Sequence record: NC_048205.1
Reading direction: 5' to 3' (one strand)
Length of the DNA: 64,000 bases
Source: Escherichia phage vB_Eco_mar004NP2
A model generated the notes under the pieces. That model was not told the DNA's origin. It made no database searches and worked only from the letters and a program-made list of their open reading frames with translations. How positions within the stretch are numbered: position 1 is the first letter of the stretch; each line of letters starts with the position of its first letter. The translations under genes and the position numbers were made by a program. This document shows positions 1 through 64,000 of this stretch, in pieces.

Positions 1-240
1 ATATTTATATAAATTGATGAGGATTTCTCCTCATCATAGTTCACTAAGGTATTAGCTCGACCTAGGACTGGCTGCCAAAAAGCACGATCCCTACGATTCG
101 GGAGGAGTTCTAGATTAGTCCACTAGATTCAGCGGCAACTGAATAGTGTATTGGGTTTGCGAGATGACGCGGTTCCTTCCGCTCGAAGCGAAGGTGCTGT
201 AGTTACGCCGAGCTAATAGCCTTAGTAAACTAAAGAATTT

Positions 241-319
241 GGGGGATGGGTCTGCTAGGGGTGGACACCTCGCTTGCACCGAGGACATCAGAACGATTCG
301 AATTCGTTATCCTCCACCA
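241..319 (+). tRNA. tRNA, probable Ala (anticodon UGC)
   Basis: 7-bp acceptor stem GGGGGAT/ATCCTCC, anticodon stem-loop CCTCG-CTTGCAC-CGAGG, T-arm AACGA-TTCGAAT-TCGTT, encoded CCA; hand-folded. Confidence 0.5.
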
Positions 320-324
320 AATAC

Positions 325-401
325 GCGTGATTGATGGAATTGGCATACATACCGTCCTTAGAAGTCGGGTTTTGAGGGTTCGAATCCCTTGTCACGCACC
401 A
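325..401 (+). tRNA. tRNA, anticodon uncertain (best fold gives UAG); non-canonical D-arm
   Basis: acceptor GCGTGAT/GTCACGC, T-arm GAGGG-TTCGAAT-CCCTT, CCA end; anticodon stem has one mismatch. Confidence 0.4.
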
Positions 402-526
402 AATTTGATGGTCAGAGTAAATTAAACCTACTATCTCGGTTGAGCTGTTTTAATGGGTTCGAATCCCAGCGAGGCGTAACTGCCTGGTGTGATAGAGGCA
501 TCATTCCACTAACATTGGAAAAACTA

Positions 527-757
527 ATGAAACGAAAATTAAAAAAGTCTTATATAATTAAGATAAATAAGCTACGAAGTAGGGCAAAAGGATGGCCACT
601 TCGAATATTAATTGCGGATAACCATACTAGATACCATGCGGAACAACGTCATTACAAACAGTGGGAGTCATACTGCCGCTCAAAAGCAGGTCGTTTAGAT
701 GGATCTTATGAGTTTCTATTTGGTAAGAAGCCTACTAGAGTAGCTTTAGGTAATTAA
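527..757 (+). CDS. hypothetical small basic protein (76 aa)
   Basis: ATG after GGAAAAACTA; the longer track ORF 389..757 would overlap the tRNA at 325-401. Confidence 0.3.
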   Translation: MKRKLKKSYIIKINKLRSRAKGWPLRILIADNHTRYHAEQRHYKQWESYCRSKAGRLDGSYEFLFGKKPTRVALGN

Positions 758-762
758 TACTT

Positions 763-853
763 GGAAGAGCAAATCGAATTGGCGACGAAAACCGCTTGGA
801 AAGTGGCTGACTGGTAAAACGGCTTGAGAGTTCAAATCTCTCCTCTTCCGCCA
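763..853 (+). tRNA. type II tRNA, probable Ser (anticodon GGA)
   Basis: perfect acceptor GGAAGAG/CTCTTCC, anticodon loop TTGGAAA, long variable arm, T-arm GAGAG-TTCAAAT-CTCTC, CCA. Confidence 0.5.
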
Positions 854-865
854 AACAATTTATAT

Positions 866-960
866 GGTAGGTCAATCCAACGGCTGGCGCTGGACTCCGA
901 CTTGAAATCGGTTGATCGTAGTGATACGGTGTAAGGGTTCGATCCCCTTACCTACCTCCA
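866..960 (+). tRNA. type II tRNA, probable Ser (anticodon UGA)
   Basis: acceptor GGTAGGT/ACCTACC, anticodon stem-loop CCGA-CTTGAAA-TCGG, long variable arm, T-arm AAGGG-TTCGATC-CCCTT, CCA. Confidence 0.5.
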
Positions 961-1011
961 AATCTTGGAATATGCCGGAATTGGTAGACGGGACTGCCGA
1001 ATAGGTTTACT

Positions 1012-1096
1012 AGGAACATCCACTCCTAGAAATATACCTTAAAAGCGGTTGAGTTAAATGGTCTAACTCATGAAGGTTCAAGCCCTTCTATTCCTT
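1012..1096 (+). ncRNA. tRNA-like element (canonical T-arm, variable-arm hairpin; anticodon arm not resolved)
   Basis: T-arm GAAGG-TTCAAGC-CCTTC at 1072-1088 preceded by hairpin GAGTTA-AATGGTC-TAACTC; acceptor pairing imperfect. Confidence 0.25.
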
Positions 1097-1325
1097 GATA
1101 CATCAATGGCTCAAAGTGTAACGGTGCTATTTGATGCTCTTGGAAAGACTTTCCCGACATGCGTTCGGGGGTAAGCTTCTGAGGCTAGAATAGAAGAGTT
1201 TCTGAGAGCCGCCACAATTGAAAATTCGTACTCGTCTTGAGCTGCGTGCAATAGGAGATAACTTGATTAGTATTCTAGAACATGCTAATTGAGGATGGTT
1301 TCGCTAACCCTGCGAGTTTTCAATT

Positions 1326-1402
1326 GTGGCTATATCATAATTGGTTAATGATCCTGATTGTGAATCAGGCCTATGTGGATTCGAATTCCACTAGCCACCC
1401 CC
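1326..1402 (+). tRNA. tRNA, probable His (anticodon GUG)
   Basis: acceptor GTGGCTA/TAGCCAC, D-loop AATTGG, anticodon stem-loop CCTGA-TTGTGAA-TCAGG, T-arm GTGGA-TTCGAAT-TCCAC. Confidence 0.5.
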
Positions 1403-1428
1403 AAATTAACTTAAATAGGAAATAAAAT

Positions 1429-1623
1429 ATGGCTGATTTCTGCAAACAATGCTCCATTGATATGTGGGGCAGAGATACTGGTGATCTTTCTGGGCTGATT
1501 ACAGAAGCCGAAGTCAAAGAAGGTTATGGTGCAGTTGTGGTTTGTGAAGGATGCGGAGTCATTCGAGTAGATCATGAGGGTAAGCGCCTTGAAGAACCTG
1601 AGCCAGTTACCCTATTTCCCTAA
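1429..1623 (+). CDS. small zinc-ribbon protein (CxxC...CxxC), 64 aa
   Basis: ATG preceded by AATAGGAAATAAAAT; two CxxC pairs (CKQC, CEGC). Confidence 0.5.
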   Translation: MADFCKQCSIDMWGRDTGDLSGLITEAEVKEGYGAVVVCEGCGVIRVDHEGKRLEEPEPVTLFP

Positions 1624-1636
1624 AGTAAAGAATTAT

Positions 1637-1712
1637 TGGGATGTAGATCAATTGGCAGATCGTCGGCCTCTGACTCCGAAGGTTCCACGTTCGATCCGTG
1701 GCATCCCAGCCA
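1637..1712 (+). tRNA. tRNA, probable Gln (anticodon CUG)
   Basis: acceptor TGGGATG/CATCCCA, D-stem GATC/GATC, anticodon loop CTCTGAC, T-arm CCACG-TTCGATC-CGTGG, CCA. Confidence 0.5.
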
Positions 1713-1718
1713 AATACT

Positions 1719-1794
1719 TGGAGAGTAGTGTAACGGTTAGCACAACGGCCTTTGACTCCGTTAATGGTAGGTTCGATTCCTCCTTCTCCAGCCA
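1719..1794 (+). tRNA. tRNA, probable Gln (anticodon UUG)
   Basis: acceptor TGGAGAG/TTCTCCA, D-stem GTGT/GCAC, anticodon loop CTTTGAC, TTCGATT T-loop, CCA. Confidence 0.5.
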
Positions 1795-1801
1795 AATTAA
1801 T

Positions 1802-1876
1802 GCGTGATTAGTTCAGTGGCTAGAATAACTGGCTTCCAACCAGTAGACACGAGTTCGACTCTCGTATCCCGCACCA
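1802..1876 (+). tRNA. tRNA, probable Gly (anticodon UCC)
   Basis: anticodon stem-loop ACTGG-CTTCCAA-CCAGT, T-arm ACGAG-TTCGACT-CTCGT, CCA; one U-C mismatch in acceptor stem. Confidence 0.45.
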
Positions 1877-1890
1877 AATAAGGAAACACT

Positions 1891-2142
1891 ATGCACGTTT
1901 TTGAGTTTCGTAATAAAAGTACTGATAAGCGAGTTATCATTATTGGAGAAACATATCGAGCATATGAACAAACTGATGGCTCTGTTATCTTGAATGATGA
2001 GAAAGGAGGTTTTAGCTTTTATCCAGAAGAACCTTATGAAGAGTTTCGAAAACAATTTAACCTAGACTGGAGAAAGCATTTAAACACTGTTGCTTCATCT
2101 GTAGTATTGCCAACTACCAGTACTGTACTCTCTAATGGCTGA
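1891..2142 (+). CDS. hypothetical protein, 83 aa
   Basis: ORF with AAGGAAAC RBS directly after the tRNA. Confidence 0.5.
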   Translation: MHVFEFRNKSTDKRVIIIGETYRAYEQTDGSVILNDEKGGFSFYPEEPYEEFRKQFNLDWRKHLNTVASSVVLPTTSTVLSNG

Positions 2143-2298
2143 CAACCTAAAAGTAAAGATTGATAAACAAAAGAAACGTGTAGAAGTAGAGATTGGTGAA
2201 GAACGTGTTGGCTTTACTTTTGAATTTCTACAGCAAATGGCAATGGCAGTTATGACTGATAAGTCTCCTGTTATTGAAAAAGAAATCCCGTTGAAATA
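2136..2298 (+). CDS. hypothetical small protein, 54 aa (not in ORF track)
   Basis: ATG overlapping upstream stop; followed by hairpin CCCGTTGAAATAACGGG. Confidence 0.3.
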
Positions 2299-2309
2299 AC
2301 GGGATCATC

Positions 2310-2384
2310 GCTCCTAAAGCATTGCTGGCGATGCAGTTGCCTTGTAAGCATCTGAACCGGGTTCGATTCCTGGTGGGAGCACCA
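2310..2384 (+). tRNA. tRNA, probable Thr (anticodon UGU)
   Basis: acceptor GCTCCTA/TGGGAGC, D-stem GCAT/ATGC, anticodon loop CTTGTAA, T-arm TTCGATT, CCA. Confidence 0.5.
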
Positions 2385-2399
2385 AATTTAAAAATTCAT

Positions 2400-2428
2400 T
2401 TGCCTTCTCTCTTATTTATTGTTATAAT
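2400..2428 (+). promoter_or_regulatory. sigma70 early promoter (-35 TTGCCT, 17 bp, -10 TATAAT) with conserved leader TATAAATTAATGAGAGG
   Basis: consensus hexamers and spacing; leader shared with other promoters in window. Confidence 0.6.
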
Positions 2429-2458
2429 ATTTATATAAATTAATGAGAGGGAAACCAA

Positions 2459-2749
2459 ATGAAACGTTATCTTTCTATTGTATTCCAAACTGGTGGTCAA
2501 AGATATACCTATGAATTTCCATCTTCTTGGAAAATCAAAGAAGGTGATCAAGTAGTAGTGTTAACACCGCGTGAAGGGTATAAAGTAGTAATGGTTAAAC
2601 AAGTATTCCCAAAAGATCATGAACCAGCTAAAGGCATTCGCTATAAGATGATTCATGGTGTGGTCCGTCAAGTACCACGAACTGAGGTAGAAGTAGATAA
2701 GACTGGAGAAACTAAATTCCATTATACTTCTTACTTAGATAGTGTGTGA
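2459..2749 (+). CDS. hypothetical protein, 96 aa
   Basis: ATG 8 nt after GAGAGGG in promoter leader. Confidence 0.6.
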   Translation: MKRYLSIVFQTGGQRYTYEFPSSWKIKEGDQVVVLTPREGYKVVMVKQVFPKDHEPAKGIRYKMIHGVVRQVPRTEVEVDKTGETKFHYTSYLDSV

Positions 2750-2764
2750 TGTAAATATTCTAAT

Positions 2765-2841
2765 ACTTCGGTAGCTTAGCGATCTAAAGCACCCGGCTGA
2801 TAACCGAGAGATCGGGGGTTTAAATCCCTCCCGGAGTACCA
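2765..2841 (+). tRNA. tRNA, probable Ile (anticodon GAU)
   Basis: acceptor ACTTCGG/CCGGAGT, D-stem GCTT/AAGC, anticodon loop CTGATAA, T-loop TTTAAAT, CCA. Confidence 0.45.
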
Positions 2842-2936
2842 AATTTAGGAATTAAGACTATGCGTCCAGGAAAGTTTAAAAAAGCTAATTGGTCTAAAGA
2901 GTATAAAGAATACTTACTTAGTCTAGTAAAACATAA

Positions 2937-3013
2937 CAGTTAGTTGGCAGAGTGGTTATGCACCTCCTTCATACGGAGCGACTACAGTGGTTCAAATCCA
3001 CTACTAACTACCA
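2937..3013 (+). tRNA. tRNA with CAU anticodon (Met or Ile2)
   Basis: perfect acceptor AGTTAGT/ACTAACT, anticodon loop TTCATAC, T-arm AGTGG-TTCAAAT-CCACT, CCA. Confidence 0.5.
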
Positions 3014-3050
3014 TTAAAATAGCTAGAGATAGCTAAATTTAGGAGCAGCT

Positions 3051-3245
3051 ATGTTAACAATTAAAATAATGTCAGCCAAGAATGGTGAACATATCCATAC
3101 AGGCAAAAGCGTAAGCTTTAATCCTAGAAATAAGAGATTGGCTATAGTTGGAGTAGATCAAGCCATCTTTTTAAAAGAAGATGAAGTAGCATACGTCATG
3201 AACCAAACTGGTAAGACAGTTTCCGTATACTATGGAAAAGTATAA
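3051..3245 (+). CDS. hypothetical protein, 64 aa
   Basis: ATG after TAGGAGCAGCT RBS. Confidence 0.5.
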   Translation: MLTIKIMSAKNGEHIHTGKSVSFNPRNKRLAIVGVDQAIFLKEDEVAYVMNQTGKTVSVYYGKV

Positions 3246-3287
3246 AGAATAAAGAGCTGAGCCAAATTCTAGCATCGTGGAGATCTA

Positions 3288-3656
3288 ATGAAAGCATATC
3301 AAAATCTTAAGTCTGGCGTAATTAATCTTGTTCATGATAATCAGATTATTCAACTGTACTCTAAAAATGGCGAACTTAAACAAAAAGTTCTGGTTGAGGA
3401 TCTAGAGGGTATTACACCCCATTTTGACCCCGAGTCCTTTCGTGAAGTCAAGGTGGAAGTCGCCCCTCAAATTGAAGGTGGTCAGCACCTAAATGTCAAT
3501 GTGTTAAGTCGTGATCAGCTTTTGGATGCACAGAAACATCCTGAAAAATACCCTCAATTAACTATCCGTGTTTCAGGGTACGCTGTGCGTTTTAACGCAC
3601 TGACGCGTGAACAGCAGAACGACGTTATTAGTCGTACATTTACTCAGGCGATGTAA
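3288..3656 (+). CDS. autonomous glycyl-radical cofactor (GrcA/YfiD-like spare-part protein)
   Basis: C-terminal [31 protein letters not shown] matches the glycyl-radical signature RVSGYAV of pyruvate formate-lyase C-terminus and GrcA. Confidence 0.6.
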
Positions 3657-3737
3657 TGGGGCTTGGATACGGTTTCTACGAACTACGTAAGGTAGTCGAG
3701 CAAACTCCATTTATCTCCCAAGTTTTAGGAGAAATGT

Positions 3738-4052
3738 GTGGATCGAGCATTAAGACGTCATCACCGGCAACGTGTAAAGAACAACCGCAAGAAGTATTGG
3801 ACAGTCTTCCCACATGAAGAAAGCCCTAAACGGTTAGGTATTATCACTACTACTCCTTGTATCTGTTCTTGTTGGATGTGCGGGAATCCTCGCAAATACT
3901 TTAAGAATAGTAAAGCAGGGATGAAAACCTCGGAGATTAGGAAAATGGAAGCAATGATTACGGATATTTCAAATGATGAATTTGATGGCTTTGTAGGATT
4001 CGGAGAAGGAATTAGCTCAGGCTGTTTCGAAGATGTACGCCCCGATTTGTAA
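3738..4052 (+). CDS. hypothetical Cys-rich basic protein, 104 aa (GTG start)
   Basis: GTG start 6 nt after TAGGAGAAAT; followed by terminator. Confidence 0.45.
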   Translation: MDRALRRHHRQRVKNNRKKYWTVFPHEESPKRLGIITTTPCICSCWMCGNPRKYFKNSKAGMKTSEIRKMEAMITDISNDEFDGFVGFGEGISSGCFEDVRPDL

Positions 4053-4061
4053 TTAATAACA

Positions 4062-4097
4062 AACCCCAGCTATTGAATAGGTAGTCTGGGGTTTTTC
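4062..4097 (+). terminator. rho-independent terminator
   Basis: hairpin AACCCCAG...CTGGGGTT followed by TTTTT. Confidence 0.6.
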
Positions 4098-4173
4098 TGT
4101 ATACAGGTAGATAATTTATGTATAATAAAATTCATCCACATTAGGTTAATTTAAAAAACTTAATGGAGGTAAT

Positions 4174-4521
4174 ATGAGCCGTACTTATCGTAAACAATCT
4201 GGTGATCAGTGGTGGAAGTCTAAAGAACAATTCTCTCAAGAATATTCTTTCATCAAAGAAAATGGCTACTGGATTCGTGTTATTTATGCCAAATCTTGGG
4301 ACGACATCAAAAAAGAAATGAAGGAAGCAACCATTCGTAATGAGAAAAAGGATGGTTATAACTGGAATTCTGTTAGTAAGAATGTTAAGTGGCATTCTAA
4401 TAAAATGGTTCGTCAAGGGAATCGTCAAGAACTCCACCGCGTGATGAAAGATCCAGAAAATTACGACTATAATCGCGATCATGACATGCGTAAGCGTGGA
4501 TTATGGTGGTGCTACGACTAA
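4174..4521 (+). CDS. hypothetical protein, 115 aa
   Basis: ATG after GGAGGTAAT RBS. Confidence 0.55.
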   Translation: MSRTYRKQSGDQWWKSKEQFSQEYSFIKENGYWIRVIYAKSWDDIKKEMKEATIRNEKKDGYNWNSVSKNVKWHSNKMVRQGNRQELHRVMKDPENYDYNRDHDMRKRGLWWCYD

Positions 4522-4538
4522 TTTCTGAAATAATTCAT

Positions 4539-4568
4539 TTGCTAAACCTCTCTTTTCTTGTTATAATA
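4539..4568 (+). promoter_or_regulatory. sigma70 early promoter (-35 TTGCTA, -10 TATAAT) plus conserved leader
   Basis: hexamers with 18-bp spacer; leader TTTATAAATTGATGGGAGAGG. Confidence 0.6.
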
Positions 4569-4597
4569 TATTTATAAATTGATGGGAGAGGTTTGAA

Positions 4598-4879
4598 ATG
4601 AAAACTCGTCTAGACTGTGCTATCCACGTTGTCGAGCATAGTGTTGTTGGAACCTGTATGTCTTACCATGAGGCAGGTCGCTTAATTAAAGAACGTGTGG
4701 CAGATGTATGTGGATTGAAGATTACTGCTGAGGAAGCTGATGATCTTTTAGGCCAAGCACTTGAGAAAACCGAAATATTCCTCTGTGATTCTTGTTCTTG
4801 GTGGTGTGAAGCTCACGAACATTCCTTCAATGATTATGATGTATGCCGTGACTGTAATGAGGAAGATACTGATGAATAA
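4598..4879 (+). CDS. hypothetical Cys-rich protein, 93 aa
   Basis: ATG after promoter leader RBS. Confidence 0.55.
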   Translation: MKTRLDCAIHVVEHSVVGTCMSYHEAGRLIKERVADVCGLKITAEEADDLLGQALEKTEIFLCDSCSWWCEAHEHSFNDYDVCRDCNEEDTDE

Positions 4880-5171
4880 GTTTATTATTGCATTGATGGT
4901 TTCGGCAGTTAGTTTCGGTTCTCTAGCATCTACCAAAGTTTTTATGAAAAATGGCAATGTTAAAGTACAACAGAACGGCATTATTACCGAGTATGGTAAA
5001 GTTCGTGATGTTAAGGAACGTAACGGCAAAGTAGAAATATATACTAATAAAAACTTCTCTACTCCGGCTGTTACTGTTAGCAAACGTGGTGAGATAACTA
5101 CTCAACGTACTAATAGCTCTAGTTCTTTTACTTGTCGTTATGATTGCGACTTTGAAGGTGAAGATGAATAA
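4872..5171 (+). CDS. secreted/periplasmic small protein with N-terminal signal peptide, 100 aa
   Basis: start chosen at internal ATG (MNKFIIALMVSAVSFGSLAST...) overlapping upstream stop; track ORF 4761..5171 extends into the upstream gene. Confidence 0.45.
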   Translation: MNKFIIALMVSAVSFGSLASTKVFMKNGNVKVQQNGIITEYGKVRDVKERNGKVEIYTNKNFSTPAVTVSKRGEITTQRTNSSSSFTCRYDCDFEGEDE

Positions 5172-5559
5172 TTTAGACCCTAGAATTAAATTTGCAATTA
5201 CAGAAATCCAAGATCAAATTGATGAGGACTTCACTGTTTGGTCAAGGTCTGGTAATGGAGAATATTGCCAGCTTTATAGCATGAAAATGGGTATCTCAAT
5301 TGAGCTTAATATCAACTCTGAAGGTAGAGTAGAAGCCCAACCTATGTTTAGTATTCCAGGCTTCTCTGGATTTGTTGCAGGTATGAAATTGTGTCTACCA
5401 AATAACCATCTTCATCGAGTTATTTGTCAACTAGAGACTATTAAACACTTCTTACCAGAAGATAACATTAATGACCACTACCATGAAGTAGTAGCAGCTC
5501 ATATGATGAAAGAATGCAAACGTCGGAGAGAAGAACGTGAAAAAGCTAAACATCAATAG
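5164..5559 (+). CDS. hypothetical protein, 131 aa
   Basis: ATG after GAAGGTGAAG; start trimmed from track ORF 5140. Confidence 0.5.
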   Translation: MNNLDPRIKFAITEIQDQIDEDFTVWSRSGNGEYCQLYSMKMGISIELNINSEGRVEAQPMFSIPGFSGFVAGMKLCLPNNHLHRVICQLETIKHFLPEDNINDHYHEVVAAHMMKECKRRREEREKAKHQ

Positions 5560-5833
5560 CACAGTGCAGATTCCAGCAACTAAGGATATTTTAACATTCC
5601 TACGTAGTGAAAACACTCAGTTTTGGCACGACTATATTCAGGAAAATAAAAATAATCCAGATATAGTGGCTTTTGCCAAAACCCGTATTGGGGAATACAA
5701 AGATCCAGAAATTAAAGATGGCATGATTACTATGCAGTTATGGATAGCTATGAAAACATTTGGACCTACTATGAGTTTAGGATTTGCCCCTCTGTTTACT
5801 GATATTCTAATTAAGGAAAAGGATCTGAAATGA
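5537..5833 (+). CDS. hypothetical protein, 98 aa (GTG start)
   Basis: ORF with GGAGAGAAG upstream. Confidence 0.4.
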   Translation: MKKLNINSTVQIPATKDILTFLRSENTQFWHDYIQENKNNPDIVAFAKTRIGEYKDPEIKDGMITMQLWIAMKTFGPTMSLGFAPLFTDILIKEKDLK

Positions 5834-6114
5834 TTATCTCTCCATTTGCTCTTTGGTTCGTCATTGGGTCTATAGTTGCTATTTACAGCTTGATTGATGA
5901 TCTGTATATCTCTAAGAACAAAGATGTACTTTTATATGTTATACATAAAACACGTCCACTAGATCTAGCACCTCTTGACGATAAAACACTATTAAGATGT
6001 GGTATGTCTGTGCTATTTATTATGGATATTCTGCTAGGACCAGCATCTGTATTTTTCTATTACCGAAAAACTCGTAATATGAAAAAATTTAAAGCAGAAA
6101 TGCAGAATAATTAA
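5830..6114 (+). CDS. small membrane protein, 94 aa
   Basis: two hydrophobic segments; AAGGAAAAGG RBS. Confidence 0.5.
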   Translation: MIISPFALWFVIGSIVAIYSLIDDLYISKNKDVLLYVIHKTRPLDLAPLDDKTLLRCGMSVLFIMDILLGPASVFFYYRKTRNMKKFKAEMQNN

Positions 6115-6224
6115 AGAACTCGCGTAGGACCGAGTTGCGTCACCTGCAACTGTTACGGATAAGGGAGTCGTGCCCCTTAGTGCGGTAAGTGGTGAGTTGG
6201 TCGCTGACCTTAACTGGAGATGAT

Positions 6225-6569
6225 ATGACTATAGTATTAATTCTTGTTACCACTTGGTTTTTAATTGGTGCTGGGTATGCAGTAGCTGTACTTAGACATT
6301 TGGACGAATATTCTGCTGAATGGTTCATCAAATACCTTCGTATCGACAACAAGGAACATGAATTTAAAGATGAAAAGCAGAAAAAGGCAGTAGAGAAAAT
6401 GACAGCCAAAGAATGTTTATTCTACATGCGTATTATAGGATTCTTTGGGTTATTAATTGCTGGCCCAATTGGTTCTACTATTGCTCCGTACAAAGAAACA
6501 GTTGCTGACATCAAATTATGGAGAAATGCAGGGGTACTACGCAAAGCTAGAGAAACTAATATTACATAA
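6225..6569 (+). CDS. small membrane protein, 114 aa
   Basis: start at ATG after GGAG (track start 6189 lacks RBS); hydrophobic helices. Confidence 0.45.
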   Translation: MTIVLILVTTWFLIGAGYAVAVLRHLDEYSAEWFIKYLRIDNKEHEFKDEKQKKAVEKMTAKECLFYMRIIGFFGLLIAGPIGSTIAPYKETVADIKLWRNAGVLRKARETNIT

Positions 6570-6613
6570 GATTGACACTAAGTCAACTTACTAGCAAAAG
6601 CAAATAATGACAA

Positions 6614-6650
6614 AGCCCAGCCTGCACTTTTGCGACTGGGCTATTTTTGT
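6614..6650 (+). terminator. rho-independent terminator
   Basis: hairpin GCCCAGC...CTGGGC followed by TATTTTTGT. Confidence 0.6.
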
Positions 6651-6663
6651 AATAAAATTTTAG

Positions 6664-6692
6664 TTGCATAGATGCCCAAACTTTTGTATAAT
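6664..6692 (+). promoter_or_regulatory. sigma70 early promoter (-35 TTGCAT, 17 bp, -10 TATAAT)
   Basis: consensus hexamers immediately after terminator. Confidence 0.55.
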
Positions 6693-6723
6693 ATACTCAT
6701 AGATTGAGGCAATAGGATTAAAT

Positions 6724-7422
6724 ATGAGAATCATTTCTAAATTCGCAGATGTGTATGATTTGCAGAACAGTTTGTTTGATCCCGATCGTGTTTGGGAGCG
6801 TAAAACTGAAGAGTTACTAGTTAAGGTAACTGATGATGCAGAAAAGAACATTGTGCATACTCGCCAAGTATTTCGTGAGGGTTCACTATCTTTCCGTGGT
6901 GACTTCGAATACTTCGTAAACCCACTGTTTATTGCAGGTGAAGTTTACTGGCTACACGAGCTGTACTGCTGGCACCCAGCATTTAGTTTCAAAACGTTCA
7001 ACCTCGACACTATGTTCGATAAAATGGAAGAGATGGGATTGCATGCTCGCTCCTACTTAATGGATAAGAGTCGTGGAGATGTTCGTGAAACAATGCGTGA
7101 TTTGCTCGTTGAAGCAAAACCTAAAGCAGAACGTATCTTGTCCGAACTGCGTGTACCGATTGCATATGTGAAAGGTATTAAGAAGAACGATAACGATGAT
7201 GTTCGTAACTTCGTGATTCAGACTAACATTCGTTTCCATCAGTCAGGTATTCCGTGGCAGGAAATTGAAAGTAACTTATACCGTTTACACCAGATGATCG
7301 AGCAATATATCTGGGGCGTATTAGGAACCGGTGAACCAGATACTATTACCACTTCCGATAAGGATCGCTTAGCTGCATATGGATTTGATATTGTTACTTC
7401 TTTTAGGAATATGAAAAGATGA
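6724..7422 (+). CDS. hypothetical protein, 232 aa
   Basis: long ORF after promoter, RBS AATAGGATTAAAT. Confidence 0.6.
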   Translation: MRIISKFADVYDLQNSLFDPDRVWERKTEELLVKVTDDAEKNIVHTRQVFREGSLSFRGDFEYFVNPLFIAGEVYWLHELYCWHPAFSFKTFNLDTMFDKMEEMGLHARSYLMDKSRGDVRETMRDLLVEAKPKAERILSELRVPIAYVKGIKKNDNDDVRNFVIQTNIRFHQSGIPWQEIESNLYRLHQMIEQYIWGVLGTGEPDTITTSDKDRLAAYGFDIVTSFRNMKR

Positions 7423-7916
7423 TCAGTAAGGAAGAGCTAAGAAGGATGTTCGATTACCGAGATGATGGTAATCTTATCTGGAAACCCAGGGAAGGGGACG
7501 AACACTTTAATAAGATATTCGCCGGAACAGTAGCAGGATCTAGACAAAGTACAGGACATAGAGTAGTTGAGCTGTATAATGGTTCCCTAGCTATAGGTAC
7601 ACATAGATTAATCTATGCATGGCATACTGGAGAATGGCCAGAAATAGTTGACCATAAGGATAAAGACTCAACTAATGATAGGTTTGAGAACCTAAGACCT
7701 GCTACAAGATCTGATAACGCTTGTAATCAAAAAGTAAGAAGCGACAACCATTTAGGCGTTAAAAATATTCATAGAAAAACAAATGGGACTTACCAAGTAA
7801 GAATCACTAAACATGGTAAGCAAGTTTCGAAAACACTTAAGAGTTTGGAAGAGGCCATAGAATGGAGAGACGCCAAACTTAAAGAACTCCACGGTGAGTT
7901 TGCGAGTACAGGCTGA
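7419..7916 (+). CDS. HNH homing endonuclease with AP2-type DNA-binding domain
   Basis: HNH motif region HRLIYAWHTGEWPEIVDHKDKDSTNDRFENLRPATRSDNACN followed by AP2-like GVKNIHRKTNGTYQVRITKHGK. Confidence 0.65.
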   Translation: MISKEELRRMFDYRDDGNLIWKPREGDEHFNKIFAGTVAGSRQSTGHRVVELYNGSLAIGTHRLIYAWHTGEWPEIVDHKDKDSTNDRFENLRPATRSDNACNQKVRSDNHLGVKNIHRKTNGTYQVRITKHGKQVSKTLKSLEEAIEWRDAKLKELHGEFASTG

Positions 7917-8359
7917 TGTGGAAATGGTTTGTAGACTTAGTTTGGGATAATAAGATGTATATCCTGGGAGCAGGTCTAGCGATAGGCATCGGATTCGGTG
8001 CTTATCACTTAGTTAATAAGGTTGAGACTCTAGCAGGTGATCTTGCAGCAGCTACTAAAAAGATCTCTTCTCTAGAAACCTCCCTTAATAATGTGAGGGC
8101 TGAGAGTGAACTTCGTGAGACTCGAATGAATCAGTATTTCACAATGAATAATGTTTCGCAAGCAGATCTAGACAAGAAAATTAATCAGCTTGATAAAGCA
8201 CTTAGTCGTCAAGATATTATAGCTGCAAAGCCTGGATTGGTTACATTAATTGCTAAAAAGCAGAGTAAGGAGTTCGAGGAAAGATTAGCATGTTTAACTG
8301 GAAACTTGGAATACTGCTCGCAGCCGCAATCACAATCACAGGCTGTGCACAAGAAATAA
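7916..8359 (+). CDS. membrane-anchored coiled-coil protein (possible i-spanin-like)
   Basis: N-terminal TM helix then coiled-coil-like region; 3' end overlapped by a lipoprotein gene. Confidence 0.4.
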   Translation: MWKWFVDLVWDNKMYILGAGLAIGIGFGAYHLVNKVETLAGDLAAATKKISSLETSLNNVRAESELRETRMNQYFTMNNVSQADLDKKINQLDKALSRQDIIAAKPGLVTLIAKKQSKEFEERLACLTGNLEYCSQPQSQSQAVHKK

Positions 8360-8643
8360 AGCCAGAACCTACCCATGAACTACCAACAGCTCATGTGGAC
8401 TGGCCTAAAGGACTTCAACCTTGTAGCTTTGATTTCAAATTTGAAAAGAAATTAGCTACAAACGGTGAAGATGGTGTAGTAGTAGTCGTACCATATAAAG
8501 ATTGGAATATGTTGGCAAAATGCCGCGAGGCAGAATATTCATATATCTCACGACTGACAAGTATGGTTTGCTTCTACCGCCAAGATTTGCAAGAAAAACG
8601 TTGTTTAGTATATTATCCACCAATTAACAATAGGAAAGATTAA
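8290..8643 (+). CDS. lipoprotein (possible o-spanin-like), 117 aa
   Basis: signal peptide with lipobox ITGC; gene starts inside upstream ORF in another frame. Confidence 0.4.
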   Translation: MFNWKLGILLAAAITITGCAQEIKPEPTHELPTAHVDWPKGLQPCSFDFKFEKKLATNGEDGVVVVVPYKDWNMLAKCREAEYSYISRLTSMVCFYRQDLQEKRCLVYYPPINNRKD

Positions 8644-9395
8644 TGTCAGTATTAGTCGGTTTACATGGTGAAGCTGGTTCGGGAAAAGATACCGTTGCAA
8701 AATTAATTATCGATTGGTGTAATGACACGTATCCAACGTGTTTACCCCGTCGTTACAGTTTTGCCAAGCCCGTTTATGAACTTGCATCTGTAATCCTCGG
8801 TGTAACTCCAGAGTTTCTAGGAGAGCGCAGGGGAAAAGAGATTGACCAATGGTTTACGGTCACACAATCTCAATTGGAGCGAGCTAGAGACGTATGGTTT
8901 AAATACGGTATCGATAAGTTTGAAGACTTCTCGTACGTTTGGCCGATTTTTGAGGAAAAATATCTTAATCCTCAACAACTTATCTCAGAGAATAAAGAAG
9001 ACGGACTTTATAGTTTATTTATTTCTCCGAGAAAAATGTTACAGCTCGTAGGGACAGAGCTAGGAAGGCAGCTGGTACATGAACGCATTTGGCTCATAAT
9101 TCTGGAGCAATCCATCGCTAAAGACGACCCAGATGTCGCCGTAATAACAGATGTGAGATTCCCCAATGAAGGAGAGCTACTCAGAGAAACAAACCATTTA
9201 GATATGGATTCTTTGATAGTAAATGTAGTACCAGCTGAGCAGAAGTTCACTATTAAATCAGATCATCCATCTGAAAGTGGTATTCCTGCAAAATATATTA
9301 CTCACGAATTAGTTAATAAATTCGATGGTATCAATAACCTTAAACTAGAAGTTTATAACTTCTGTGACTTAGAGCTAGAACCACTAGTTGGATAA
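8643..9395 (+). CDS. deoxynucleoside monophosphate kinase (P-loop)
   Basis: N-terminal P-loop GLHGEAGSGKDT; size 250 aa matches T5-type dNMP kinase. Confidence 0.55.
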   Translation: MSVLVGLHGEAGSGKDTVAKLIIDWCNDTYPTCLPRRYSFAKPVYELASVILGVTPEFLGERRGKEIDQWFTVTQSQLERARDVWFKYGIDKFEDFSYVWPIFEEKYLNPQQLISENKEDGLYSLFISPRKMLQLVGTELGRQLVHERIWLIILEQSIAKDDPDVAVITDVRFPNEGELLRETNHLDMDSLIVNVVPAEQKFTIKSDHPSESGIPAKYITHELVNKFDGINNLKLEVYNFCDLELEPLVG

Positions 9396-9407
9396 TCAAG
9401 GATCGCT

Positions 9408-10007
9408 ATGACTAATAAAAAAGAAGAAAAGACTAACCTGTTTCACTCCATTCGCCAATCTAATGAGTATACCTTTTTCTTTGATGAAGAACTCGGTCCG
9501 CCGGATGAATACCGTGATTTATCAATGGTACTTATGCAAGCAAATGAGGACGACGAAATTAATCTGATGATTAATGGTCCAGGTGGTTATGTTGATACTG
9601 CTGCACAGTTATCTAACTTAATTGCTAATTGCCGTGGAACAGTTATAGGACATCTGGTTGGTCCTAGTGCTTCTGCTTACTGCACAATTTTCCTATCCTG
9701 TCATGGATGGGTAGTACATCCACATGCTACGCTAATGGGACACACGTTCTCTGGCGGATTCTGTGAGAAAGGTCAAGAAATCAAGAAAGCCTATGAATCT
9801 TACAACAAGTTCGTAGAAGATATGATGCTAGATGTCTACTATCCGTTCTTCTCAATAGATGAAATAGACGAGATGGTAAAAGACAACAAAAATATCTATC
9901 TAGATAGCAAGGAAATCCATAAGCGTATTGAAATCTTGGCGAAATATAGATCTGAGCAATATAATAAAATGCAGTTAACTCAATCTGAGGAGCACAACGA
10001 AGAGTAA
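9408..10007 (+). CDS. ClpP-like serine protease
   Basis: LMINGPGGYV motif resembling ClpP INSPGG; 199 aa. Confidence 0.45.
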   Translation: MTNKKEEKTNLFHSIRQSNEYTFFFDEELGPPDEYRDLSMVLMQANEDDEINLMINGPGGYVDTAAQLSNLIANCRGTVIGHLVGPSASAYCTIFLSCHGWVVHPHATLMGHTFSGGFCEKGQEIKKAYESYNKFVEDMMLDVYYPFFSIDEIDEMVKDNKNIYLDSKEIHKRIEILAKYRSEQYNKMQLTQSEEHNEE

Positions 10008-10017
10008 GTAATTTTAA

Positions 10018-10047
10018 GCCAGGGTTAAGTACCCTGGCTTTTCTTTT
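10018..10047 (+). terminator. rho-independent terminator
   Basis: hairpin GCCAGGGT-TAAGT-ACCCTGGC plus TTTTCTTTT. Confidence 0.65.
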
Positions 10048-10109
10048 ATCTAAAATTCTTCTTGACAACGACATAATTTTATGCTCCAAGTGTAACATTT
10101 AAAAACCCA

Positions 10110-10138
10110 TTGAAATTTTCCTCCAAAATTAGTATAAT
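10110..10138 (+). promoter_or_regulatory. sigma70 promoter (-35 TTGAAA, 17 bp, -10 TATAAT) for the lysis cassette
   Basis: hexamers and spacing; followed by GAGGAGG RBS. Confidence 0.5.
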
Positions 10139-10163
10139 GGTACTGGTTAGAGGAGGTTACAAA

Positions 10164-10820
10164 TTGGAAAAGTTCTTACAATTATTAACAGTACTGCTCC
10201 AAGAAGCGAAAGACCCAGCATCGCTTCTTAAACGTCTGCTAACTATCTTAGTTGCTGTCATTATTTTCTTATTTGTTAGTAATACTAGTGAAGTAATGTC
10301 ATTCTTAAAGACTTTTTCCACGTCTGCAGTTTTACAGGATTTACAAACCCAGAGGATAGATAACTTCCCTAATGTGGCGAGGGAAAAGAGCATGGTTCTC
10401 TTCTCTCAGACGGGTGCAGATGCTGTTTTTGTAGTCAAGTATAAACCAGATGCTATCAATGATTATTCCAATATTATTGCATGGGAAAGTAATGCGCAAT
10501 TAGATAGGGCTGACTTGGCCGATAAAGCGGTAAATAAAACGTCTGAATTATACAGACGTCATTTAGAGGGCTTTAACTACGCATCGGATTTAAGTGTAAG
10601 AGTAAATAAATATATGGGGTTAAATATACCTGCGTTTAAAAACGTTACTTTTAATTACATATACACTTGTCCATACTTCAATCTAAAAAATATCTATGCT
10701 GGGTACATTGGTATTGCTTGGAAAGATAATCCGGTAGATACAGCTGATTCTGAACAGTTCAAGGAATATTTAGCAAAGCTCTGTTCCCCACAACAGAGAT
10801 CTTTAGGTAGGTCAATATGA
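10164..10820 (+). CDS. holin (218 aa, TTG start inferred)
   Basis: TTG 7 nt after GAGGAGG; single TM helix (LLTILVAVIIFLFV); immediately upstream of endolysin; the track ATG at 10110 lies inside the promoter. Confidence 0.5.
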   Translation: MEKFLQLLTVLLQEAKDPASLLKRLLTILVAVIIFLFVSNTSEVMSFLKTFSTSAVLQDLQTQRIDNFPNVAREKSMVLFSQTGADAVFVVKYKPDAINDYSNIIAWESNAQLDRADLADKAVNKTSELYRRHLEGFNYASDLSVRVNKYMGLNIPAFKNVTFNYIYTCPYFNLKNIYAGYIGIAWKDNPVDTADSEQFKEYLAKLCSPQQRSLGRSI

Positions 10821-11230
10821 GTTTTAAATTTGGTAAAAATAGCGAAAAACAATTAGCTACCGTTAAGCCCGAGCTACAAAAAGTAGCTCGTAGGGCTTTA
10901 GAATTATCTCCGTATGATTTCACAATCGTGCAAGGTATTCGTACAGTAGCACAAAGTGCCCAGAACATTGCTAATGGTACTTCATTTCTAAAAGATCCTA
11001 GTAAAAGCAAACATATTACTGGGGATGCTATTGATTTTGCTCCATATATTAATGGCAAAATTGATTGGAATGACTTAGAAGCATTTTGGGCGGTTAAAAA
11101 GGCTTTTGAACAAGCTGGTAAAGAACTAGGCATTAAACTTCGTTTTGGTGCTGATTGGAATGCTTCAGGAGACTATCACGATGAAATAAAACGTGGTACC
11201 TATGATGGCGGTCATGTCGAACTAGTTTAA
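10817..11230 (+). CDS. endolysin, L-alanyl-D-glutamate peptidase type
   Basis: 137 aa with conserved His/Asp metal ligands (HITGDAIDF ... DGGHVE); matches size of T5 endolysin. Confidence 0.7.
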   Translation: MSFKFGKNSEKQLATVKPELQKVARRALELSPYDFTIVQGIRTVAQSAQNIANGTSFLKDPSKSKHITGDAIDFAPYINGKIDWNDLEAFWAVKKAFEQAGKELGIKLRFGADWNASGDYHDEIKRGTYDGGHVELV

Positions 11231-11241
11231 TTAATAACTGA

Positions 11242-11265
11242 GGCGGGAATATTCCCGCCTTTTTA
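11242..11265 (+). terminator. rho-independent terminator
   Basis: hairpin GGCGGGAATATTCCCGCC plus TTTTT. Confidence 0.7.
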
Positions 11266-11307
11266 GGCAAAGGGGGCTTTAATAATTTTTGAAGATAGGA
11301 GAAAGCC

Positions 11308-11724
11308 ATGTTTGCAGAACTATTCACTATGATGCTGCTAGGTATCTGGAAAATAAGTCTAGTAGTATTCGTTTTAATGATAGTCTTTACTATCATTGCA
11401 TTAACTACCCGAAATAGCTTATTAATAAAGGTTATTCACGGACTAGAGTATATAATTATGGGTTCATTCGGCGTTTGTAAATGCAATTGCCATAGAGATA
11501 CGAAATATTGTTGGTTATGGATGGAACTAGAGAATCCCATATCCATAGCTTTGGCTGTTTCATTCGGTATGATTCTTATGGCCCTTACTCTAGCATTAAT
11601 ACCTTTAATGTTAGCTGGGGGAGTTACAGCGTATTTCACCCTTTTCTCCCCGATACTTATGTACTCAATTTACCCAATAACTATGTATCTAGTTAGGAAA
11701 AGATTTATACATGCAGTAGATTAA
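11308..11724 (+). CDS. multi-pass membrane protein, 138 aa
   Basis: several hydrophobic helices; RBS GATAGGAGAAAG. Confidence 0.5.
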   Translation: MFAELFTMMLLGIWKISLVVFVLMIVFTIIALTTRNSLLIKVIHGLEYIIMGSFGVCKCNCHRDTKYCWLWMELENPISIALAVSFGMILMALTLALIPLMLAGGVTAYFTLFSPILMYSIYPITMYLVRKRFIHAVD

Positions 11725-11737
11725 GATAAAAAAGTAG

Positions 11738-11766
11738 TTGACTTTTAGCCCTAGTTATTATATAAT
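11738..11766 (+). promoter_or_regulatory. sigma70 early promoter (-35 TTGACT, 17 bp, -10 TATAAT) with conserved leader
   Basis: hexamers; leader ACATAAATTAGTTAAGAGAGG. Confidence 0.6.
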
Positions 11767-11799
11767 ATATACATAAATTAGTTAAGAGAGGTATATATT

Positions 11800-12231
11800 A
11801 TGTCTGATCGTTTCTACACTCAAATGGCGGAACATTTTCGTATACCACATTACGAGCTAAACATTGCACTCCGTGATCATGACTCTCCTGAGTACAAAAA
11901 GCTCGAAAAGAAAGCGGAAAAATCTATTGATACAAAGGTAGGTGCATCTATGTCTAAGGGCAAAAAGTTAACTCGTCTTGATCTTAATAAAATTTTAACT
12001 GAACTTTTGGGTACTGATATTGAAGGTGCTAAATTACCACTTCTTGTACTAGAGACTATGATTAAAAAGGTCAAAAATAAAGAATATAAGAAGGTAGAAG
12101 TCCCAGAGGGCAGATTAAAGGCTCCTTATCAGGAAGCATTAACCGAGTGTTTGGGTGTAAATCTTGATCTGAGCACCGCAACCGTAAAAACTATGAAAAA
12201 CTTCTTAGAGGCCATTAATAACTATGAGTAA
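11800..12231 (+). CDS. hypothetical protein, 143 aa
   Basis: ATG after AAGAGAGG. Confidence 0.55.
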   Translation: MSDRFYTQMAEHFRIPHYELNIALRDHDSPEYKKLEKKAEKSIDTKVGASMSKGKKLTRLDLNKILTELLGTDIEGAKLPLLVLETMIKKVKNKEYKKVEVPEGRLKAPYQEALTECLGVNLDLSTATVKTMKNFLEAINNYE

Positions 12232-12514
12232 ATTAGTCTATCTATTAAAAGGTTCCACCTGTAACCCGTGTAAACTTTTCGAGCCAGTATTTGATAAAGT
12301 AGTCAGTGACTATAATTTGGAAATCCATAAAGAGACTGATAATACAGAATTAATGCAGAAATTTGGTGTGCGCCAAGTTCCTGTAGTAGTTCTGGCGGAT
12401 CGCTTACCTAATGGTCGAGTAGAAGCTAATCATATTCTGATTGGACGTCAGCTTCGTAAAGAAACTATGCACGAAGCTATTAAAAATTTCCTGGATGATA
12501 ATCCAGAGGACTAA
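12224..12514 (+). CDS. thioredoxin/glutaredoxin-like protein (CxxC)
   Basis: CNPC motif near N-terminus, 96 aa. Confidence 0.45.
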   Translation: MSKLVYLLKGSTCNPCKLFEPVFDKVVSDYNLEIHKETDNTELMQKFGVRQVPVVVLADRLPNGRVEANHILIGRQLRKETMHEAIKNFLDDNPED

Positions 12515-12521
12515 TAAACAA

Positions 12522-12554
12522 AGCCTGATCTTAGCTGATCAGGCTTTTATTTTA
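12522..12554 (+). terminator. rho-independent terminator
   Basis: hairpin AGCCTGATC-TTAG-CTGATCAGGCT plus TTTTATTTT. Confidence 0.7.
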
Positions 12555-12556
12555 CT

Positions 12557-12584
12557 TGCTTTTTGCTAAAAATTTTGGTATAAT
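12557..12584 (+). promoter_or_regulatory. sigma70 early promoter (-35 TTGCTT, 16 bp, -10 TATAAT) with conserved leader
   Basis: hexamers; leader TTATATAAATTGATGAAAAGG. Confidence 0.55.
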
Positions 12585-12641
12585 ACTTATATAAATTGAT
12601 GAAAAGGCTATCTACACACTACAAGAAATAGGGGTATTCCA

Positions 12642-13019
12642 ATGAACTATGCATATCTAATTATTAATAATAACGTAGTTTGTGGTACTCGCGCCGTTGA
12701 GATGGGTATTACAGAAGAAAAGTATAAGTCACTTCCAGAAAAGGAACAACAATATTATGTTGAAGAAGCTGCTTGGGAATATGCTGATGTTTATCCCGAA
12801 CAGCGTGAAGATCGCGTTACTATTGTTGTCTCTTTGGGGCTGGTTGGCTGTGATACCGAAGTTGATACAGACCTAGAGACTTTAGAAGAGTGGGGAGAAT
12901 TAGACATTTCAGCTAAAAACTCTTTAATCCGTGAGGCTTTTTGGGAAGCAGTTGACTGCCATGTTGTCTTTGAGCCTAACGATGAGGAAGCTGAGAAGCA
13001 TACTAACCACTGGGGATAA
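12642..13019 (+). CDS. hypothetical acidic protein, 125 aa
   Basis: ORF after promoter. Confidence 0.55.
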   Translation: MNYAYLIINNNVVCGTRAVEMGITEEKYKSLPEKEQQYYVEEAAWEYADVYPEQREDRVTIVVSLGLVGCDTEVDTDLETLEEWGELDISAKNSLIREAFWEAVDCHVVFEPNDEEAEKHTNHWG

Positions 13020-13023
13020 TTAA

Positions 13024-13269
13024 ATGTTAGCGGAACAAGCAAAACGTTTAGCTAGGATAAATAGAGCTGCAATTCTTAAGAGCAGAAAGAAACCATATAA
13101 GTATGTTAAAAAGAGAATAGTTTCTTCTGTGGAGATTGGAGGTTCTTTTGTACAGTTTAATCGTGATGAAATTAGTTATGAAGCTATAAAAGCCCTCTAT
13201 AAAGAGGGTTATACTCTCCAACTATCTAATGAGTATGGCACAACTATTTTAACTGTTATTTGGGAATAA
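13024..13269 (+). CDS. hypothetical protein, 81 aa
   Basis: ORF track; tightly packed with neighbours. Confidence 0.45.
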   Translation: MLAEQAKRLARINRAAILKSRKKPYKYVKKRIVSSVEIGGSFVQFNRDEISYEAIKALYKEGYTLQLSNEYGTTILTVIWE

Positions 13270-13271
13270 TT

Positions 13272-14135
13272 ATGAAAAAAGAATTTAATGTACATAAAAC
13301 TCTAGTAGTGCCAGATGATGCCAACTTGTTTTTCGTTGGTGATATTCATGGATGCAATGATTTGCTGGAAGATGCGTTGAAATTAGCTGGGTATAATAGC
13401 AAGAAAGATTGCGTAGTATGTGTTGGTGACTTAATTGACCGGGGCACACAAAACTTACAAGTTTTAGCTAAATTCTTATATAATCCACGTTTTTGTAGCG
13501 TTCGTGGAAATCATGACCAGTTTATGATTGTAGGAGATTGGGCTAACTGGATGTATAATGGAGGTATGTGGGCTATGAATGAGCTGGACGCAGATACCAT
13601 TAAAAATATTGCCGAAGACATGGCTGAAAAACTTCCAGTATTTATGACTGTGCTGCATCGTGGCAAGAAGTATGGTGTTGTTCATGGTGGTGTACCTTTT
13701 ACATACAAAGAATGTGGTAACGAAGTAGAAACTCCAGTATGGGATAACCTTATTGCACAAGTAGAAGCAGCTAAGGAAGACCCACATGACCATCCTGGAT
13801 ACCATGTTGAACCATATTTATGGGATCGAGATGTAATACAAGAAATAGGCTTCCATTTGTCCAAAAATGGTGAGGAACACCCGTATTTCCAGCGTTATTC
13901 TGGGTTTAAAGAAAAATACATGGTAGAAATACCTCCAGTTAGTGGGGTAGACTTTGTGTTTCATGGGCATACTGGAGTACCTTACCCTATTTTACACCAA
14001 AATCGTGTTTACTTAGATACTGGCGGTGTTTTCAACGGGCAGTTGACGGTTGCGCAAGTTAATGATGAAACTGGCAAAATCACAACATTTACCACGCTTC
14101 GCGAAGATAGCTGTGGCATACAGAGGATTCTTTAA
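13272..14135 (+). CDS. Ser/Thr protein phosphatase (calcineurin-like metallophosphatase)
   Basis: motifs GDIHG, GDLIDRG, GNHD; ATG chosen instead of the track TTG at 13260. Confidence 0.7.
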   Translation: MKKEFNVHKTLVVPDDANLFFVGDIHGCNDLLEDALKLAGYNSKKDCVVCVGDLIDRGTQNLQVLAKFLYNPRFCSVRGNHDQFMIVGDWANWMYNGGMWAMNELDADTIKNIAEDMAEKLPVFMTVLHRGKKYGVVHGGVPFTYKECGNEVETPVWDNLIAQVEAAKEDPHDHPGYHVEPYLWDRDVIQEIGFHLSKNGEEHPYFQRYSGFKEKYMVEIPPVSGVDFVFHGHTGVPYPILHQNRVYLDTGGVFNGQLTVAQVNDETGKITTFTTLREDSCGIQRIL

Positions 14136-14656
14136 TGAAAGTCTGCTTTTGGAGCGATCTACACTTAGGACATGCAAATATTACTAAATTCAGACCAATC
14201 TTCTCTACTATGGAAGAGCATGATGAATTTATTATGGATACTATTACATCCATGAAAGATAAGCGTACAGTATTTTATATTTTAGGGGATGCATTTGTAT
14301 CTAGAAATGGTTTGGAGAAATTCGAAAAACTCTTTAGTAATGTTAGAACTACATTAGTTTTGGGGAACCACGACTTAGAACGAGAAGGGTTATCTTTCAA
14401 AGACTTAGTGGGAGTTGTAGATAACGTACAATCCCTAGTTAAGTATAAAAACTTTTGGCTTTCCCATGCTCCAGTACATCCAGAAGAGTTAAGGGGCAAG
14501 AAGAACTTACATGGGCATACTCACTTTGAGTTAATGGGGGACCCTCGTTATATTAACGTTTGTGTAGAGTATGCAAAATCACCAGTACGCCTGGAAGACA
14601 TCATGAATGGTAAGTACACTTCTCATGATAAAACTAGCTGGATGTTAAATGTCTAA
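14135..14656 (+). CDS. second metallophosphoesterase, 173 aa
   Basis: DLHLGH and GNHD motifs; TAATG start/stop overlap with upstream phosphatase. Confidence 0.55.
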   Translation: MKVCFWSDLHLGHANITKFRPIFSTMEEHDEFIMDTITSMKDKRTVFYILGDAFVSRNGLEKFEKLFSNVRTTLVLGNHDLEREGLSFKDLVGVVDNVQSLVKYKNFWLSHAPVHPEELRGKKNLHGHTHFELMGDPRYINVCVEYAKSPVRLEDIMNGKYTSHDKTSWMLNV

Positions 14657-14764
14657 GTATATAGCTGAGGTTATTATTAAACGAATTATACAGGCGATAG
14701 CAATACTTATAATCATTTGTATTGCTATTGGCACAGGATTAGGCATTTTAATTGAAAGTTTTAT

Positions 14765-14793
14765 TTGCTAAAATGCCTAAGTTTCTGTATAAT
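14765..14793 (+). promoter_or_regulatory. sigma70 early promoter (-35 TTGCTA, 17 bp, -10 TATAAT) with conserved leader
   Basis: hexamers; leader TTTATAAATTGATGAGAAGG. Confidence 0.6.
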
Positions 14794-14823
14794 TACTTTA
14801 TAAATTGATGAGAAGGAATCAAA

Positions 14824-15255
14824 ATGAACAAAGTTGATAAAGCTCTAGTTTTCACAGCAGCAGATAAGTTTGAACAAGTTAAGGCAACTTTCCGAACCTT
14901 GTTCCAGTCTTACGTTCAGGATAAGTCTAATCCTATCTCTGAACGTTTGATGGTCTGGGAATGTCATGCATGCAATGCCTTATTAATTGCTGATTATCGT
15001 AGCGATATAGATAAAGATCTGTGCGAAATTCTTATCGCTGAGGAGGCAGAACGTTATCAGTTAATCTCTTTCCAAGATTTGGCAGAGCATATCATTCCCG
15101 ATGATCTTTGGGATAAATACTATGGTGATCCTGAAGATGAAGGAATGACTCCAGAAGCATGCATTGAGCTGATCTGCAAAGATCATCCTGAAATTGCAGA
15201 GAAATTTGAAAAAGTTTTTGCTTCTGAGTTCTCCGGCGTTGTTAACGATTGGTAA
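14824..15255 (+). CDS. hypothetical acidic protein, 143 aa
   Basis: ATG after GAGAAGG. Confidence 0.55.
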   Translation: MNKVDKALVFTAADKFEQVKATFRTLFQSYVQDKSNPISERLMVWECHACNALLIADYRSDIDKDLCEILIAEEAERYQLISFQDLAEHIIPDDLWDKYYGDPEDEGMTPEACIELICKDHPEIAEKFEKVFASEFSGVVNDW

Positions 15256-15272
15256 GTAATTAAAAAATTCAG

Positions 15273-15301
15273 TTGCTTTAAGCCTTAAAATTCTGTATAA
15301 T
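15273..15301 (+). promoter_or_regulatory. sigma70 early promoter (-35 TTGCTT, 17 bp, -10 TATAAT) with conserved leader
   Basis: hexamers; leader TTCATAAATTAATGAGAGAGG. Confidence 0.6.
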
Positions 15302-15333
15302 AAGTTCATAAATTAATGAGAGAGGAAATTCTA

Positions 15334-15585
15334 ATGGAAAACATGACTAAAAATGAAATGGCTAACGTTCTGGCAATTCTCCTCGACATGCAGGGTTTTG
15401 AAGGCCAGCTCATGAAGATGTCTATTCCGGCAATGAAAAAGATGTACGATTCCCTGAATAAGAATGCTATGGCGTTCAACCTTGCAAAACAAGAAGCACG
15501 TTTTGCTAAAGAGCATCAGGCAACTGCCGAACGTCGTGCAGCATCTTTTGAGCGTGAAGTTAAGCAACTGAAAGGTAAGAAATAA
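15334..15585 (+). CDS. hypothetical protein, 83 aa
   Basis: start at ATG 8 nt after GAGAGG; the track start at 15316 is the ATG inside the conserved leader. Confidence 0.5.
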   Translation: MENMTKNEMANVLAILLDMQGFEGQLMKMSIPAMKKMYDSLNKNAMAFNLAKQEARFAKEHQATAERRAASFEREVKQLKGKK

Positions 15586-15750
15586 TGGAAAGAATATCCA
15601 TTTTTATGCTATCACTCCTTTTAGGAGTGTTAATATATAGTATAGTTTCTCTTCACACACGTTTAGCAGAACTAGACAATTCTATCCACGAGTTAAATGT
15701 GGAGTTGTGTAAACTAGTTCCAAACAATGAAAAATGTAAGGATATTTAAT
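15586..15750 (+). CDS. small TM/coiled-coil protein, 54 aa (not in ORF track)
   Basis: TAATGG overlap with upstream stop; hydrophobic N-terminus. Confidence 0.3.
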
Positions 15751-16030
15751 GTTGATTGAAATTCTTATTGGGTTACTAGTTCTTACTACACTAGTAGCGA
15801 TTGGTGGAGTTATTGGGATTGTGAATGCACGAAAAAACATGGAAAGTATGCTTAGTACTAATGATGGACTACACCACCGTTTGCTAGAGCAAGAGCAAGA
15901 TATTGAATTAGCACAAAGACGCTCGGATATTCTTAAGGAAAAACTAAATAGTATAGAAGCAATAGTTGGGAATAATAAATTACCGGCTAAAGTAATGCGT
16001 ACACAGATAATCACGGAGATTAAAAAATGA
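15749..16030 (+). CDS. small TM + coiled-coil protein, 93 aa
   Basis: N-terminal TM helix; translationally coupled. Confidence 0.45.
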   Translation: MLIEILIGLLVLTTLVAIGGVIGIVNARKNMESMLSTNDGLHHRLLEQEQDIELAQRRSDILKEKLNSIEAIVGNNKLPAKVMRTQIITEIKK

Positions 16031-16272
16031 TGATGTTTATTCTAGCATTTTATCTAATCGTGGTGGGAGTTCTAGTTACTAAGTACCATACATGGGCACC
16101 AAAGAATGTAGTTAAGGTAGCACTATTTGTTATTCCAGTCCCACTTATTATACTTTCTATGTTACTGGTGATGTTAATTGGTAAAGTGACGAAGACCGAT
16201 ATTAAACGCATTGCTGATGAATTGCAACAGTCTTGTGATATGGTAGAGGATATTCTTAAAGATGAAGCTTAA
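16027..16272 (+). CDS. small membrane protein, 81 aa
   Basis: two hydrophobic segments; ATGA overlap. Confidence 0.45.
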   Translation: MMMFILAFYLIVVGVLVTKYHTWAPKNVVKVALFVIPVPLIILSMLLVMLIGKVTKTDIKRIADELQQSCDMVEDILKDEA

Positions 16273-16588
16273 TTTTAATGAATTAAATACCTTACATGAG
16301 ATACTACAGTTTGTGAATAATAATATTAGCATTCCAGATGACACGCTAGAAGTTCTCATGTTAATCGAGAAAAAGGTAGGAATTGAAATTGAGGATTCTT
16401 GGAAACCACTTTCTGTATTAACACCACTTAATATGAAAGTGATAGTTAAAAATATTGATACTGGTGAAGAGTGTGAAATGATTCGTAAAGAACTAGCTGA
16501 TAGCTATTCACCAAAGTCTGTAGTAATGTACCATGATGATACCGCTAAGACTCTACAGACAGCTAATTATGTATGGCGTCTCCCATGA
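16262..16588 (+). CDS. hypothetical protein, 108 aa
   Basis: ORF track. Confidence 0.45.
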   Translation: MKLNFNELNTLHEILQFVNNNISIPDDTLEVLMLIEKKVGIEIEDSWKPLSVLTPLNMKVIVKNIDTGEECEMIRKELADSYSPKSVVMYHDDTAKTLQTANYVWRLP

Positions 16589-16687
16589 TTGATTTAGTAC
16601 CAATTACTGCGGGGCTAATAGCACTATTAGTGCTCGCAGTTTTCATTATTGTGGAGCAGGCCAAAGTAATAAGGAGACTTAAAAACA

Positions 16688-16888
16688 ATGGTAAAACGTC
16701 TTGTTTATCAGGCACCAAAGATTGTAACTGAGTATTTTGTATTACTGCCTCAGATTGTATTTCTAACAGCATTATTTAATATACTTTTTCGACATCTAGG
16801 AATAACGGAAAATATCTTCTACACTTCTGGGCTACTTCCTTTTATGTACGAAGGCATCATCGTGGCAATTAACGGAGTTCGTAAATGA
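16688..16888 (+). CDS. small membrane protein, 66 aa
   Basis: ATG after TAAGGAGA. Confidence 0.4.
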   Translation: MVKRLVYQAPKIVTEYFVLLPQIVFLTALFNILFRHLGITENIFYTSGLLPFMYEGIIVAINGVRK

Positions 16889-17346
16889 CAGCACTACAAC
16901 AACTACAGAATTACTGGTTTGATAACCAATTTAACGATCTCTTCATCCAGTTGTTTGTCGAAACGAACGGACGCTTCAACTACCGATTCTTTAATAAGTT
17001 TCACGAAACAAAATTCTCGCATACAGAAATTAATGCAGCAATCCAAGACCTAACTGGTTCTAAAGTAATTCAGTATCGTGAAGTAGACTTCACACCAGAT
17101 TGTTTTGGGTTTGAATTGTTTAAGAAAGCGTATAAATTTGGTAAGTTTGAGGATGCTCGTCAATGGGTTCATGATTTCTGGTACAACACCGATATTGTCC
17201 CTAGTCGCGTGCTGATTCTTAACTGGATTGCTAAGCAACATCCACCTAAAACGCAATCATCCTTCTTACCGACTGACACAGGAAACCTCTACCATGACAG
17301 AAAAGAAAAACCCATTATTGGAGCAGATGAAGGAGTGGGAGAGTAA
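16885..17346 (+). CDS. hypothetical protein, 153 aa
   Basis: ATGA overlap with upstream gene. Confidence 0.5.
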   Translation: MTALQQLQNYWFDNQFNDLFIQLFVETNGRFNYRFFNKFHETKFSHTEINAAIQDLTGSKVIQYREVDFTPDCFGFELFKKAYKFGKFEDARQWVHDFWYNTDIVPSRVLILNWIAKQHPPKTQSSFLPTDTGNLYHDRKEKPIIGADEGVGE

Positions 17347-17665
17347 TATTGAAACTGGTCTAATAGACGGTGAAGATATTGTCAACTCCATGCTAGAAGT
17401 AACAGTAGATAATATTAATCCTATTTTGGCTGGAGAAACCTCAGATCTTATAGGACTCTCTAGCACATTTGATTCTTTGGCTAAATTAGCTTTAGACGAT
17501 GAAGATATAACCAAAGAAGATCTCGCTACAGCTATGAATATGGCTATTAATGCTTACATCGGTAAACGTACTGATGAACTTGGTAAACAGATCAATAAGC
17601 GTGATGCTACGCTAGGTCTTATGGAAACGGCCACTATGTTAAGAAGTGGTAAACAACTTCATTAA
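17294..17665 (+). CDS. hypothetical acidic protein, 123 aa
   Basis: start at ATG after AGGAAACC; track start 17228 would overlap the upstream gene by >100 nt. Confidence 0.45.
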   Translation: MTEKKNPLLEQMKEWESNIETGLIDGEDIVNSMLEVTVDNINPILAGETSDLIGLSSTFDSLAKLALDDEDITKEDLATAMNMAINAYIGKRTDELGKQINKRDATLGLMETATMLRSGKQLH

Positions 17666-17670
17666 TTTTA

Positions 17671-17708
17671 GGAGGCCAGGACTTAGTTGTTCTGGCCTTT
17701 TATGTTTT
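17671..17708 (+). terminator. rho-independent terminator
   Basis: hairpin GGCCAGGA...TCTGGCC followed by T-rich run. Confidence 0.6.
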
Positions 17709-17721
17709 CAAGGAACTTCAA

Positions 17722-17925
17722 ATGCAAGTATATGTCCTTACTAGAGATATAAATGAGTATAATCAGGATGGTGAGTATTTTGTAAAAGTATTCGCTGAAA
17801 AGCCAAGTAAACAACAATTATTAGATGCGGGGGTACCCGAAGACCAGGCTAAGTGTATACTACAAGATAAAGAGTTTACCGGGGATGCTTACGAATGTTT
17901 CTACCTTAACTGTGAGACTATTTAA
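17722..17925 (+). CDS. hypothetical protein, 67 aa
   Basis: ATG after AAGGAACTTCA. Confidence 0.45.
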   Translation: MQVYVLTRDINEYNQDGEYFVKVFAEKPSKQQLLDAGVPEDQAKCILQDKEFTGDAYECFYLNCETI

Positions 17926-17926
17926 T

Positions 17927-18373
17927 ATGAGAGAGAAAGTAAATGAATTATTAATCGAGGAAGCTAACAACTTTCCAATAAATAGGTTCATCAAATCGGA
18001 TGGATCTATTAATAGAACTAAAATTAAGCAGCTACATCCCGACTTCCAACAAGAAGCACTAAACCTTATATTTATCAAGAAAGCTGTTGCAGCTCATGGA
18101 GCTTTCTTCGGGTATGAGCGTGTAAATTATAAGACAATGCAACAGCAAGTTGAGATCTATTGTCCAGATCACGATGGTTATTACTGGCAAACTGCTAGAT
18201 CTCATTTAGAAGGTCATGGATGTCGACTGTGCGCACACAAGGTTGTGCAGCGTGTCACGGATTATGGAACTTATACCGTACCAGCATGTTACCATAAATT
18301 TGTAATTGACGATAATCATATAGTTTGGTATAATAAGTTTTCAAAGCTAAGAATGGAGATAAGTAGTGAGTAG
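17927..18373 (+). CDS. hypothetical Cys/His-rich protein, 148 aa
   Basis: ATG right after upstream stop; track start 17825 overlaps upstream gene. Confidence 0.45.
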   Translation: MREKVNELLIEEANNFPINRFIKSDGSINRTKIKQLHPDFQQEALNLIFIKKAVAAHGAFFGYERVNYKTMQQQVEIYCPDHDGYYWQTARSHLEGHGCRLCAHKVVQRVTDYGTYTVPACYHKFVIDDNHIVWYNKFSKLRMEISSE

Positions 18374-18656
18374 CTATATTGTATGGTCAAACCCACTAGC
18401 AGCACTTAGTAACAAACTATTTAAAACAACGTGGGGGTATAATGAAATAGACTTAGGTAGTCGCCCAATACCAAACAAACACCCCTTAGTTCCAGAGCTG
18501 TATAAGGTAGTGATAAATGGCACGGAGTATTTGGTTGATAAATTTGACAGAAAACGTTTACTAGAGGGTATCTACGATAATTCTACATCGATAAATGAAT
18601 TAGTAGAACATGCCCAAATATACGATAAGAGCTGGATGTTAATATGGAGATCATAG
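18366..18656 (+). CDS. hypothetical protein, 96 aa (GTG start)
   Basis: GGAG 8 nt upstream. Confidence 0.4.
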   Translation: MSSYIVWSNPLAALSNKLFKTTWGYNEIDLGSRPIPNKHPLVPELYKVVINGTEYLVDKFDRKRLLEGIYDNSTSINELVEHAQIYDKSWMLIWRS

Positions 18657-18877
18657 TAATTATTTTAGCAGTTATGTTATTTATTGTAACATTTGTATCG
18701 TTTGCTATTATGCGCAGAGCTATAGAACTAGCGGAAGATATAACAAAATTACGCGGTGAGTTGGCTGCTCTTAAACTACAACGTGAAGCCCTCAAGCTAT
18801 TTGTAGCTCAAGGTAGCGTAGAGCATACAGCAGAAGACTTCATCATATATCTCAAACGTTACATGGGAGTTAAATAA
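18644..18877 (+). CDS. small TM + coiled-coil protein, 77 aa
   Basis: hydrophobic N-terminus. Confidence 0.4.
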   Translation: MEIIVIILAVMLFIVTFVSFAIMRRAIELAEDITKLRGELAALKLQREALKLFVAQGSVEHTAEDFIIYLKRYMGVK

Positions 18878-19062
18878 TGGAAACTCTTTTTCTTTTAATG
18901 CTCGTAGGTTCCTTGCTAGTTATATTAGCACTTCTACTGATCTGCAATATTCTTAATAATAAGAATCTAGAGCTAAAGTGTGAGAACCAAATCCTTAACC
19001 GTGAACTTAAACAATATAATCTAGCAGCCCATAAACTGTTAGACAAACTGGAGAATAAATAA
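18877..19062 (+). CDS. small TM + coiled-coil protein, 61 aa
   Basis: hydrophobic N-terminus, ATGA overlaps both sides. Confidence 0.4.
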   Translation: METLFLLMLVGSLLVILALLLICNILNNKNLELKCENQILNRELKQYNLAAHKLLDKLENK

Positions 19063-19664
19063 TGTTTACACAACAACCTATTCAAGTAGTACCAGACCAT
19101 GAACTGAACACATGGGATTATAGCCTTAAAGATTTAACTGCTACTGTACAATTCAAATCTATGAAGCTAACATTTGCACACACTGACCTTAGAGCCTGTA
19201 AAGATCTTGAAGGTAAGCTCGAAGATGCTCGTAGGATTTTTGGCACGGCTCGCATCCCGGCTGATAACCTGATTAATGCACTAATCGATGCGGGATACAA
19301 ACTCGTGAAGACTGAGGTGAACCGCCCCAATACTCCAGTGACTATTAGAGACCCGTGGCAGTCAGGGCCAAATACAATGTGGAACAGCCCTAAAATAACG
19401 TCGGATTTGCACAATGTTCCTTGTGGGGGTGTGGTAAGTAGTACGAAGTCATATAAGTTTGGTGAAGATTATGGGCCTTCTGTACAGTTAAAGCATACCC
19501 AAGAAGCTCTTGAATCTGACATGAAAAGCGTAGCGCCTGCGGATACTGAAGGTTTTAGAAGTCCCATCTATGTTACTCACTTTAATAATCTTAGACCTGG
19601 GAGTATAAATGATACTATCCTTGAGGCGTTGGGAGCTGCTCTTAATGAGAGTAAAAAGGATTAA
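19062..19664 (+). CDS. hypothetical protein, 200 aa
   Basis: ORF track. Confidence 0.55.
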   Translation: MFTQQPIQVVPDHELNTWDYSLKDLTATVQFKSMKLTFAHTDLRACKDLEGKLEDARRIFGTARIPADNLINALIDAGYKLVKTEVNRPNTPVTIRDPWQSGPNTMWNSPKITSDLHNVPCGGVVSSTKSYKFGEDYGPSVQLKHTQEALESDMKSVAPADTEGFRSPIYVTHFNNLRPGSINDTILEALGAALNESKKD

Positions 19665-19744
19665 TAATTTCCTAATACATGAGCCTCTACGGAGGCTCTA
19701 AAATAAAAAGAAGGTCATCCAGACCTTAAAAACGGGAGATAATA

Positions 19745-20629
19745 ATGTATAACTTTAAAGATAAACTAAGACAAAATGCTGGTAAAACAAAACCTAAAGA
19801 GAATAATAATGTTCCTAATGCCAAAGTATTACCATTTCCAGAACTGTCTCAAGAAGAAAAAGATAAGTTAGCATTTATGTTTGATGCTCTTCTAGGGCTA
19901 AGTGGACGTTTATATTCCTCACTCAATATTAATGAGAAACGTCTAGTAGAGATGTTCTGTAAACGTTACCAAGTTACTTCAAAGGGCAATTCTTATAAAG
20001 AAGGTGAAAAAGCATTTACAGTCTTAAAGATTAGCGCATATGCACATCGTTTCTTAGTTTATGGATTGCAAATGGAATACTTCACCATCCCATCATTTAG
20101 CTCTTTCCATATCTTTGAAGATGAACGAATGAATATTGATGATCTCTATGGGGATACGTACAAATACTCAGGAAGTCCATTCCACGATGCATTAAGGAGC
20201 TACCCTACTAGTTACTTACCAGTTAGGGCATCTCAAGGTAAAGCTAGCGTTTTTGCTGTTTACTCAGGATCTAAAGCATCGGATCTAGAAACTTATATAT
20301 TTAAAGAGCGTAAATCTGTACTTCCAGATGAAGCATTGTATAGCAATCCATTGCTTCCAGAAAAAGAACCAGAGAAAATTGATGTAACCCCACCAATCCC
20401 ATCTGATTCTCAATATTTAATTTATGAGAAACAAGTTAAGTTATCCCTAGAAATTGGGTTAGTTACACCGCTTGCTGCAGCGTTCATAAATAGATACCTA
20501 GAAATCCCAGATGAGTTCCACCAACGTTATAATACGAATATTCAGATAACGGATGAATTAATTGCGTTAGCAAAAGATACACCTACTGACACTGAGGCGT
20601 ATCAAAAAGCATACCAAGAGTTATTATAA
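19745..20629 (+). CDS. hypothetical protein, 294 aa; last gene before the higher-GC island
   Basis: ORF with RBS AACGGGAGATAATA. Confidence 0.6.
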   Translation: MYNFKDKLRQNAGKTKPKENNNVPNAKVLPFPELSQEEKDKLAFMFDALLGLSGRLYSSLNINEKRLVEMFCKRYQVTSKGNSYKEGEKAFTVLKISAYAHRFLVYGLQMEYFTIPSFSSFHIFEDERMNIDDLYGDTYKYSGSPFHDALRSYPTSYLPVRASQGKASVFAVYSGSKASDLETYIFKERKSVLPDEALYSNPLLPEKEPEKIDVTPPIPSDSQYLIYEKQVKLSLEIGLVTPLAAAFINRYLEIPDEFHQRYNTNIQITDELIALAKDTPTDTEAYQKAYQELL

Positions 20630-20685
20630 TATTCTGCATGTCTCGGTGCACAATACCTGTACCGAGACTCAAATACAAACTCTCG

Positions 20686-20714
20686 TTGACAGATAGCTAA
20701 ATGTATGTTATCAT
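20686..20714 (+). promoter_or_regulatory. strong sigma70-like promoter (-35 TTGACA, 17 bp, -10 TATCAT) firing into a non-coding repeat field
   Basis: perfect -35 and 5/6 -10 with ideal spacing; no ORF with an RBS downstream for 1.6 kb. Confidence 0.45.
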
Positions 20715-21162
20715 AACTCTATGAGTTAATAGAATTAACCATTTAGAGTTGCCACACAGAAGGTGTGGTGGTTCAGTAATTTAAAATTACTAACTTGTAG
20801 CGGAGGATACGGAGCGACAGGACAAGTTAATAAGTAATTTAATATAAATTGCTAGAAACATCACGAGACCTTCTGGCGGGGGCAAAGCTCTATATGAGAA
20901 CCCTGGGGGATCTTATATTTAAAATAAAAGTAAAACTTTTGACCATATAATTTACATTCAAGATGATACACCTGTTGCCGCTCATCTGCTAGGATGGCAC
21001 AACACTTTCTTCTAGACTCCTAAGTTTCTAGGAAAACTCTTACACTCTAGGGCAGTTTCTCTCCAACGTTACATATCCTAGGCCGGTTTAATACAGGGCG
21101 GTTATTGGGAGGGCGGTTATTTCTAGAAGACATTTTTCCAAAACACATTTCCAGAAATTACT

Positions 21163-21764
21163 GTCGGATTCGCACATTGTGTTTCTAGAAATTTATGGTC
21201 GGATTTGCACAATTGCCTAAGTTTTCATGGACACATAATCTCCTGAAAATGGCAGCATTATTTCGGGCCGAAGGCCCATGATTGCCTGAGTTTTTAGAGC
21301 CACAAGAATTTTCACTTGTCAAGCTATTTTGCCACCTTTAGCAAATAAAATTTTACTTTATCTCCACTAATCTCAAATTAACCCAAATCTTCTCAACTCT
21401 TCCCCCAAAAACGCAGCAAATCAGGCGTTGCACGCCACCCATGCTGCTCCTCCAGTTTCTCCACTTATTTTCTCTCGCTCTCTCATCTTCTCCTCAAACC
21501 TATACAATCACACACCCTCCAATCGAAGTCACAAAAATCTTGTCGGATTCGCACATCTTAATCCTAGAAAAACCGTGTCGGATTTGCACATATCCCACAG
21601 GATTCGAACGCAGTTCGAGATTGCTGGAGTTTTTGGGAAAATTCATTGTCGGATTTGCACACTATAAAAATTTTTGGGGTCGGATTTGCACACTACCAAA
21701 AATTGTCGGATTCGCACATACACGCCCGCGCGTAATCCATGGTGGCAAATGTCGGATTTGCACA
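21163..21764 (+). repeat. array of 8 direct repeats GTCGGATT(T/C)GCACA
   Basis: copies at 21163, 21198, 21542, 21577, 21648, 21679, 21705, 21751, all same orientation; candidate injection-stop or protein-binding array. Confidence 0.8.
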
Positions 21765-21796
21765 AAAGCGCAGGGCAATTGCCCTGCGCTAAATAC

Positions 21797-21991
21797 GAAT
21801 GATAATGAGAATCATTCGTATTTAAAAAGCGGAATAAGAATGATAATAGTTCTCATTTAGAAAGTGAAATGAGAATCAATCTCATTTAAGAAAGGGAATG
21901 AGAACTATTCAAAAAATGAAATGATTCTCATTTAAAAAATGGAATGATTATCGGTTAGATAGTGAAATGCGAATGATAATGATTCTCATTT
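21797..21991. promoter_or_regulatory. cluster of about 6 imperfect palindromes AATGAGAAT-N-ATTCTCATT (operator-like; resemble Fur-box halves)
   Basis: copies near 21804, 21845, 21866, 21897, 21918, 21971; further copies at 22328-22348 and 31322-31339. Confidence 0.6.
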
Positions 21992-22096
21992 AAGAATGGA
22001 AGCGAGAAACACTATTATTTAAGTTACCCACAGACTTATTAACAGCACGATTTGATTTGACAGAATCCTAGCCATTTTGAGGCGTTATCAACAGAC

Positions 22097-22105
22097 TTAT
22101 CCACA
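22097..22105 (+). promoter_or_regulatory. DnaA box TTATCCACA
   Basis: exact 9-mer consensus inside left IR arm. Confidence 0.6.
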
Positions 22106-22113
22106 GCTTATCC

Positions 22114-22133
22114 TACTGTATAAATATACAGTA
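22114..22133. promoter_or_regulatory. LexA (SOS) box-like palindrome TACTGTATAAATATACAGTA
   Basis: CTGT-N8-ACAG with AT-rich spacer, 19/20 match to E. coli consensus TACTGTATATATATACAGTA. Confidence 0.55.
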
Positions 22134-22389
22134 TTCCTACGCAGTGAATAATTCTAATATAGCGTTAAAACGTCCTAAATCGCATTCTAACGCGCTTAAT
22201 TTTGATGGGGATACTAAAACAAGGGCAAAATTGGAGGAGGCTTAAAAATTAGTTAGCTTGCTAACGATCACACAAGGCGACACGTAACACCCTAATCATT
22301 AGCAGGCTAACCATCACGGGCGCGGTTAAATGAGAATCACTCTCATTTGAGAATTGGGGGCACTCCCTGGTAGTTGCGCCCCGTTATTA

Positions 22390-22584
22390 TTAGTCTGGTA
22401 GTCGATGCGTGATCTTTTCCTCCTCCCCGTAGGAATCCACCAAATGCTGATAATAACCATCGTGATCATAAATCACTTTATCATACTCGCCACGCTCGAC
22501 CGCTTGTCGGTTTTCCGGCGTATCGGGCACGTAAAAAACATCAACCATTGTACTGATTTTGGTTACAACAATTTTATTGCTCAT
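22390..22584 (-). CDS. cassette gene 7, hypothetical acidic protein (64 aa from internal ATG)
   Basis: ORF track 22390..22614 uses TTG; ATG at 22584 has AGGGG RBS. Confidence 0.4.
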   Translation of the reverse strand: MSNKIVVTKISTMVDVFYVPDTPENRQAVERGEYDKVIYDHDGYYQHLVDSYGEEEKITHRLPD

Positions 22585-22686
22585 AATAACCCCTAGTAAA
22601 TATATTTTTGCCAATAGTGGCGAACGTTATCGCCACCAGCGGAATCATTTGCAGCCTCAACATTACCCGCGAAAATATATATAATC

Positions 22687-23031
22687 TCATTGCGCCACCT
22701 TTCGAAACGCTGTTTCAATACTATCCGCAGTGGATTGAATATACGCGCCTTTCATTATCAGGCGCTCGGTGCATATCTTGCGAAAAATATTAATAAAATC
22801 ATCTTCATTTTCTGCAATTAACGCCTCACCCATGACCTGAACGTCGCAAGATGCAAAGGTCAAAAATTGAAACGCTAGTTCACGGGCAACGACCGCATTG
22901 ATTTTATAATGCGCCTTGCCTTCATAAATATTAATAACGCCCTTATAAGCTGGGGAAAGCTGATTTAAGTAGTTTGCTAGTAATGCCGGACGGCAATTAG
23001 CAACAAAACGATTGCCTTCATAAATTACCAT
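22687..23031 (-). CDS. cassette gene 6, hypothetical protein, 114 aa
   Basis: ATG at 23031 with GGGGAG RBS, 1 nt after upstream stop; the track start 23070 is a TTG that would overlap the upstream gene. Confidence 0.45.
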   Translation of the reverse strand: MVIYEGNRFVANCRPALLANYLNQLSPAYKGVINIYEGKAHYKINAVVARELAFQFLTFASCDVQVMGEALIAENEDDFINIFRKICTERLIMKGAYIQSTADSIETAFRKVAQ

Positions 23032-23032
23032 T

Positions 23033-23245
23033 TTATAGCACTCCCCGAAACGCAGCGTAAAAGGTGGCAAAATGTTTAACTGTTTCAGCTATCACGTTGC
23101 CCCGTTTATCGAATTTTTTCTCGGTAACACGGAAGGCGTTTTTATTTCGCGCTACATATTCAATTTTACAATCTTCCCGCTCGAACGTGTTAACGTCCAC
23201 CAGCTTAAAGCCTTTTGAACGTGCAAGGGAAACGTTACGAATCAT
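23033..23245 (-). CDS. cassette gene 5, hypothetical basic protein, 70 aa
   Basis: ORF directly after small TM ORF. Confidence 0.45.
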   Translation of the reverse strand: MIRNVSLARSKGFKLVDVNTFEREDCKIEYVARNKNAFRVTEKKFDKRGNVIAETVKHFATFYAAFRGVL

Positions 23246-23247
23246 TT

Positions 23248-23397
23248 TTATTCTCCTTTACTAGTCATGCAGCCCAGCAGATAAGAAAATACAGCGATAC
23301 CCGCACCAATAATAACCGCGTGAACGCCGAAAGCTATTGCAAAAAGTGATAAAATAGCGCCCAAGATACCTGCTAGAATAGCTCGAAAAATAACCAT
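23248..23397 (-). CDS. cassette gene 4, small hydrophobic protein, 49 aa (not in ORF track)
   Basis: ATG after AGGAGG RBS; MVIFRAILAGILGAILSLFAIAFGVHAVIIGAGIAVFSYLLGCMTSKGE, two predicted TM helices. Confidence 0.35.
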   Translation of the reverse strand: MVIFRAILAGILGAILSLFAIAFGVHAVIIGAGIAVFSYLLGCMTSKGE

Positions 23398-23446
23398 TTG
23401 TGATAGCCTCCTAGTTATCGGGGGATATTATATCCCCCGTTATTAA

Positions 23447-23677
23447 TTACATTAAAACAATTTTTGCAGCTTGTTTTTTGGTGCAATGTTCCGCCTTCAG
23501 GGTATCCAGCAAAAAGCCAGCCGTTTGCTGATCGATTTTATCGGCGTTATATAGTTCCTGAATGGTATTATAGGTTTTAGCAATACCGAACTCCTGCACC
23601 ATTTCATAGATGACAGCACGATTAGATACCCAGCCTTGCGCGGTAAACAGATGACTAGCAGAAGAATAAGCAACCAT
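23447..23677 (-). CDS. cassette gene 3, hypothetical protein, 76 aa
   Basis: internal ATG at 23677 with GGAGG RBS preferred over track start 23710. Confidence 0.45.
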   Translation of the reverse strand: MVAYSSASHLFTAQGWVSNRAVIYEMVQEFGIAKTYNTIQELYNADKIDQQTAGFLLDTLKAEHCTKKQAAKIVLM

Positions 23678-23783
23678 TTTAAGCCTCCAAATTTTTGGGA
23701 AAATTTTCAACCGTCCTTAAACGGTGTAAAGGCATTATAACAAAAAAGGCCACCAATTATGGCGACCTTTACAAAACTTTACA

Positions 23784-24278
23784 TTAAACTACTTGTAATG
23801 TTTCAATATTGAAACATCGTTTCAATTCGTCATGCAAAACAGCGTATTCATCCCATCGGGTACTATCAGGGATATAAACAAGCTGTTTTAGTCGGTTTGC
23901 GTATATTACCGCTTTATTTCCGATTATTTCAGCGCCACCATATTTAATAATTAATTTCATGACGGAATTAATAGGATCGCCGCCGTTTACATATGTGCCG
24001 GATTTACTTAATTGATAATGATAAAGGCTTGCATATACATTATCATTCTCATACCATTCGCCCGTTTCCTCATCTTCATAGCCATCGCTACCAAAACGAG
24101 AAGCATTATCAACAGCCATTTCATGAGCGAAAGCGTCGAGATCCGTACCAGCAGGAACAAAATATTCCTCAGTATTCCCTTCACCGCAATAGCCAGTATG
24201 ACAATCGACCAAAATGATCATATCATGTTTAGCCTTGCTCACTTCCCCTAGCGAAAACCCATATTTTTCCTCAGCCAT
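23784..24278 (-). CDS. cassette gene 2, hypothetical acidic protein, 164 aa
   Basis: ATG with AGGAGG RBS; no recognisable motif. Confidence 0.55.
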   Translation of the reverse strand: MAEEKYGFSLGEVSKAKHDMIILVDCHTGYCGEGNTEEYFVPAGTDLDAFAHEMAVDNASRFGSDGYEDEETGEWYENDNVYASLYHYQLSKSGTYVNGGDPINSVMKLIIKYGGAEIIGNKAVIYANRLKQLVYIPDSTRWDEYAVLHDELKRCFNIETLQVV

Positions 24279-24343
24279 TTATTAGCCTCCTATTAATTAA
24301 TAAGGGAATAGTAAAGCGGGGAAACAATCCCCGCTAAATATTA

Positions 24344-25336
24344 TTACTCGCTTTCGGTGCTAGTGGTAAAAGTAGAAATATCGATACCTTTCACCATTTC
24401 ATCAATCATTTCAGCGATGTTAAAACTTTGCACCATTTCTAGCATTGCCGCTTCCATAGCTGCGCCTGCTACCGCTTTCGCTTTCTGGTTATTCGGGGCG
24501 TACTGGTCAACCGCTACGCTCAGCAGGTTAGCAATAACTACCCGACCAATCGGCGTATCAATATAACCTTTAATCATAAACGGCGCTTTTTTAGCCGCTA
24601 CTTTCGTGATTTGAGTCAATGCAATTTTGCCAGCTTCCAGTTTTGCAGCATTTACAACAGCGGATTTATTAGCGGCAACGATATTAGCGATCTTGGTCAT
24701 GGTATTATTTCCTTTGTTTTCAGTAGTTTGAGTGTTAACGCTTTGAGTGTTAGAATTTACAGCATGTTTTTCCGTGTTGTCAATAGGCTGATCTTCCTCC
24801 TTCCAGAAAGAAAAGCCCGCGCTTTCAATATCCCCATCATATACATAAGGGTACACTTCCGACGGTAACAAAAAATTACCGTTATCATCAAAGGCCATTA
24901 CAGCCGCGAAACGATACCCGTCACAATCCGACCGATTCCAGCCAACTGATAAATAACGCCAAAATGAATCAAGAAAATTTTCAATATCATAAAGATCATT
25001 GGGGTTGGCTTCATAATTTTCTATTGAAAAAACTTCTAAGCCTGCCCCAGTATCATAGGCTTTTACTGTGCTACCTTTTACGATTATGAAATCAGTATCC
25101 GGCCCTCGACTAGTGAGCAATTGATAATCTTGATTATATAAAACAAGCGTTGCCCCTTGTTTATATAACGGTAGAAAACTATTCATATCATAGGCATCGA
25201 AATCACCAAAAAAGTTTTGGTGAATAGTTTCAGCCTTGTTAATAAAATGTTTAATGCTGGTTGTTCTGCTACCGTCCAGCAGGTTACGCAGCGCACCTTT
25301 TAAGACGGTTGCGTTATCTGGTTTATATAGCCTCAT
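24344..25336 (-). CDS. cassette gene 1, hypothetical two-domain protein, 330 aa (Ala/Lys-rich C-terminal third)
   Basis: ATG with GAGGGAGG RBS; preceded by own promoter. Confidence 0.6.
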   Translation of the reverse strand: MRLYKPDNATVLKGALRNLLDGSRTTSIKHFINKAETIHQNFFGDFDAYDMNSFLPLYKQGATLVLYNQDYQLLTSRGPDTDFIIVKGSTVKAYDTGAGLEVFSIENYEANPNDLYDIENFLDSFWRYLSVGWNRSDCDGYRFAAVMAFDDNGNFLLPSEVYPYVYDGDIESAGFSFWKEEDQPIDNTEKHAVNSNTQSVNTQTTENKGNNTMTKIANIVAANKSAVVNAAKLEAGKIALTQITKVAAKKAPFMIKGYIDTPIGRVVIANLLSVAVDQYAPNNQKAKAVAGAAMEAAMLEMVQSFNIAEMIDEMVKGIDISTFTTSTESE

Positions 25337-25367
25337 TTGTTGGCCTCCCTCGTTAATCGGTGAGTGA

Positions 25368-25397
25368 ATGATAAAGGCAATTTTCTAGCATAGGCAA
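25368..25397 (-). promoter_or_regulatory. sigma70 promoter of antisense cassette (-35 TTGCCT, 18 bp, -10 TATCAT on - strand)
   Basis: hexamers read on reverse complement, AT-rich upstream element, about 30 nt upstream of gene 1 start. Confidence 0.5.
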
Positions 25398-25472
25398 ATA
25401 TTATTTTACCTTTTTATTTTCCTTGCCTAGCGCCTAGTTTTATGCTAACCGCGCAGCGGTACAGTAAAGAGC

Positions 25473-25510
25473 AAAACACGGTGAAGCCACCAGGGCGACG
25501 GGTGAAGGCT
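25473..25510. terminator. hairpin GTGAAGCC...GGCTTCAC, terminator-like on both strands
   Basis: stem with T-rich flank on either strand, between right IR and cassette promoter. Confidence 0.4.
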
Positions 25511-25601
25511 TCACTTTAATATTACCCCACCGCATTTAGCTCGTTAGAAAGCGTTTTAGGCCGCCTAAAATTGATTGCAGTTGTTAACACTACCTTTTTA
25601 C

Positions 25602-25712
25602 CCTGTATATTTATACAGTAGGATAACATGTGGATAAGTCTGTGGATAAGTCCTTATATCGTCGCCTATCGTGTCAAATCATTTTGTGCTGTTAATAAAC
25701 TTGTGGATAACT
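25602..25712. repeat. right arm of inverted repeat; contains LexA-like box CTGTATATTTATACAG (25603-25618) and three DnaA boxes
   Basis: TGTGGATAA at 25629, 25641, 25702 (reverse complement of TTATCCACA). Confidence 0.8.
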
Positions 25713-25994
25713 TAAATGATAGTGGTTCTCACTTAGGACGATAGTTTCTTATAGTTATTATTTCTATCGGTTACGATTTCTTATAATTATTATTTCTCAT
25801 TAATTTATAAGTATATTATATATCATGAAATAGTTAGTTGGCTAATGAGATTTTCCGTGATTAATAGTCTGCTAACAGTTCCGGCTGTTACAATCCACCA
25901 GCATGATTATCATCCTAGCAACTATTAGTCTGCTATCTTTCCGATGCATACTAACAAATAAAAGTCAATTAATTTATTTCATAAAATAAGTAGT

Positions 25995-26027
25995 TATCCA
26001 CTGGAAAATAAAAGTCAAGTGGATAAC
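25995..26027. promoter_or_regulatory. pair of DnaA-box-like sites (TTATCCACT / AGTGGATAA) in inverted orientation
   Basis: 8/9 matches to TTATCCACA; TTATCAACA also at 26061. Confidence 0.45.
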
Positions 26028-26482
26028 TAGGAAAATTTCATTTTTGCTTTTGGGGATAAGTTATCAACAAGGCTAGAATGCGCCTAAAACGCCCTATAAC
26101 GCGATGAAGTTTTTAGCCATGCCATTGCATTGCCTACCCTCGTTTATCGCTACCACGAGCTTTTTAGTTTTTGTCAAGTAGGGCAAGGCAAATATAAATG
26201 AAAAAATTACTTGCCAACCTGCTGGGTTTTATGGTATTCGCGCGCCCGTTTCCTTTAATTTTAGTGCGCCGCGCCCAGGTCGCCGCACGGTGTCCGGTGG
26301 CATTTTGTCTTTACGTTTCTTTACAAAAATAAGGTTGCGCCATTTTTACTATTTGCTATTATTTATCTCGTAGGGCGGCAATGACGAACTACACGGCGGG
26401 AAGTTTACCGCCGCGCTCTTTAAAAATTGGGTACATCTTAAAGTCTATCGGCGGTAAACTTATATTATAAGGAATCGCAGAT

Positions 26483-26686
26483 ATGAAACAAACTTTATTG
26501 ATCACTGGTAAACCAGCTAAAAAATTAGATGGTACTACTAAAAAATTGTTGACAATAGCCCAGCAATCCGTAAAATACCGATTTGCTCAGTACAAGAAAG
26601 GCCGCCAGCAGGGTTTAGAAATGATCTGGCGTAATATTATGATCGACCTGAAAGAAAATCATAAAAAACTGCAAAAAACAGTTTGA
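26483..26686 (+). CDS. pre-early small basic protein, 67 aa
   Basis: ATG after TAAGGAATCGCAG; host-like codon usage. Confidence 0.45.
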   Translation: MKQTLLITGKPAKKLDGTTKKLLTIAQQSVKYRFAQYKKGRQQGLEMIWRNIMIDLKENHKKLQKTV

Positions 26687-26916
26687 CACCCTAGCCGATA
26701 GGCTTTAAGATGTACCCAGTTCGATGAGAGCGATAACTTGATACAATTTGACGGTTAGGTGATTCCCCATAAATCATCCTGCCCCCTAACTGGGATATAG
26801 CAGCCTGCGTGGAGTTCCTTAAATTGATTATAGCGGTGAGCGGATTGTTGCTTATTACCTGCTACTTTCTAGCAGGTAATGCGGAACAATCCCCTAAATA
26901 ACTTGGAGTTTATACT

Positions 26917-27168
26917 ATGCAAAACGTTATTACCGCGCCTAAAATTGGTCAATCCGTTTTTATTCCTTTCGTTACTAAAACGGATGAACTAACCGGAAAA
27001 GCCGAACGTATTAAAGGTGCGGCGCTTATGCCGTTTGATACAATCGACGCGGTATACGCTGAAAATGAACGTAGTAACAACGGCAAAACCGTTTTTAGCG
27101 TTCGCGTTAAATCCGGCGACGTTGTAAAGGTTGTACAGCGTAACGAAAAATGGGAAGCTGTAGCGTAA
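26917..27168 (+). CDS. pre-early hypothetical protein, 83 aa
   Basis: conserved TIR TTGGAGTTTATACT-ATG; followed by hairpin. Confidence 0.5.
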   Translation: MQNVITAPKIGQSVFIPFVTKTDELTGKAERIKGAALMPFDTIDAVYAENERSNNGKTVFSVRVKSGDVVKVVQRNEKWEAVA

Positions 27169-27264
27169 TAGTGTTACTTTTATATCCCCCAGTAGTTCGG
27201 GGGATATAACGATTAACATTATGTTAATCTTATCCCTTAAATTAAACTAATAGGAGTTTTTACC

Positions 27265-27672
27265 ATGACTAACGTTAAAACCGCAAAATTTGCTTGGAAT
27301 GAAGAAAACACTCAAAAAGCTGTTTCTATGTACCAGCAGTTAATTAATGAAAACGGTTTAGATTTCGCAAATAGCGACGGTTTAAAAGAGATTGCAAAAG
27401 CAGTGGGCGCGTCTTCTCCCGTGTCTGTTCGCTCAAAATTGACCAGCGCAAAAGCGTATCAGAAAAGCGATAAGCCTCGCAAAGTTGGCGGCGGTAGCTC
27501 AATCCGCAAAGCTCACTATGTACGCGTTATCGCTAAACATGCTATTGATTCCGGCATTATTAAAGACGCCGACGATCTGGCAAGTCTGGAAAGTGCAAAA
27601 CTTGAAACGCTGGACGCCGTAGCGCAACTGTTAGGCGTTGCCGATGAAGTAAAACAGGCCGCAGGTGAATAA
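27265..27672 (+). CDS. A2: pre-early protein, 135 aa; candidate A2-like DNA-binding protein
   Basis: size and position next to A1-like gene as in T5; assignment by synteny only. Confidence 0.35.
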   Translation: MTNVKTAKFAWNEENTQKAVSMYQQLINENGLDFANSDGLKEIAKAVGASSPVSVRSKLTSAKAYQKSDKPRKVGGGSSIRKAHYVRVIAKHAIDSGIIKDADDLASLESAKLETLDAVAQLLGVADEVKQAAGE

Positions 27673-27728
27673 ATTTAATTAGTGGGGAATATTCCCCACT
27701 ATAATTTCCCTTTGACTGGAGTTTTAAA

Positions 27729-27926
27729 ATGATCTTTTACCCCACTGAATCGTTAATTTTAGGCTTATTTATTATGGCGGCCTCGTTATTATTCGCTTAT
27801 TTTCAAAATGATTTAGACTCATATTATTTTAAACGTAAGTCTAAATTGGCAAAGCGTTTAGGTCTGATTTGTTTTATTGCCGCCATTGCTTGTGGTGTTA
27901 GTTCTAGCCTTATGCCTTTAAATTAA
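27729..27926 (+). CDS. pre-early small membrane protein, 65 aa
   Basis: two hydrophobic helices; TIR CTGGAGTTTTAAA-ATG. Confidence 0.45.
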   Translation: MIFYPTESLILGLFIMAASLLFAYFQNDLDSYYFKRKSKLAKRLGLICFIAAIACGVSSSLMPLN

Positions 27927-28023
27927 TGTTGCAAATTATAACGCCTATTATTCAAGGCGTTATATTTGGCAATATTTGCCAATAACAAACGTTTTTTAAT
28001 CCCTTTAATGGAGTTTTATTAAT

Positions 28024-29688
28024 ATGATTATTTCCGCAGAAAAACAAACCGTTATCCTGAAAATGGCCGCTGACTTTAATTTCTATGGTAAACGTCTGCG
28101 CGCTACTAAACTGGAGGTCTGCGACGATATATCAAAAGCGGTCTACGATACAACAAAACACTCGACCGCTATCTGCGACTGGTTGGAAGCAAATAAACCA
28201 GCTAAACCGAAAGCGGCGAAAGTAGCAAAAGCCATTAAAAACGATGAGCGTCCAGAAGCGGCGGGGATTGTTTCTAGCACGGTTGAGCAATGGGAAGTAA
28301 AGCAGGGTAAACGCTTTATTATTACGTCGATTCAGAATAATACTTTCCCGCATAAAAACTTTTTAGCCTCATTGGAGCAATTTGCTAAATATATCGGCGC
28401 TGATTTGCTGGTTAGCAAGTTTATTTATAACAAAAACGGTTTTCAAAATGGCGAGGGTGCAGAAGGAATAAAATATGATTCCGCATTTGACAAATATATC
28501 TGCAATAAAAACGTGTTTTTAAATAACCGCCGTTTTGCTTTCATGGCTGAAATTAACGTTTTGCCAACCGCAGATTATCCGCTTTCTGGATTCGCTGAAA
28601 CTGCAACGGCGCTTAATCTGGAAGGTCTGGCAATTGGTCACGCTAAAATTACCGCTGAAAGCGTGCCAGCTTTAAAAGGTGAAGTAGTGCGCCGTATGTA
28701 CTCAACCGGAACGGCAACGCTCAAAAACTACATTCAGCAGAAAGCAGGACAAAAGGCCGAGGCGCTGCATAACTTCGGTGCGCTAATTGTCGAGTTCGAC
28801 GAGGACGGGGAATTTTTTGTACGCCAGCTCGAAACGATGGACGAAAGCGGGGTATTTTATGATCTGAATGTGTGCGCTACTCCTGCCGGATGCTATGAGA
28901 CATCGGGGCATGTTTTAGGCTTGCAATACGGCGATATTCACGCAGAAAAACTAGATGATGATTGTGCCGTTGCGTCATGGGCTGGCGAAAATAGCTTGCT
29001 TGATATTCTCAAGCCTAAATATCAGTTTATCCATGACGTGCATGATTTTACATCACGCAACCATCACAACCGCGCATCCGGTGTATTCCTAGCAAAACAA
29101 TACGCCGCCGGACGTGATAAGGTATTAGATGATCTTATCGATACGGGGCGCGTGCTGGAATCAATGGAACGTGATTTCTCGCAAACAATCATTGTTGAAT
29201 CTAATCACGATTTGGCGCTATCCCGTTGGCTTGATGATCGTAATGCTAACATTAAAGACGATCCAGCAAACGCGGAACTATATCACCGCCTAAATGCCGC
29301 GATTTATGGAGCTATTGCAGAAAAAGACGATACTTTCAACGTGCTAGATTATGCGCTGCGCAAGGTTGCAGGTTGTGAGTTTAACGCCATTTTTCTAACT
29401 ACTGACCAATCTTTCAAGATTGCAGGCATTGAATGCGGCGTACACGGTCACAACGGCATTAACGGCAGCCGTGGCAATCCTAAACAATTTAAGAAATTGG
29501 GCAAATTAAACACCGGACACACTCACACCGCCAGCATTTATGGCGGCGTGTATACCGCTGGCGTAGCTGGTAGTCTGGACATGGGTTACAACGTTGGCGC
29601 GTCAAGCTGGACGCAAACGCATTTAATTACCTATGCAAACGGTCAGCGCACTTTGATTGACTTTAAAAACGGTAAATTCTTTGCGTAA
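28024..29688 (+). CDS. A1: A1-like pre-early protein (554 aa, metallophosphoesterase-type motifs)
   Basis: size close to T5 A1; motifs GDIHAEK, HDFTSRNHH, ESNHD, GHTHT; TIR ATGGAGTTTTATTA. Confidence 0.55.
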   Translation: MIISAEKQTVILKMAADFNFYGKRLRATKLEVCDDISKAVYDTTKHSTAICDWLEANKPAKPKAAKVAKAIKNDERPEAAGIVSSTVEQWEVKQGKRFIITSIQNNTFPHKNFLASLEQFAKYIGADLLVSKFIYNKNGFQNGEGAEGIKYDSAFDKYICNKNVFLNNRRFAFMAEINVLPTADYPLSGFAETATALNLEGLAIGHAKITAESVPALKGEVVRRMYSTGTATLKNYIQQKAGQKAEALHNFGALIVEFDEDGEFFVRQLETMDESGVFYDLNVCATPAGCYETSGHVLGLQYGDIHAEKLDDDCAVASWAGENSLLDILKPKYQFIHDVHDFTSRNHHNRASGVFLAKQYAAGRDKVLDDLIDTGRVLESMERDFSQTIIVESNHDLALSRWLDDRNANIKDDPANAELYHRLNAAIYGAIAEKDDTFNVLDYALRKVAGCEFNAIFLTTDQSFKIAGIECGVHGHNGINGSRGNPKQFKKLGKLNTGHTHTASIYGGVYTAGVAGSLDMGYNVGASSWTQTHLITYANGQRTLIDFKNGKFFA

Positions 29689-29744
29689 ATAATTAATCCC
29701 CTAGCGGCTTGAAATATAGCCGCTATTACAGGAGCTAAATTAGA

Positions 29745-30002
29745 ATGAAAGTTACATTACCCAAAACGCTAGACGAAAAAGCATTTATTTCACCGGATGA
29801 AATGGAATCCGATAAAGTTTACAGCTTCGGGCCTATTCTAGCCGCCAAAACTAATACTGATGGGATTATTACGGTCGATTATCGTGATAATGATATTGTA
29901 CCCTTTGACGATGATGGTGCTTTTTATGAGTGGCTAAGCGATAATAATTTACCCGTAAACGGTGAATTAACGCCGTACCAGATGCAGATTATTATCAAAT
30001 AA
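29745..30002 (+). CDS. pre-early acidic protein, 85 aa
   Basis: ORF with CAGGAGCTAAATTAGA RBS. Confidence 0.5.
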   Translation: MKVTLPKTLDEKAFISPDEMESDKVYSFGPILAAKTNTDGIITVDYRDNDIVPFDDDGAFYEWLSDNNLPVNGELTPYQMQIIIK

Positions 30003-30040
30003 ATTAAATCCATTATTAAACTAATTGGAGTTTTATAAAC

Positions 30041-30433
30041 ATGAAAAAGCAAAATATTCCATTTGACCGCGCTCAATCCTCAATTGTTCTGGTTTATTCT
30101 AATGGTGAGCGTTACCACGTCGAGGCGGGGCACGTTATTGATGAATTGCTAGATTTCAATGACGCTTTGCAGGTTACAACATTTGCATATATGCAAGGCA
30201 AACTAACTAGCCATATTAAAGCAAAAGGCGTTTATGTTGACACGGTGAAACAAGAAACGATTATCATCGACGCAGTAAAATCCGGTCTAACCTTTGCAGT
30301 TGTCGCGCCTTGCCCCGCTTGCCTTGATGATCAATTGATTTCTGCAAAAGTATATACTTGTGCGGGGATTCGTTCCCATGTATCAGGTGAGGATGTTAGT
30401 TTTATCGCCGATGCGTTGGCTTATGGTCTTTAA
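30041..30433 (+). CDS. pre-early hypothetical protein, 130 aa
   Basis: TIR TTGGAGTTTTATAAAC-ATG. Confidence 0.5.
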   Translation: MKKQNIPFDRAQSSIVLVYSNGERYHVEAGHVIDELLDFNDALQVTTFAYMQGKLTSHIKAKGVYVDTVKQETIIIDAVKSGLTFAVVAPCPACLDDQLISAKVYTCAGIRSHVSGEDVSFIADALAYGL

Positions 30434-30512
30434 TAGTTAATTTATTATTACCCGCTTATAAATAGCGGGTAATGCTGAATTAATCTAATCCCTTAAATGG
30501 AGAACGTAACAA

Positions 30513-31247
30513 ATGAATAAAGCTATCATGAATCTTTCCCGCAGCTTCCCGCATATTTCCCGCGTCATGATTTGGGATTTAGACGGCACTATCATTAATT
30601 CTTTCCATCGTGTAGCACCCTGCTTTGATAGCGAGGGCAATTTAGATTTAAATAAGTATAAAAATGAAGCGTGTAAACACCATTTAATAATGCAAGATAC
30701 TTTATTGCCATTGGTTGAATATATGCGCCAGTGCATGAATGACGCAAATACTTTAAACATTATTTGCACCGCTCGACTGATGAGTAAGTCGGACTATTAT
30801 TTCTTGCGTAAACAAGGGTTGCGCGGTCGTGGTAATAGTAATATCCGCGTATTTTCCCGCGATACACTACACAAATATTTTAAAGCTGATAAGGTTAGCG
30901 AAATATACCACAGCAAAGACGCAGTATATAAATCTTATTATTTTGAATTATTTAAACAGTTATATCCTAACGCTGATTTTACAATGATTGATGATCATAA
31001 AGGCGTGCTATCAGCGGCAGCGTCATACGGATTTAAAACGCTGGACGCACAAGCCGTTAATGATATTCTATCAATCGGCGTGGCATTGATAGGTGAAACC
31101 TTTATTGATGAATCTCTCGACGATGATAATGATTATCAATTCCTAGCTGACCGTTTAAAATTATGCTGGGAAGGTATGACCGAGGAAGAACGCGCAGAAT
31201 ATAGTTGCAGTCCTCAACAATATATTGAGAAATTAAAAGTTGCCTAA
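30513..31247 (+). CDS. dmp: 5'-deoxyribonucleotidase (HAD-like), Dmp-like
   Basis: 244 aa as in T5 Dmp; HAD motif I in VMIWDLDGTIIN; last gene of the island. Confidence 0.55.
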   Translation: MNKAIMNLSRSFPHISRVMIWDLDGTIINSFHRVAPCFDSEGNLDLNKYKNEACKHHLIMQDTLLPLVEYMRQCMNDANTLNIICTARLMSKSDYYFLRKQGLRGRGNSNIRVFSRDTLHKYFKADKVSEIYHSKDAVYKSYYFELFKQLYPNADFTMIDDHKGVLSAAASYGFKTLDAQAVNDILSIGVALIGETFIDESLDDDNDYQFLADRLKLCWEGMTEEERAEYSCSPQQYIEKLKVA

Positions 31248-31399
31248 CAATTAAAGTTGAAATAGTCACGGTGTGTAATGATACCATGCCGTGACTATTA
31301 GCCTGCTAAGTACCGGGCGGTAATGAGACTCATTCTCATCTGGGGGGCCACTGGACACACCCACGCGTACGTAATCCAAAGAAATTGGCAAAAGTCAAA

Positions 31400-31645
31400 T
31401 TAGCGCATAGAAGGGTCATCAAACCTGTATTCTGGTCTGAACTCACGGAATCTCTTCCGCGACGCCCGAGATCCATCCGACCACTCCCGCTCAAACTCCG
31501 CACGTTTCTCGTCAAACTTCCGCTCCCTTTCCGCAATCTCCCGCGTCACTCCCGCAATATATTTACGATGCTTATTGATTGCCGCAGTCGTCCCGAAAAC
31601 TCCCGTGAGTATCCCGATAATAAAAGCAATTACAATACTAAACAT
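31400..31645 (-). CDS. small TM protein with highly charged tail, 81 aa
   Basis: ORF track; N-terminal TM helix. Confidence 0.4.
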   Translation of the reverse strand: MFSIVIAFIIGILTGVFGTTAAINKHRKYIAGVTREIAERERKFDEKRAEFEREWSDGSRASRKRFREFRPEYRFDDPSMR

Positions 31646-31832
31646 CTAATTCCCTCTCAATTTGCAGAATACGGGTACTATCACAGCGTTGAAGCTCTAC
31701 TAATTTTTCTAGTGCAAATTGTTGCTGCTTTACCTGGGCCTCTAGAGTTTTTAGGCGAACATACGCGGTATAAGAAACAATGAAAATTGCCCAGATTAAT
31801 ATTACTATTAATGTAGCTGCCACTTCCATCAT
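31638..31832 (-). CDS. small TM + coiled-coil protein, 64 aa
   Basis: ORF track; ATGATGG overlap. Confidence 0.4.
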   Translation of the reverse strand: MMEVAATLIVILIWAIFIVSYTAYVRLKTLEAQVKQQQFALEKLVELQRCDSTRILQIERELDV

Positions 31833-31936
31833 TTACGTTTCTCCAGCAATAAAGTTTCAATTCTAGCTAAGTGATTATCTAAAATACATTGCCCAATAAT
31901 CACAATCCCTAATAGTGCAATAATTACCCATTCCAT
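31829..31936 (-). CDS. micro membrane protein, 35 aa (not in ORF track)
   Basis: MEWVIIALLGIVIIGQCILDNHLARIETLLLEKRK; coupled TAATGG/ATGATGG junctions. Confidence 0.3.
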   Translation of the reverse strand: MEWVIIALLGIVIIGQCILDNHLARIETLLLEKRK

Positions 31937-32064
31937 TAAATCCACCCCGCCATAGCTGCTAACCAAAAACCTACGAAAATAAAGAATAGGAGAGTTCCGA
32001 ACCCAAAACTATTTATCCAACTCTCATACACCTCTCCGCGTCTATTATTTCTTTTGTTTGACAT
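31936..32064 (-). CDS. micro membrane protein, 42 aa (not in ORF track)
   Basis: GGGAG RBS; MSNKRNNRRGEVYESWINSFGFGTLLFFIFVGFWLAAMAGWI. Confidence 0.3.
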   Translation of the reverse strand: MSNKRNNRRGEVYESWINSFGFGTLLFFIFVGFWLAAMAGWI

Positions 32065-32231
32065 ATCTTTCGTGCTCCCATAAATGTGATATTTTAAAAT
32101 ATGTGCATAACCAACCGTGCTTGTGGACTCCTAGAAGGACTTCTACTTTTCTTACATAGTGGTTTCTGCCAATATACCATCCAAGAAATAAAAAATTTAG
32201 TTTACTTGGATGTCTTTTTGTTTTATACTAA

Positions 32232-32498
32232 TTACAGGTAATTAGATTGCTCTAGTTTAAATTTACAATCACCATATTTAAGGTCAAACTGACTGAGATC
32301 CCACCACCCAAATTTAGTACGGAGCTGTACTACTGGAAAGCGATCTCCCTTAATACGAACTTTTTGAACCTTGAGACCGTAATATTCTTCTCCCGCACCA
32401 CCAAAAGATTTTACAAATCCCGTACAAAATGGTTTGGGAGCAGGTACACAACCAGATAATATAACTGTGGCAACTAGTGCAATTACAAACTTTTTCAT
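32232..32498 (-). CDS. llp: Llp-like lipoprotein (receptor-blocking superinfection-exclusion type)
   Basis: signal peptide with lipobox LSGC; small size; adjacent and antisense to the receptor-binding protein gene as in T5. Confidence 0.5.
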   Translation of the reverse strand: MKKFVIALVATVILSGCVPAPKPFCTGFVKSFGGAGEEYYGLKVQKVRIKGDRFPVVQLRTKFGWWDLSQFDLKYGDCKFKLEQSNYL

Positions 32499-32583
32499 AT
32501 TTATCTCTCCATTTCTAATTTATGAATTTATTATAGCAAAATAGAGGGATGAAAGCAAATACATTTTTATAATAGGAGATTAT

Positions 32584-34341
32584 ATGGGTTTTTTCGCTGG
32601 AAAGTATAGCGATGGTAAGACCGTACTATCTTTAAATACTGAATCTGGGGGTGACATTAATCGTCACTATAGTCCAAGTAATAATAGTATTTTTCATAGT
32701 GATATGCCATTTGTTCTAGTTGAGGGTACTTATGAGGCAGGATTAGGTGATGCCGGGAATGGGTTTTTCGTATGTCAGATGCCTCCTGATATAGTAAATA
32801 TTAAATCTAATGATCCTGGTAGAGTTATACTAACTGCTATTGAGATTAATGGTACTCACAGAGCTTTTCTTAATGGTACTCAGAGTAAAGTTGGTCAAAC
32901 TATAGTTGCCACTCAAGCAGACCCCTTTAGATCTTTTGCTAGTGTTTCTCAAACCAGTGGATTTGCATTTGGTAATAGTCTAGCATCTGGAACTTATAAT
33001 TATAACCCATCGATAGGGCACGAAGAATCTATCTCTAGGAGTGGTACAGGTGGTACTACGTTACATAGTACCTACCATGGGATAGTTAGGCCTGGTGCGG
33101 GAGCTCCTGTAGGTGTTACTGTTGCAGAAGCCTTTGCACAATTAGGTTTTCCTACTAATAGTAGCACAGTACCTGTAGATGGGAATAACCCGTACTATTG
33201 GGATCCTGGATGGATGTCGCCTCTAGGAGCAGCACATAGAGGGCATGATTGGTTTTATGTTTGCAACTCTAATATACGTGGATACGGTGGGGTTAGACAA
33301 GGGCTCCCAGGTAATGTAAATACTATGTACCACGACGGTGGGAACAGATTTGTTTGTAGGGGATCTACTACTAATTTAGCTAACCAGTCGGGTGACTCTA
33401 CAATACTACAGGATTGGTATAATATAACCCCTACTAAGGTTATTTGGTATGTTCTTAATTTAAGGTACTCTAATGGTGGAATGAGTATTTCAGGCAACCC
33501 CTTTACTGGTTCTGATATTCTTATATCTCCTTCTAATTTCATAATTAAAGGGGTAAGTCTCCCTAATACCGGGTATAAATTTATAAATCAGAATGCTTTT
33601 GGTAACCTAGGTTACCGTCCTGATATGGAGTATATAGGAAATAACGCAGCGTATACCGGGGTTTTTGGGGATACCACGGCAAGGTGTGAACTTGTAGGGT
33701 CTAGTAATGGAGGATTATGGTCTCCTGTAGACTATGGTGGAGCTAAATCCCAAATTAGCATTTACAAATTCGGAGCTGGTAAGCAATGGTATGTAAACTC
33801 TAGGGATAATACTATCGGTAATGAACACGGGGTTGTTTGGGGACCATCAGCAGTTCCATTACGACTTTTTGGTGGAAATGTAGGTAGCTCTTACATGGGG
33901 GATGATATTACTCCCAGCTACCCGGGAACAGGGGATAGATACGTTGGTTTATCAACTATTGGGCTAGGTATACCGGGTGGCAATGCTACAGTAATTCTTA
34001 CCACTGAAGTTATATCAGGTAACCTTAACTGTGCAGGTGTTCCTGCTAATACATGGAATAACGGTGTGTTTCAAGTGCAAGGAAGAAGAGCATATAGCTA
34101 TAGTAATGGAGATGCAATATTCCACCAGATTTTAACATTACCAGTAGGGTATTTAGTACCTTTTCATACTACATCTGCTTTTAGGTACACACCTAACAAT
34201 GCCCTAAGTAGAAATAGTTTTATATATACTGCTAAAAATCTGGGGAATGGAAATGTAGAGTTAGGGGTAGTTATGCACGTAAGTTTAGGTAGTGCAGTTT
34301 TCCTACCGAGATTAAGAGTAACAGTTCAACGCCTTACCTAA
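32584..34341 (+). CDS. receptor-binding tail protein (pb5-like), 585 aa
   Basis: position between llp and terminase as in T5; Gly/Asn/Ser-rich. Confidence 0.5.
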
Positions 34342-34351
34342 AGGAGGAAAT

Positions 34352-34834
34352 ATGGCAAATGATGTATTAGTACCAGATCTTATGTCCCCTGAAGGGATGG
34401 ATGTAATTGAAGCATATTTACAGTGTGGCAGCGATGTGCCTTCTGCCGCACGTAGTCTTGGGATGTCCGAAATTGCTTTTCGAGATATTATGAATCGTAG
34501 TGAAGTTAAGAACTACTTAAATGATATTTTTATGGAGAGTGGTTTCCGTAACAGAGATCGTTTATTTGGTGTTCTGGATGAAGTTATCAAGCGTAAACTA
34601 GAGGAACTAGAAGAAACTGGCATGGGTTCTGACCAAGATATTATGGATATTCTCTGGAAAGCACATAAAATGAAAATGGAAGAAATGAAAATGATGGTAG
34701 AACTGGAGAAAGTGAAGGCAGCAGCCCGTACTCCAGCTAACCAGACCAACATCCAGAATAATATTATTGCTGGAGCTGGGGATCAAAACTACATGGACTT
34801 AATTACTTCCCTAGCTACTGGAGGTAAGAAGTAA
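34352..34834 (+). CDS. terS: terminase small subunit (putative)
   Basis: 160 aa, immediately upstream of and coupled to terminase large subunit. Confidence 0.45.
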
Positions 34835-36150
34835 TGGAAGTATCAAGACCTTACGTTAATACAGTAGATGTTATTGATTTCGGAATAGATAAACGTTTCT
34901 TTCGTCTACCTGTTTCGGGAATACTAGCACAAGAAGGTATTACACCTAATGGTCCTCAAATAGCGATTATTAATGCTCTAGAGGATCCTAGACATCGTTT
35001 TGTAACGGCGTGTGTATCACGCCGTGTAGGTAAATCCTTCATCGCATATACTCTTGGGTTCCTAAAATTGCTGGAACCTAATGTGAAGGTGTTAGTAGTT
35101 GCTCCTAACTATTCACTGGCCAACATCGGATGGTCTCAGATTCGTGGTCTTATTAAAAAATATGGCCTACAAACTGAACGTGAGAACGCTAAAGATAAGG
35201 AAATTGAGTTAGCTAATGGTTCTCTGTTTAAACTAGCTTCCGCTGCTCAGGCTGACTCCGCGGTTGGACGTTCATATGATTTTATCATCTTTGACGAGGC
35301 GGCAATTTCCGATGTGGGTGGTGATGCCTTCAGGGTTCAGCTGCGTCCTACTCTAGATAAACCTAATTCTAAGGCTCTATTTATTTCCACACCTCGTGGA
35401 GGTAACTGGTTTAAAGAGTTTTACGCCTACGGATTTGATGATACGTTGCCTAACTGGGTATCTATTCATGGTACATATCGTGATAACCCTCGTGCTGACC
35501 TGAATGATATAGAAGAAGCACGTCGTACGGTTAGTAAAAACTACTTCCGCCAGGAATATGAAGCTGACTTCTCTGTATTTGAAGGTCAGATTTTTGATAC
35601 TTTCAATGCTATTGACCATGTTAAAGACCTTAAGGGTATGCGTCATTTCTTTAAAGATGATGAAGCATTCGAAACGTTGCTTGGTATCGACGTTGGTTAT
35701 CGTGATCCTACAGCAGTTCTTACTATTAAGTATCATTACGATACGGATACTTACTATGTATTAGAAGAGTATCAGCAGGCGGAGAAAACTACAGCTCAGC
35801 ATGCTGCTTACATTCAGCACTGTATAGATCGTTATAAAGTTGATCGTATTTTTGTTGACTCCGCGGCAGCTCAGTTCCGTCAAGACTTAGCTTATGAGCA
35901 TGAAATTGCATCAGCTCCAGCTAAAAAATCTGTCCTAGATGGCCTAGCATGCCTGCAAGCACTGTTCCAACAGGGTAAGATTATTGTAGATGCCTCATGC
36001 TCCTCCTTAATTCATGCACTGCAGAACTATAAGTGGGACTTCCAAGAAGGTGAAGAGAAATTATCACGTGAAAAACCACGTCATGATGCTAATTCTCACC
36101 TTTGTGATGCGCTGCGCTATGGAATTTACTCTATTTCCCGTGGTAAATAA
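34834..36150 (+). CDS. terL: terminase large subunit
   Basis: Walker A-like VSRRVGKS, Walker B IIFDEAA, C-terminal nuclease region; 438 aa. Confidence 0.8.
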   Translation: MEVSRPYVNTVDVIDFGIDKRFFRLPVSGILAQEGITPNGPQIAIINALEDPRHRFVTACVSRRVGKSFIAYTLGFLKLLEPNVKVLVVAPNYSLANIGWSQIRGLIKKYGLQTERENAKDKEIELANGSLFKLASAAQADSAVGRSYDFIIFDEAAISDVGGDAFRVQLRPTLDKPNSKALFISTPRGGNWFKEFYAYGFDDTLPNWVSIHGTYRDNPRADLNDIEEARRTVSKNYFRQEYEADFSVFEGQIFDTFNAIDHVKDLKGMRHFFKDDEAFETLLGIDVGYRDPTAVLTIKYHYDTDTYYVLEEYQQAEKTTAQHAAYIQHCIDRYKVDRIFVDSAAAQFRQDLAYEHEIASAPAKKSVLDGLACLQALFQQGKIIVDASCSSLIHALQNYKWDFQEGEEKLSREKPRHDANSHLCDALRYGIYSISRGK

Positions 36151-36321
36151 ATAAGTATAGGATGGGATACTACTCAGTTGGTATCCCATTCCTGCATTTT
36201 AAAATCCCCTTTACAAATTCGATACGATTATGTATACTATATTCATTGATCGGGAGAACTTCTCCCATAATAGAACGTAAACAAGAAAAATTAATGCTCT
36301 ACATGGGGTGTAGGAGATTCT

Positions 36322-36995
36322 ATGGGTCGACAAAAGCTAACAATAAAAGATATAAATATTAGATTAGCTGATCGTGGAATCCAAATTGTCGGTGAGTATG
36401 TAAACCAACGTACAAAAACAGTATTTAAATGCCAGAGAGCACATGTTTGGGAAGCAACACACATTCTATACTCCATATGGGGAGAGGTTGTCCACACTGC
36501 TCCAATAATACAATATCGTTAGATGAAGTTAATAACAGAATATCTAATATAGGGTATACTCTGTTAAGCAGCTATACTAATGCTAAAACAAAACTACATC
36601 TACGCTGCAATAAGGGGCATGACTGTTTACTTACCTTAGATGGATTGACTCAAGGTAAGAGATGTCCTTATTGTTCTCTTAAGTGGGAGAATGGCGGATT
36701 CCTCTATATCATGTCCTCCTCTAGTGGTACTAAAGTAGGCATAAGCTTATACCCTGAGAAACGGCTGAATGAAGTTAAAAGAGAATCTGGATTTTCTGAC
36801 CTATACTTGTTCACCATGTATCATCTGCCAGATAGAGAGACTGCTTTAGATTTAGAAAAGGAAGTTCACAGAGAATATTATAATAAAAACTGTGGGTTTT
36901 CTAATTTTACAGGAAGCACGGAATTTTTTAATGTTGCTCCTGAGGATATAGTAATCTTTCTAAGTAGCTTTGGATTGGAGGATTATGGCCACTAA
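36322..36995 (+). pseudogene. homing-endonuclease-like gene split by a -1 frameshift at TGGGG (36478-36482)
   Basis: frame-1 ORF 36322..36522 and frame-3 ORF 36429..36995 join into a tandem repeat K..KC...H....T......G..CP.C only if ribosome slips -1 at the G-run. Confidence 0.45.
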
Positions 36996-37422
36996 TACTA
37001 AGTACAAACGTGATGCCATTTCCATAATGAGGGATGGTATAAAATCTAGGTATAGTAAGGATGGTTGCTGTGCTATATGTGGTAGTAGTGAAGACCTAGA
37101 ACTTCACCATTATCATACTATATCTCAGCTAATAAAAAAATTTGCTAAAGAACTCCAGCTGGATTTCACTGATGAGAATATCGTCCTTTCAAATAGGGAA
37201 GCATTCTACAAGAAATATGAGCATGAGTTAGTTAGGGACGTGGTAACATTGTGCCAGCACCATCACCAATTATTACATAAGGTTTACACAAAAGAACCTC
37301 CTTTATTTTCTGCTAATAAGCAAAAAGCGTGGGTTCAAAAGCAGAAAGACAAATTACAGAATCCTCAAGAAAAGACACAAGTCAAGACTGAAACAAAATC
37401 AGGATTCGCAAGGTTCTTATAA
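36970..37422 (+). CDS. HNH endonuclease
   Basis: CAICGSSEDLELHHYH ... LCQHHHQLLH motif; between terminase and portal. Confidence 0.6.
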   Translation: MDWRIMATNTKYKRDAISIMRDGIKSRYSKDGCCAICGSSEDLELHHYHTISQLIKKFAKELQLDFTDENIVLSNREAFYKKYEHELVRDVVTLCQHHHQLLHKVYTKEPPLFSANKQKAWVQKQKDKLQNPQEKTQVKTETKSGFARFL

Positions 37423-38633
37423 TGGGTTTAAAAAGCTGGATTACTGAAAAGTTAAATCCGGGTCAACGTATTATAAGAGACATGGAACCAGTTAGTCATC
37501 GCACTAACCGTAAGCCTTTTACCACTGGACAAGCCTACAGTAAAATTGAGATTCTCAATAGAACTGCTAATATGGTTATAGATAGTGCGGCGGAGTGTTC
37601 TTATACTGTCGGAGATAAATATAATATTGTTACGTACGCTAATGGCGTCAAAACAAAGACTCTAGACACTCTCTTAAATGTACGACCTAATCCATTCATG
37701 GATATAAGCACATTCCGTAGACTTGTAGTCACTGACCTACTTTTTGAAGGTTGTGCATACATCTATTGGGATGGCACATCGCTTTACCATGTCCCGGCTG
37801 CTCTTATGCAGGTCGAGGCAGATGCCAATAAGTTTATCAAAAAGTTTATATTTAATAATCAGATAGACTATCGCGTAGATGAGATTATCTTTATAAAGGA
37901 TAACAGTTACGTGTGTGGCACAAATTCTCAAATTTCTGGACAATCTCGTGTTGCTACTGTTATTGATTCTCTTGAAAAGCGTTCTAAGATGCTTAACTTT
38001 AAAGAGAAATTCCTAGATAACGGAACCGTGATTGGTCTTATTCTTGAGACGGATGAAATCCTGAACAAGAAATTGCGTGAGCGTAAACAAGAAGAATTAC
38101 AACTCGATTATAATCCTAGTACTGGTCAGTCTTCTGTCCTGATTCTAGATGGTGGTATGAAAGCTAAACCGTACTCCCAAATATCCTCTTTTAAAGATCT
38201 AGACTTTAAGGAAGACATTGAAGGATTTAATAAATCTATCTGTCTAGCCTTTGGTGTTCCGCAAGTGTTGCTTGATGGGGGTAATAATGCGAACATTCGA
38301 CCAAACATCGAACTGTTCTATTATATGACTATCATTCCTATGCTGAACAAACTGACTAGTTCTCTTACTTTCTTTTTTGGTTATAAGATCACTCCGAATA
38401 CTAAGGAAGTCGCAGCATTAACACCAGATAAAGAAGCAGAGGCTAAACATTTAACCTCATTGGTTAATAATGGTATTATAACCGGTAACGAAGCTCGTTC
38501 AGAGCTGAACCTTGAACCTTTAGATGATGAGCAGATGAATAAGATCCGTATTCCTGCTAACGTCGCTGGTTCTGCAACAGGTGTATCTGGTCAAGAAGGT
38601 GGTAGACCCAAGAGTTCCACCGAGGGAGATTAA
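37422..38633 (+). CDS. portal protein
   Basis: 403 aa, position after terminase, ATGA coupling; size matches T5 portal. Confidence 0.65.
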   Translation: MGLKSWITEKLNPGQRIIRDMEPVSHRTNRKPFTTGQAYSKIEILNRTANMVIDSAAECSYTVGDKYNIVTYANGVKTKTLDTLLNVRPNPFMDISTFRRLVVTDLLFEGCAYIYWDGTSLYHVPAALMQVEADANKFIKKFIFNNQIDYRVDEIIFIKDNSYVCGTNSQISGQSRVATVIDSLEKRSKMLNFKEKFLDNGTVIGLILETDEILNKKLRERKQEELQLDYNPSTGQSSVLILDGGMKAKPYSQISSFKDLDFKEDIEGFNKSICLAFGVPQVLLDGGNNANIRPNIELFYYMTIIPMLNKLTSSLTFFFGYKITPNTKEVAALTPDKEAEAKHLTSLVNNGIITGNEARSELNLEPLDDEQMNKIRIPANVAGSATGVSGQEGGRPKSSTEGD

Positions 38634-38635
38634 GA

Positions 38636-39121
38636 ATGATTGATTATAGTGGTCTGAGGACCATTTTTGGTGAAAAACTGCCAGAATCTCATATCTTCTT
38701 TGCTACGGTTGCTGCGCATAAATATGTTCCTAGCTATGCTTTTCTGCGTAGAGAACTAGGGCTTTCATCTGCGCATACTAATCGTAAAGTATGGAAGAAA
38801 TTTGTAGAGGCTTATGGTAAAGCAATTCCTCCGGCTCCACCATTAACTCTTTCTAAAGATTTAACTGCGAGCATGTCAGTTGAAGAGGGAGCAGCATTAA
38901 CACTTTCTGTTACTGCAACTGGGGGTACTGGTCCATATACTTATGCATGGACTAAAGATGGTTCTCCTATTCCTGGTGCTTCAGGAGCTACCTATACTAA
39001 GCCTACAGCAGCAGCTGAGGATGCCGGCTCTTATAAAGTAACTGTAACAGATAGTAAGCAAGTAAGTAAGGATTCTACTGCATGTGCTGTAACAGTTAAT
39101 CCTACTGTTCCTGGAGGCTAA
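38636..39121 (+). CDS. capsid decoration protein with Ig-like domain (pb10-like)
   Basis: C-terminal Ig-like segment LTLSVTATGGTGPYTYAWTKDGSPIPGA...YKVTVTD. Confidence 0.5.
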   Translation: MIDYSGLRTIFGEKLPESHIFFATVAAHKYVPSYAFLRRELGLSSAHTNRKVWKKFVEAYGKAIPPAPPLTLSKDLTASMSVEEGAALTLSVTATGGTGPYTYAWTKDGSPIPGASGATYTKPTAAAEDAGSYKVTVTDSKQVSKDSTACAVTVNPTVPGG

Positions 39122-39124
39122 TAA

Positions 39125-39757
39125 ATGACACAAGCTGCTATTGACTATAACAAGTTAAAATCAGCACCGGTTCATTTAGATGCTTATATTAAATCTATTG
39201 ATAGCGAATCCAAAGAGGGTGTTGTAAAAATACGTGGATTCGCTAATACAATTAGTAAAGATCGCGCTGGTGATGTAATTCCTGCTTCTGCATGGAAAAC
39301 ATCTAATGCACTTACTAACTACATGAAAAACCCGATTATTCTTTTCGGACACGATCATCGTCGTCCAATCGGTAAGTGTATTGATCTTAACCCCACTGAA
39401 ATGGGTCTCGAAATCGAATGCGAGATCTATGAAAGTTCTGACCCGGCTATCTTTTCACTAATTAAAAACGGTGTACTGAAAACTTTTAGTATCGGATTCC
39501 GCTGCCTAGATGCAGAGTGGGATGAAGCTACTGATATATTTATTATTAAAGATTTAGAACTATACGAAGTTTCGGTAGTTTCTGTACCTTGTAATCAGGA
39601 CTCAACATTCAATCTCGCTAAGAGCATGAATGGTCATGATTATACTGAATGGCGTAAATCTTTTACTGCAATAAGTTCTAAAGCTGTCCCAGCTCAAGAA
39701 CGTAATCTTTCTGAACTAGAAAAACTTGCGATAGCTTTAGGCTACGTTAAAGAATAA
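39125..39757 (+). CDS. prohead protease
   Basis: 210 aa between portal/decoration and major capsid genes. Confidence 0.55.
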   Translation: MTQAAIDYNKLKSAPVHLDAYIKSIDSESKEGVVKIRGFANTISKDRAGDVIPASAWKTSNALTNYMKNPIILFGHDHRRPIGKCIDLNPTEMGLEIECEIYESSDPAIFSLIKNGVLKTFSIGFRCLDAEWDEATDIFIIKDLELYEVSVVSVPCNQDSTFNLAKSMNGHDYTEWRKSFTAISSKAVPAQERNLSELEKLAIALGYVKE

Positions 39758-39774
39758 CGGAGAATTATTTAAAA

Positions 39775-41151
39775 ATGACTATTGATATTAATAAGCTGAA
39801 AGAAGAACTTGGTCTGGGTGATCTGGCTAAATCTCTGGAAGGTCTGACCGCTGCTCAGAAAGCCCAGGAAGCTGAACGTATGCGTAAAGAGCAGGAAGAA
39901 AAAGAACTGGCTCGTATGAATGACCTGGTTTCTAAAGCAGTTGGCGAAGATCGTCAGAAACTGGAACAAGCTCTGGAACTGGTTAAGTCCCTGGATGAAA
40001 AATCTAAGAAGAGCGCAGAACTGTTCGCACAGACTGTAGAAAAGCAGCAGGAAACCATTGTTGGTCTTCAGGATGAAATTAAATCTCTGCTAGCAGCTCG
40101 TGAAGGTCGTTCCTTCGTCGGTGATAGCGTAGCTAAAGCACTGTATGGTACTCAGGAAGCTTTTGAAGATGAAGTTGAAAAACTAGTTCTCCTGTCTTAT
40201 ATGATGGAGAAGGACGTATTTGAAACTGAACATGGTAAAGCCCACGTTAAAGCTGTTAATACTTCTTCCTCTGTACAGGTTTCCAGTGAAAACTACGAAA
40301 CTATTTTCTCTACCCGTATCCTTCGTGACCTGCAGAAAGAGTTAGTAGTTGGTGCACTGTTCGATGAACTGCCAATGTCCAGCAAAATTCTTACTATGCT
40401 GGTTGAGCCTGAAGCTGGAAAAGCTACTTGGGTAGATGCTGGTTCCTACGGTACTGATGCTACTGTTGGTAACGAAGTTAAAGGTACTCTGACTGAAATT
40501 AGTTTTAAAACCTACAAACTGGCTGCTAAGTCCTTCATTACTGATGAAACTGAAGAAGATGCAATCTTCTCCCTGCTGCCGCTGCTGCGTAAGCGTCTGA
40601 TTGAAGCACATGCTGTTTCTATCGAAGAAGCTTTTATGACTGGTGATGGTACTGGTAAGCCGAAAGGTCTGTTGAAACTGGCTGAAGATGATGGTGCTAA
40701 AGTTACTACTGAAGCTAAAGCTGATGGTACTGTTCTGGTAACTGCTAAAACTATCTCTAAACTGCGTCGTAAACTGGGTCGTCATGGTCTGAAACTGAGC
40801 AAACTGGTACTGATAGTATCTATGGATGCTTACTACGATCTGCTGGAAGACGAAGAATGGCAGGATGTTGCACAGGTTGGTAACGATGCTGTTAAACTGC
40901 AAGGTCAGGTTGGTCGTATCTATGGTCTTCCGGTTGTAGTTTCTGAATACTTCCCAGCTAAAGCAGCAGATAAAGAGTTCGCAGTTATTGTTTATAAAGA
41001 TAACTTCGTAATGCCGCGTCAGCGTGCTGTTACTGTTGAACGTGAGCGCCAAGCTGGTAAACAGCGTGATGCGTACTACGTTACTCAGCGTGTTAACCTG
41101 CAACGTTACTTCGAAAACGGCGTTGTATCTGGTGCTTACGCTGCATCTTAA
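39775..41151 (+). CDS. major capsid protein precursor (pb8-like)
   Basis: 458 aa as in T5; coiled-coil delta-domain-like N-terminus then capsid fold region; strongly biased codon usage. Confidence 0.7.
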   Translation: MTIDINKLKEELGLGDLAKSLEGLTAAQKAQEAERMRKEQEEKELARMNDLVSKAVGEDRQKLEQALELVKSLDEKSKKSAELFAQTVEKQQETIVGLQDEIKSLLAAREGRSFVGDSVAKALYGTQEAFEDEVEKLVLLSYMMEKDVFETEHGKAHVKAVNTSSSVQVSSENYETIFSTRILRDLQKELVVGALFDELPMSSKILTMLVEPEAGKATWVDAGSYGTDATVGNEVKGTLTEISFKTYKLAAKSFITDETEEDAIFSLLPLLRKRLIEAHAVSIEEAFMTGDGTGKPKGLLKLAEDDGAKVTTEAKADGTVLVTAKTISKLRRKLGRHGLKLSKLVLIVSMDAYYDLLEDEEWQDVAQVGNDAVKLQGQVGRIYGLPVVVSEYFPAKAADKEFAVIVYKDNFVMPRQRAVTVERERQAGKQRDAYYVTQRVNLQRYFENGVVSGAYAAS

Positions 41152-41172
41152 TACAGGCTTTTCAGCCGATAA

Positions 41173-41200
41173 GGAGAGCTTCGGCTCTCCTTTTTTATTG
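41173..41200 (+). terminator. rho-independent terminator after capsid gene
   Basis: hairpin GGAGAGC-TTCG-GCTCTCC plus TTTTTT. Confidence 0.7.
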
Positions 41201-41210
41201 GGAAAAATAA

Positions 41211-41723
41211 ATGCAAATCATCACAGCCGAAGATTATAGATTATATGGTGGTTTAAAACGACCTGAATTAGAATCTGGTGTAGAAATGATGATTACTGCT
41301 GCCAATGCGCTGATCACAAGCCTTCTAGGCATGGATGACGCTGATGCGGTAGACCAGTTAATCAATACAAAACCTACACGTAGGAAATATTTTCTGAGCT
41401 CACCATCTGCTACCTCCGTAACTAAAGTGACGATTAACGATAATGAGATTGACCCAGAGCAGTATAGGCTATACTCTGACGGTATTATCCTTCTCAAATT
41501 TAATCCTCCAGAAGGTTATATGGATGTAGCATATACACAAGGTGGATTCAATCCAATACCTGAAGATCTCAAACTTGCAGCATGTATGTTAGTAGATCAT
41601 TGGCACAAACAAGATTATCGCCAAGCTAAAACAATTGGTGGTGAAACAGTAACCTTCAATAGCACTAAGTCTGGTATTCCAGAGCATATTCGTACTATTA
41701 TTGAAGTATATAGGAGAGTATAA
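41211..41723 (+). CDS. head completion / connector protein (putative)
   Basis: 170 aa, directly downstream of capsid gene. Confidence 0.4.
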   Translation: MQIITAEDYRLYGGLKRPELESGVEMMITAANALITSLLGMDDADAVDQLINTKPTRRKYFLSSPSATSVTKVTINDNEIDPEQYRLYSDGIILLKFNPPEGYMDVAYTQGGFNPIPEDLKLAACMLVDHWHKQDYRQAKTIGGETVTFNSTKSGIPEHIRTIIEVYRRV

Positions 41724-42490
41724 TGTCTCTTTCCGATCTAGCTAAACAAATTATTAAAGAGCAGCTAGATACTGCAGGACGATCTGAAAATAATAAGAAT
41801 ACTGTTGTATACTCTGTTGAAACAGGGCTAAAAGATCCTACCAGAGATGGTACTGTTGCTCAAGTATCTTTTAAGTTTTCAAAGCCTGTATCCCAAGATC
41901 TTCTTGATGTTAGAACAGCCTCTATACTAAAAGCTGTATCCTCTAGTTTAGATCTTTCGGGAGATTTAGGTGCTTTAGAGAATTTAATACAAGCAACCGC
42001 TGGTAAAAAATCTGCTGTAGGTAAAAAACGTTCTACAGGCAGAGTACAGGTAAACTTTGGGGATCCTAGAGACGTAGAGGATGGATACTCAGGTGCAATA
42101 ACAGGTGCTTCCGGACGTTTTGTATCAAATAGCAATATGAAGGTTATATTAGAGATAGTTGCTAAAGAGTACTTAATAAAGGATATGAAAAAGACAGGAG
42201 CGCCATTAAAATTTAGAACCGGTCGCTTTGCAAATTCTCTGAAAATTAAGGATGTTATACTTAGAGATGCAGAGACTAGTAAAGGCTCTCCTGAATTGAA
42301 CGTAACATATAATTATATGACTCGTCCATATTCTGTATTCAACCCTGCAGTATCTACGTATAGAAGATTATCTCTAAGACCTTATCCTGGCGCTAGAAAT
42401 CCACAAAAACTTATTGGTGAGGCTATAGCAAAAGCTGCAAGAGACCTGATTCACTCTAGATATAAAATCAAGGTTAATCAAGGAACCTAA
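41723..42490 (+). CDS. structural protein (putative head-tail joining), 255 aa
   Basis: synteny. Confidence 0.4.
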   Translation: MSLSDLAKQIIKEQLDTAGRSENNKNTVVYSVETGLKDPTRDGTVAQVSFKFSKPVSQDLLDVRTASILKAVSSSLDLSGDLGALENLIQATAGKKSAVGKKRSTGRVQVNFGDPRDVEDGYSGAITGASGRFVSNSNMKVILEIVAKEYLIKDMKKTGAPLKFRTGRFANSLKIKDVILRDAETSKGSPELNVTYNYMTRPYSVFNPAVSTYRRLSLRPYPGARNPQKLIGEAIAKAARDLIHSRYKIKVNQGT

Positions 42491-42493
42491 TAA

Positions 42494-42979
42494 ATGGACC
42501 ATAGAACAAGTATTGCACAAGCTCTGGTTGACCGTATATCTAAACAGTTGGACGGTTCTCAACCTGACGAATATTTTAATAACCTATATGGAAACGTTTC
42601 TCGTCAAACTTATAAATTTGAGGAAATACGAGAGTTTCCTTATGTGGCAGTTCATATCGGAACTGAAACTGGGCAGTATCTTCCTTCAGGCCAACAGTGG
42701 ATGTTTTTAGAACTTCCAATCCTGGTGTATGATAAAGAGAAAACAGACATTCAAGAGCAACTTGAAAAACTCGTAGCGGATATAAAAACCGTTATTGACA
42801 CAGGTGGAAATTTAGAATATACTGTTAGTAAACCTAATGGATCGACCTTCCCATGTGAGGCAACTGATATGATCATTACATCAGTTAGTACAGATGAGGG
42901 TCTACTGGCCCCATATGGTTTAGCAGAAATAAATGTAACAGTGAGGTATCAGCCTCCACGTAGGTCACTTCGCAGATAA
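42494..42979 (+). CDS. tail completion protein (putative), 161 aa
   Basis: synteny. Confidence 0.4.
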   Translation: MDHRTSIAQALVDRISKQLDGSQPDEYFNNLYGNVSRQTYKFEEIREFPYVAVHIGTETGQYLPSGQQWMFLELPILVYDKEKTDIQEQLEKLVADIKTVIDTGGNLEYTVSKPNGSTFPCEATDMIITSVSTDEGLLAPYGLAEINVTVRYQPPRRSLRR

Positions 42980-43005
42980 GTTACAGATTAGGAGAAAATA
43001 ATTAA

Positions 43006-44415
43006 ATGTCTTTACAACTATTACGTAATACTCGAATCTTCGTGTCTACGGTTAAGACTGGTCATAATAAGACCAACACGCAAGAGATTCTAGTTCAGGA
43101 TGATATTTCTTGGGGTCAGGACAGTAACTCAACAGATATTACTGTTAATGAAGCTGGTCCGCGTCCAACTCGTGGTTCTAAACGTTTTAATGACTCTTTA
43201 AACGCGGCTGAGTGGAGTTTCTCTACTTATATCCTGCCATATAAAGATAAAACTACTAACAAACAGATTGTCCCTGACTATATGTTATGGCATGCTCTTT
43301 CTAGCGGTAAAGCTCTTAACCTAGAAGGTGATACAGGAGCACATAATAACGAAACCAATTTTATGGTTAACTTTAAAGATAACGCGTACCACGAACTGGC
43401 AATGCTGCATATCTACATCCTGACTGACAAAGCATGGAGTTACATCGACTCTTGCCAGATCAACCAGGCAGAAGTTAACGTTGATATTGAGGATATTGGT
43501 CGTGTAACTTGGTCAGGTAATGGTAACCAGCTTATTCCTTTGGATGAGCAACCATTTGATCCTGATACTGTAGGTATTGATGATGAAACTTATATGACTA
43601 TTCAGAGTTCTTATATCAAGAACAAATTGACTATCCTGAAAATTAAGGATATGGATTCTGATAAGGCATATGATATCCCTATTACTGGAGGTACTTTCAC
43701 CATTAATAACAATATTACGTACCTAACCCCCAATATTATGTCCCGTGTAAATATTCCGATCGGTTCATTTACTGGTGCGTTTGAACTAACTGGTTCTCTG
43801 ACAGCTTACCTTAATGATAAAGCTCTAGGATCTATGGAGCTATATAAAGATCTAATTAAAACTCTTAAGGTAGTTAACAAGTTTGAAGTTGCACTTATCC
43901 TTGGTGGTGAATATGATGATGAACGTCCGGCAGCTGTGTTAGTTGCTAAACAGGCGCATGTTAATATTCCTACTATTGAGACTGATGATGTACTTGGTAC
44001 TTCAGTAGAGTTTAAAGCTATCCCTACAGATCTGGATACTGGTGATGAAGGTTATCTTGGTTTTTCTAACAAGTATACTAAAACCACTGTGGCTAATCTG
44101 ATTGCTACAGGAGATGGCGCTAAAACTCCACCAAAACTAGTTGAATCAATCACAGTTAAATCAGCTGGTAATGTCACTTCAGTGGAGAATAGCAATACTC
44201 TACAGATGTCTGTTGAAGTAACTCCGCCAGATGCTACTAATAGTGCTGTAACTTGGTCTATTTCTAGCGGTGATGCAGCTACAATTGATCCAGAATCTGG
44301 TCTATTAACTGCGGATACTACTAAGACTGGAGAAGTTACTGTGAAAGCTGTAGCTAAAGACGGTTCTGGTGTAGAAGGTACTAAGAGCATTACAGTTACT
44401 GGTTCTGGTGGCTAA
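43006..44415 (+). CDS. tail tube protein (pb6-like) with C-terminal Ig-like domain
   Basis: 469 aa; C-terminal Ig-like segment NTLQMSVEVTPPDATNSAVTWSISSGDAATI...VTVKAVAKDGSG. Confidence 0.6.
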   Translation: MSLQLLRNTRIFVSTVKTGHNKTNTQEILVQDDISWGQDSNSTDITVNEAGPRPTRGSKRFNDSLNAAEWSFSTYILPYKDKTTNKQIVPDYMLWHALSSGKALNLEGDTGAHNNETNFMVNFKDNAYHELAMLHIYILTDKAWSYIDSCQINQAEVNVDIEDIGRVTWSGNGNQLIPLDEQPFDPDTVGIDDETYMTIQSSYIKNKLTILKIKDMDSDKAYDIPITGGTFTINNNITYLTPNIMSRVNIPIGSFTGAFELTGSLTAYLNDKALGSMELYKDLIKTLKVVNKFEVALILGGEYDDERPAAVLVAKQAHVNIPTIETDDVLGTSVEFKAIPTDLDTGDEGYLGFSNKYTKTTVANLIATGDGAKTPPKLVESITVKSAGNVTSVENSNTLQMSVEVTPPDATNSAVTWSISSGDAATIDPESGLLTADTTKTGEVTVKAVAKDGSGVEGTKSITVTGSGG

Positions 44416-44419
44416 TTAA

Positions 44420-45322
44420 ATGTACTACTCTCTAATGAGAGAGTCAAAAGTTATAGTTGAGTATGATGGTAGGGCATTTCATTTTGATGCCCTATCAAAC
44501 TATGATATACAGACTTCCTACGAGGAATTCAAGACTCTTCGTAGGACTGTTCATCGTAGAACTAACTATGCAGACTCTATTATAAATGCTCAAACCCCCT
44601 CTTCTATCTCTCTAGCAGTAAATTTCAGTAATACTCTTACGGAGGCTAACTTCTTTGAATGGTTAGGTTTTGATAGAAAAGGTAATACTTTCTTACTCCC
44701 ACTATATAGTAATAATATTGAACCTATTATGTTTAATATCTATATAGTAAATAAAGATAATAACTGTGTATATTTTGAAAACTGCTATGTATCTACAGTA
44801 GATTTTTCTTTAGATAAGAACATACCAATTCTTAATGTTGGTATTGAGTCTGGGAAATTCTCAGAAGTATCTACCTATAGAGAAGCAGCTTCTATTATAC
44901 AGGGTGAAGTAATGTCTTACAGCCCAGTAATAGCTTCTACTAATGGCAGCATCTTACCCGGTCTTATTTCTGCCTCTTTATCTTTCCAGCAGCAGTGCTC
45001 TTGGAGAGAGGATAAGAGTGTTTTTGATATAAATAAAATTTATAATAATAAAAGAGCCTATGTAACTGAAATGAATGCTTCGGCAACCCTTTCTTTGTAT
45101 TACTTAAAACGTTTTGCAGGGGATATGGTTTATAATATAGAACCGGAGACAGATGTACCTTTAAATATAAGAAATAATAATATTTCTATAGATTTTCCTT
45201 CAGCACGTATTACAAAACGCCTAGATTTCTCAGATGTGTATAGAGTTGAGTGGGATATTATACCTACTGCTTCCTCAGACCCAGTGAGAATAGATTTCTT
45301 TGGAGAAATTAAAAATGATTAA
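44420..45322 (+). CDS. tail-associated structural protein, 300 aa
   Basis: synteny between tube and chaperone genes. Confidence 0.4.
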   Translation: MYYSLMRESKVIVEYDGRAFHFDALSNYDIQTSYEEFKTLRRTVHRRTNYADSIINAQTPSSISLAVNFSNTLTEANFFEWLGFDRKGNTFLLPLYSNNIEPIMFNIYIVNKDNNCVYFENCYVSTVDFSLDKNIPILNVGIESGKFSEVSTYREAASIIQGEVMSYSPVIASTNGSILPGLISASLSFQQQCSWREDKSVFDINKIYNNKRAYVTEMNASATLSLYYLKRFAGDMVYNIEPETDVPLNIRNNNISIDFPSARITKRLDFSDVYRVEWDIIPTASSDPVRIDFFGEIKND

Positions 45323-45719
45323 TTTAAAAGATATTACTCTTGATACTCGTACTATTACTCTTTCCTACCCAGGTATGCCGAACTTTAAACTAGAACTTAA
45401 CTATATGTCTCGTGCTACCTCTAAACGTGTTATTTCTTCTGCTAAACGCGATGAATGGGTTAATGGTACTTTGATTCAGGTACAGGATGATGATAAGTTC
45501 ATTGAAGCCTTCGTTGACGCAGCTATTAAAGGTTGGACCGGTTTGACTGTAGGTGACGTTGAAAAACTGATGCTGATTGAAACAGATGCTGATCCTGCTA
45601 CTGAAGTTCCTTTTAGCCGCGATAATGCTGTAATGCTCATGCAGAACTCTGCTGCGTTTGACTCTTGGATCAACCAGACAGTGTTCCACTTAGACACTTT
45701 TCGTAGCCCAAAAGCGTAA
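45300..45719 (+). CDS. tail assembly chaperone (putative)
   Basis: small acidic protein upstream of tape measure gene. Confidence 0.4.
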   Translation: MEKLKMINLKDITLDTRTITLSYPGMPNFKLELNYMSRATSKRVISSAKRDEWVNGTLIQVQDDDKFIEAFVDAAIKGWTGLTVGDVEKLMLIETDADPATEVPFSRDNAVMLMQNSAAFDSWINQTVFHLDTFRSPKA

Positions 45720-45780
45720 AGAACTCCTAGATGCTGTTGCTGATTTTGCAGATAAATGTATTAAAAGCTCAGCATCTAAA

Positions 45781-46149
45781 ATGACCAAACAACAATATTT
45801 AATACTTTGTGAGTCAATGGGTATAGAACCTGATCCTAAGGCTATGCCTGTTGAGCTTGAAGATTTTCCACCTATTGTAGCTATTAGTATGAATATTTAT
45901 AATAGTCTAGTTGACTGTTTCATACCTGGTGACTTTCCTATCTTTATAGGTAAAGATAAAGCTGCTCTAGGTGTTTTATTTGATATTTATGGGATTACCG
46001 ATCCTATAGAAAAAGAATTTGTTCTACACATTATCAATATATTTGATGCTAAAGCTGTAGACGCTGCACGTAAACGTGCCGAGAAGCATAAACCGCAAAA
46101 CGGAAGAATACCTAACGTTAAGCCACATGCTAGATCTCGGGCGCGATAA
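45781..46149 (+). CDS. tail assembly protein (putative), 122 aa
   Basis: position immediately upstream of tape measure gene. Confidence 0.4.
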   Translation: MTKQQYLILCESMGIEPDPKAMPVELEDFPPIVAISMNIYNSLVDCFIPGDFPIFIGKDKAALGVLFDIYGITDPIEKEFVLHIINIFDAKAVDAARKRAEKHKPQNGRIPNVKPHARSRAR

Positions 46150-46181
46150 AAGTTTCCTCCAATGGGCGTTCCACGATGAGG

Positions 46182-46215
46182 CTTGGCTCTGGGTGATTTG
46201 CCCAGAGCCTTTTTT
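46182..46215 (+). terminator. rho-independent terminator-like hairpin before tape measure gene
   Basis: GGCTCTGGG-TGATTTG-CCCAGAGCC plus TTTTTT. Confidence 0.6.
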
Positions 46216-46232
46216 ATTGGGAAAAATAAAAT

Positions 46233-49200
46233 ATGACTGATAAGCTAATACGAGAATTACTGATAGACGTTAAACAGAAGGGGGCAACTCGTACTGCAAA
46301 GTCTATTGAAAACGTATCTGATGCATTAGAGAATGCTGCTGCGGCTTCTGAGCTAACGAATGAACAGTTAGGTAAAATGCCCAAAACTCTATACTCCATT
46401 GAGAGAGCAGCAGACAGGGCAGCAAAAAGTCTTACTAAAATGCAAGCTAGTAGGGGTATGGCTGGTATCACTAAATCCATTGATGGTATTGGTGATAAGC
46501 TAGATTACCTGGCTATCCAACTTATTGAAGTAACAGATAAGCTAGAAATTGGATTCGACGGAGTTTCTAGATCTGTTAAAACAATGGGCAATGATGTTGC
46601 AGCTGCAACAGAGAAAGTTCAAGATAGATTGTATGACACCAATAGAGTTTTAGGCGGTACAACTAGAGGTTTTAATGACACTGCAGGTGCCGCTGGTAGA
46701 GCTTCTAGAGCTATTGGTAATACTTCTGGTTCGGCACGTGGGGCTACCCGTGATTTTGCAGCAATGGCTAAGATCGGTGGTAGTTTACCTATTATGTATG
46801 CAGCTCTTGCTTCCAACATCTTCGTTTTGCAATCTGCATTCGAACAACTTAAGTTAGGTGATCAGCTAAATCGTCTAGAAAAATTTGGTGTTATAGTAGG
46901 TACTCAGACAGGTACTCCTGTTCAGTCTCTTGCTAGATCACTACAAGAAGCTGCCGGATATGCTATCTCCTTTGAAGAAGCAATGAGACAAGCATCCTCT
47001 GCTTCTGCGTACGGATTTGATGCTGAACAACTTAATAAATTTGGTCTAGTAGCTCGTCGTGCTGCTGCTGTTCTTGGCGTTGATATGACTGATGCACTTA
47101 ACCGTGTAATTAAGGGTGTATCTAAACAAGAAATCGAACTTCTGGATGAACTTGGTGTTACTATTCGTCTTAATGACGCATATGCTGATTACGTTAAACA
47201 GTTGAATGCTGCAAACACAGGTATAACATATAATATTAATAGCCTTACTACCTTCCAGAAACAGCAAGCGTATGCTAATGCTGTTATAGCAGAGTCTACT
47301 AAACGTTTTGGTTACTTAGATGAAGTTTTACGTGCTACTCCGTGGGAGCAGTTTGCCGCTAATGCTGATGCCGCACTGAGAAAGATTCAGCAGGCTGCTG
47401 CTAAGTATTTAGGGCCGGTAATTGATGCTATCAACACAGTATTTTATACTTCTCAGGCTTCTATATCTGCTGAAGCAGCTAGAGCTCAAGAAAAAACCAA
47501 TAGACAGATAGATCCTACCAACGTTGGTGCTGTTGCTTTAAGTTTGGCCGCTTCTGAAGAAGGCTATAATAAAGCTCTAGATATGTACAAGGAATCTCTT
47601 GATAAGCGTAATAAGCTAAAATCCGAATTCGATAAACGAATGGAGCAAGCGGATTTCTATACAAGATTAGCCATACGTCAAGTTGGTGAAGGTATTCCTG
47701 TTGGTCTTGCTGCTGCTGGTGCTTCCGAAGCTAATAAAAAGTTCGTAGAAGAAACTGCGGCTATGGGTCTACAAGTAACCAGACTAGGTAAGGAAGTAGA
47801 AGATTCTACTGAAAACCTTAATGCTTGGAAGTCAGCCTATCAAGCTGCGGGTGCTGCTGCTGCAAAAGCTAATCCAGAGTTTCAGAAACAGATTAATCTA
47901 CAGAGAGATACTACTGATCCTGGTGCTGTATATGACTTTAACTCCACAGTATTAAAAGGACTAACTGAACAACAGAAAGCATATAATCAAACTAAGAAAA
48001 CTGCTAGTGACTTAGCTAATGATATACAGAACGTTGCTCAGAATACAGATACTGCTGCTAAAACTAGTGCTACTTTAGCAGATGCTATAAAAAACATAGA
48101 ATCTCTATCCTTAGGCACTGGTAAGAGTGCCGATGAGTATGTTAAAAACCTTAACCTGGGCTATAACACACTGTCTGAAATGAAAACTGCATCTCAGGCT
48201 CTATCTGAGTATGTTAAACTAACTGGTAATGAAACTAAAAATCAGTTAGCAGTTCAACAGAAAATAGCTGATGTGTACAACCAAACTAAGGATAAGGAAA
48301 AGGCTCAGGAAGCGGGTAGACGTTTAGAGTTGCAACAGTTAGAAGAGCAAGAAGCTGCTTTACGCCGTGTTCTTCAAACAAACCAGGGAAATAAAGCTGT
48401 TGAGAAAGAAATTGAAAAAATTCAGCTGGAGAAACTTAGACTTACCAATCAGGGTATGGAAGCCCAGAAGAAGGTCAAGGATTACACAGATAAAATTCTT
48501 GGTGTAGATCGTGAGATAGCTCTCCTGAATGACCGTACTATGACTACTACTCAATATAGATTAGCTCAGCTAAAACTAGAACTAACTGTAGAGAAAGAGA
48601 AGTACGAATGGTATACAAAACAAGCGGACAAACAGAAAGAGGCGGAACAGTCTAGACGTGCGCAAGCACAAATAAGCCGGGAGTTATGGGAAGCGGAGAA
48701 GCAGGCAACTGCCTCACATGTATCAGCTCTCATGGATGCACTAGAAGTCAGCCAAACACAAAGAAATGTTACTGGCCAAGCTCAGATTCTTACGGAAAGA
48801 TTATCTGTTTTGCAAGAACAGCTAGAACTATCTAAGGGCAATACCGAAGAAGAGATCAAGTATCGTAATGAGATCTATAAAACTGCTGCTGCTCTAGAGC
48901 AACTTAGAAAGCAAAGAGAAGGCCAAATGCAGCAACAGGTAGGATCTTCTGTGGGTGCTGTGTACACTCCTACAACTGGACTATCTGGGGAAGACAAAGA
49001 TTTTGCAGATATGCAAAATAGAATGGCTTCTTATGATCAGGCAATCTCTAAGCTATCTGAATTAAATTCTGAAGCAACCGCTGTGGCTCAAAGTATGGGT
49101 AACTTAACTAACGCTATGATTCAGTTCTCTCAGGGATCCTTAGATACTACCTCCTTGATTGCTTCTGGCATGCAAACTGTATCTTCTATGATTCAGTATA

Positions 49201-49913
49201 GTACTAGTCAACAGGTTAGTGCTATTGATGCAGCTATCGCAGCGGAGCAGAAACGTGATGGTAAATCAGAAGCATCTAAAGCTAAATTGAAGAAGCTAGA
49301 AGCTGAAAAGCTGAAGATTCAACAAGACGCAGCTAAGAAGCAGATTATCATCCAAACTGCGGTAGCAGTAATGCAAGCGGCAACAGCTGTACCGTACCCG
49401 TTCTCTATTCCTTTGATGGTGGCGGCAGGTTTAGCAGGTGCCTTAGCTCTTGCTCAAGCATCTTCTGCTTCTGGTATGTCAAGTATTGCTGATTCTGGAG
49501 CGGATACAACTAGTTACTTAACCTTAGGAGAGCGTCAGAAGAATATAGATGTGTCTATGTCTGCTAATGCTGGTGAATTATCTTATATCCGTGGTGATAA
49601 AGGCATAGGCGGTGCTAACTCTTTCGTTCCTCGTGCTGAGGGTGGTAATATGTACCCTGGGGTTAGCTATCAAATGGGTGAGCATGGTACAGAAGTAGTT
49701 ACCCCTATGGTTCCTATGAAAGCTACGCCTAATGATGAGCTAAAAACCTCATCTAACTCAACTTCAGGAAGACCTATCATCCTGAATATTAGTGCTATGG
49801 ATGCTGCAAGTTTTAGAGAGTTTGCTTCTAGTAATAGTAGTGCTCTAAGAGACGCAGTGGAATTAGCTCTGAATGAGAACGGTGCTAGTCTGAAAACATT
49901 AGGAAATTCTTAA
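46233..49913 (+). CDS. tail tape measure protein (pb2-like), 1226 aa
   Basis: very long coiled-coil, Ala/Gln-rich protein with hydrophobic segment near C-terminus. Confidence 0.8.
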   Translation: MTDKLIRELLIDVKQKGATRTAKSIENVSDALENAAAASELTNEQLGKMPKTLYSIERAADRAAKSLTKMQASRGMAGITKSIDGIGDKLDYLAIQLIEVTDKLEIGFDGVSRSVKTMGNDVAAATEKVQDRLYDTNRVLGGTTRGFNDTAGAAGRASRAIGNTSGSARGATRDFAAMAKIGGSLPIMYAALASNIFVLQSAFEQLKLGDQLNRLEKFGVIVGTQTGTPVQSLARSLQEAAGYAISFEEAMRQASSASAYGFDAEQLNKFGLVARRAAAVLGVDMTDALNRVIKGVSKQEIELLDELGVTIRLNDAYADYVKQLNAANTGITYNINSLTTFQKQQAYANAVIAESTKRFGYLDEVLRATPWEQFAANADAALRKIQQAAAKYLGPVIDAINTVFYTSQASISAEAARAQEKTNRQIDPTNVGAVALSLAASEEGYNKALDMYKESLDKRNKLKSEFDKRMEQADFYTRLAIRQVGEGIPVGLAAAGASEANKKFVEETAAMGLQVTRLGKEVEDSTENLNAWKSAYQAAGAAAAKANPEFQKQINLQRDTTDPGAVYDFNSTVLKGLTEQQKAYNQTKKTASDLANDIQNVAQNTDTAAKTSATLADAIKNIESLSLGTGKSADEYVKNLNLGYNTLSEMKTASQALSEYVKLTGNETKNQLAVQQKIADVYNQTKDKEKAQEAGRRLELQQLEEQEAALRRVLQTNQGNKAVEKEIEKIQLEKLRLTNQGMEAQKKVKDYTDKILGVDREIALLNDRTMTTTQYRLAQLKLELTVEKEKYEWYTKQADKQKEAEQSRRAQAQISRELWEAEKQATASHVSALMDALEVSQTQRNVTGQAQILTERLSVLQEQLELSKGNTEEEIKYRNEIYKTAAALEQLRKQREGQMQQQVGSSVGAVYTPTTGLSGEDKDFADMQNRMASYDQAISKLSELNSEATAVAQSMGNLTNAMIQFSQGSLDTTSLIASGMQTVSSMIQYSTSQQVSAIDAAIAAEQKRDGKSEASKAKLKKLEAEKLKIQQDAAKKQIIIQTAVAVMQAATAVPYPFSIPLMVAAGLAGALALAQASSASGMSSIADSGADTTSYLTLGERQKNIDVSMSANAGELSYIRGDKGIGGANSFVPRAEGGNMYPGVSYQMGEHGTEVVTPMVPMKATPNDELKTSSNSTSGRPIILNISAMDAASFREFASSNSSALRDAVELALNENGASLKTLGNS

Positions 49914-49917
49914 AACT

Positions 49918-49947
49918 GGAGGAGGACTTTGAGTCCTCCTTTTCTTT
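49918..49947 (+). terminator. rho-independent terminator
   Basis: GGAGGACT-TTG-AGTCCTCC plus TTTTCTTT. Confidence 0.7.
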
Positions 49948-49956
49948 ATGGAAAAA

Positions 49957-49985
49957 TAAAAATTTCTTGATAAAATTTTCTAATA
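49957..49985 (+). promoter_or_regulatory. sigma70-like promoter (-35 TTGATA, 17 bp, -10 TATAAT) upstream of baseplate genes
   Basis: hexamers and spacing; followed by AAAGAGGAG RBS. Confidence 0.5.
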
Positions 49986-50022
49986 CTATTATAATATTGT
50001 TATTAAAGAGGAGAAATTAACT

Positions 50023-50637
50023 ATGAGATTACCAGACCCATACACGAATCCAGAACTTTCAGGCTTAGGATTCGAAAGTGTTAACCTGATTGATAATGAC
50101 CCAGTAATTCGTGATGAGTTACCAAATGGTAAAGTTAACGAAGTTAAGGTATCTGCTCAATACTGGGGTATAAATATTTCTTATCCAGAATTATTTCCAG
50201 ATGAATATAGTGTTCTAGATGCATTTATTCTAGAATACAAAAGGACTGGTGGTTATATAGATGTTATATTACCACAATACGAAGCTTTTAGAGTTAGAGG
50301 TAATACTAGCCTAGTAAATATACCTGCTGGACAGAAGGGTTCTAATATAACTATGGATACAAAAGGACTTCTCACAGGTATTCCAAAACCAGGGGATCTA
50401 TTTAAGCTATCTAACCATCCAAAAGTATATAAAATAACATCATTCAATAAATCAGGCAATACGTGGTCTATAAACTTATACCCTGATTTATTTATAACTA
50501 CTACTGGGGCTGAGAAACCAGTGTTTAACGGAATACTATTTAGAACAAAACTCATGAATGGTGATGCTTTCGGATCTACATTAAATAATAACGGAACATA
50601 TTCCGGCATCTCATTAAATTTACGGGAAAGTTTATGA
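50023..50637 (+). CDS. distal tail protein (Dit, pb9-like)
   Basis: 204 aa as in T5 pb9; follows tape measure gene. Confidence 0.6.
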   Translation: MRLPDPYTNPELSGLGFESVNLIDNDPVIRDELPNGKVNEVKVSAQYWGINISYPELFPDEYSVLDAFILEYKRTGGYIDVILPQYEAFRVRGNTSLVNIPAGQKGSNITMDTKGLLTGIPKPGDLFKLSNHPKVYKITSFNKSGNTWSINLYPDLFITTTGAEKPVFNGILFRTKLMNGDAFGSTLNNNGTYSGISLNLRESL

Positions 50638-53483
50638 AGAAAATACTAGATAGTGCTAGAAACTACTTAAAAAATAATAGCAGAATAAAAACTGCTAGTC
50701 TAATTTCCCTAGAATTACCTGGCTCTACTGGTACTAGTACTGCTTTTATTTATTTAACTGATTATTTTAGAGATGTACTATATAATGGTATTTTGTACCA
50801 GGCCGGTAAGGTTAAGTCCATTAGCACACATAAACAAAATAGAGATTTATCTATTGGCAGTCTATCTTTTACTATTACGGGTACAGCGCAGGATGAAGTA
50901 CTGAAATTAGTGCAGAATGGTGTGTCCTTTTTAGATAGAATAGTAACAATCCACCAAGCAATTATTACAGAGGATGGTTCTATTTTACCTGTAGACCCAG
51001 ACACAAATGGCCCTTTATTATACTTTAGAGGGAGAATTACCGGTGGGGGTATTAAGGACAACATTAGTACTTCTGGGGTTGGAACCTCCACAATTACTTG
51101 GAATTGTTCTAACCAATTCTATGACTTTGATAGGGTTAACGGTAGATTTACTGATGATGCTTCTCATAGAGGGCTTGAGGTTGTAGCAGGGCAATTAGTT
51201 CCATCTAACGGGGCTAAAAGACTTGAGTACCAAGAAGATTATGGGTTCTTTCATGCTAATAAAAGTATCTCTATTTTAGCAAAATATCAGGTACAGGAAG
51301 AGAGATACAAGCTAAAGTCTAAGAAAAAGCTATTTGGCCTATCTAGAAGCTATAGTCTTAAAAAGTATTATGAGACTGTTACTAAAGAAGTAGATATAGA
51401 TTTTAACCTTGCTGCTAAGTATATACCAGTAGTTTATGGTGTACAGAAAATACCAGGAATACCTATTTTTGCGGATACGGAACTACACAATCCTAATATA
51501 GTTTATGTAGTATACGCCTTTGCTGAAGGGGAGATAGACGGTTTTCTTGACTTTTCCTTCGGGGATAACCCTATGATTTGTATGGACTCTAATGATAGCT
51601 CTGCTAGAACCTGTTTCGGTGTTAAAAAAGTAGCAGGAGACACCATGCAAAGAATAGCATCAGGAATATCTTCTAGTAGTCCTTCTGTGCATGGTCAGGA
51701 ATATAAGTATAATGATGGTAATGGTGATATAAGGATTTGGACTTATCATGGAAAAGCTGATCAAACGGCTTCTGAAGTATTAGTAGACATAGCGAAAGAA
51801 CGTGGGTTCTACCTTCAGAATATGAATGGCAATGGACCGGAGTACTGGGATGCTAGGTATAAACTACTAGATACTGCATACGCAGTGGTGCGCTTCACTA
51901 TTAATGAAAATAGGACTGAGATTCCTGAAGTTAGTGCTGAAATTCAAGGTAAAAAAGTAAAAGTCTATCATTCTGATGGTAGAGTAACTGCTAATAGTAC
52001 TAGTTTAAATGGTATTTGGCAAACACTTGACTACTTAACCTCCGATAGATACGGTGCTAATATTACCATTGATCAGTTCCCTCTTCAGCAATTAATACAG
52101 GAAGCAGCTATTTTAGATATTATAGATGAATCCTATCAGGTATCTTGGCAGCCATATTGGAGATACGTTGGGTGGACTGATCCACTAGCAGAAAATAGAC
52201 AAATAGTACAAATGAATACTATTCTGGATACATCTGAATCAGTATTTAAAAATGTGCAAGGTTTATTAGAGTCCTACGGTGGGGCTATTAACAACTTATC
52301 TGGCCAGTACAGGATTACTGTAGAAAAATACTCTAATACTCCATTAGAGATTAATTTTCTAGATACTTACGGTGATTTGGAGCTATCAGATACTACTGGT
52401 AGAAATAAATTCAACTCAGTTCAAGCATCTATCGTAGATCCAGCCCTTAGCTGGAAAACTAATTCCATTACATTCTATAACTCCAAGTATAAGGAACAGG
52501 ACAAGAACCTAGACAAAAAATTACAATTATCTTTTGCAAATATAACTAACTACTATACTGCTAGAAGTTTTGCAGACAGAGAACTTAAGAAATCTAGGTA
52601 TTCTAGAACCCTCTCATTTTCTTTACCATATCAATTCATTGGTATTGAGCCTAATGATGCTATTGCATTTACATACGACCGTTACGGATGGGATAAGAAG
52701 TACTTTTTAGTAGATGAAGTCGAAAACTCTAGGGAAGGAAAGATAAATGTTACTCTACAGGAGTATGGAAAAGATGTATTCATCAACTCTGATCAAGTAG
52801 ATAATAGTGGTAATGATATACCAGATATTAGTAACAACGTTCTTCCTCCTAGAGATTTTAAGTATACTCCTACACCCGGTGGCTTAGTTGGTTCTATAGG
52901 TAAAAATGGTGAGTTATCCTGGCTTCCGAGTCTAACCAATAATGTAGTTTATTACTCTATTGTGCACTCAGGCCATGCCGAACCTTACATAGTACAACAG
53001 TTAGAGACCAATCCTAACGAACGTATGATCCAAGAAATAATTGGGGAACCAGCAGGTCTGGCTATATTTGAGATAAGAGCAGTAGATATTAATGGTAGAA
53101 GAAGTTCCCCGGTGACTCTGTCTATAGAACTTAACTCTGCTAAAAACCTTAGTGTAGTATCTAATTTTAGGGTAACTAATACTGCTTCTGGAGATGTAAC
53201 TGAGTTTGTTGGCCCAGATGTAAAACTAGCTTGGGATAGAATACCTGAAGAAGATATAATAGAGAGTATATTTTATACACTTGAAATACACGATTCGCAA
53301 AATAGGATGTTAAGAAGTGTACGTATTGAAAATCAGTATACTTATGACTATTTATTAACATATAATAAGGCAGACTTTGCTCTCCAGAACAGCGGTGCTC
53401 TAGGTATAAATAGAAAATTGTATTTTCGTATTAGGGCTGAAGGGGATGATGGAGAACAGTCTGTGGAGTGGGCATCCATTTAA
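50634..53483 (+). CDS. baseplate hub / tail tip protein (pb3-like)
   Basis: 949 aa as in T5 pb3; ATGA coupling to Dit. Confidence 0.6.
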   Translation: MKKILDSARNYLKNNSRIKTASLISLELPGSTGTSTAFIYLTDYFRDVLYNGILYQAGKVKSISTHKQNRDLSIGSLSFTITGTAQDEVLKLVQNGVSFLDRIVTIHQAIITEDGSILPVDPDTNGPLLYFRGRITGGGIKDNISTSGVGTSTITWNCSNQFYDFDRVNGRFTDDASHRGLEVVAGQLVPSNGAKRLEYQEDYGFFHANKSISILAKYQVQEERYKLKSKKKLFGLSRSYSLKKYYETVTKEVDIDFNLAAKYIPVVYGVQKIPGIPIFADTELHNPNIVYVVYAFAEGEIDGFLDFSFGDNPMICMDSNDSSARTCFGVKKVAGDTMQRIASGISSSSPSVHGQEYKYNDGNGDIRIWTYHGKADQTASEVLVDIAKERGFYLQNMNGNGPEYWDARYKLLDTAYAVVRFTINENRTEIPEVSAEIQGKKVKVYHSDGRVTANSTSLNGIWQTLDYLTSDRYGANITIDQFPLQQLIQEAAILDIIDESYQVSWQPYWRYVGWTDPLAENRQIVQMNTILDTSESVFKNVQGLLESYGGAINNLSGQYRITVEKYSNTPLEINFLDTYGDLELSDTTGRNKFNSVQASIVDPALSWKTNSITFYNSKYKEQDKNLDKKLQLSFANITNYYTARSFADRELKKSRYSRTLSFSLPYQFIGIEPNDAIAFTYDRYGWDKKYFLVDEVENSREGKINVTLQEYGKDVFINSDQVDNSGNDIPDISNNVLPPRDFKYTPTPGGLVGSIGKNGELSWLPSLTNNVVYYSIVHSGHAEPYIVQQLETNPNERMIQEIIGEPAGLAIFEIRAVDINGRRSSPVTLSIELNSAKNLSVVSNFRVTNTASGDVTEFVGPDVKLAWDRIPEEDIIESIFYTLEIHDSQNRMLRSVRIENQYTYDYLLTYNKADFALQNSGALGINRKLYFRIRAEGDDGEQSVEWASI

Positions 53484-55540
53484 TGATTTCAAATAATGCA
53501 CCAGCCAAAATGGTCTTAAATAGTATAATGACTGGATATACTTTGGCTTATGTCCAGCACTCCATTTATACTGATTATGATGTTATTGGTAGATCTTTTT
53601 GGTTAAAAATAGGAGAAAGTATAGATAGACGTGATTACACCGGTATAGATACTTTCTTCGTAATGATTAATAATTTAACCCCCTCTACCTCCTATGAGAT
53701 TCAGGGGGCTTTCTATGACTCAATTATTGACTCAGAGTTACTAGAAGCTAAGATTGGTATCAACCTCTCTAATGAAACTAACTTTAGAACAAAGGAAAAG
53801 CCAATAATTACTGCAGCAAGATCTGAATCAGAACCCGTTGACGTTGGTGTTGGTGCTCCAATAGTTGTTGTAGAGACTGCTGGTGAGGCTAGTTACTGCA
53901 CTATTGAATTAAAAAGTACTGCATCAGAAGATAGTGAATGGGTTAAATATTACATAGGAGCACTGGGACCTACTATCAAATTTGGTGGTGTTCCTGTTGG
54001 CAACTATAAGATCAGAATATCTGGTCAAGTTACTATGCCAGATGGTGTTACAGTTGACTCATCTGGCTATTATGAATATCCTAGCGTTTTCACTGTAGCT
54101 TATAATTTCGTACCACCTACTGCACCTACTAACATTGACTTTAAAGCTGCACGAATCGCAGACGGTAAGGAACGATATGATGTTAGAATAGAGTGGGACT
54201 GGGAACGTGGTGCTGGTGCTAATGTCCGTGAATTTCTGGTTACTTATATAAACTCTGAAGAATATTCTAAGACTGGCTGGGCTAAAGCTCAAAAGATAAA
54301 CGTTGGTGCTGCCAGAGCCGCAACGATTATATCATTCCCATGGAAAGTTGAGCATACTTTTAAGGTATCATCAATTGCCTGGGGACCAAATAAGCAAGAT
54401 ATAGCAGAATCAGCTCCTGTAACGTTTATACTTAATGAAGATACTCCTCTAGACAACAGCTTTGTCAATGAGACTGGTATTGATGTTAACTATGCCTTTA
54501 TTAAGGGCAGCATGAAAGATGGAGAAATCTGGAGACAGACATTCTTAATCGACGCAGCTACTGGTGCTATTAACATTGGTCTGCTAGATGAAGAAGGAAA
54601 AGCACCTATTTCTTTTGACCCTATAAACCGTGTTGTTAACGTTGATGGTAAAGTAATTACTAGAGATATTAATGCTGCGAACTTTATCATGACTAACTTA
54701 TCTGGTAAGGATAATCCAGCAATTTACACTCAAGGTAAATCTTGGGGTGATAATAACTCCGGTATTTGGATGGGTATGGATAATACTTCTGCCAAAGCTA
54801 AACTAGACATTGGTAACGCCACACAATGGATACGTTATGATGGTGATGTGCTACGTATTTCTAGTGGAGTAGTTATTGGAACTCCTAATGGCGATGTAGA
54901 TCTGGGTACTGGTATGCAAGGTAAGCAAACAGTATTTGTTTATAAGTTAGCAACATCTCTACCTGCTAAACCACTAGAACAAGATTATCCGCCTCCTGGT
55001 TGGTCAAAAACTCCACCTAACCGTACAGATATGACACAAAATATCTATACCACTACAGGTACGCTTGATCCAGTTACTAATAGGTTATTAGAGGGTACTA
55101 GCTGGTCGGATGTAGTTCAGTGGAGTGGTACTGAAGGTACTATAGGGCATGATGGACAACGTGGTCCTGGGATGTATTCTGTAGGTATAGCAGGTTTAGG
55201 TGGTTGGGATGATGGACAAGCTAATTCCTTCTTTCAAAGTAACTTCGGTTCTCCACCAGTTAAATACGATGTATTAACTGAATTTAATAGTAATGCCCCC
55301 CAATCAGCATTTACAAGGCAATGGAATGGGTCTGGTTGGGTTAACCCTGCAATGGTTCTCCATGGAAACATGATTGTTAATGGGACGGTGACGGCAGATA
55401 AAATTGTAGCAGGAAATGCTTTCTTATCTCAGATCGGTGTTAACATCATTTATGATAGGAATGCTGCATTATCGGGAAACCCTGAGGCATACTACAAGAT
55501 GAAGATAGACCTAAATAGTGGGTATATCCATATAAGGTAA
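53468..55540 (+). CDS. central tail fibre / tip protein (pb4-like)
   Basis: 690 aa, downstream of hub gene. Confidence 0.55.
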   Translation: MGIHLMISNNAPAKMVLNSIMTGYTLAYVQHSIYTDYDVIGRSFWLKIGESIDRRDYTGIDTFFVMINNLTPSTSYEIQGAFYDSIIDSELLEAKIGINLSNETNFRTKEKPIITAARSESEPVDVGVGAPIVVVETAGEASYCTIELKSTASEDSEWVKYYIGALGPTIKFGGVPVGNYKIRISGQVTMPDGVTVDSSGYYEYPSVFTVAYNFVPPTAPTNIDFKAARIADGKERYDVRIEWDWERGAGANVREFLVTYINSEEYSKTGWAKAQKINVGAARAATIISFPWKVEHTFKVSSIAWGPNKQDIAESAPVTFILNEDTPLDNSFVNETGIDVNYAFIKGSMKDGEIWRQTFLIDAATGAINIGLLDEEGKAPISFDPINRVVNVDGKVITRDINAANFIMTNLSGKDNPAIYTQGKSWGDNNSGIWMGMDNTSAKAKLDIGNATQWIRYDGDVLRISSGVVIGTPNGDVDLGTGMQGKQTVFVYKLATSLPAKPLEQDYPPPGWSKTPPNRTDMTQNIYTTTGTLDPVTNRLLEGTSWSDVVQWSGTEGTIGHDGQRGPGMYSVGIAGLGGWDDGQANSFFQSNFGSPPVKYDVLTEFNSNAPQSAFTRQWNGSGWVNPAMVLHGNMIVNGTVTADKIVAGNAFLSQIGVNIIYDRNAALSGNPEAYYKMKIDLNSGYIHIR

Positions 55541-55546
55541 TAAATA

Positions 55547-55969
55547 ATGAGTACTGAAAATAGAGTTATAGACTTAGTAATAGATGAAAAAGTACCTTAT
55601 GGTCTAATGATGCAATTCTTAGATGTTGATGATAGTACTTATCCACCTACAAATACCCCTGTTAACTTAACAGGGTATTCCCTAAGGGGTACTATAAAGG
55701 CGGGGCTTGATGAGAACGCGGAAACTTTGGCATCTTTTACTACTAAAATTATTGATGCTGCTCAAGGTGCTATAGCTATAAGTTTACCTGTAGAGGCGGT
55801 AGATAATATTGGTGAAAAAGCTACCAAAGAGAGAGATAAGTATAACCCTCGCCAACGTTTTGCAGGATACTATGATATAATTATGACACGAGATGTCATA
55901 GGATCAGCTATTAGCTCTTTTCGTATAATGGAGGGTAAAGTATTTATCAGTGATGGGGTAACTAGATAA
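55547..55969 (+). CDS. collar / fibre-attachment protein (p132-like)
   Basis: 140 aa immediately upstream of L-shaped fibre gene. Confidence 0.45.
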
Positions 55970-58359
55970 TGGCAATAACTACTAAGATTATTGTACAACA
56001 AATATTAAATATTGATGATACTAAAGCTACTGCTAGTAAATTTCCTAGATACACAGTAACTCTTGGAAATTCTATTAGCTCTATTACTGCTAATGAGTTA
56101 GTATCTTCTATAGAGGCTGCTGCTAAATCTGCTGCGGCTGCAAAAGATTCTGAAATAGCTGCTAAAACCTCAGAACTTAATGCTAAGAACTCTGAACAGA
56201 AAGCTGCTATTTCTGCTGGAGCTTCTGAAGCTTCTGCTACTCAGTCTGCTACCTCTGCTACTCAGTCTGCCACTTCTGCTACTAAATCCGCAGAATCAGC
56301 TGCAGCTGCAAAAACCTCTGAAACCAATGCTAAGTCTAGTGAAACAAAAGCTAAAACTAGCGAAACTAATGCAAAAGCTAGTGAAACAAAAGCTAAAACT
56401 AGCGAAACTAATGCAAAAGCTAGTGAGGATAAGGCAAAGGCTAGTGAAACCAACGCTGCTGCTTCCGCTGCTGCTGCAAAAATTAGCGAAACTAACGCTA
56501 AAATTAGTGAGACTAATGCTGCTGCGTCTGCTGCCGATTCTAAAGGTTTTAGGGATGAAGCAGAAACATTCGCTAGACAAGCTGCAACATCTGCATCCGC
56601 TGCTAAAGTATCCGAGACTAATGCAAAAGCTAGTGAGACTAAAGCCAAAGCTAGTGAGACTAAAGCCAAAGCTAGTGAGACTAACGCAGCTAGTTCCGCA
56701 ACTTCAGCTAGTCAGTCAGTAACTACTATTCAAGGCTTAAAATCAGATGTTGAGCAGCTAAAATCAGATACTCAGGCCATTAAAAACAGTGCTGTAACAG
56801 AGACAACAGCTATAAAGGCAGATGTTGCGCAGTTAAAAACAGACACACAAGGCATTAAGAATAGCGCGATAACAGAAACTACCACGCTAAAAAACCAAGC
56901 TGCTAATTCTGCAACTAGTGCTGCTAATTCTGCTACTGAAGCAGGAAAACAAGCTACTAATGCTGCTAATAGTGCTAATACTGCTAAAACTGAAGCCGAT
57001 CGTTCAAAAACTGAGGCTGATAGATCAGAAGCTGCTGCTAATTCTACCCCCGACATTCAACCTCTTCCAGATGTATGGATACCGTTTAACGATTCTCTAG
57101 ATATGATCACCGGCTTTGCGCCAGGCTATAAAAAAATAACAGTCGGTGATGAGGAAATAACACTGCCCAGTGACAAGATTGTTAGCTTTACACGTGCATC
57201 AACTGCGACATATATTAATAAATCAGGTGTATTAACTGTTGCGGGGATTGATGAACCTAGATTTGAAAAGGATGGTTTGCTCATTGAGGGGCAAAGAACT
57301 AACTATCATCTTAACTCACTTACGCCATCTAAGTGGGGAGCTACAACAAGTGTAACTATAACAGAAAGTGGTGTTGATGAGTTTGGATTTACTTATGGGC
57401 GGTTTCAAATAAAGGACGAAAAAATTGGGACAAATACGGCAATGAATATCGCTGCGATTTCAGGAGGAAGAGGTGTCGATGTTACCGGAACTGAAAAGTA
57501 TGTTACAACATCATGTCGTGTAAAAAGCGATAGTGCTAATATACAATGTCGTATAAGATTTGAAAGATATGACGGATCCGCATATTTTTATCTAGCAGAT
57601 GCATATCTTAATATAACAGATATGTCCATTAGAAAAACGGGAGTAGGGGCTGCAAGAATAACCGCCCGAGCGGAGAAAGAATCTAATGGATGGATTTATT
57701 TCGAGGTTACATATCAATCTGAAGCTATTGATAATATGGTTGGCTCTCAGATCCAAATTGCTCCACCTGTTTCACCTGGCACTTATTCTGGTGGAGAGTA
57801 CTTACAGGTAGCTACCCCTCAAGTTGAAGGCGGGGCGTGCGCTTCATCGTTTATTATTACAGAAGCGACTCCAGTAACACGGGCAAGCGATATGGTCACA
57901 TTACCAATAAAAAACAACCTTTACAATTTGCCGTTTACAGTACTTGTGGAAGCTCATAAAAACTGGAGTATAACGCCAAATGCAGCGCCACGTGTTTTTG
58001 ATACCAGCGGTCATCAAACCGGAGCGGCTATTATTCTTGCTTTCGGATCTGCCGAAGGCGATAATGATGGTTTCCCTTATTGCGATATAGGTAAATCAAA
58101 CAGAAGGGTTTACGAGAATGCAAAACTAAAAAAGATGATCATGGGAATGAGAGTAAAGAGTGATTACAATACTTGCTGTGTAAGTAATGCCAGAATATCA
58201 AGCGAAACAAAAACGGAATGGAGATACATACAATCAACGGCTACTATAAGGATTGGAGGACAAACAACTACGGGCGAACGTCATCTTTTCGGGCACGTTA
58301 GAAACTTTAGAATCTGGCATAAGGAACTAACTGATAGACAAATGAAGGAGTATGTATGA
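55969..58359 (+). CDS. L-shaped tail fibre protein A: tandem KxSETNAK repeats, C-terminal lectin-like domain
   Basis: about 300 aa of (K/A)(A/T)SETNAKASETKAK repeats; C-terminal part resembles concanavalin-type lectin fold; no C-terminal chaperone domain. Confidence 0.6.
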   Translation: MAITTKIIVQQILNIDDTKATASKFPRYTVTLGNSISSITANELVSSIEAAAKSAAAAKDSEIAAKTSELNAKNSEQKAAISAGASEASATQSATSATQSATSATKSAESAAAAKTSETNAKSSETKAKTSETNAKASETKAKTSETNAKASEDKAKASETNAAASAAAAKISETNAKISETNAAASAADSKGFRDEAETFARQAATSASAAKVSETNAKASETKAKASETKAKASETNAASSATSASQSVTTIQGLKSDVEQLKSDTQAIKNSAVTETTAIKADVAQLKTDTQGIKNSAITETTTLKNQAANSATSAANSATEAGKQATNAANSANTAKTEADRSKTEADRSEAAANSTPDIQPLPDVWIPFNDSLDMITGFAPGYKKITVGDEEITLPSDKIVSFTRASTATYINKSGVLTVAGIDEPRFEKDGLLIEGQRTNYHLNSLTPSKWGATTSVTITESGVDEFGFTYGRFQIKDEKIGTNTAMNIAAISGGRGVDVTGTEKYVTTSCRVKSDSANIQCRIRFERYDGSAYFYLADAYLNITDMSIRKTGVGAARITARAEKESNGWIYFEVTYQSEAIDNMVGSQIQIAPPVSPGTYSGGEYLQVATPQVEGGACASSFIITEATPVTRASDMVTLPIKNNLYNLPFTVLVEAHKNWSITPNAAPRVFDTSGHQTGAAIILAFGSAEGDNDGFPYCDIGKSNRRVYENAKLKKMIMGMRVKSDYNTCCVSNARISSETKTEWRYIQSTATIRIGGQTTTGERHLFGHVRNFRIWHKELTDRQMKEYV

Positions 58360-58634
58360 GAGATATAATCCTAAAATTCACGGATAAATCAGCATATAAA
58401 GATTTTCTCTTAAAAATAGAGTGGGATACTAATGAAAATTTGCAAAACCAAATAATGCTTGACGAAATTGGATATACTTATACTGAAATCTCTCCGCTAG
58501 GTGATGAGGAACCTAGATGCATCCGTAATGAAGGGTATTATATTAATGTAAGGATTCTTGATGAATCCTTTACTTACGAATCCTTCGAGCCTTTTATAGT
58601 TCAGCTAGAACAGCCTCTTAGAGTATGGGCATAA
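58356..58634 (+). CDS. small acidic protein between fibre genes (possible adaptor or chaperone), 92 aa
   Basis: ATGA overlap with upstream fibre gene. Confidence 0.4.
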   Translation: MRDIILKFTDKSAYKDFLLKIEWDTNENLQNQIMLDEIGYTYTEISPLGDEEPRCIRNEGYYINVRILDESFTYESFEPFIVQLEQPLRVWA

Positions 58635-58643
58635 GGTTTTATA

Positions 58644-60413
58644 ATGGTAACTAAAACAGTAATTCCTACGGATATTACAAAACTTAAAAATGAGTCACTT
58701 AATAAAAATAATAACCTGAGTGACTTAGCAGACCGTGCAGCAGCATGGCTAAATGTGCGTCCTATTGGATCTACCCCTCTTGCTGGAGATCCTGTTAGTG
58801 ACTATGATGCCGCAACTAAGCGTTGGGTGGAGAACAAACTTAATACTGGCACAGTAGGACCCACAATGAATGGTGTTATGAACTACGGGGTGGGGGATTT
58901 TCATCTTCGAGATAGCCGTGCGTATATTCAACCTTATGAGGTAGTTTCTGATGGGCAGCTTCTTAACAGGGCTGACTGGCCTGAACTTTGGGCGTATGCA
59001 CAAATGGTTGGAGCTATAGATGATTCAGTTTGGTTAGCAGATGTAGGACAACGTGGGAAATATTCTACGGGAGATGGTACCACTACTTTCCGCGTCCCAG
59101 ATCGTAATGGTGTGCAACTAAATTCAATCAAAGGGTTATTCGCTCGTGGTGACGGTGGGGGGGATGCTGGTCAAGCTGGTTCAATATCAGAAGCTGCAGC
59201 ACCCAATATTACTGGTAGTTTTCCTGGCGCTATTGCTGGTGCATATGAAGAAGCGCTTAATAGATATTCATCTAGATTTGGTCTTATTGGGGCGATTGGT
59301 GGTGAAAACGGCTTAGGTGCCGCTCCTGGAGGTGCATCTAAATCATTCGCCGTAGTTAATCCTGATAACCAATACGGATTTAGTTTTGATGCAAACTTAG
59401 CGGACCCTGTTTATGGGCGTTATGGAATAAAAGGTACTATTATTCCAAACAGCTTTATAGGTGTCTGGGTAATCCGTGCTTCTGGTGGGTTCGTGGCTGC
59501 AAAGACTTCGTGGAGTGTTATTAGTGGTGATGCTGTCAAACCTAATACTGGTACTACTGTTTATGGCGGGAGTGTACTATCTGAGTATAAAGTAGGTACT
59601 AGTAGTGAGGCTGTAAGTACACTACGAGCTAAAGCTACTATTGGTGGCACCTACTCTACTGAACTACTAATAGACAATAAATCTACCGGTAAATCGAATT
59701 CCGCCCAGCTTGTAGATAATGGGGATTTTGTAACGGATCGTTTTAAAGCTAGATTAGTTACTGGCATGGCGTGGTCTCAGACTGGCTGGGTACAAGGTAC
59801 TCTTTCTCAGAACGAGGTCAATATAGGTAGTACATTTAACTTTAATAGTATATTGAGCGGTTCCCAGTCTTCTTCCGCAGGGTATAAGACATCTGCACAT
59901 TTTGGATTAATTCATAATGACTTAGGCTCATTTGCAGATTCTTGTTGGCAGGTAGCGGGAGATGATGATAATAAATTTGGTGTGCGTTTAAAAATTCAGC
60001 CGAATAATAATAGTATTTATTTTTATTCTTGGTGGCCAGGTGCTTCAGCAACCTATACTTTGCAATTAAATGCTGTATCTGATTCTCGCTTAAAGCATGA
60101 TATTAAGGCTATAGACGCAACTAAGTCCATCGAGGTATTAAAAGGATTAGAATTCCAATCCTTTGTATATAATAACGATGAAAAATCTCGTGTCCGACGT
60201 GGGGTTATTGCTCAGCAAGTAGAGACTATAGAACCACTTTATGTAAAAACTAGAAAATTTTATAATGATGACGGAATAGAGCAGGAGCAAAAGGAATTAG
60301 ATACAACTCCAATGCTTCTTGACACTATGCATGTTGTGCAAGATCTTATTAAACGGATTGAAGATCTAGAGAAAGAGCTTGAGCAATTAAAGGTACAATT
60401 AGTATCACAATAA
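58644..60413 (+). CDS. L-shaped tail fibre protein B with C-terminal intramolecular chaperone (S74-like autoproteolytic) domain
   Basis: C-terminal LQLNAVSDSRLKHDIKAID...LEFQSFVYN motif typical of self-cleaving fibre chaperone domains, followed by coiled coil. Confidence 0.6.
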   Translation: MVTKTVIPTDITKLKNESLNKNNNLSDLADRAAAWLNVRPIGSTPLAGDPVSDYDAATKRWVENKLNTGTVGPTMNGVMNYGVGDFHLRDSRAYIQPYEVVSDGQLLNRADWPELWAYAQMVGAIDDSVWLADVGQRGKYSTGDGTTTFRVPDRNGVQLNSIKGLFARGDGGGDAGQAGSISEAAAPNITGSFPGAIAGAYEEALNRYSSRFGLIGAIGGENGLGAAPGGASKSFAVVNPDNQYGFSFDANLADPVYGRYGIKGTIIPNSFIGVWVIRASGGFVAAKTSWSVISGDAVKPNTGTTVYGGSVLSEYKVGTSSEAVSTLRAKATIGGTYSTELLIDNKSTGKSNSAQLVDNGDFVTDRFKARLVTGMAWSQTGWVQGTLSQNEVNIGSTFNFNSILSGSQSSSAGYKTSAHFGLIHNDLGSFADSCWQVAGDDDNKFGVRLKIQPNNNSIYFYSWWPGASATYTLQLNAVSDSRLKHDIKAIDATKSIEVLKGLEFQSFVYNNDEKSRVRRGVIAQQVETIEPLYVKTRKFYNDDGIEQEQKELDTTPMLLDTMHVVQDLIKRIEDLEKELEQLKVQLVSQ

Positions 60414-60416
60414 AAG

Positions 60417-60460
60417 AAAACCCCAGTGGACAAAATCCACTGGGGTTTATTATTTATTTT
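60417..60460. terminator. bidirectional terminator between convergent fibre and dut genes
   Basis: hairpin AAACCCCAGTGGA-CAAAA-TCCACTGGGGTTT, T-rich on + and A-rich upstream. Confidence 0.7.
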
Positions 60461-60469
60461 ATATGTAGA

Positions 60470-60916
60470 TTACTTACTTCCTGAACTTCCAAATCCTCCT
60501 TCTCCACGTACAGTCTCTTCTAACTCATCAACGATTTCAAAATTATGAGTTGAGTAATGTGGCAATACCACTAGCTGACAAAGTCTCTCGAAATTCTCCA
60601 GAGTTTGCATTTCAGAACCGTAATTATAGAGGTTCATCTTAATAGTACCACGATAGTCCGAGTCGATCACCCCTGCGGTGTTTGCAATCATCAAATAGCG
60701 CTTACCTAAAGAGCTACGAGGAACCACCAAACCGAACCAACCTCGCGGAATTTCTACCGCGACACCGGTGTCAATCATTAGGGATTTGCCTGGCGCAATA
60801 GCACGTAAATCTGCGGCAGGGTTTGTACCAAAGAATGCTCGCAGATCCATACCTGCGGCATCTTCGGAACCAATCTTAGGCATACAATCTGGATGAGTTA
60901 ATTTAATTTTAATCAT
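60470..60916 (-). CDS. dut: dUTPase
   Basis: motifs AAGMDLRA, GLVVPRSSLGKRY, DSDYRG; 148 aa. Confidence 0.8.
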   Translation of the reverse strand: MIKIKLTHPDCMPKIGSEDAAGMDLRAFFGTNPAADLRAIAPGKSLMIDTGVAVEIPRGWFGLVVPRSSLGKRYLMIANTAGVIDSDYRGTIKMNLYNYGSEMQTLENFERLCQLVVLPHYSTHNFEIVDELEETVRGEGGFGSSGSK

Positions 60917-61788
60917 TGTTCTGCAATCTCCAAAATATCTTTTGTAAACTTATCTAATACATCTTGACCTACAGCAGCAATAGCGTCCACACAGTAGGTA
61001 GGTAAATCAACTAAAATTAGGTTTCGATAAAGCAATTCTTCCGAAGCATTTAAATTCTGTATATATTTCTGTTTTCCAGGTAGTGGAAGCTGATCAATAA
61101 TATCCAGAACGTTACCAAATTCACGAATAATATTATACCCGCGTTTTGCCCCAATACCTTCAACACCACGGATATTATCCCCTAAATCACCCATAATTGC
61201 TTTCAGAGAGATAAACTGCTCTACATCGTCAACATTATGGTGCTCATACATATCACGAAGATGATATTCACGACGTGTTGTAAAAGAGAAGCGAGAAACT
61301 TTATCAGTTAATAAAGTATCCCAGTCACCATCGGTAGAAATTAGCCAAACATGATCATATAGATGCCCAATCAGCTTAACAATATAAGCTGCCATATCAT
61401 CTGCTTCTACACCACGAATAGTGAAGGTTGGGAATGTAGTTTCACATAGTTCGAAAGCATCTTTCAAATACTCGAAAAACTGCTCATCTAACGCTTTTTC
61501 CTCTTCCGTACGCTGAGAGTATTTCTCATCTCGATTCCCTTTATACTCTGGAAGATGCTCTAGGCGGAATGCAGACTTTCCTTTATCCCCTAAAACTATT
61601 GTAGTTCTAGCAGAATAAGATTTTGCTAGAGACTGAATAGTGGAAACATAACTTGAGGCAAATGGTTTTTTACTATTGTTATGTTTGAAGCGGAAGCCTA
61701 AGTTAGTTCCATCAACAATCATTAGGTTACGACGGGAAGCCATTTCAGCTTCCTCTTCTTCAATAAATTTTCCCCAGGATTTACTCAT
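60913..61788 (-). CDS. D15: flap endonuclease / 5'-3' exonuclease (T5 D15-like)
   Basis: 291 aa; N-terminal LMIVDGTNLGFRF and acidic-cluster motifs of the FEN family. Confidence 0.75.
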   Translation of the reverse strand: MSKSWGKFIEEEEAEMASRRNLMIVDGTNLGFRFKHNNSKKPFASSYVSTIQSLAKSYSARTTIVLGDKGKSAFRLEHLPEYKGNRDEKYSQRTEEEKALDEQFFEYLKDAFELCETTFPTFTIRGVEADDMAAYIVKLIGHLYDHVWLISTDGDWDTLLTDKVSRFSFTTRREYHLRDMYEHHNVDDVEQFISLKAIMGDLGDNIRGVEGIGAKRGYNIIREFGNVLDIIDQLPLPGKQKYIQNLNASEELLYRNLILVDLPTYCVDAIAAVGQDVLDKFTKDILEIAEQ

Positions 61789-62270
61789 TATTTAATTAAG
61801 TCCTCAACAGATGCATGATGTAGCCACGGTTCAAATAAACCAATTACGATTTCCATGTCTTTCTTATTTAACACCATATGGGTACGACTCATTAAGTTGT
61901 CAACCATCGGGTCTGCGCTATCCAAAGCTATTAACCACTGTCCTCTGTCTTTTTTGAATATTAATGCAGACTTGGAGTTCATCTGCTCACCTTCACGTGA
62001 GCATTGCTGCCACCACTTCTCTAGAGTGGATTCACCGACATTAAATAAATTACTTGATATATTATCATCTTTATACCACTTAACTTCGAAGCAGTATTTA
62101 CTAATGTGTCCGCTTTGTGGTGGAAGGTAGATGTCACCTTTCAGTCCGTGGCTCTGGCCAAAAGCACCAGAGCCAGGAACACGTTCCCACTCAAGACCTG
62201 TACGCTCGCGTAGAATATCTCTTACCTGATATTCACCACGTTTACCTTTCTCTCTACTATCTACAGCCAT
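61788..62270 (-). CDS. D14-like protein, 160 aa
   Basis: position between FEN and SbcC-like gene as in T5. Confidence 0.45.
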   Translation of the reverse strand: MAVDSREKGKRGEYQVRDILRERTGLEWERVPGSGAFGQSHGLKGDIYLPPQSGHISKYCFEVKWYKDDNISSNLFNVGESTLEKWWQQCSREGEQMNSKSALIFKKDRGQWLIALDSADPMVDNLMSRTHMVLNKKDMEIVIGLFEPWLHHASVEDLIK

Positions 62271-62273
62271 GTT

Positions 62274-64000
62274 TTATTCTAAGTAGGAAAATCCTTCTGC
62301 ATCTTTTTTGACAGTAATCTTATGGGCCAATGGATGCGTATGCCCATGAGAAACAATGATAGAGTTTAGACTTTCTTCCTCATTTAATAATTCAACAAGG
62401 GTGTCAAGTCCTTTCGTATCAATAAAGCTAATTACTTCATCAAGGAATAGAAGATTAATATTAACTTTACTAATAGATGTTAGTAGCATTCGAATAGCTA
62501 ACAGAGTTGCTAGGTTGATTCGACTTTGCTGACCAGTAGAGCAGTTCTCCATACTGGTACGGTTTCCATCATTGAAGATTACTACTTGTAATTTTGTTTC
62601 ATCAAGTTCAAATCCAAGTGCGAACTTACCACCAGTCATAATGGAAAGGTATTTATTAATTAGTTCTTCAAATACTTTCACACTATGCTCTAGCTTATAC
62701 CCTACCAGATTTTTCAATGCGGCGATCAGAATATCGAGATCAGCAACAGCTTCTGATACTTCATCCAGTTTGGAAGTAATCTCAGACATTTCTGCCTCAG
62801 CTTTCTCAATCTGTTCTAGTTTCGCTTTATATTTTGCATTGGCTAATTCAACATTTGCATTATGCTCTTTGGCAATTGCAACCTTAGAACGTCCATCAGC
62901 AATTTCCTGTTCTAATTGTCGTATTTGCACCTGTAGGTTTTGCACATTGAGTTCTTCAAAAGAAGCATCACTCATTGAATTTTTGAACTCGTCTCTAGCT
63001 GCTACTGCTTTATCCAAAGCATCCTTTGCTCTAATATACGTAGTGTACTCAAGTTGTTCTTTCTTCAGCTGTTCTAGCTTGGTTTCAAGAGATTGCTTCT
63101 CTTTGAACAGAGGATCATATTCTGTTCTAGCCATATCCATTGCTTTTTGAGCAGCAGTTGTATCCAGGTGAGTACCACAAGTAGGACATTCAGTATTTGA
63201 AGCCTCTTGCTTGAACTTCTGATAACGTTTCTTGACTTCGCCCGCACGTGAGGTCACAATCGTTAGGTCACGCGTAACACTCGAGATCTCTTCATTTTGG
63301 TCGGTGGGCGCAGGCAAATTTTTGAAAGGCTCGAAAGATTGTTCGGCAACTTGTACAGCTTTGTCCAAATTACGCAATTTAGTAATATTAGCCTCTTGAG
63401 ACTTGGCTAATGCCGCCTTAATTTTCGATTCTGTAAGTTCTTGTGCTAATGGTTCTTCATCAAATTCTGGTACTTCGACTGGTTCTTGTAAGGTTCCCAA
63501 GTTATTCTTTCCATTAAGGATTTTTGTAATTACAGCCATTTGGCCCTGCAAATTATTTAAGGTATTTGCTATTTCTTTACGGTCAGCCTTAATAGTTTCT
63601 GACATTTCTTTATACTGTTCTTGATTGAACAAGTTAACAAGAAAAGCCTTACGTGTTGCATCTGTTGCTTTGAGGAAGTCTAGATTGGAACCAACAGATT
63701 GATAGATTAGTTTAGTGAATGTTTGGAAGTCACCACCCATAATCTCTTCAATCATCTTGTACGTTTGAGTTGCTGTGTGTCCACTGATATCTTCTCCATT
63801 CTTAATCAGTGTAACCTTAGCAGTTGATTTAACTACTTTATGCAATTCATACTCATCTTCATCTTTCGAGAAGTAAGCATGCATATCATACTCTTTCTTC
63901 GGAGAACCCCAAGAGAATAGGGCGTCCTTCTTGATACCACGTGAGTTCTTGTTATAAAACAATTCCTCAATAACAGTAGCAATAGTGGACTTCCCTAGAC
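62274..64000 (-). CDS. SbcC/Rad50-like ATPase (D13-like), 5' end beyond window
   Basis: long coiled coil, C-terminal signature/Walker B region (LLFLDEVISFID); the reading frame continues upstream past the window end. Confidence 0.6.
   Translation of the reverse strand, partial: LGKSTIATVIEELFYNKNSRGIKKDALFSWGSPKKEYDMHAYFSKDEDEYELHKVVKSTAKVTLIKNGEDISGHTATQTYKMIEEIMGGDFQTFTKLIYQSVGSNLDFLKATDATRKAFLVNLFNQEQYKEMSETIKADRKEIANTLNNLQGQMAVITKILNGKNNLGTLQEPVEVPEFDEEPLAQELTESKIKAALAKSQEANITKLRNLDKAVQVAEQSFEPFKNLPAPTDQNEEISSVTRDLTIVTSRAGEVKKRYQKFKQEASNTECPTCGTHLDTTAAQKAMDMARTEYDPLFKEKQSLETKLEQLKKEQLEYTTYIRAKDALDKAVAARDEFKNSMSDASFEELNVQNLQVQIRQLEQEIADGRSKVAIAKEHNANVELANAKYKAKLEQIEKAEAEMSEITSKLDEVSEAVADLDILIAALKNLVGYKLEHSVKVFEELINKYLSIMTGGKFALGFELDETKLQVVIFNDGNRTSMENCSTGQQSRINLATLLAIRMLLTSISKVNINLLFLDEVISFIDTKGLDTLVELLNEEESLNSIIVSHGHTHPLAHKITVKKDAEGFSYLE

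Follow-up and report, generated by a model that had tools for sequence, protein, structure and literature searches.

The minus-strand pre-early cassette of a T5-like Escherichia phage as a counterpart of T5 genes 011-017

The seven-gene cassette located on the minus strand of Escherichia phage vB_Eco_mar004NP2 (NC_048205.1) very probably represents the second, divergent arm of the T5-like pre-early terminal-repeat block, a reading to which we assign a probability of about 0.9. In the 64,000-nucleotide stretch analysed, referred to here as the window, the cassette would correspond gene for gene to T5 genes 011-017, with the addition of one gene lost by T5 and with 016 present as a stub. Such a cassette has already been described in the form of the T5-type pre-early right-arm genes 011-017, and the novelty implied by the initial annotation is not upheld, with six of the seven genes being ordinary conserved T5 pre-early ORFs and the seventh a conserved ORF of T5 relatives. 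What is new is small, and comprises the 164-aa protein, a widespread C-terminal module of the 011 protein that often lies among DNA-metabolism genes, and a probably mislabelled nickase. Orthology, signals, selection and layout come from the present analysis, while timing, toxicity, nickase activity and dispensability are taken from the T5 literature, and we infer that these T5 properties carry over to the phage in the window. The cassette and its flanking elements are arranged as follows, from the upstream to the downstream side.

25603..25734, no strand: right arm of a 132-nt inverted repeat, with three perfect DnaA boxes; equivalent to T5 IRCspacerIRD
25368..25397, minus: sigma-70 promoter (TTGCCT-18-TATCAT) serving the 011-type gene, preceded by an A-rich tract, from alignment with T5 and BF23
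24344..25336, minus: 330-aa protein, T5.011 orthologue by blastp ('37 kD pre-early protein', Pfam DUF7566)
24315..24335, minus: hairpin after the 330-aa gene, 8 bp, GC-rich, weak U-tract (ΔG -15.7 kcal/mol, z = -4.4)
23784..24278, minus: 164-aa acidic protein, pI 4.5, BF23_00011 orthologue by blastp, phrog_6741
23745..23770, minus: canonical intrinsic terminator after the 164-aa gene, 11-bp stem and UUUUUU, at the position of the T5 terminator annotated after 011
23734..23742, minus: extended -10 promoter TGTTATAAT serving the distal genes (012-017), 'T5P5' of AY587007
23447..23677, minus: 76-aa protein, T5.012 orthologue (83%)
23419..23439, minus: palindromic hairpin between the 76- and 49-aa genes, 9 bp, no U-tract
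23248..23397, minus: 49-aa hydrophobic microprotein, T5.013 orthologue (68%, 10-residue loop deleted)
23033..23245, minus: 70-aa basic protein, pI 10, 100% to T5.014 and BF23_00014
22687..23031, minus: 114-aa protein, T5.015 orthologue (93% over 114/114 residues)
22574..22690, minus: 38-aa ORF, overlapped in ATGA by the stop of the 114-aa gene; residues 15-33 match the first 19 of T5.016
22390..22584, minus: 64-aa acidic protein, T5.017 orthologue (89%)
22000..22131, no strand: left arm of the 132-nt inverted repeat, with DnaA boxes; equivalent to T5 IRD'spacerIRC', part of the injection-stop region (Davison, 2020)

The seven minus-strand genes originally proposed, of 330, 164, 76, 49, 70, 114 and 64 aa, are all present as ORFs. 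Comparison with T5 by blastp and tblastn has placed 011, 012, 013, 014, 015 and 017 in the same order, at 79, 83, 68, 100, 93 and 89%, respectively, and the position, orientation and order of T5 011-017 (NC_005859 6495-9157) are the same as in the phage of the window. The 011 promoter is near-identical between the two phages, as are the terminator and the extended -10 element. Unlike T5, the phage of the window carries the 164-aa gene, which follows 011, is preceded by a hairpin of its own and stands ahead of the terminator; furthermore, 016 is cut to 19 codons, 013 lacks a 10-residue loop and no hegG lies beside the cassette. The closest well-annotated match is BF23_00010-BF23_00018, which shares the 164-aa gene, the two predicted pre-early promoters and the terminators. 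Between its 014 and 015 orthologues, BF23 also has a hydrophobic ORF of 41 aa (BF23_00015) that is absent from the phage of the window. Among other relatives, DT57C has been reported to lack genes T5.008-T5.012 (NC_005859 numbering) and My1 to lack T5.012-T5.016 (Davison, 2020). The suggested comparison with other T5-like genomes finds natural gain and loss of cassette genes, as exemplified by the 164-aa gene, DT57C and My1. The T5-family anti-retron protein Rad was considered as a cassette member and ruled out, being a 189-aa protein of the tRNA region. A survey by Davison in 2015 reportedly covered T5 pre-early genes 011-017. These T5 genes were annotated in 2004-2005, were included in a toxicity screen in 2021 and were deleted as a block in 2026, and a further survey is available (Davison, 2020).

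The phage of the window belongs to the T5-like Tequintavirus, and its closest relative is Salmonella phage PMBT29, with 99.5% identity, a closeness shared by SPLA5b. All T5 pre-early genes except 003, hegG and 016 map to the window with the T5 order kept. The record is a collapsed assembly in which the repeat boundaries are invisible, and terminal-repeat placement has been taken from related records: in Kenya-K18 and BF23 the match to the region lies inside the annotated terminal repeat, and in related records that keep both terminal repeats the region is inside the annotated repeat or present twice per genome. Within the terminal repeat, the cassette has the hdi/A2/A1/dmp arm on one side and the injection-stop repeat field on the other. 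Its earlier assignment to the pre-early genes of first-step transfer is borne out, for a T5-like phage, by the T5 gene map and orthology. Two further descriptions require correction. The cassette, described as antisense, is divergent from hdi/A2/A1/dmp and overlaps no gene, and its composition, described as host-like, is phage-like and near the window averages. The GC content is 40.3% for the cassette and 38.8% for the window, with a host value of about 51%, and GC3 is 0.37 compared to 0.31±0.06. The codon adaptation index with E. coli weights is 0.305 compared to 0.26±0.09, where the weights follow the Sharp and Li table and the absolute values are approximate, the within-window comparison being unaffected.

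In contrast to the single compact operon originally proposed, the cassette is split after the 164-aa gene by the terminator at 23770-23745, directly followed by the extended -10 promoter. The promoter at 25368-25397, which had been suggested from the outset, is equivalent to T5 promoter NC_005859 6411-6489 ('T5P4' in AY587007) and aligns almost base for base with this annotated T5 promoter upstream of 011. Its consensus match of 9/12 is unremarkable alone, and 23 promoter-like sites occur across the whole region against 15.8±3.8 expected; support for this promoter is positional, since it comes from the near-identical alignment, and on this basis the assignment stands. The T5 promoter upstream of 011 has been described as experimentally characterised (Annor et al., 2026). 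The extended -10 element TGTTATAAT is invariant in T5, BF23 and the window, and is equivalent to the second predicted pre-early promoter of BF23. Conservation with annotated T5 and BF23 signals suggests that both promoters, the one upstream of 011 and the one after the terminator, are present. Another promoter-like sequence, TTGACA-18-TAAATT, lies inside the 330-aa gene (24783-24754) and is identical in T5, with no counterpart in the Klebsiella homologue. The hairpin at 24315..24335 is a candidate leaky terminator or RNA-stabilising element, while that at 23419..23439 is not considered a terminator and is possibly an RNA processing or stability element.

Taking these signals together, a first unit would run from the 011 promoter through the 330-aa gene, a leaky hairpin and the 164-aa gene to the terminator, and a second unit from the extended -10 promoter through the 76-, 49-, 70-, 114- and 64-aa genes, the distal ones of which would be translationally coupled. 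Stop/start coupling had been attributed to the cassette as a whole and holds only for the distal 49-70-114-(016 remnant)-64 genes. In the BF23 paper, the pre-early genes were described as two inversely oriented transcriptional units. Treatment of the related phage Bas33 with daunorubicin has been reported to limit transcription mostly to the pre-early region, and Bas33 proteomics detected ten pre-early proteins, whose identities are not stated (PMC13250531). The cassette is real and, by analogy with the T5 literature and the Bas33 RNA-seq and proteomics, appears to be expressed.

The products of the cassette may serve as accessory host-takeover effectors rather than as DNA-transfer machinery. 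Genes of this type have a counterpart in the T7 class I set (0.3-0.7), whose small, mostly non-essential products are often toxic when expressed alone and are made by the host polymerase from the DNA that enters first. The T7 class I set (including 0.4 and 0.6) and the cassette are alike in working as early host-takeover genes, although no sequence or fold relationship was found between T7 class I genes and the cassette proteins. Unlike in T7, the DNA injected first in T5-like phages is a terminal repeat, after which transfer pauses. In T5, genes 011, 013 and 015 have been found to be toxic (Annor et al., 2026; 2021 toxicity screen). The host-takeover profile initially proposed is a fair description. 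For the 164-, 76-, 70- and 64-aa proteins it is a label by association, since no activity is known for them in any phage. The whole gene set would be dispensable on laboratory hosts, and gained and lost among relatives.

The best defined of these activities is that of the 114-aa protein, which is assigned through orthology to T5.015 as an Ung-dependent AP-site nickase; it would bind host Ung and nick the abasic sites made by Ung. Mahata et al. (2021; PMC8201957) describe T5.015 as an Ung-dependent endonuclease, with Ung binding and abasic-site nicking. Nothing structural differs between T5.015 and the 114-aa protein, the activity having been shown for the T5.015 allele only. The T5.015 of these authors was matched to the 114-aa protein indirectly, through the gene-numbering pattern and UniProt cluster names, where the cluster of the 114-aa protein is named 'DNA-(apurinic or apyrimidinic site) endonuclease', a name also carried by AAS77062.1. 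In RefSeq and PHROGs, the nickase name is placed on the neighbouring 70-aa protein and not on the 114-aa protein, which is probably an error. The name is similarly misplaced, in all likelihood, in many GenBank records, and automated annotation will propagate it.

The 330-aa protein has 79% identity to T5.011 and 93% to BF23_00010, and belongs to Pfam DUF7566 (phrog_4263), matching the Pfam model at 372 bits (cut-off 27) over residues 2-330, with E = 3.6e-111. The initial annotation recognised no motif in any of the seven proteins, which holds for motifs as such and fails for the 330-aa protein, through DUF7566, and for the 114-aa protein, at 93% to the characterised T5.015. Three parts have been distinguished in the 330-aa protein: an N-terminal domain that varies (about 1-185), a linker rich in N/Q/T and, at about 213-330, a near-invariant helical C-terminal module rich in Ala. 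Pfam models the family as a single unit, whereas the final ~115 residues appear here as a module in their own right, present in 684 clusters at 50% identity and always C-terminal. The module either makes up a whole protein of about 120-145 aa or follows HIRAN or a different N-terminal region. Of four non-T5 viral contigs whose neighbouring genes were scanned, three place it beside polymerase, ligase, exonuclease, annealase, SSB or helicase genes, or thymidylate synthase. The AlphaFold model of the whole protein is poor (pLDDT 60), with generic helical fold matches only. In an older annotation, 011 is an 'unessential 37 kD pre-early protein', and the gene has been said in the literature to resist functional predictions, for which the separable module and its DNA-metabolism association offer a defined fragment and a working hypothesis. 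A role of the 330-aa protein in DNA metabolism, exerted via this module, is suggested by four metagenomic neighbourhoods and one preprint phenotype, and the protein may disturb nucleoid organisation. An in-frame Met with a Shine-Dalgarno-like site is located at the module boundary. In a proposal of rather low probability, the module, which in unrelated phages lies inside replication/recombination gene clusters, would be a widespread effector or adaptor of phages that has escaped recognition, engages a conserved bacterial DNA replication or repair component and is deployed in T5-like phages before bulk genome entry, with the 164-aa protein as a possible partner and the module possibly made alone from the internal Met.

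The 164-aa protein has 94% identity to its BF23 counterpart and no T5 counterpart. Its gene is carried by Klebsiella, Pectobacterium, Pantoea and Vibrio T5-like phages, those of Vibrio being structural relatives, and is conserved beside the 011 gene from Escherichia to Klebsiella T5-like phages. T5-based screens could not include this gene (Mahata et al., 2021; Annor et al., 2026), as it is absent from T5, even though it is conserved across Demerecviridae. An AF2 model (pLDDT 86) found no fold relative in the PDB. Inhibitors that act as DNA mimics are strongly acidic, a property shared by the 164-aa protein with its net charge of -15, yet comparison with known anti-defence and DNA-mimic proteins revealed no characterised inhibitor that resembles it in sequence or fold.

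This resemblance bears on the alternative that one or more of the 164-, 76-, 70-, 64- and 330-aa proteins neutralise a host immune system, in which case dispensability on laboratory strains would reflect the absence of the targeted system. Early expression, small size, dispensability and variation among relatives would fit such a role, which was explicitly left open by Annor et al. (2026), and the pre-early determinant of Tequintavirus insensitivity to restriction and CRISPR nucleases is still sought. However, no anti-defence model was matched in PADLOC, Pfam or NCBIfam (the 330-aa protein being DUF7566), T5 is insensitive to restriction despite lacking the 164-aa gene, restriction-sensitive Epseptimaviruses have homologues of 011, the 164-aa gene and 014/015, and the island mapped in T5/SP15 sits in the tRNA region, outside the cassette. 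An anti-defence role is accordingly regarded as unlikely. In wider searches, NCBIfam and PADLOC returned nothing for the cassette proteins, and profile and sequence searches against PDB chains gave no significant match for the 330-, 164-, 114- and 70-aa proteins.

Returning to the host-takeover reading, residues 1-44 of the 49-aa protein form a hydrophobic stretch, which fits a two-helix hairpin and is consistent with the two transmembrane helices first predicted. Over-expression of T5.013 has been shown to cause lysis-like damage (Annor et al., 2026), and the hairpin protein may likewise damage the membrane when over-expressed. When compared to holin families, it matched its own PHROG only and no Pfam holin family, and its gene shows no endolysin linkage, the neighbours being pre-early and not lysis genes. 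No toxicity of T5.012, the orthologue of the 76-aa protein, was observed in T5 assays.

The presence of a membrane microprotein among the products also enters into the second alternative, in which cassette proteins and the flanking DnaA-box repeats would stop or restart DNA entry, as in the control of second-step transfer suggested at first. The inverted-repeat arms bound the cassette, at 22000-22131 on the downstream side and 25603-25734 upstream of the promoter, and together hold all four perfect DnaA boxes of the window; the cassette thus lies exactly between the 132-nt repeats that Davison proposed as parts of the injection stop signal. Nevertheless, T5 deleted for hegG-017 is viable and completes infection, with smaller plaques (Annor et al., 2026), which argues that the cassette does not control second-step transfer and largely refutes this reading for T5, and T5-like phages differ widely in inter-repeat distance and gene content. 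Control of the injection pause is consequently very improbable. In the favoured reading, the two 132-nt inverted repeats with DnaA boxes are the conserved borders of a cargo that varies, which the cassette forms.

The strong ribosome-binding sites attributed to the genes are found in six of the seven, 6-9 nt before the ATG and of the GGAGG/AAGGAG/GGGGAG type, that of the 64-aa gene being weak. Each gene has a separate PHROG family, and orthologues occur in roughly 340-500 phage records (344 for the 164-aa gene, about 440 for 014/015 and 506 for 011). The possibility that certain small ORFs are open only by chance within conserved regulatory DNA, as four lengths below 80 aa and a neighbouring 38-aa remnant might suggest, is scarcely credible against these families and records, the purifying selection on all seven genes relative to T5/BF23 (dN/dS 0.05-0.15, dS 0.15-1.15 in each) and the phenotypes of expressed T5.013 and T5.015. 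The 38-aa ORF, an eighth small ORF, is taken as a remnant of the deleted 016 gene, since its residues 15-33 equal the start of T5.016, and it is probably not functional. The most constrained gene of the cassette is that of the 70-aa protein, with 0 non-synonymous and 23 synonymous changes.

The cassette, comprising seven minus-strand pre-early genes at 22390-25397, belongs to a 3.2-kb region matched in 437 phage records by sequence search, with the best matches in Salmonella phages PMBT29 and SPLA5b (99.5%) and Escherichia phage mar004NP2 (99.3%), all of them T5-like Demerecviridae. In the BF23 and Kenya-K18 records, where both terminal repeats have been kept, the match falls within the annotated terminal repeat and is present twice. 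Mapping of all T5 pre-early proteins onto the window (gene numbers follow T5, NC_005859) gave this order:

19745-20626, plus strand: T5.018, an early gene, beyond which lies the repeat field
After the repeat field, minus strand: 017, 016 stub, 015, 014, 013, 012, 164-aa gene, 011
Between 011 and partial 009: non-coding spacer
Beyond the spacer, plus strand: partial 009, hdi, 007, A2, 005, A1, 002, dmp

It follows that the window represents a circularly collapsed assembly running opposite to the T5 map. The cassette makes up the right-hand arm of the first-step-transfer region and is divergent, not antisense as the initial annotation had it. When compared to T5, hegG (T5.010, an HNH endonuclease) and T5.003 are absent (25400-26480 and about 29700-30040) and T5.009 is matched over only 28 of 35 codons, leaving the spacer between the divergent pre-early arms as non-coding repeat DNA. 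The pre-early genes have been described as "two inversely oriented transcriptional units" in the BF23 genome paper, and natural loss of parts of the right arm has been reported in DT57C, Gostya9 and My1 (Davison, 2020).

All seven proposed ORFs were found at their claimed sizes, with each protein (named here by length) falling into a separate PHROG. From promoter-proximal to distal, the blastp orthologues and identities are as follows:

330 aa: T5.011 (79%) and BF23_00010 (93%)
164 aa: BF23_00011 (94%), no counterpart in T5
76 aa: T5.012 (83%)
49 aa: T5.013 (68%), with a 10-residue loop deletion
70 aa: T5.014 (100%)
114 aa: T5.015 (93%)
64 aa: T5.017 (89%)

The 330-aa protein is assigned to Pfam DUF7566. 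Pairwise Nei-Gojobori comparisons with T5 and BF23 yielded dN/dS values of 0.05-0.15 (dS 0.15-1.15) for every one of the seven genes, a pattern of substitution indicating that these ORFs are real genes. An eighth ORF of 38 aa, overlapping both neighbours and retaining only the first 19 codons of T5.016 (22592-22648, minus strand), is evidently a remnant of that gene, and the 016 locus looks like a deletion scar. A different frame, of 31 aa, has been annotated at the place of this stub in BF23 and mar004NP2.

The promoter proposed at 25368-25397 (TTGCCT-18-TATCAT, read from 25397) agrees with the consensus at only 9 of 12 positions, and promoter-like sites number 23 in the region against 15.8±3.8 expected. 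Nonetheless, the site aligns almost base-for-base with the promoter annotated before T5.011 in three independent T5 records, and also with BF23. The T5.011 promoter is among three pre-early promoters characterised experimentally (Annor et al., bioRxiv 2026). The cassette had been considered a single operon, but it is split after the 164-aa gene by two elements:

23770-23745, minus strand: intrinsic terminator following the 164-aa gene (a U6 tract behind an 11-bp stem; ΔG ~-16 kcal/mol)
23742-23734, minus strand: extended -10 element TGTTATAAT, invariant, directly after the terminator

These correspond to a terminator and the "T5P5" promoter in the T5 annotations. A weaker hairpin occurs 3' of the 330-aa gene, and a palindrome devoid of a U-tract 3' of the 76-aa gene. 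Strong Shine-Dalgarno sites, claimed throughout, precede six genes, that of the 64-aa gene being weak, while the stop/start coupling is tight from the 49-aa gene onward and does not extend to the preceding genes. Composition, previously regarded as host-like, is phage-like (GC 40.3% in the cassette vs 38.8% in the window; GC3 0.37 vs 0.31±0.06; CAI 0.305 vs 0.26±0.09).

The cassette belongs to a part of T5 biology that has been described before and in part characterised. In the old Paris-Orsay T5 annotation, 011 is a 37-kD pre-early protein from the del1 region, termed "unessential". In one study, 13 pre-early genes were cloned, with 008, 011 and 015 proving toxic, and the 015 protein was shown to bind Ung and to nick the abasic sites that Ung creates (Mahata et al., 2021, PMC8201957). 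Seven toxic pre-early genes, including 011, 013 and 015, have also been reported, where expression of 011 led to uneven nucleoids, 013 to lysis-like ghosts and 015 to elongated cells; 011 itself "resists functional predictions" (Annor et al., bioRxiv 2026). With a probability of roughly 90%, the cassette is an accessory and variable pre-early arm, transcribed by the host polymerase from two promoters: host RNA polymerase would act on it at once as the terminal repeat enters, and the products would be effectors of host takeover, with a biochemical activity known for one of them, the 114-aa protein. A putative anti-defence role is weakened, given that T5 is restriction-resistant though devoid of the 164-aa gene, that restriction-sensitive Epseptimaviruses have homologues of 011, the 164-aa gene, 014 and 015, and that the mapped T5/SP15 anti-defence island sits in the tRNA region. 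Control of second-step transfer is essentially refuted, since a T5 mutant with only A1, A2, hdi and 009 left still grows, forming smaller plaques (Annor et al., bioRxiv 2026), so that hegG to 017 are dispensable and have no required part in that step. The original observation was real and largely accurate and its interpretation right in outline, with four points of description corrected; what remains of interest is an error in nickase annotation and two leads.

T5 differs from this phage in lacking the 164-aa gene and the hairpin before it, the sequence from stop codon to terminator being otherwise the same in a junction alignment. The gene occurs in 344 phage records; Klebsiella T5-like phages have a homologue of it (35% identity), separated by a single gene from the 011 homologue that lies upstream, and T5-like phages of Pectobacterium, Pantoea and Vibrio have structural relatives of the protein. 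Considering this spread, T5 most likely lost the gene. In Klebsiella phage vB_Kpn_K7_rec11 (locus L005, 3932-6377), the order is 011, an unrelated 164-aa ORF, the 164-aa homologue and the 015 homologue, with 012, 013, 014 and 017 absent from this arrangement; the 011, 164-aa and 015 homologues of these phages lie on the strand of A2, not divergent from it. As these three are kept together there, the ancient core of the arm would appear to consist of 011, the 164-aa gene and 015.

The nickase error concerns the 70-aa protein (T5.014; 23033-23245, minus strand), which carries the Ung-dependent endonuclease name ([quoted passage not shown]) in RefSeq NC_005859, PHROG phrog_4227 and many GenBank records. 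The tested-gene list of Mahata et al. (PMC8201957) omits 001, 004, 006 and 010, which fits only the NC_005859 numbering and points to the 114-aa protein as T5.015. The same numbering was used by Annor et al. (bioRxiv 2026), with 015 toxic and 014 not. In UniProt, the 114-aa cluster is named "DNA-(apurinic or apyrimidinic site) endonuclease" and the 70-aa protein ("ORF015", Q5DMS9) is uncharacterised. Numbering, toxicity pattern and UniProt names together make the RefSeq/PHROG label very probably an off-by-one transfer, the name "ORF015" given to the 70-aa protein in AY587007 being a likely source. This error is a detail new beyond the literature. The 70-aa protein is basic (pI 10), and its sequence is the same (100%) in this phage, T5 and BF23, although the nucleotide sequences diverge by 8-11%; there are 23 synonymous and 0 non-synonymous differences from T5. 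Of 435 phage records, 422 have the protein at 90% identity or more. For a dispensable and non-toxic protein, the constraint is unusually strong.

A second new detail is that the 330-aa protein is, as judged from its conservation, modular: when T5-like and Klebsiella phages are compared (37% overall identity), hardly any change is seen in the last ~115 residues, in contrast to the N-terminal part. Searching exhaustively with this module in HMMER (residues 205-330; 24347-24724, minus strand) recovered 684 clusters at 50% identity, 386 of them at E ≤ 1e-10. The module is C-terminal in every case, in proteins of 84-544 aa among the matches listed and reaching 705 aa in IMG/VR loci; it exists by itself in forms of ~120-145 aa, 3 of 10 long representatives have an N-terminal HIRAN domain, and other domains also precede the module. 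One module locus (L041, of L040-L056) holds two copies ~2 kb apart. In IMG/VR contigs taken as non-T5, with A1, A2 and dmp undetected within 8-kb flanks, a HIRAN-module protein located just after DNA polymerase is flanked by DNA ligase on one side and by an exonuclease/Sak4 annealase/SSB/helicase run on the other; other module proteins adjoin thymidylate synthase. From these few loci we infer an association with DNA metabolism, which would fit the nucleoid phenotype of T5 011. Inside the 330-aa gene, a promoter-like site (TTGACA-18-TAAATT, 24783-24754, minus strand) is followed ~50 nt 3' by an in-frame ATG (M213) at the module start, preceded by the Shine-Dalgarno-like AAGGAAA; T5 has exactly this stretch (24698-24783, minus strand), promoter-like site included. 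In the Klebsiella homologue, too, an in-frame Met stands at this domain boundary, with GGAG 8 nt ahead of it. Separate expression of the module from such an internal start may therefore occur. It has been reported that wild-type T5 011 DNA could not be cloned and the recoded gene could (Annor et al., bioRxiv 2026), a difference that, speculatively, internal expression could explain.

The arm is flanked on both sides by 131-bp DnaA-box inverted repeats in T5-like phages (Davison, 2020). Here, a 132-nt inverted repeat (80% complementary; arms at 22000-22131 and 25603-25734), corresponding to IRCspacerIRD / IRD'spacerIRC' of that study, encloses the whole cassette with its promoter. The 64-kb window has four perfect DnaA boxes (TTATCCACA), every one of them within the two arms of this repeat.

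Follow-up and report, generated by a model that had tools for sequence, protein, structure and literature searches.

The minus strand between the lipoprotein gene llp and the right terminal repeat of Escherichia phage vB_Eco_mar004NP2 (NC_048205.1; the window analyzed is a stretch of 64,000 nt) carries four protein-coding genes, o42, o35, o64 and o81, all of them under purifying selection, linked through start/stop overlaps and each provided with its own SD motif. They are almost certainly real, coupled genes for membrane proteins. As to their role, we tentatively favor a co-translated inner-membrane complex that would protect the envelope of the infected cell, either by excluding superinfecting phages irrespective of their receptor or by closing the route of DNA entry, a reading that we consider possible rather than probable. 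A preliminary description of the locus had reported llp followed by four co-oriented minus-strand ORFs of 42, 35, 64 and 81 aa, two of them below 60 aa; all are present at the positions listed in Table 1, the two shortest being o42 and o35.

Table 1. Positions of genes and signals between the receptor-binding module and the terminal repeat.
Feature	Position	Strand	Description
RBP, receptor-binding tail protein	32584..34341	+	585 aa, pb5/Hrs class; divergent from llp
Predicted llp promoter	32530..32558	-	-35 TTGCTT (32558-32553), 17-nt spacer, TGn plus TATAAT (32538-32530); by eye
llp	32498..32232	-	88 aa, lipobox LSG/C; BF23-type receptor-blocking outer-membrane lipoprotein
Weak stem-loop	32178..32212	-	CATCCAAG-N19-CTTGGATG, in the 167-nt llp-o42 spacer
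o42	32064..31936	-	42 aa; T5.159 orthologue
o35	31936..31829	-	35 aa, ATG start; T5.160 orthologue
o64	31832..31638	-	64 aa; T5.161 orthologue
o81	31645..31400	-	81 aa; T5.162 orthologue
Terminal-repeat boundary	31358/31357		Physical left end / right repeat start; 42 nt past the o81 stop
Strong hairpin	31263..31297		Between convergent o81 and dmp; RNA fold z -4.3 (-), -3.9 (+)
dmp	30513..31247	+	5'-deoxyribonucleotidase, pre-early, within the terminal repeat; convergent with o81

Three overlaps link the four ORFs: TAATG between o42 and o35 (1 nt), ATGA between o35 and o64 (4 nt), and ATGTTTAG between o64 and o81 (8 nt). The first two had been noticed beforehand, whereas the third had been missed. 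For o35, the mechanical ORF list contains a 45-aa version starting at TTG instead of the 35-aa ATG version. The genes were also said to run toward the genome end, which is correct insofar as they point to the right terminal repeat; within the window they instead converge on dmp, because the terminal repeat is collapsed there. The repeat boundary was placed by homology to T5 and BF23, in which the start of the repeat is annotated (GGTG/TGTCCA...), and dmp is annotated at the syntenic site in chee24, SIA3lw, BF23 and Shivani, with 91-100% identity. The four ORFs close the unique part of the genome, ending 42 nt short of the right repeat. T5 DNA enters the cell left end first (Davison, bioRxiv 10.1101/866236), so that at this position they come in last of all unique DNA.

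Comparison with related genomes shows that the string of micro-proteins noted in the preliminary description is genuine and coupled. Pooled in-frame dN/dS is 0.14 for o42, 0.10 for o35, 0.27 for o64 and 0.35 for o81, as against off-frame values over the same ORFs of 0.3-2.7, about 1. All four ORFs have SD-like motifs (GGGAG at 32079-32075 for o42) with duplex ΔG values of -6 to -8 kcal/mol, comparable to that of llp itself. These motifs and the overlaps are kept in nearly all of 30 related loci from Tequintavirus and Epseptimavirus, the TAATG overlap of o42 and o35 being found in 28 of them. In the loci that lack o64, seven of the 30, a new TAATG overlap rejoins o35 and o81, which argues for selection on coupled expression. 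The four-ORF block is present in 445 phage records.

The four genes are not new, as they have been annotated in T5 for twenty years as T5.159-T5.162 (NC_005859, where each "contains single transmembrane domain"); the present finding is a re-discovery of annotated hypothetical genes and offers a tidy case of translationally coupled micro-proteins. T5 has the same gene order, lengths and overlaps at the same site between llp and the right terminal repeat, with 84-94% protein identity (88% for o42 and T5.159, 94% for o35 and T5.160), but its llp is of the T5 type, whereas the BF23 type lies upstream here. The o42 leader differs from that of T5 by a 10-nt deletion common to SPLA5b and SIA3lw. Each ORF matches one PHROG over the whole profile, namely 8596 for o42 (E 2e-30), 6369 for o35 (E 2e-25), 5851 for o64 (E 2e-34) and 6447, "membrane protein", for o81 (E 7e-47), all four with function annotated as unknown. 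No paper in our literature search names T5.159-T5.162, and PHROG, Pfam, NCBIfam and PADLOC yielded no homologue of known function.

Synteny from the RBP/llp module to the right repeat, with the same order and overlaps, is found in T5, BF23, chee24, SIA3lw, Shivani and 23 IMG/VR loci. Phage records with o81 number 442, compared with 440 records that carry a TerS of at least 80% identity (approximately the Markadamsvirinae genomes). Practically all Markadamsvirinae genomes retain the four genes, irrespective of the receptor module, and some relatives have a 51-aa paralogue of o35. The cluster is unchanged beside non-homologous Llp/RBP modules of the T5 FhuA, BF23 BtuB and Epseptimavirus types, with homology between module types resuming about 50 nt upstream of o42, and it is kept in Shivani, a phage without llp. 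It is part of the conserved backbone rather than of the exchangeable receptor module, and its retention beside all these modules and in Shivani indicates that it is neither receptor-specific nor an Llp helper. All relatives of o81 in a word-indexed search (82 clusters) are T5-like, an o81 profile search over 1.84 G proteins returned its own family alone, and homologues of o42 among 5.8 G proteins are confined to T5-like phages. In Vibrio pVp-1 and Aeromonas AhSzw-1, other Demerecviridae, the genes are arranged differently and the cluster is absent. Klebsiella Sugarlandvirus has similar TM plus coiled-coil ORFs beside its RBP, which are architectural analogues only; since no lipoprotein accompanies them, the adjacency to llp may be historical.

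The upstream gene is, as first supposed, a member of the Llp/Cor family. Its product matches PHROG 1119 (Cor superinfection exclusion; E 7e-24), exceeds the 20-bit cut-off of Pfam LPAM_1 (22.3 bits), has a signal peptide and a lipobox with Cys+1, and is 95% identical to the BF23-type Llp, with a dN/dS of 0.21. The gene is divergently adjacent to its cognate RBP gene, on the opposite strand, the product of which is 100% identical to the SPLA5b "receptor binding tail protein", 97% identical to the chee24 RBP, and shares 67% identity with BF23 Hrs and 30% with T5 pb5. The exclusion attributed to Llp-type proteins is documented, in that a near-identical Llp (DT57C/BF23) excludes BtuB-dependent T5-like phages (PMC4728585). 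The four ORFs share the orientation of llp and probably its transcript; in contrast to the lipoproteins, they have no lipobox, are predicted to reside in the inner membrane with cytoplasmic tails, and do not covary with the receptor.

The llp promoter predicted by eye lies in the same oad-llp spacer within which the T5 record annotates promoters; the consensus scan missed it because its -35 element matches at only 3/6 positions. Overall, the promoter/terminator scan of the sequence was not above shuffles and called no terminator. In the BF23 record, the first of the small ORFs is preceded by a predicted promoter of its own. The stem-loop between llp and o42 is conserved in BF23-type loci, is followed by no T-run, and its spacer folds no better than shuffles (z -0.74); it is probably not an efficient terminator. 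By contrast, the strong hairpin beyond o81, which has a T5 counterpart at the same site with a different stem sequence (z -7.1), is likely a bidirectional terminator that escaped the terminator scan because its loop is >8. Bas33 RNA-seq resolves transcription and the non-pre-early class, while promoters, strand and the smallest genes are below its resolution; in these data transcript levels of llp and of the homologues (bas33_0187-0191) are similar at 20 min, and none of these genes is transcribed if only the first-step DNA gets in, which indicates that the four genes are not pre-early. We consider it somewhat probable that they are co-expressed with llp. In the published T5 CRISPRi-ART screen the four genes fall outside the 17 Fit and 36 Semi-Fit genes, and llp is likewise not listed; the low sensitivity of the screen outside the pre-early region makes "not Fit" weak evidence, and the absence fits an accessory function such as llp has.

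The products bear out the earlier claim of one TM helix each, with coiled-coil or charged tails in two of them. Every ORF contains a 19-residue span with a mean Kyte-Doolittle hydropathy of 2.1-2.6, to be read against a baseline in which 11% of the 35-100-aa six-frame ORFs of the window reach 2.2. The o42 protein has a basic N-terminus and a C-terminal TM helix with a G32xxxA36xxxG40 face, and o35 an N-terminal TM helix, the invariant GQCILDNHLARIE and a KRK end. In o64, the N-terminal TM helix continues into a heptad-repeat coiled-coil tail with 73% hydrophobic a/d positions, and its AF2 model is a single helix over residues 2-63 (pLDDT 93). A Gly-zipper TM helix (G11xxxG15xxG18) in o81 is followed by the invariant AINKHR and an E/R/K-rich helix; here the AF2 model is one helix over residues 2-69 with a highly charged tail, and the last ~14 aa are variable in the alignment. 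Both AF2 models consist of single long helices only. The topology prediction proposed as a check in the preliminary description suggests that o42 is N-in and tail-anchored and that o35, o64 and o81 are N-out with cytoplasmic tails; the calls follow the positive-inside rule only, which is ambiguous for o35 and o64. All four proteins are predicted to reside in the inner membrane, and with tails predicted to be cytoplasmic, any exclusion would act there.

Based on these data, we propose the following scheme. Transcription of the four genes would follow second-step DNA transfer, start chiefly at the llp promoter, possibly with the aid of a weak internal promoter, and stop at the hairpin between o81 and dmp (31297-31263). 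Translational coupling would set fixed ratios of the four proteins, which would insert into the inner membrane in the predicted topology and, through their conserved small-residue TM faces and coiled-coil tails, could pack into a small hetero-oligomeric complex. The formation of such a hetero-complex is plausible, if a little short of an even chance. Together with Llp, it would constitute an infected-cell envelope protection programme, the complex acting at the inner membrane independently of the receptor by closing or blocking the route of T5-like DNA. Two modes are conceivable: the complex could seal that route once the phage itself has entered, or it could shut out superinfecting T5-like phages with a different receptor. 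Location on the last-entering DNA would prevent self-exclusion.

The orientation shared with llp and the lack of a convincing terminator between llp and o42 count in favor of envelope protection, as do the invariant Gly/Ala TM faces and the helix models. Near-universal conservation counts against an exclusion role, exclusion genes being often accessory and such conservation unusual for them. So do the lack of any significant similarity to T4 Imm/Sp, P22 SieA or HK97 gp15 in PHROG, Pfam, NCBIfam and PADLOC, and, for the proposal as a whole, the lack of visible covariation among the four proteins in 30 genomes, the by-eye promoter and the reliance on the positive-inside rule for topology. T4 Imm, P22 SieA and HK97 gp15 are inner-membrane superinfection-exclusion proteins that block DNA entry, and T4 imm is accompanied by a second envelope-level exclusion gene, sp. 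Like them, the present proteins are small, phage-encoded and, by prediction, located in the inner membrane of an infected or lysogenic cell; the known members act independently of the outer-membrane receptor, and our ORFs accompany llp much as imm accompanies sp. The difference is that there is no sequence relationship and that four coupled single-pass micro-proteins stand here in place of one larger protein. A more specific version, which we regard as distinctly unlikely, would have the four micro-proteins form an inner-membrane "plug" that closes the T5 DNA entry channel, reseals the cell and excludes later T5-like genomes of any receptor, with genome polarity as the timer against self-exclusion.

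T5 is a classical model phage, about half of whose genes are without a known role. A block that is near-universal in T5-like genomes and under clear selection must do something, and this one adjoins the phage's one well-understood envelope-protection gene. Receptor-independent exclusion or channel sealing, if true, would bear on competition among T5-like phages, on the resealing of the cell after two-step DNA transfer, and on the design of cocktails combining T5-like phages that bind different receptors.

It is also conceivable, though doubtful, that the micro-proteins serve host takeover by binding or modulating host inner-membrane proteins (proteases, transporters, division, stress response), with no part in exclusion or lysis. 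Their architecture fits bitopic regulators, the invariant GQCILDNHLARIE and AINKHR at the membrane boundary suggest specific partners, and near-universal conservation suits a core host-interaction role. PspB (E 0.19), FtsL (E 0.03) and LapA_dom (E 2e-4, below the cut-off) give weak end-to-end profile alignments, sharing one TM helix that runs into a cytoplasmic or periplasmic helix. However, all are under the family thresholds, as is typical of TM plus coiled-coil composition, so that the resemblance is one of architecture only. Membership in LapA_dom, PspB, FtsL, the Rz-like spanins or MS2-L was rejected, the matches being sub-threshold in Pfam, NCBIfam, PADLOC and PHROG. Moreover, the T5 screen reports no fitness effect, and host takeover leaves the tight coupling of four genes and their position beside llp unexplained.

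A role in lysis timing, with at least one micro-protein acting as an antiholin-like partner of a T4-type holin, is unlikely. In T4, holin T is governed by RI and RIII, two small proteins whose genes (rI and rIII, Semi-Fit in the T4 screen) map far from the lysis cassette, and to our knowledge lysis inhibition is not described for T5. Phage SPLA5b, which is 99.9% identical, has a holin of the Pfam family Phage_holin_T (PF11031; E 2e-112), the sizes of 64 and 81 aa resemble those of RI and RIII, the o81 TM helix is Gly/Ala/Thr-rich, and the present genes, like rI and rIII, lie away from the lysis cassette. Yet the distance to that cassette, whose holin, endolysin and Rz-like spanin map to 94-97 kb in SPLA5b, also counts against the idea, no PHROG or Pfam match to rI/rIII appears at E up to 1, the cytoplasmic tails predicted here are opposite in topology to RI, and the four genes are neither Fit nor Semi-Fit in the T5 screen.

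The position directly downstream of llp and in its orientation might suggest instead that the micro-proteins aid the maturation, sorting or receptor-blocking of Llp. An llp clone ending at the o42 start codon gave ~100-fold exclusion, as against 10^6 from another laboratory (PMC4728585). But Llp alone is enough for receptor blocking (PMC9586334), the tails are predicted to be cytoplasmic, and the same four proteins (84-94% identity) stand beside the non-homologous Llp proteins of T5 and BF23 and persist in llp-less Shivani, which leaves a helper function disfavored and very improbable.

The N-terminal TM helix and coiled coil of o64 recall an i-spanin in miniature, with o81 as holin, and there are matches to PHROG 739 "Rz-like spanin" (E 0.16) and the Pfam family of the MS2 lysis protein (E 0.086); neither is significant, however, and anatomy largely refutes the idea, which we judge extremely improbable. 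Rz-type i-spanins are usually more than twice as long as o64, which is optional in nature, being absent from seven of 30 relatives; it lies outside the lysis cassette, a complete set of holin, endolysin and spanin is encoded elsewhere, and no lipobox ORF that could be an o-spanin partner occurs in any frame of 31400-32064, where the off frames evolve neutrally. Finally, that the ORFs are spurious products of an AT-rich spacer, as their very short lengths, the TM-like spans in 11% of random short ORFs and near-zero Bas33 RNA-seq counts for the two smallest homologues might suggest, is a negligible possibility, refuted for practical purposes by selection confined to the coding frame and by starts, SD motifs and overlaps conserved through both genera; the near-zero values are consistent with an artefact of read assignment, given overlapping neighbors at hundreds of TPM.

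The BF23-type receptor-blocking lipoprotein gene llp (Llp/Cor family) is followed on the − strand by four co-oriented micro-genes, o42, o35, o64 and o81, named for their lengths in residues, and our reading of the sequence bears out this arrangement as set out in the preliminary description. The single transmembrane helix proposed there for each protein agrees with a 19-residue window of TM-level hydropathy in all four, and the coiled-coil or charged tails attributed to two of them correspond to a heptad repeat in o64 and an E/R/K-rich helix in o81. The reported overlaps are likewise present, TAATG (o42/o35) and ATGA (o35/o64), and the third junction shows a further one, ATGTTTAG (o64/o81). 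Each start is preceded by a Shine-Dalgarno-like motif whose predicted pairing with the 16S rRNA tail (−6 to −8 kcal/mol) is like that of llp itself. On the + strand near the cluster, a 585-aa receptor-binding protein (RBP) gene precedes the genes for both terminase subunits, small and large. The same strand, further left than the micro-genes, carries dmp and A1, pre-early genes that belong to the terminal repeat. Over the 1.4 kb around the micro-genes, identity is 99.9% with Salmonella phage SPLA5b and 92-95% with many further Tequintavirus genomes.

Features of the micro-gene locus (window coordinates; HNH insertions in the coordinates of related phage loci)
Feature	Position	Strand	Basis or remark
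llp	32498-32232	-	88 aa, MKKFVIALVATVILSG/C
llp-o42 spacer	167 nt	-	sequence
o42	32064-31936	-	sequence reading
o35	31936-31829	-	sequence reading
o64	31832-31638	-	sequence reading
o81	31645-31400	-	sequence reading
predicted llp promoter, extended -10	32558-32530		TTGCTT-17-TGcTATAAT; upstream of llp, read from sequence
strong hairpin	31297-31263		between convergent o81 and dmp, ~60 nt into repeat; RNA fold z -4.3
HNH insertions	L019, L020, L022, L024 about 3660-4250; L024 2700-3281; L034 3211-3813 and 4425-4922		related loci

Judged by sequence, the four genes are the orthologues of T5.159-T5.162, which agree with them in length, order and overlaps. In the T5 record (NC_005859) these genes occupy the interval from llp to the right terminal repeat, and each is labeled 'contains single transmembrane domain'. 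The proteins share 84-94% identity with their T5 counterparts, and each aligns end to end with its own PHROG (E 2e-25 to 7e-47), which places it in the family of that counterpart; three of these PHROGs are labeled function unknown and one merely 'membrane protein'. The whole block occurs in 445 phage records and o81 in 442. These counts are close to the 440 records with the neighboring small terminase subunit at ≥80% identity, so that the cluster is essentially universal in Markadamsvirinae; it was undetected in the remaining roughly 460 Demerecviridae records. Public labels for the homologues range over hypothetical, membrane, 'tail fiber' and 'tail assembly' proteins, and the sequences of the o35 and o64 homologues called 'tail fiber protein' or 'tail assembly protein' (H5, H6, H25, H39, L001) give no support for these names. 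A literature search found no paper that names T5.159-T5.162. Both the observation and the annotation date back to the T5 genome publication and were already known, and the block is real, ordinary and of modest interest; what is added here is the evidence for selection and coupling, its status as backbone rather than module, its natural variants, the terminator, and where exactly the block lies relative to the repeat boundary.

Pooled Nei-Gojobori dN/dS over 30 related loci was 0.14 for o42, 0.10 for o35, 0.27 for o64 and 0.35 for o81, with llp at 0.21, against off-frame values of about 0.8-2.7 with a single exception of 0.32. That the short reading frames are spurious is hardly credible. The overlaps are themselves conserved: TAATG joins o42 to o35 in 28 of 30 loci, o35/o64 is ATGA in 19 of 22 and TAATG in the other three, and ATGTTTAG is kept in 21 of 22. 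In the seven phages (of 30 loci) without o64, a new TAATG rejoins o35 to o81. Among relatives, what stays invariant is the TM helices, which have small-residue faces (G32xxxA36xxxG40 in o42, G11xxxG15xxG18 in o81), together with the juxtamembrane motifs GQCILDNHLARIE in o35 and AINKHR in o81. The o42 protein has a basic N-terminus and ends within its hydrophobic helix, which in the other three lies at the N-terminal start. In o64 this helix runs on into the heptad repeat and the structure model is one helix (pLDDT 93); in o81 it leads into the charged helix (model residues 2-69), which carries in-frame deletions in some natural phages, and then a variable tail.

In RNA-seq of the T5-like phage Bas33 at 20 min, the micro-gene homologues and llp are expressed at similar, moderate levels (bioRxiv 10.64898/2026.01.13.699316, Table S1). 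When daunorubicin restricts Bas33 to first-step DNA, they are silent while dmp, a 5'-deoxyribonucleotidase gene, is still high, which identifies them as second-step and not pre-early genes. For the 108-bp and 129-bp genes the same table gives counts near zero, between neighbors with hundreds of TPM, and this looks like a read-assignment artefact. A promoter scan of the locus gave no signal above background. The only stem-loop in the llp-o42 spacer is weak and lacks a T-run. An internal transcription start there is possible, as an extra promoter predicted in the BF23 record suggests; the o42 leader (about 32085-32100) lacks 10 nt found in most relatives, a deletion common to SPLA5b and SIA3lw, and since these form the site of a −10-like element (TAAAAT or TGcTAGAAT) in other phages, the loss argues against an essential internal promoter.

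Alignment to the annotated T5 and BF23 repeat starts puts the terminal repeat 42 nt past the o81 stop, between 31358 and 31357 (GGTG, then TGTCCAGTGG); by homology, this boundary is the sequence of the physical end of the genome. Because the repeat genes dmp and A1 lie left of the cluster, the assembly has merged the two terminal repeats, each of roughly 10 kb, into one copy, from 31357-31358 leftwards probably to about 21.6 kb. The hairpin just inside the repeat is likely a terminator acting in both directions, on the transcripts of o81 and of the convergent dmp; T5 has one at the equivalent place (z −7.1) with an unrelated stem sequence, the structure being kept and the sequence not. The terminator scan missed ours because its loop exceeds 8 nt. 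In public records dmp also appears as 'polynucleotide kinase', a name without sequence support.

The four genes adjoin the T5-type pb5/Llp pair (FhuA), the BF23-type pair (BtuB) and an Epseptimavirus variant; phage Shivani keeps them with llp absent altogether, and between module types homology picks up again some 50 nt ahead of o42. This places the cluster in the conserved backbone rather than in the exchangeable host-recognition module. Its four genes for single-helix proteins are coupled, conserved and receptor-independent, and they lie on second-step DNA, on the final stretch of unique sequence next to the repeat. Entry of T5 DNA begins with the left end (Davison, bioRxiv 10.1101/866236).

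Based on these data, we tentatively propose a role in envelope protection. The llp transcript probably carries all four micro-genes, whose products would be made in fixed ratios and become inner-membrane proteins, the soluble parts facing the cytoplasm by the positive-inside rule; small-residue TM faces and coiled coils may pack them into a small complex. Such a complex might keep out further T5-like DNA whatever the receptor, or seal the entry route. We favor this because the micro-genes accompany llp, the sole known exclusion gene, because the cluster does not depend on the receptor, because the micro-genes come out as dispensable, as llp does, in a laboratory screen whose sensitivity is low beyond the pre-early region, and because both lie on last-entering DNA, which would guard against self-exclusion. 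The screen, a T5 genome-wide CRISPRi-ART study, scores 17 genes as Fit and 36 as Semi-Fit, T5.159-T5.162 and llp not among them, and its authors themselves warn of that low sensitivity (bioRxiv 10.1101/2023.09.18.558157). The proteins may work like T4 Imm or P22 SieA, which would be a likeness of role.

Modulation of host membrane proteins is a possible, if doubtful, alternative. Pfam, NCBIfam and PADLOC gave no significant match for the four ORFs; the best sub-significant ones (LapA_dom, E 2e-4, below cut-off; FtsL, 0.03; MS2 L, 0.086; Rz-like spanin, 0.16; PspB, 0.19) reflect a likeness in 'TM helix plus helix' architecture only. Searches with o81 and o42 in 5.8 G proteins, and with an o81 profile in 1.84 G representatives, matched solely T5-like phage proteins. 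Candidate membership of the spanins, of rI/rIII and of known exclusion proteins was tried and rejected. Regulation of holin T is unlikely. The holin of SPLA5b (L035 15849-16532), a phage of the type studied here, matches PF11031 (E 2e-112), the T4 'T holin' family, and no rI/rIII antiholin homologue is annotated in the inspected part of that genome. That the proteins help Llp is improbable, the cluster persisting in Shivani. In the cloning of a BF23-type llp, the reverse primer ends exactly on the o42 start codon, and this llp-only clone excluded about 100-fold vs 10^6 from an earlier group, a gap its authors call unexplained (PMC4728585, methods and section 3.2.1). Spanin- or holin-like parts are more improbable still; the lysis cassette of T5-like phages is complete and lies elsewhere (PMC4342426, PMC11664485), with the SPLA5b holin, endolysin and Rz-like spanin at 94-97 kb. 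The rest of the probability falls to some other function.

Klebsiella phage Riker_ER52 (Sugarlandvirus, L031 155-841) has no lipoprotein divergent from its RBP but two bitopic ORFs of 74 and 152 aa, both with an N-terminal TM helix and coiled coil and the longer with a Ser-rich tail; they are analogues of the T5 micro-proteins by position and architecture, with no significant likeness in sequence. Epseptimavirus phages and Shivani carry an acidic 104-108-aa ORF between RBP/llp and o42 (L007 2217-2531; L034 3030-3356) that has no Pfam match. In Tequintavirus, the conserved ~50 nt directly before o42 (about 32065-32120) look as if left over from the 3' end of this ORF. HNH homing endonuclease genes have repeatedly inserted on either side of the cluster in relatives, and insertion after o81 replaces its last ~14 residues by a different tail (…MSESGDKPVDRRSS). 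Some phages have a fifth micro-gene between o42 and o35, a 51-aa o35 paralogue (MEWVIIGIFVLL…RIETLLEERK; L018 and L019 3055-3210; bas33_0190) that is also joined by TAATG overlaps and is transcribed in Bas33 at 137-162 TPM.

Follow-up and report, generated by a model that had tools for sequence, protein, structure and literature searches.

The DNA analysed here, referred to as the window, comprises 64,000 nucleotides of the genome of Escherichia phage vB_Eco_mar004NP2 (NC_048205.1; record of 109,181 bp). This is a T5-like phage (Tequintavirus), and the region considered below is its module for packaging and head formation. The genes follow each other in the order receptor-binding protein (585 aa), terminase small subunit, terminase large subunit (terL, 34834-36150), a gene split over two reading frames (36322-36995), a 145-aa gene (36985-37422), portal (37422-38633), decoration protein, prohead protease and major capsid protein. 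This order agrees with a first-pass annotation, made from the sequence alone, which had placed a split endonuclease-like gene between the terminase and the portal.

The two open reading frames on which that annotation was built, 36322..36522 (66 aa) and 36429..36995 (188 aa), are present in the window sequence, overlapping and in different frames, as is the TGGGG run at 36478-36482 at which they had been proposed to be joined. The first open reading frame (ORF1) is preceded by a strong ribosome-binding site (AGGAG, 36312-36316) and is identical with the annotated protein MAR004NP2_00141 (VCU43535.1 / YP_009824654.1), while the 188-aa frame, which starts at the ATG at 36429, corresponds to no record in an exact-protein look-up. 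Gene callers predict instead a 172-aa ORF from an internal ATG at 36477, the codon for Met53 of the ancestral protein; this ORF is MAR004NP2_00142, which already bears the RefSeq name 'homing endonuclease'. No Shine-Dalgarno sequence precedes the ATG at 36477 in the upstream window sequence. A tblastn search with the restored protein identified no paralogs within the 64-kb window.

The split gene is embedded in a compact arrangement of signals (Table 1). The terminase large subunit gene terminates just before a terminator-like hairpin, and the terminator-like sequence is shared with phiLLS and GreteKellenberger, the loci of which are devoid of the split gene, as well as with DT57C and SPLA5b. 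At the other end, the last codons of the cassette that contains the split gene supply the ribosome-binding site (GGAGGA) of the subsequent gene, sciA, which overlaps the stop of the endonuclease gene by 11 nt.

Table 1. Features between the terminase large subunit and portal genes, with coordinates in the window
Feature	Position	Strand	Details
Terminator-like hairpin and T-run	36160..36201 (hairpin 36160-36191)	+	13-pair stem, then CTGCATTTTA
Sigma-70-like promoter	36210..36238	+	TTTACA, 17 nt, TATACT; 10/12 matches
Homing-endonuclease cassette	36247..36984	+	~738 nt; inserted between promoter and sciA start
ORF1	36322..36522	+	66 aa: native codons 1-46 (36322-36459) and 20 out-of-frame residues, then premature stop
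Zinc-finger module 1	36337..36503	+	residues 6-61; ligands C37, H41, C57, C60; Pfam DUF4379 residues 29-62
1-nt deletion	36459..36461	+	codon 47 CCA (Pro), one C lost; AACACCACATT becomes AACACACATT
Rest of ancestral frame	36462..36995	+	codons 48-224 and stop; no longer in frame with the start codon
TGGGG run	36478..36482	+	not the lesion; within ancestral codons ATG GGG (Met53 Gly54)
Zinc-finger module 2	36513..36677	+	residues 65-119; Pfam CapR residues 78-119, E=2.7e-10
T5orf172 / MUG113 nuclease domain (GIY-YIG superfamily)	36696..36953	+	residues 126-211
sciA-type T5 nicking endonuclease (HNH-like)	36985..37422	+	145 aa; intact
Divergent sciA 5' tract	36985..37284	+	300 nt, codons 1-100; 63-82% identity to the gene-less allele

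Position of the frame break and domains of the restored protein

The frame break had been attributed to a -1 slip at TGGGG, a proposal which the alignment with intact relatives contradicts by placing the lesion elsewhere. Four intact relatives of 675 nt possess one C more than the window within codon 47, in the context GCAACA[C]CACATT, approximately 20 nt upstream of TGGGG, and a 42-kb alignment with SPLA5b opens its gap at 36460. Consistently, tblastn of the restored protein against the window finds residues 1-46 in frame 1 and residues 45-224 in frame 3, with the switch near residues 45-46. The ancestral peptide around the break reads …WEATPHSILHMGRGCPHC…, and the junction peptide THILYSIW-GRGCPHC (…WEATHILYSIW-GRGCPHC) suggested previously is not the ancestral one, which is TPHSILHMGRGCPHC.

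The G-run itself is an unremarkable part of the intact gene. In SPLA5b and AKFV33 it is a GGGG of the same length as in the window and in SP15, 3sent1 and T5 a GAGG, all within intact genes, such that what was taken for a slip site simply encodes Met-Gly or Met-Arg there; T5.154 of phage T5 reads HMRRGCPHC at this position. The zinc-finger models discriminate between the two ways to join the frames, as the restored protein scores 40.7 bits against CapR and 35.9 bits against DUF4379 versus 29.7 and 27.2 bits, respectively, for the fusion by slippage at the G4 run. A comparison of orthologous loci, proposed as a check by the first-pass annotation, substantiates that the gene is split in the window and speaks against a lesion at the G-run: among 50,697 phage records, 72 of the 72 full-length orthologs measure 675 nt, versus 674 nt in the window, and encode the protein in a single frame. 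Judged from these alignments, the G4 run 20 nt downstream of the deletion has no part in the frame break, and the length of the G-run in raw reads, which the first-pass annotation had put forward as a refuting test, concerns the wrong bases. More generally, where two ORFs overlap is no guide to the site of a lesion, and a homopolymer within the overlap can be a red herring.

The restored 224-aa protein displays 96% identity with T5.154 and matches PHROG 681 'endonuclease' with E=8e-60. That its N-terminal half is an internal duplication, as noticed at first inspection, is confirmed by BLASTP of the two halves (E=3e-10, 29% identity over 56 aa) and by Pfam, where CapR and DUF4379 each match in two stretches (DUF4379 with E=8.9e-9 in the restored protein). 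Each zinc-finger module is approximately 56 aa long and of the CapR / DUF4379 treble-clef type, and the CapR zinc finger has been reported to bind DNA (PMC8096241). The deletion splits module 1, of which ORF1 retains only the ligands C37 and H41.

The C-terminal domain, originally described as catalytic-looking, can now be named: it scores 34.4 bits for T5orf172 and 35.9 bits for MUG113, above the curated Pfam cut-offs of 20 bits (PF10544) and 22.3 bits (PF13455), and the unrestored 188-aa ORF of the window contains it too. The motifs 'FLYIM...KVGIS...R...E' are readable in the sequence and provide candidates for the catalytic Tyr, Arg and Glu of a GIY-YIG-like fold. A sequence search of the PDB with the restored endonuclease gave no significant match, and the single-sequence AlphaFold2 model of the 172-aa ORF (mean pLDDT 49) is too poor for the fold to be read. 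With zinc-finger modules located N-terminal to the nuclease domain, the protein has the architecture of T5orf172 homing endonucleases, the genes of which have been characterized by repeated CapR/DUF zinc fingers, are most often located near terminase genes (35% of neighbourhoods) and are abundant in T5-like phages while being 'unstable due to frameshifts' (PMC10448857). T5-like genomes also harbour paralogs of about 35% identity at other sites, which are annotated as homing endonucleases.

The cassette, its empty sites and the linked sciA allele

Homology of the window to phiLLS and GreteKellenberger ends at 36246 and restarts at approximately 36984-37000. Before this boundary, both loci share with the window the terL stop, the hairpin and the predicted late promoter. 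In these gene-less loci the promoter region runs straight into the ribosome-binding site and start of sciA, and the loci span 1,381 nt versus the 2,101-nt query, with about 720 nt missing and the matches covering 64-65% of the query in two pieces. The position of the predicted promoter suggests that it drives sciA directly in the gene-less phages, while in the window it is located upstream of the cassette. The cassette is missing from most T5-like records in the sampled ranking, where terL adjoins sciA; 72 records contain the full gene and about 14 a remnant, for 86 carriers in all. In the DT57C-type remnant the start codon ATG has been altered to ACG, the middle part has diverged and the nuclease domain has been deleted, and such phages combine the remnant with the gene-linked sciA allele. 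Compared at the sequence level, the decay in the DT57C lineage is independent of the 1-nt deletion in the window.

The gene directly downstream had been recognized as an HNH endonuclease gene, and its kind is affirmed and refined by a PDB match to a nicking endonuclease. Its product is near-identical to the 'Nicking endonuclease' of PDB entries 9qgv/9qgx (E=1e-95), with two positions that differ: the second His of LELHH is Q or A in the crystals, presumably a mutation of the catalytic site, and L124 is I. No paper on 9qgv was found. The product belongs to the precomputed Pfam family PF26848 Phage_T5_Nicking_endo and to PHROG 3497, with a weaker match to an HNH PHROG, while a search against the local Pfam copy gave nothing significant; the annotators of DT57C label the gene sciA. 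Among the genes which classical genetics tied to the site-specific single-strand nicks of T5 DNA is sciA (reviewed in PMC3517423).

The 5' part of sciA differs strikingly between loci with and without the cassette. Relative to phiLLS, 80 nucleotide differences occur in codons 1-100 versus a single one in codons 101-146, with flanks that are 93-98% identical on the terL side and 98-100% identical from 37285 onward. Across the database the tract is bimodal, with 85 records at 80% identity or above versus 445 at 60-80%; the 85 records with a close tract approximate the 86 carriers of gene or remnant, an agreement matched by number, not by accession. The divergent tract is presumed to be a co-converted or cleavage-immune region. 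Given this linkage of cassette and tract, T5.154-type endonucleases could home into sciA and thereby drive replacement of the allele of the nicking enzyme.

Of the explanations that had initially been offered, the one borne out by the deletion site, the domains and the cassette polymorphism is that a homing-endonuclease insertion was recently inactivated by mutation. We consider it probable, at roughly 0.85, that the split gene is a T5.154-ortholog homing-endonuclease gene which was recently pseudogenised by a genuine 1-nt deletion in codon 47. The terL-sciA locus bears the usual footprints of a free-standing homing endonuclease: among close relatives the cassette is present or absent at one site beside a conserved gene, a divergent flank that is presumably co-converted or immune is linked to it, and separate lineages have acquired inactivating lesions of their own. 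The intact enzyme would cut the gene-less sciA allele within or near its 5' part, the cassette would then be copied in by recombinational repair, and the divergent sciA tract would act as the immune, co-converted flank. In mar004NP2, the shifted frame leads translation to stop at 36522 after half a zinc finger and before the nuclease domain; the drive would have been lost because translation from AGGAG ends there. Loss of function would be selectively neutral to the phage, in keeping with the late stage of a homing-endonuclease life cycle. The pseudogene has acquired no second lesion and may have residual function.

The closest known counterparts are T5.154 (YP_006982.1, 'endonuclease, similar to YomD') and its Tequintavirus orthologs, which occupy the same terL-sciA/portal locus and possess the same domains. 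They have been annotated as orf155 in AKFV33, as 'putative homing endonuclease' in IrisVonRoten and as 'T5orf172 domain-containing protein' in 3sent1; compared to T5.154, the copy in the window has the 1-nt deletion and is annotated as ORFs of 66 and 172 aa. The RefSeq model of T5.154 comprises 277 aa, as it includes 53 codons upstream of the start that is annotated for the 224-aa gene elsewhere. No published nuclease activity or homing was found for T5.154 or a close ortholog.

Beyond the T5 group, the T5orf172 homing endonuclease genes of ICP1 and other phages (Barth, Dunham and Seed 2023, PMC10448857) equally combine N-terminal zinc-finger repeats with a C-terminal T5orf172 domain, and share with the locus described here the terminase neighbour, the variable presence, the inactivation by frameshift and the sharp boundary of divergence. 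The phage in the window is from a different family (Demerecviridae). The CapR protein of the PLE satellite (Netter et al. 2021, PMC8096241), which lacks a nuclease domain, acts as a repressor. The free-standing Seg proteins of T4 and I-TevI, the biochemical model of the class, resemble the T5.154 type in the combination of a GIY-YIG-superfamily nuclease with modular DNA-binding domains, in the intergenic site next to an essential or conserved gene, in the tract of co-conversion or immunity in the neighbouring gene and in terminal degeneration; however, they carry the nuclease at the N-terminus and the T5.154 type at the C-terminus, and their DNA-binding module is a helix-turn-helix, where the T5.154 type has treble-clef zinc fingers. 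A frameshifted copy is, in light of the literature on the T5orf172 family, ordinary decay of an already known kind.

With respect to annotation, MAR004NP2_00141 and MAR004NP2_00142 are to be treated as one disrupted gene. The terL-sciA interval offers a natural series of empty site, intact gene, frameshifted gene, deleted remnant and linked sciA allele, which is useful for testing homing by T5orf172 endonucleases and their target in T5-like phages.

Alternative readings of the frameshifted allele

Pseudogenisation has to be weighed against a gene that is split without being dead, with internal initiation at Met53 or re-initiation giving rise to a 172-aa nuclease of altered or relaxed specificity. 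The 172-aa ORF is open, with neither zinc-finger module 2 nor the nuclease domain lost from it. At least two genomes that are not identical have kept the allele free of further lesions, and T5orf172 homing endonuclease alleles with a single finger are known in ICP1 (gp174*, PMC10448857). However, the ATG at 36477 is without a Shine-Dalgarno sequence and the stop of ORF1 (36520-36522) is located 43 nt downstream of it, a poor geometry for coupled re-initiation, while a start at this ATG would cut into zinc finger 1 and leave the product with an orphaned CPHC knuckle. Persistence, moreover, is accounted for by recent common descent, as no more than 2 differences separate the two carriers once the receptor-binding protein gene is set aside. 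An active split gene is therefore unlikely. Equally improbable is the related proposition that the frameshifted allele does not decay but is kept up through low-level Met53 initiation or rare recoding, and provides a single-zinc-finger T5orf172 nuclease with changed targets; if true, the maintained allele would represent a naturally 're-specified' homing endonuclease.

A second possibility is that the deletion does not exist in the phage, which would then carry an intact gene of 675 nt. A single missing base is the commonest type of assembly error, and a homopolymer sequencing error had been among the explanations put forward at the outset; the lesion, however, is situated in a CC dinucleotide and not in a homopolymer, the assembly is clean and the product recurs in other sequencing runs. 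The mar004NP2 genome was obtained from MiSeq 2x250 reads with SPAdes in careful mode, with a new assembly made from a subsample of the reads wherever coverage exceeded 100x (PMC6563131). Over 42 kb the window is 99.84% identical to SPLA5b with only 3 indels, of which one is a 2-nt difference in an intergenic AT repeat, one an in-frame 3-nt difference in a G-run and the third the codon-47 deletion as the sole frame-breaking one, a census which rules out pervasive sequencing noise.

The distribution of the allele speaks for both sides. It occurs in none of 17 near-identical records of the phage database, all of which carry the extra C, nor among IMG/VR sequences, where 6 copies of the intact allele are present, and the JGI metagenomes gave no match, a rarity that would be expected of an artefact. 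An exact-protein look-up in Logan, ENA and NCBI, the sole search by which the allele was found, nevertheless turned up 10 contigs that encode precisely this 66-aa frameshift product, among them contigs assembled by Logan from runs ERR5898690, ERR5898691 and SRR33937443, and as this product includes the out-of-frame tail, the same deletion is required in each. The contigs of ERR5898690 and ERR5898691 are 100% identical to the window and could derive from re-sequencing of the same stock. The SRR33937443 contig, on the other hand, still shows the deletion although it differs from the window at 51 of 5,535 positions, of which the receptor-binding protein gene accounts for 49 and terL and the endonuclease gene for 1 each, and from this it follows that the allele has been inherited by at least two non-identical genomes; contigs assembled by Logan from a mixed sample could be chimeric. 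No paper on ERR5898690/1 or SRR33937443 was found.

An intact gene is also present in OR896837.1, a record named after the same species, which would favour an artefact if it were a re-sequencing of mar004NP2. This was rejected, as its identity to the window is only about 99% overall and 94% in one gap-free block; on this comparison OR896837.1 is treated as a different isolate. Independent assembly of the same product, including from the strain with 51 differing positions, renders an artefact very unlikely, and the deletion, as judged from assembled sequences, is to be regarded as a genuine mutation.

A programmed frameshift had likewise been suggested; in the -1 direction, at TGGGG or elsewhere in 36429-36520, it would provide regulated low-level synthesis of the 224-aa endonuclease with junction peptides …EATHILYSIWGRGCPHC…. 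Single-frame orthologs, the missing heptamer and the missing RNA structure after the G-run dispose of it. The ORFs overlap by 94 nt in a -1 relationship, chemistry would permit tRNA-Gly to slip from GGA to GGG, and the fusion retains all four zinc ligands at unchanged length. Against this, the two-frame arrangement is not conserved and a frameshift is needed by 0 of the 72 full-length orthologs, all single-frame, the G-run is an ordinary codon pair that is itself not conserved (GAGG in T5, SP15 and 3sent1), and the fusion falls below the restored protein on the zinc-finger models. The overlap 36429-36520 contains no X XXY YYZ heptamer, and the fold of the 88 nt after the G-run (36483-36570) is not more stable than shuffled sequence (z=0.16).

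The established account of -1 slippage is the tandem-slippage model; at TGG GGA, the P-site tRNA-Trp would, from the codons involved, be unable to re-pair in the -1 frame (UGG to AUG). The programmed -1 systems of the tail assembly chaperone G/GT, dnaX and the transposases of IS elements have in common with the window the overlapping ORFs in a 0/-1 relationship, but the window is without their slippery heptamer, stimulatory structure and conserved split, and the orthologs are single ORFs. Such a frameshift is extremely unlikely, and recoding as a designed feature is effectively excluded, while a trace of spontaneous slippage may occur.

Decay states of the endonuclease gene

The endonuclease gene is found in a second, independent decay state in phage DT57C, with the same state recurring in Gostya9, DT571/2, SA001, smaug and others. 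In this copy the ATG start codon has become ACG and the nuclease domain is deleted; codons 2-48 are identical, and the middle section is only ~70% identical, as if it derived from another allele. The similarity to the window ends a few bases from the window's own deletion site. The interval between terL and the portal gene in Salmonella phage Kenya-K20 measures 1,530 nt, an intermediate length that exceeds the 1,381 nt of the empty site by ~150 nt and falls short of the occupied site, so the cassette may exist here in a third remnant state.

Coordinates of the features discussed
Feature	Record	Position
Receptor-binding protein gene, divergent part	window	33336-33954
Palindrome GGGAGAACTTCTCCC	window	36252-36266
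sciA 5' tract (codons 1-100)	window	36985-37284
Recombination boundary in sciA	window	~37285
Mosaic segment	window	44401-48673
Tail-fibre gene G-run	window	59157-59164
T5.154, RefSeq model (L007)	T5, NC_005859.1	5774-6607
Degraded endonuclease gene (L014)	DT57C, NC_027356.1	2501-2843
terL-portal interval (H189)	Kenya-K20, OQ291032.1	100421-101950

Allele classes of the nickase gene sciA

Within Demerecviridae, the 5' part of sciA, up to a recombination boundary, falls into two sharply separate allele classes, with an identity to the window of at least 80% in 85 records and of 60-80% in 445. The minority class matches in size the set of records in which the T5orf172 endonuclease gene, or a remnant of it, lies upstream. 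This agreement, a comparison made by counts, suggests that sciA serves as the homing target and immunity tract.

Start codon and 5' edge of the cassette

The RefSeq model of T5.154 encodes 277 aa from a start codon 11 nt past the terL stop, and the gene as annotated in other records encodes 224 aa. Since the start of the shorter frame follows the terminator and promoter and is preceded by a strong ribosome-binding site, the T5 RefSeq start is probably over-extended by 53 codons. Five nucleotides within the 5' edge of the cassette, after the shared promoter and before the ribosome-binding site of the endonuclease gene, lies the 15-bp palindrome GGGAGAACTTCTCCC, which is not present in the gene-less loci and may act as an operator for autoregulation in the style of I-TevI or form a transcript hairpin.

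Variation elsewhere among close relatives

Compared with OR896837.1, the tail-tube, chaperone and tape-measure region contains a gap-free block of just 94.2% identity between flanks of ~99% and is a mosaic segment. The phage in sequencing run SRR33937443 is otherwise near-identical to the window, with only two substitutions across the 4.9 kb that follow, but its receptor-binding protein gene differs by 49 substitutions clustered in a stretch of ~620 nt, which looks like a recombinant receptor-binding allele. In the tail-fibre gene, a G-run varies among close relatives in steps of 3 nt (the window has G7, SPLA5b G10 and OR896837.1 G13), an in-frame poly-glycine length polymorphism.
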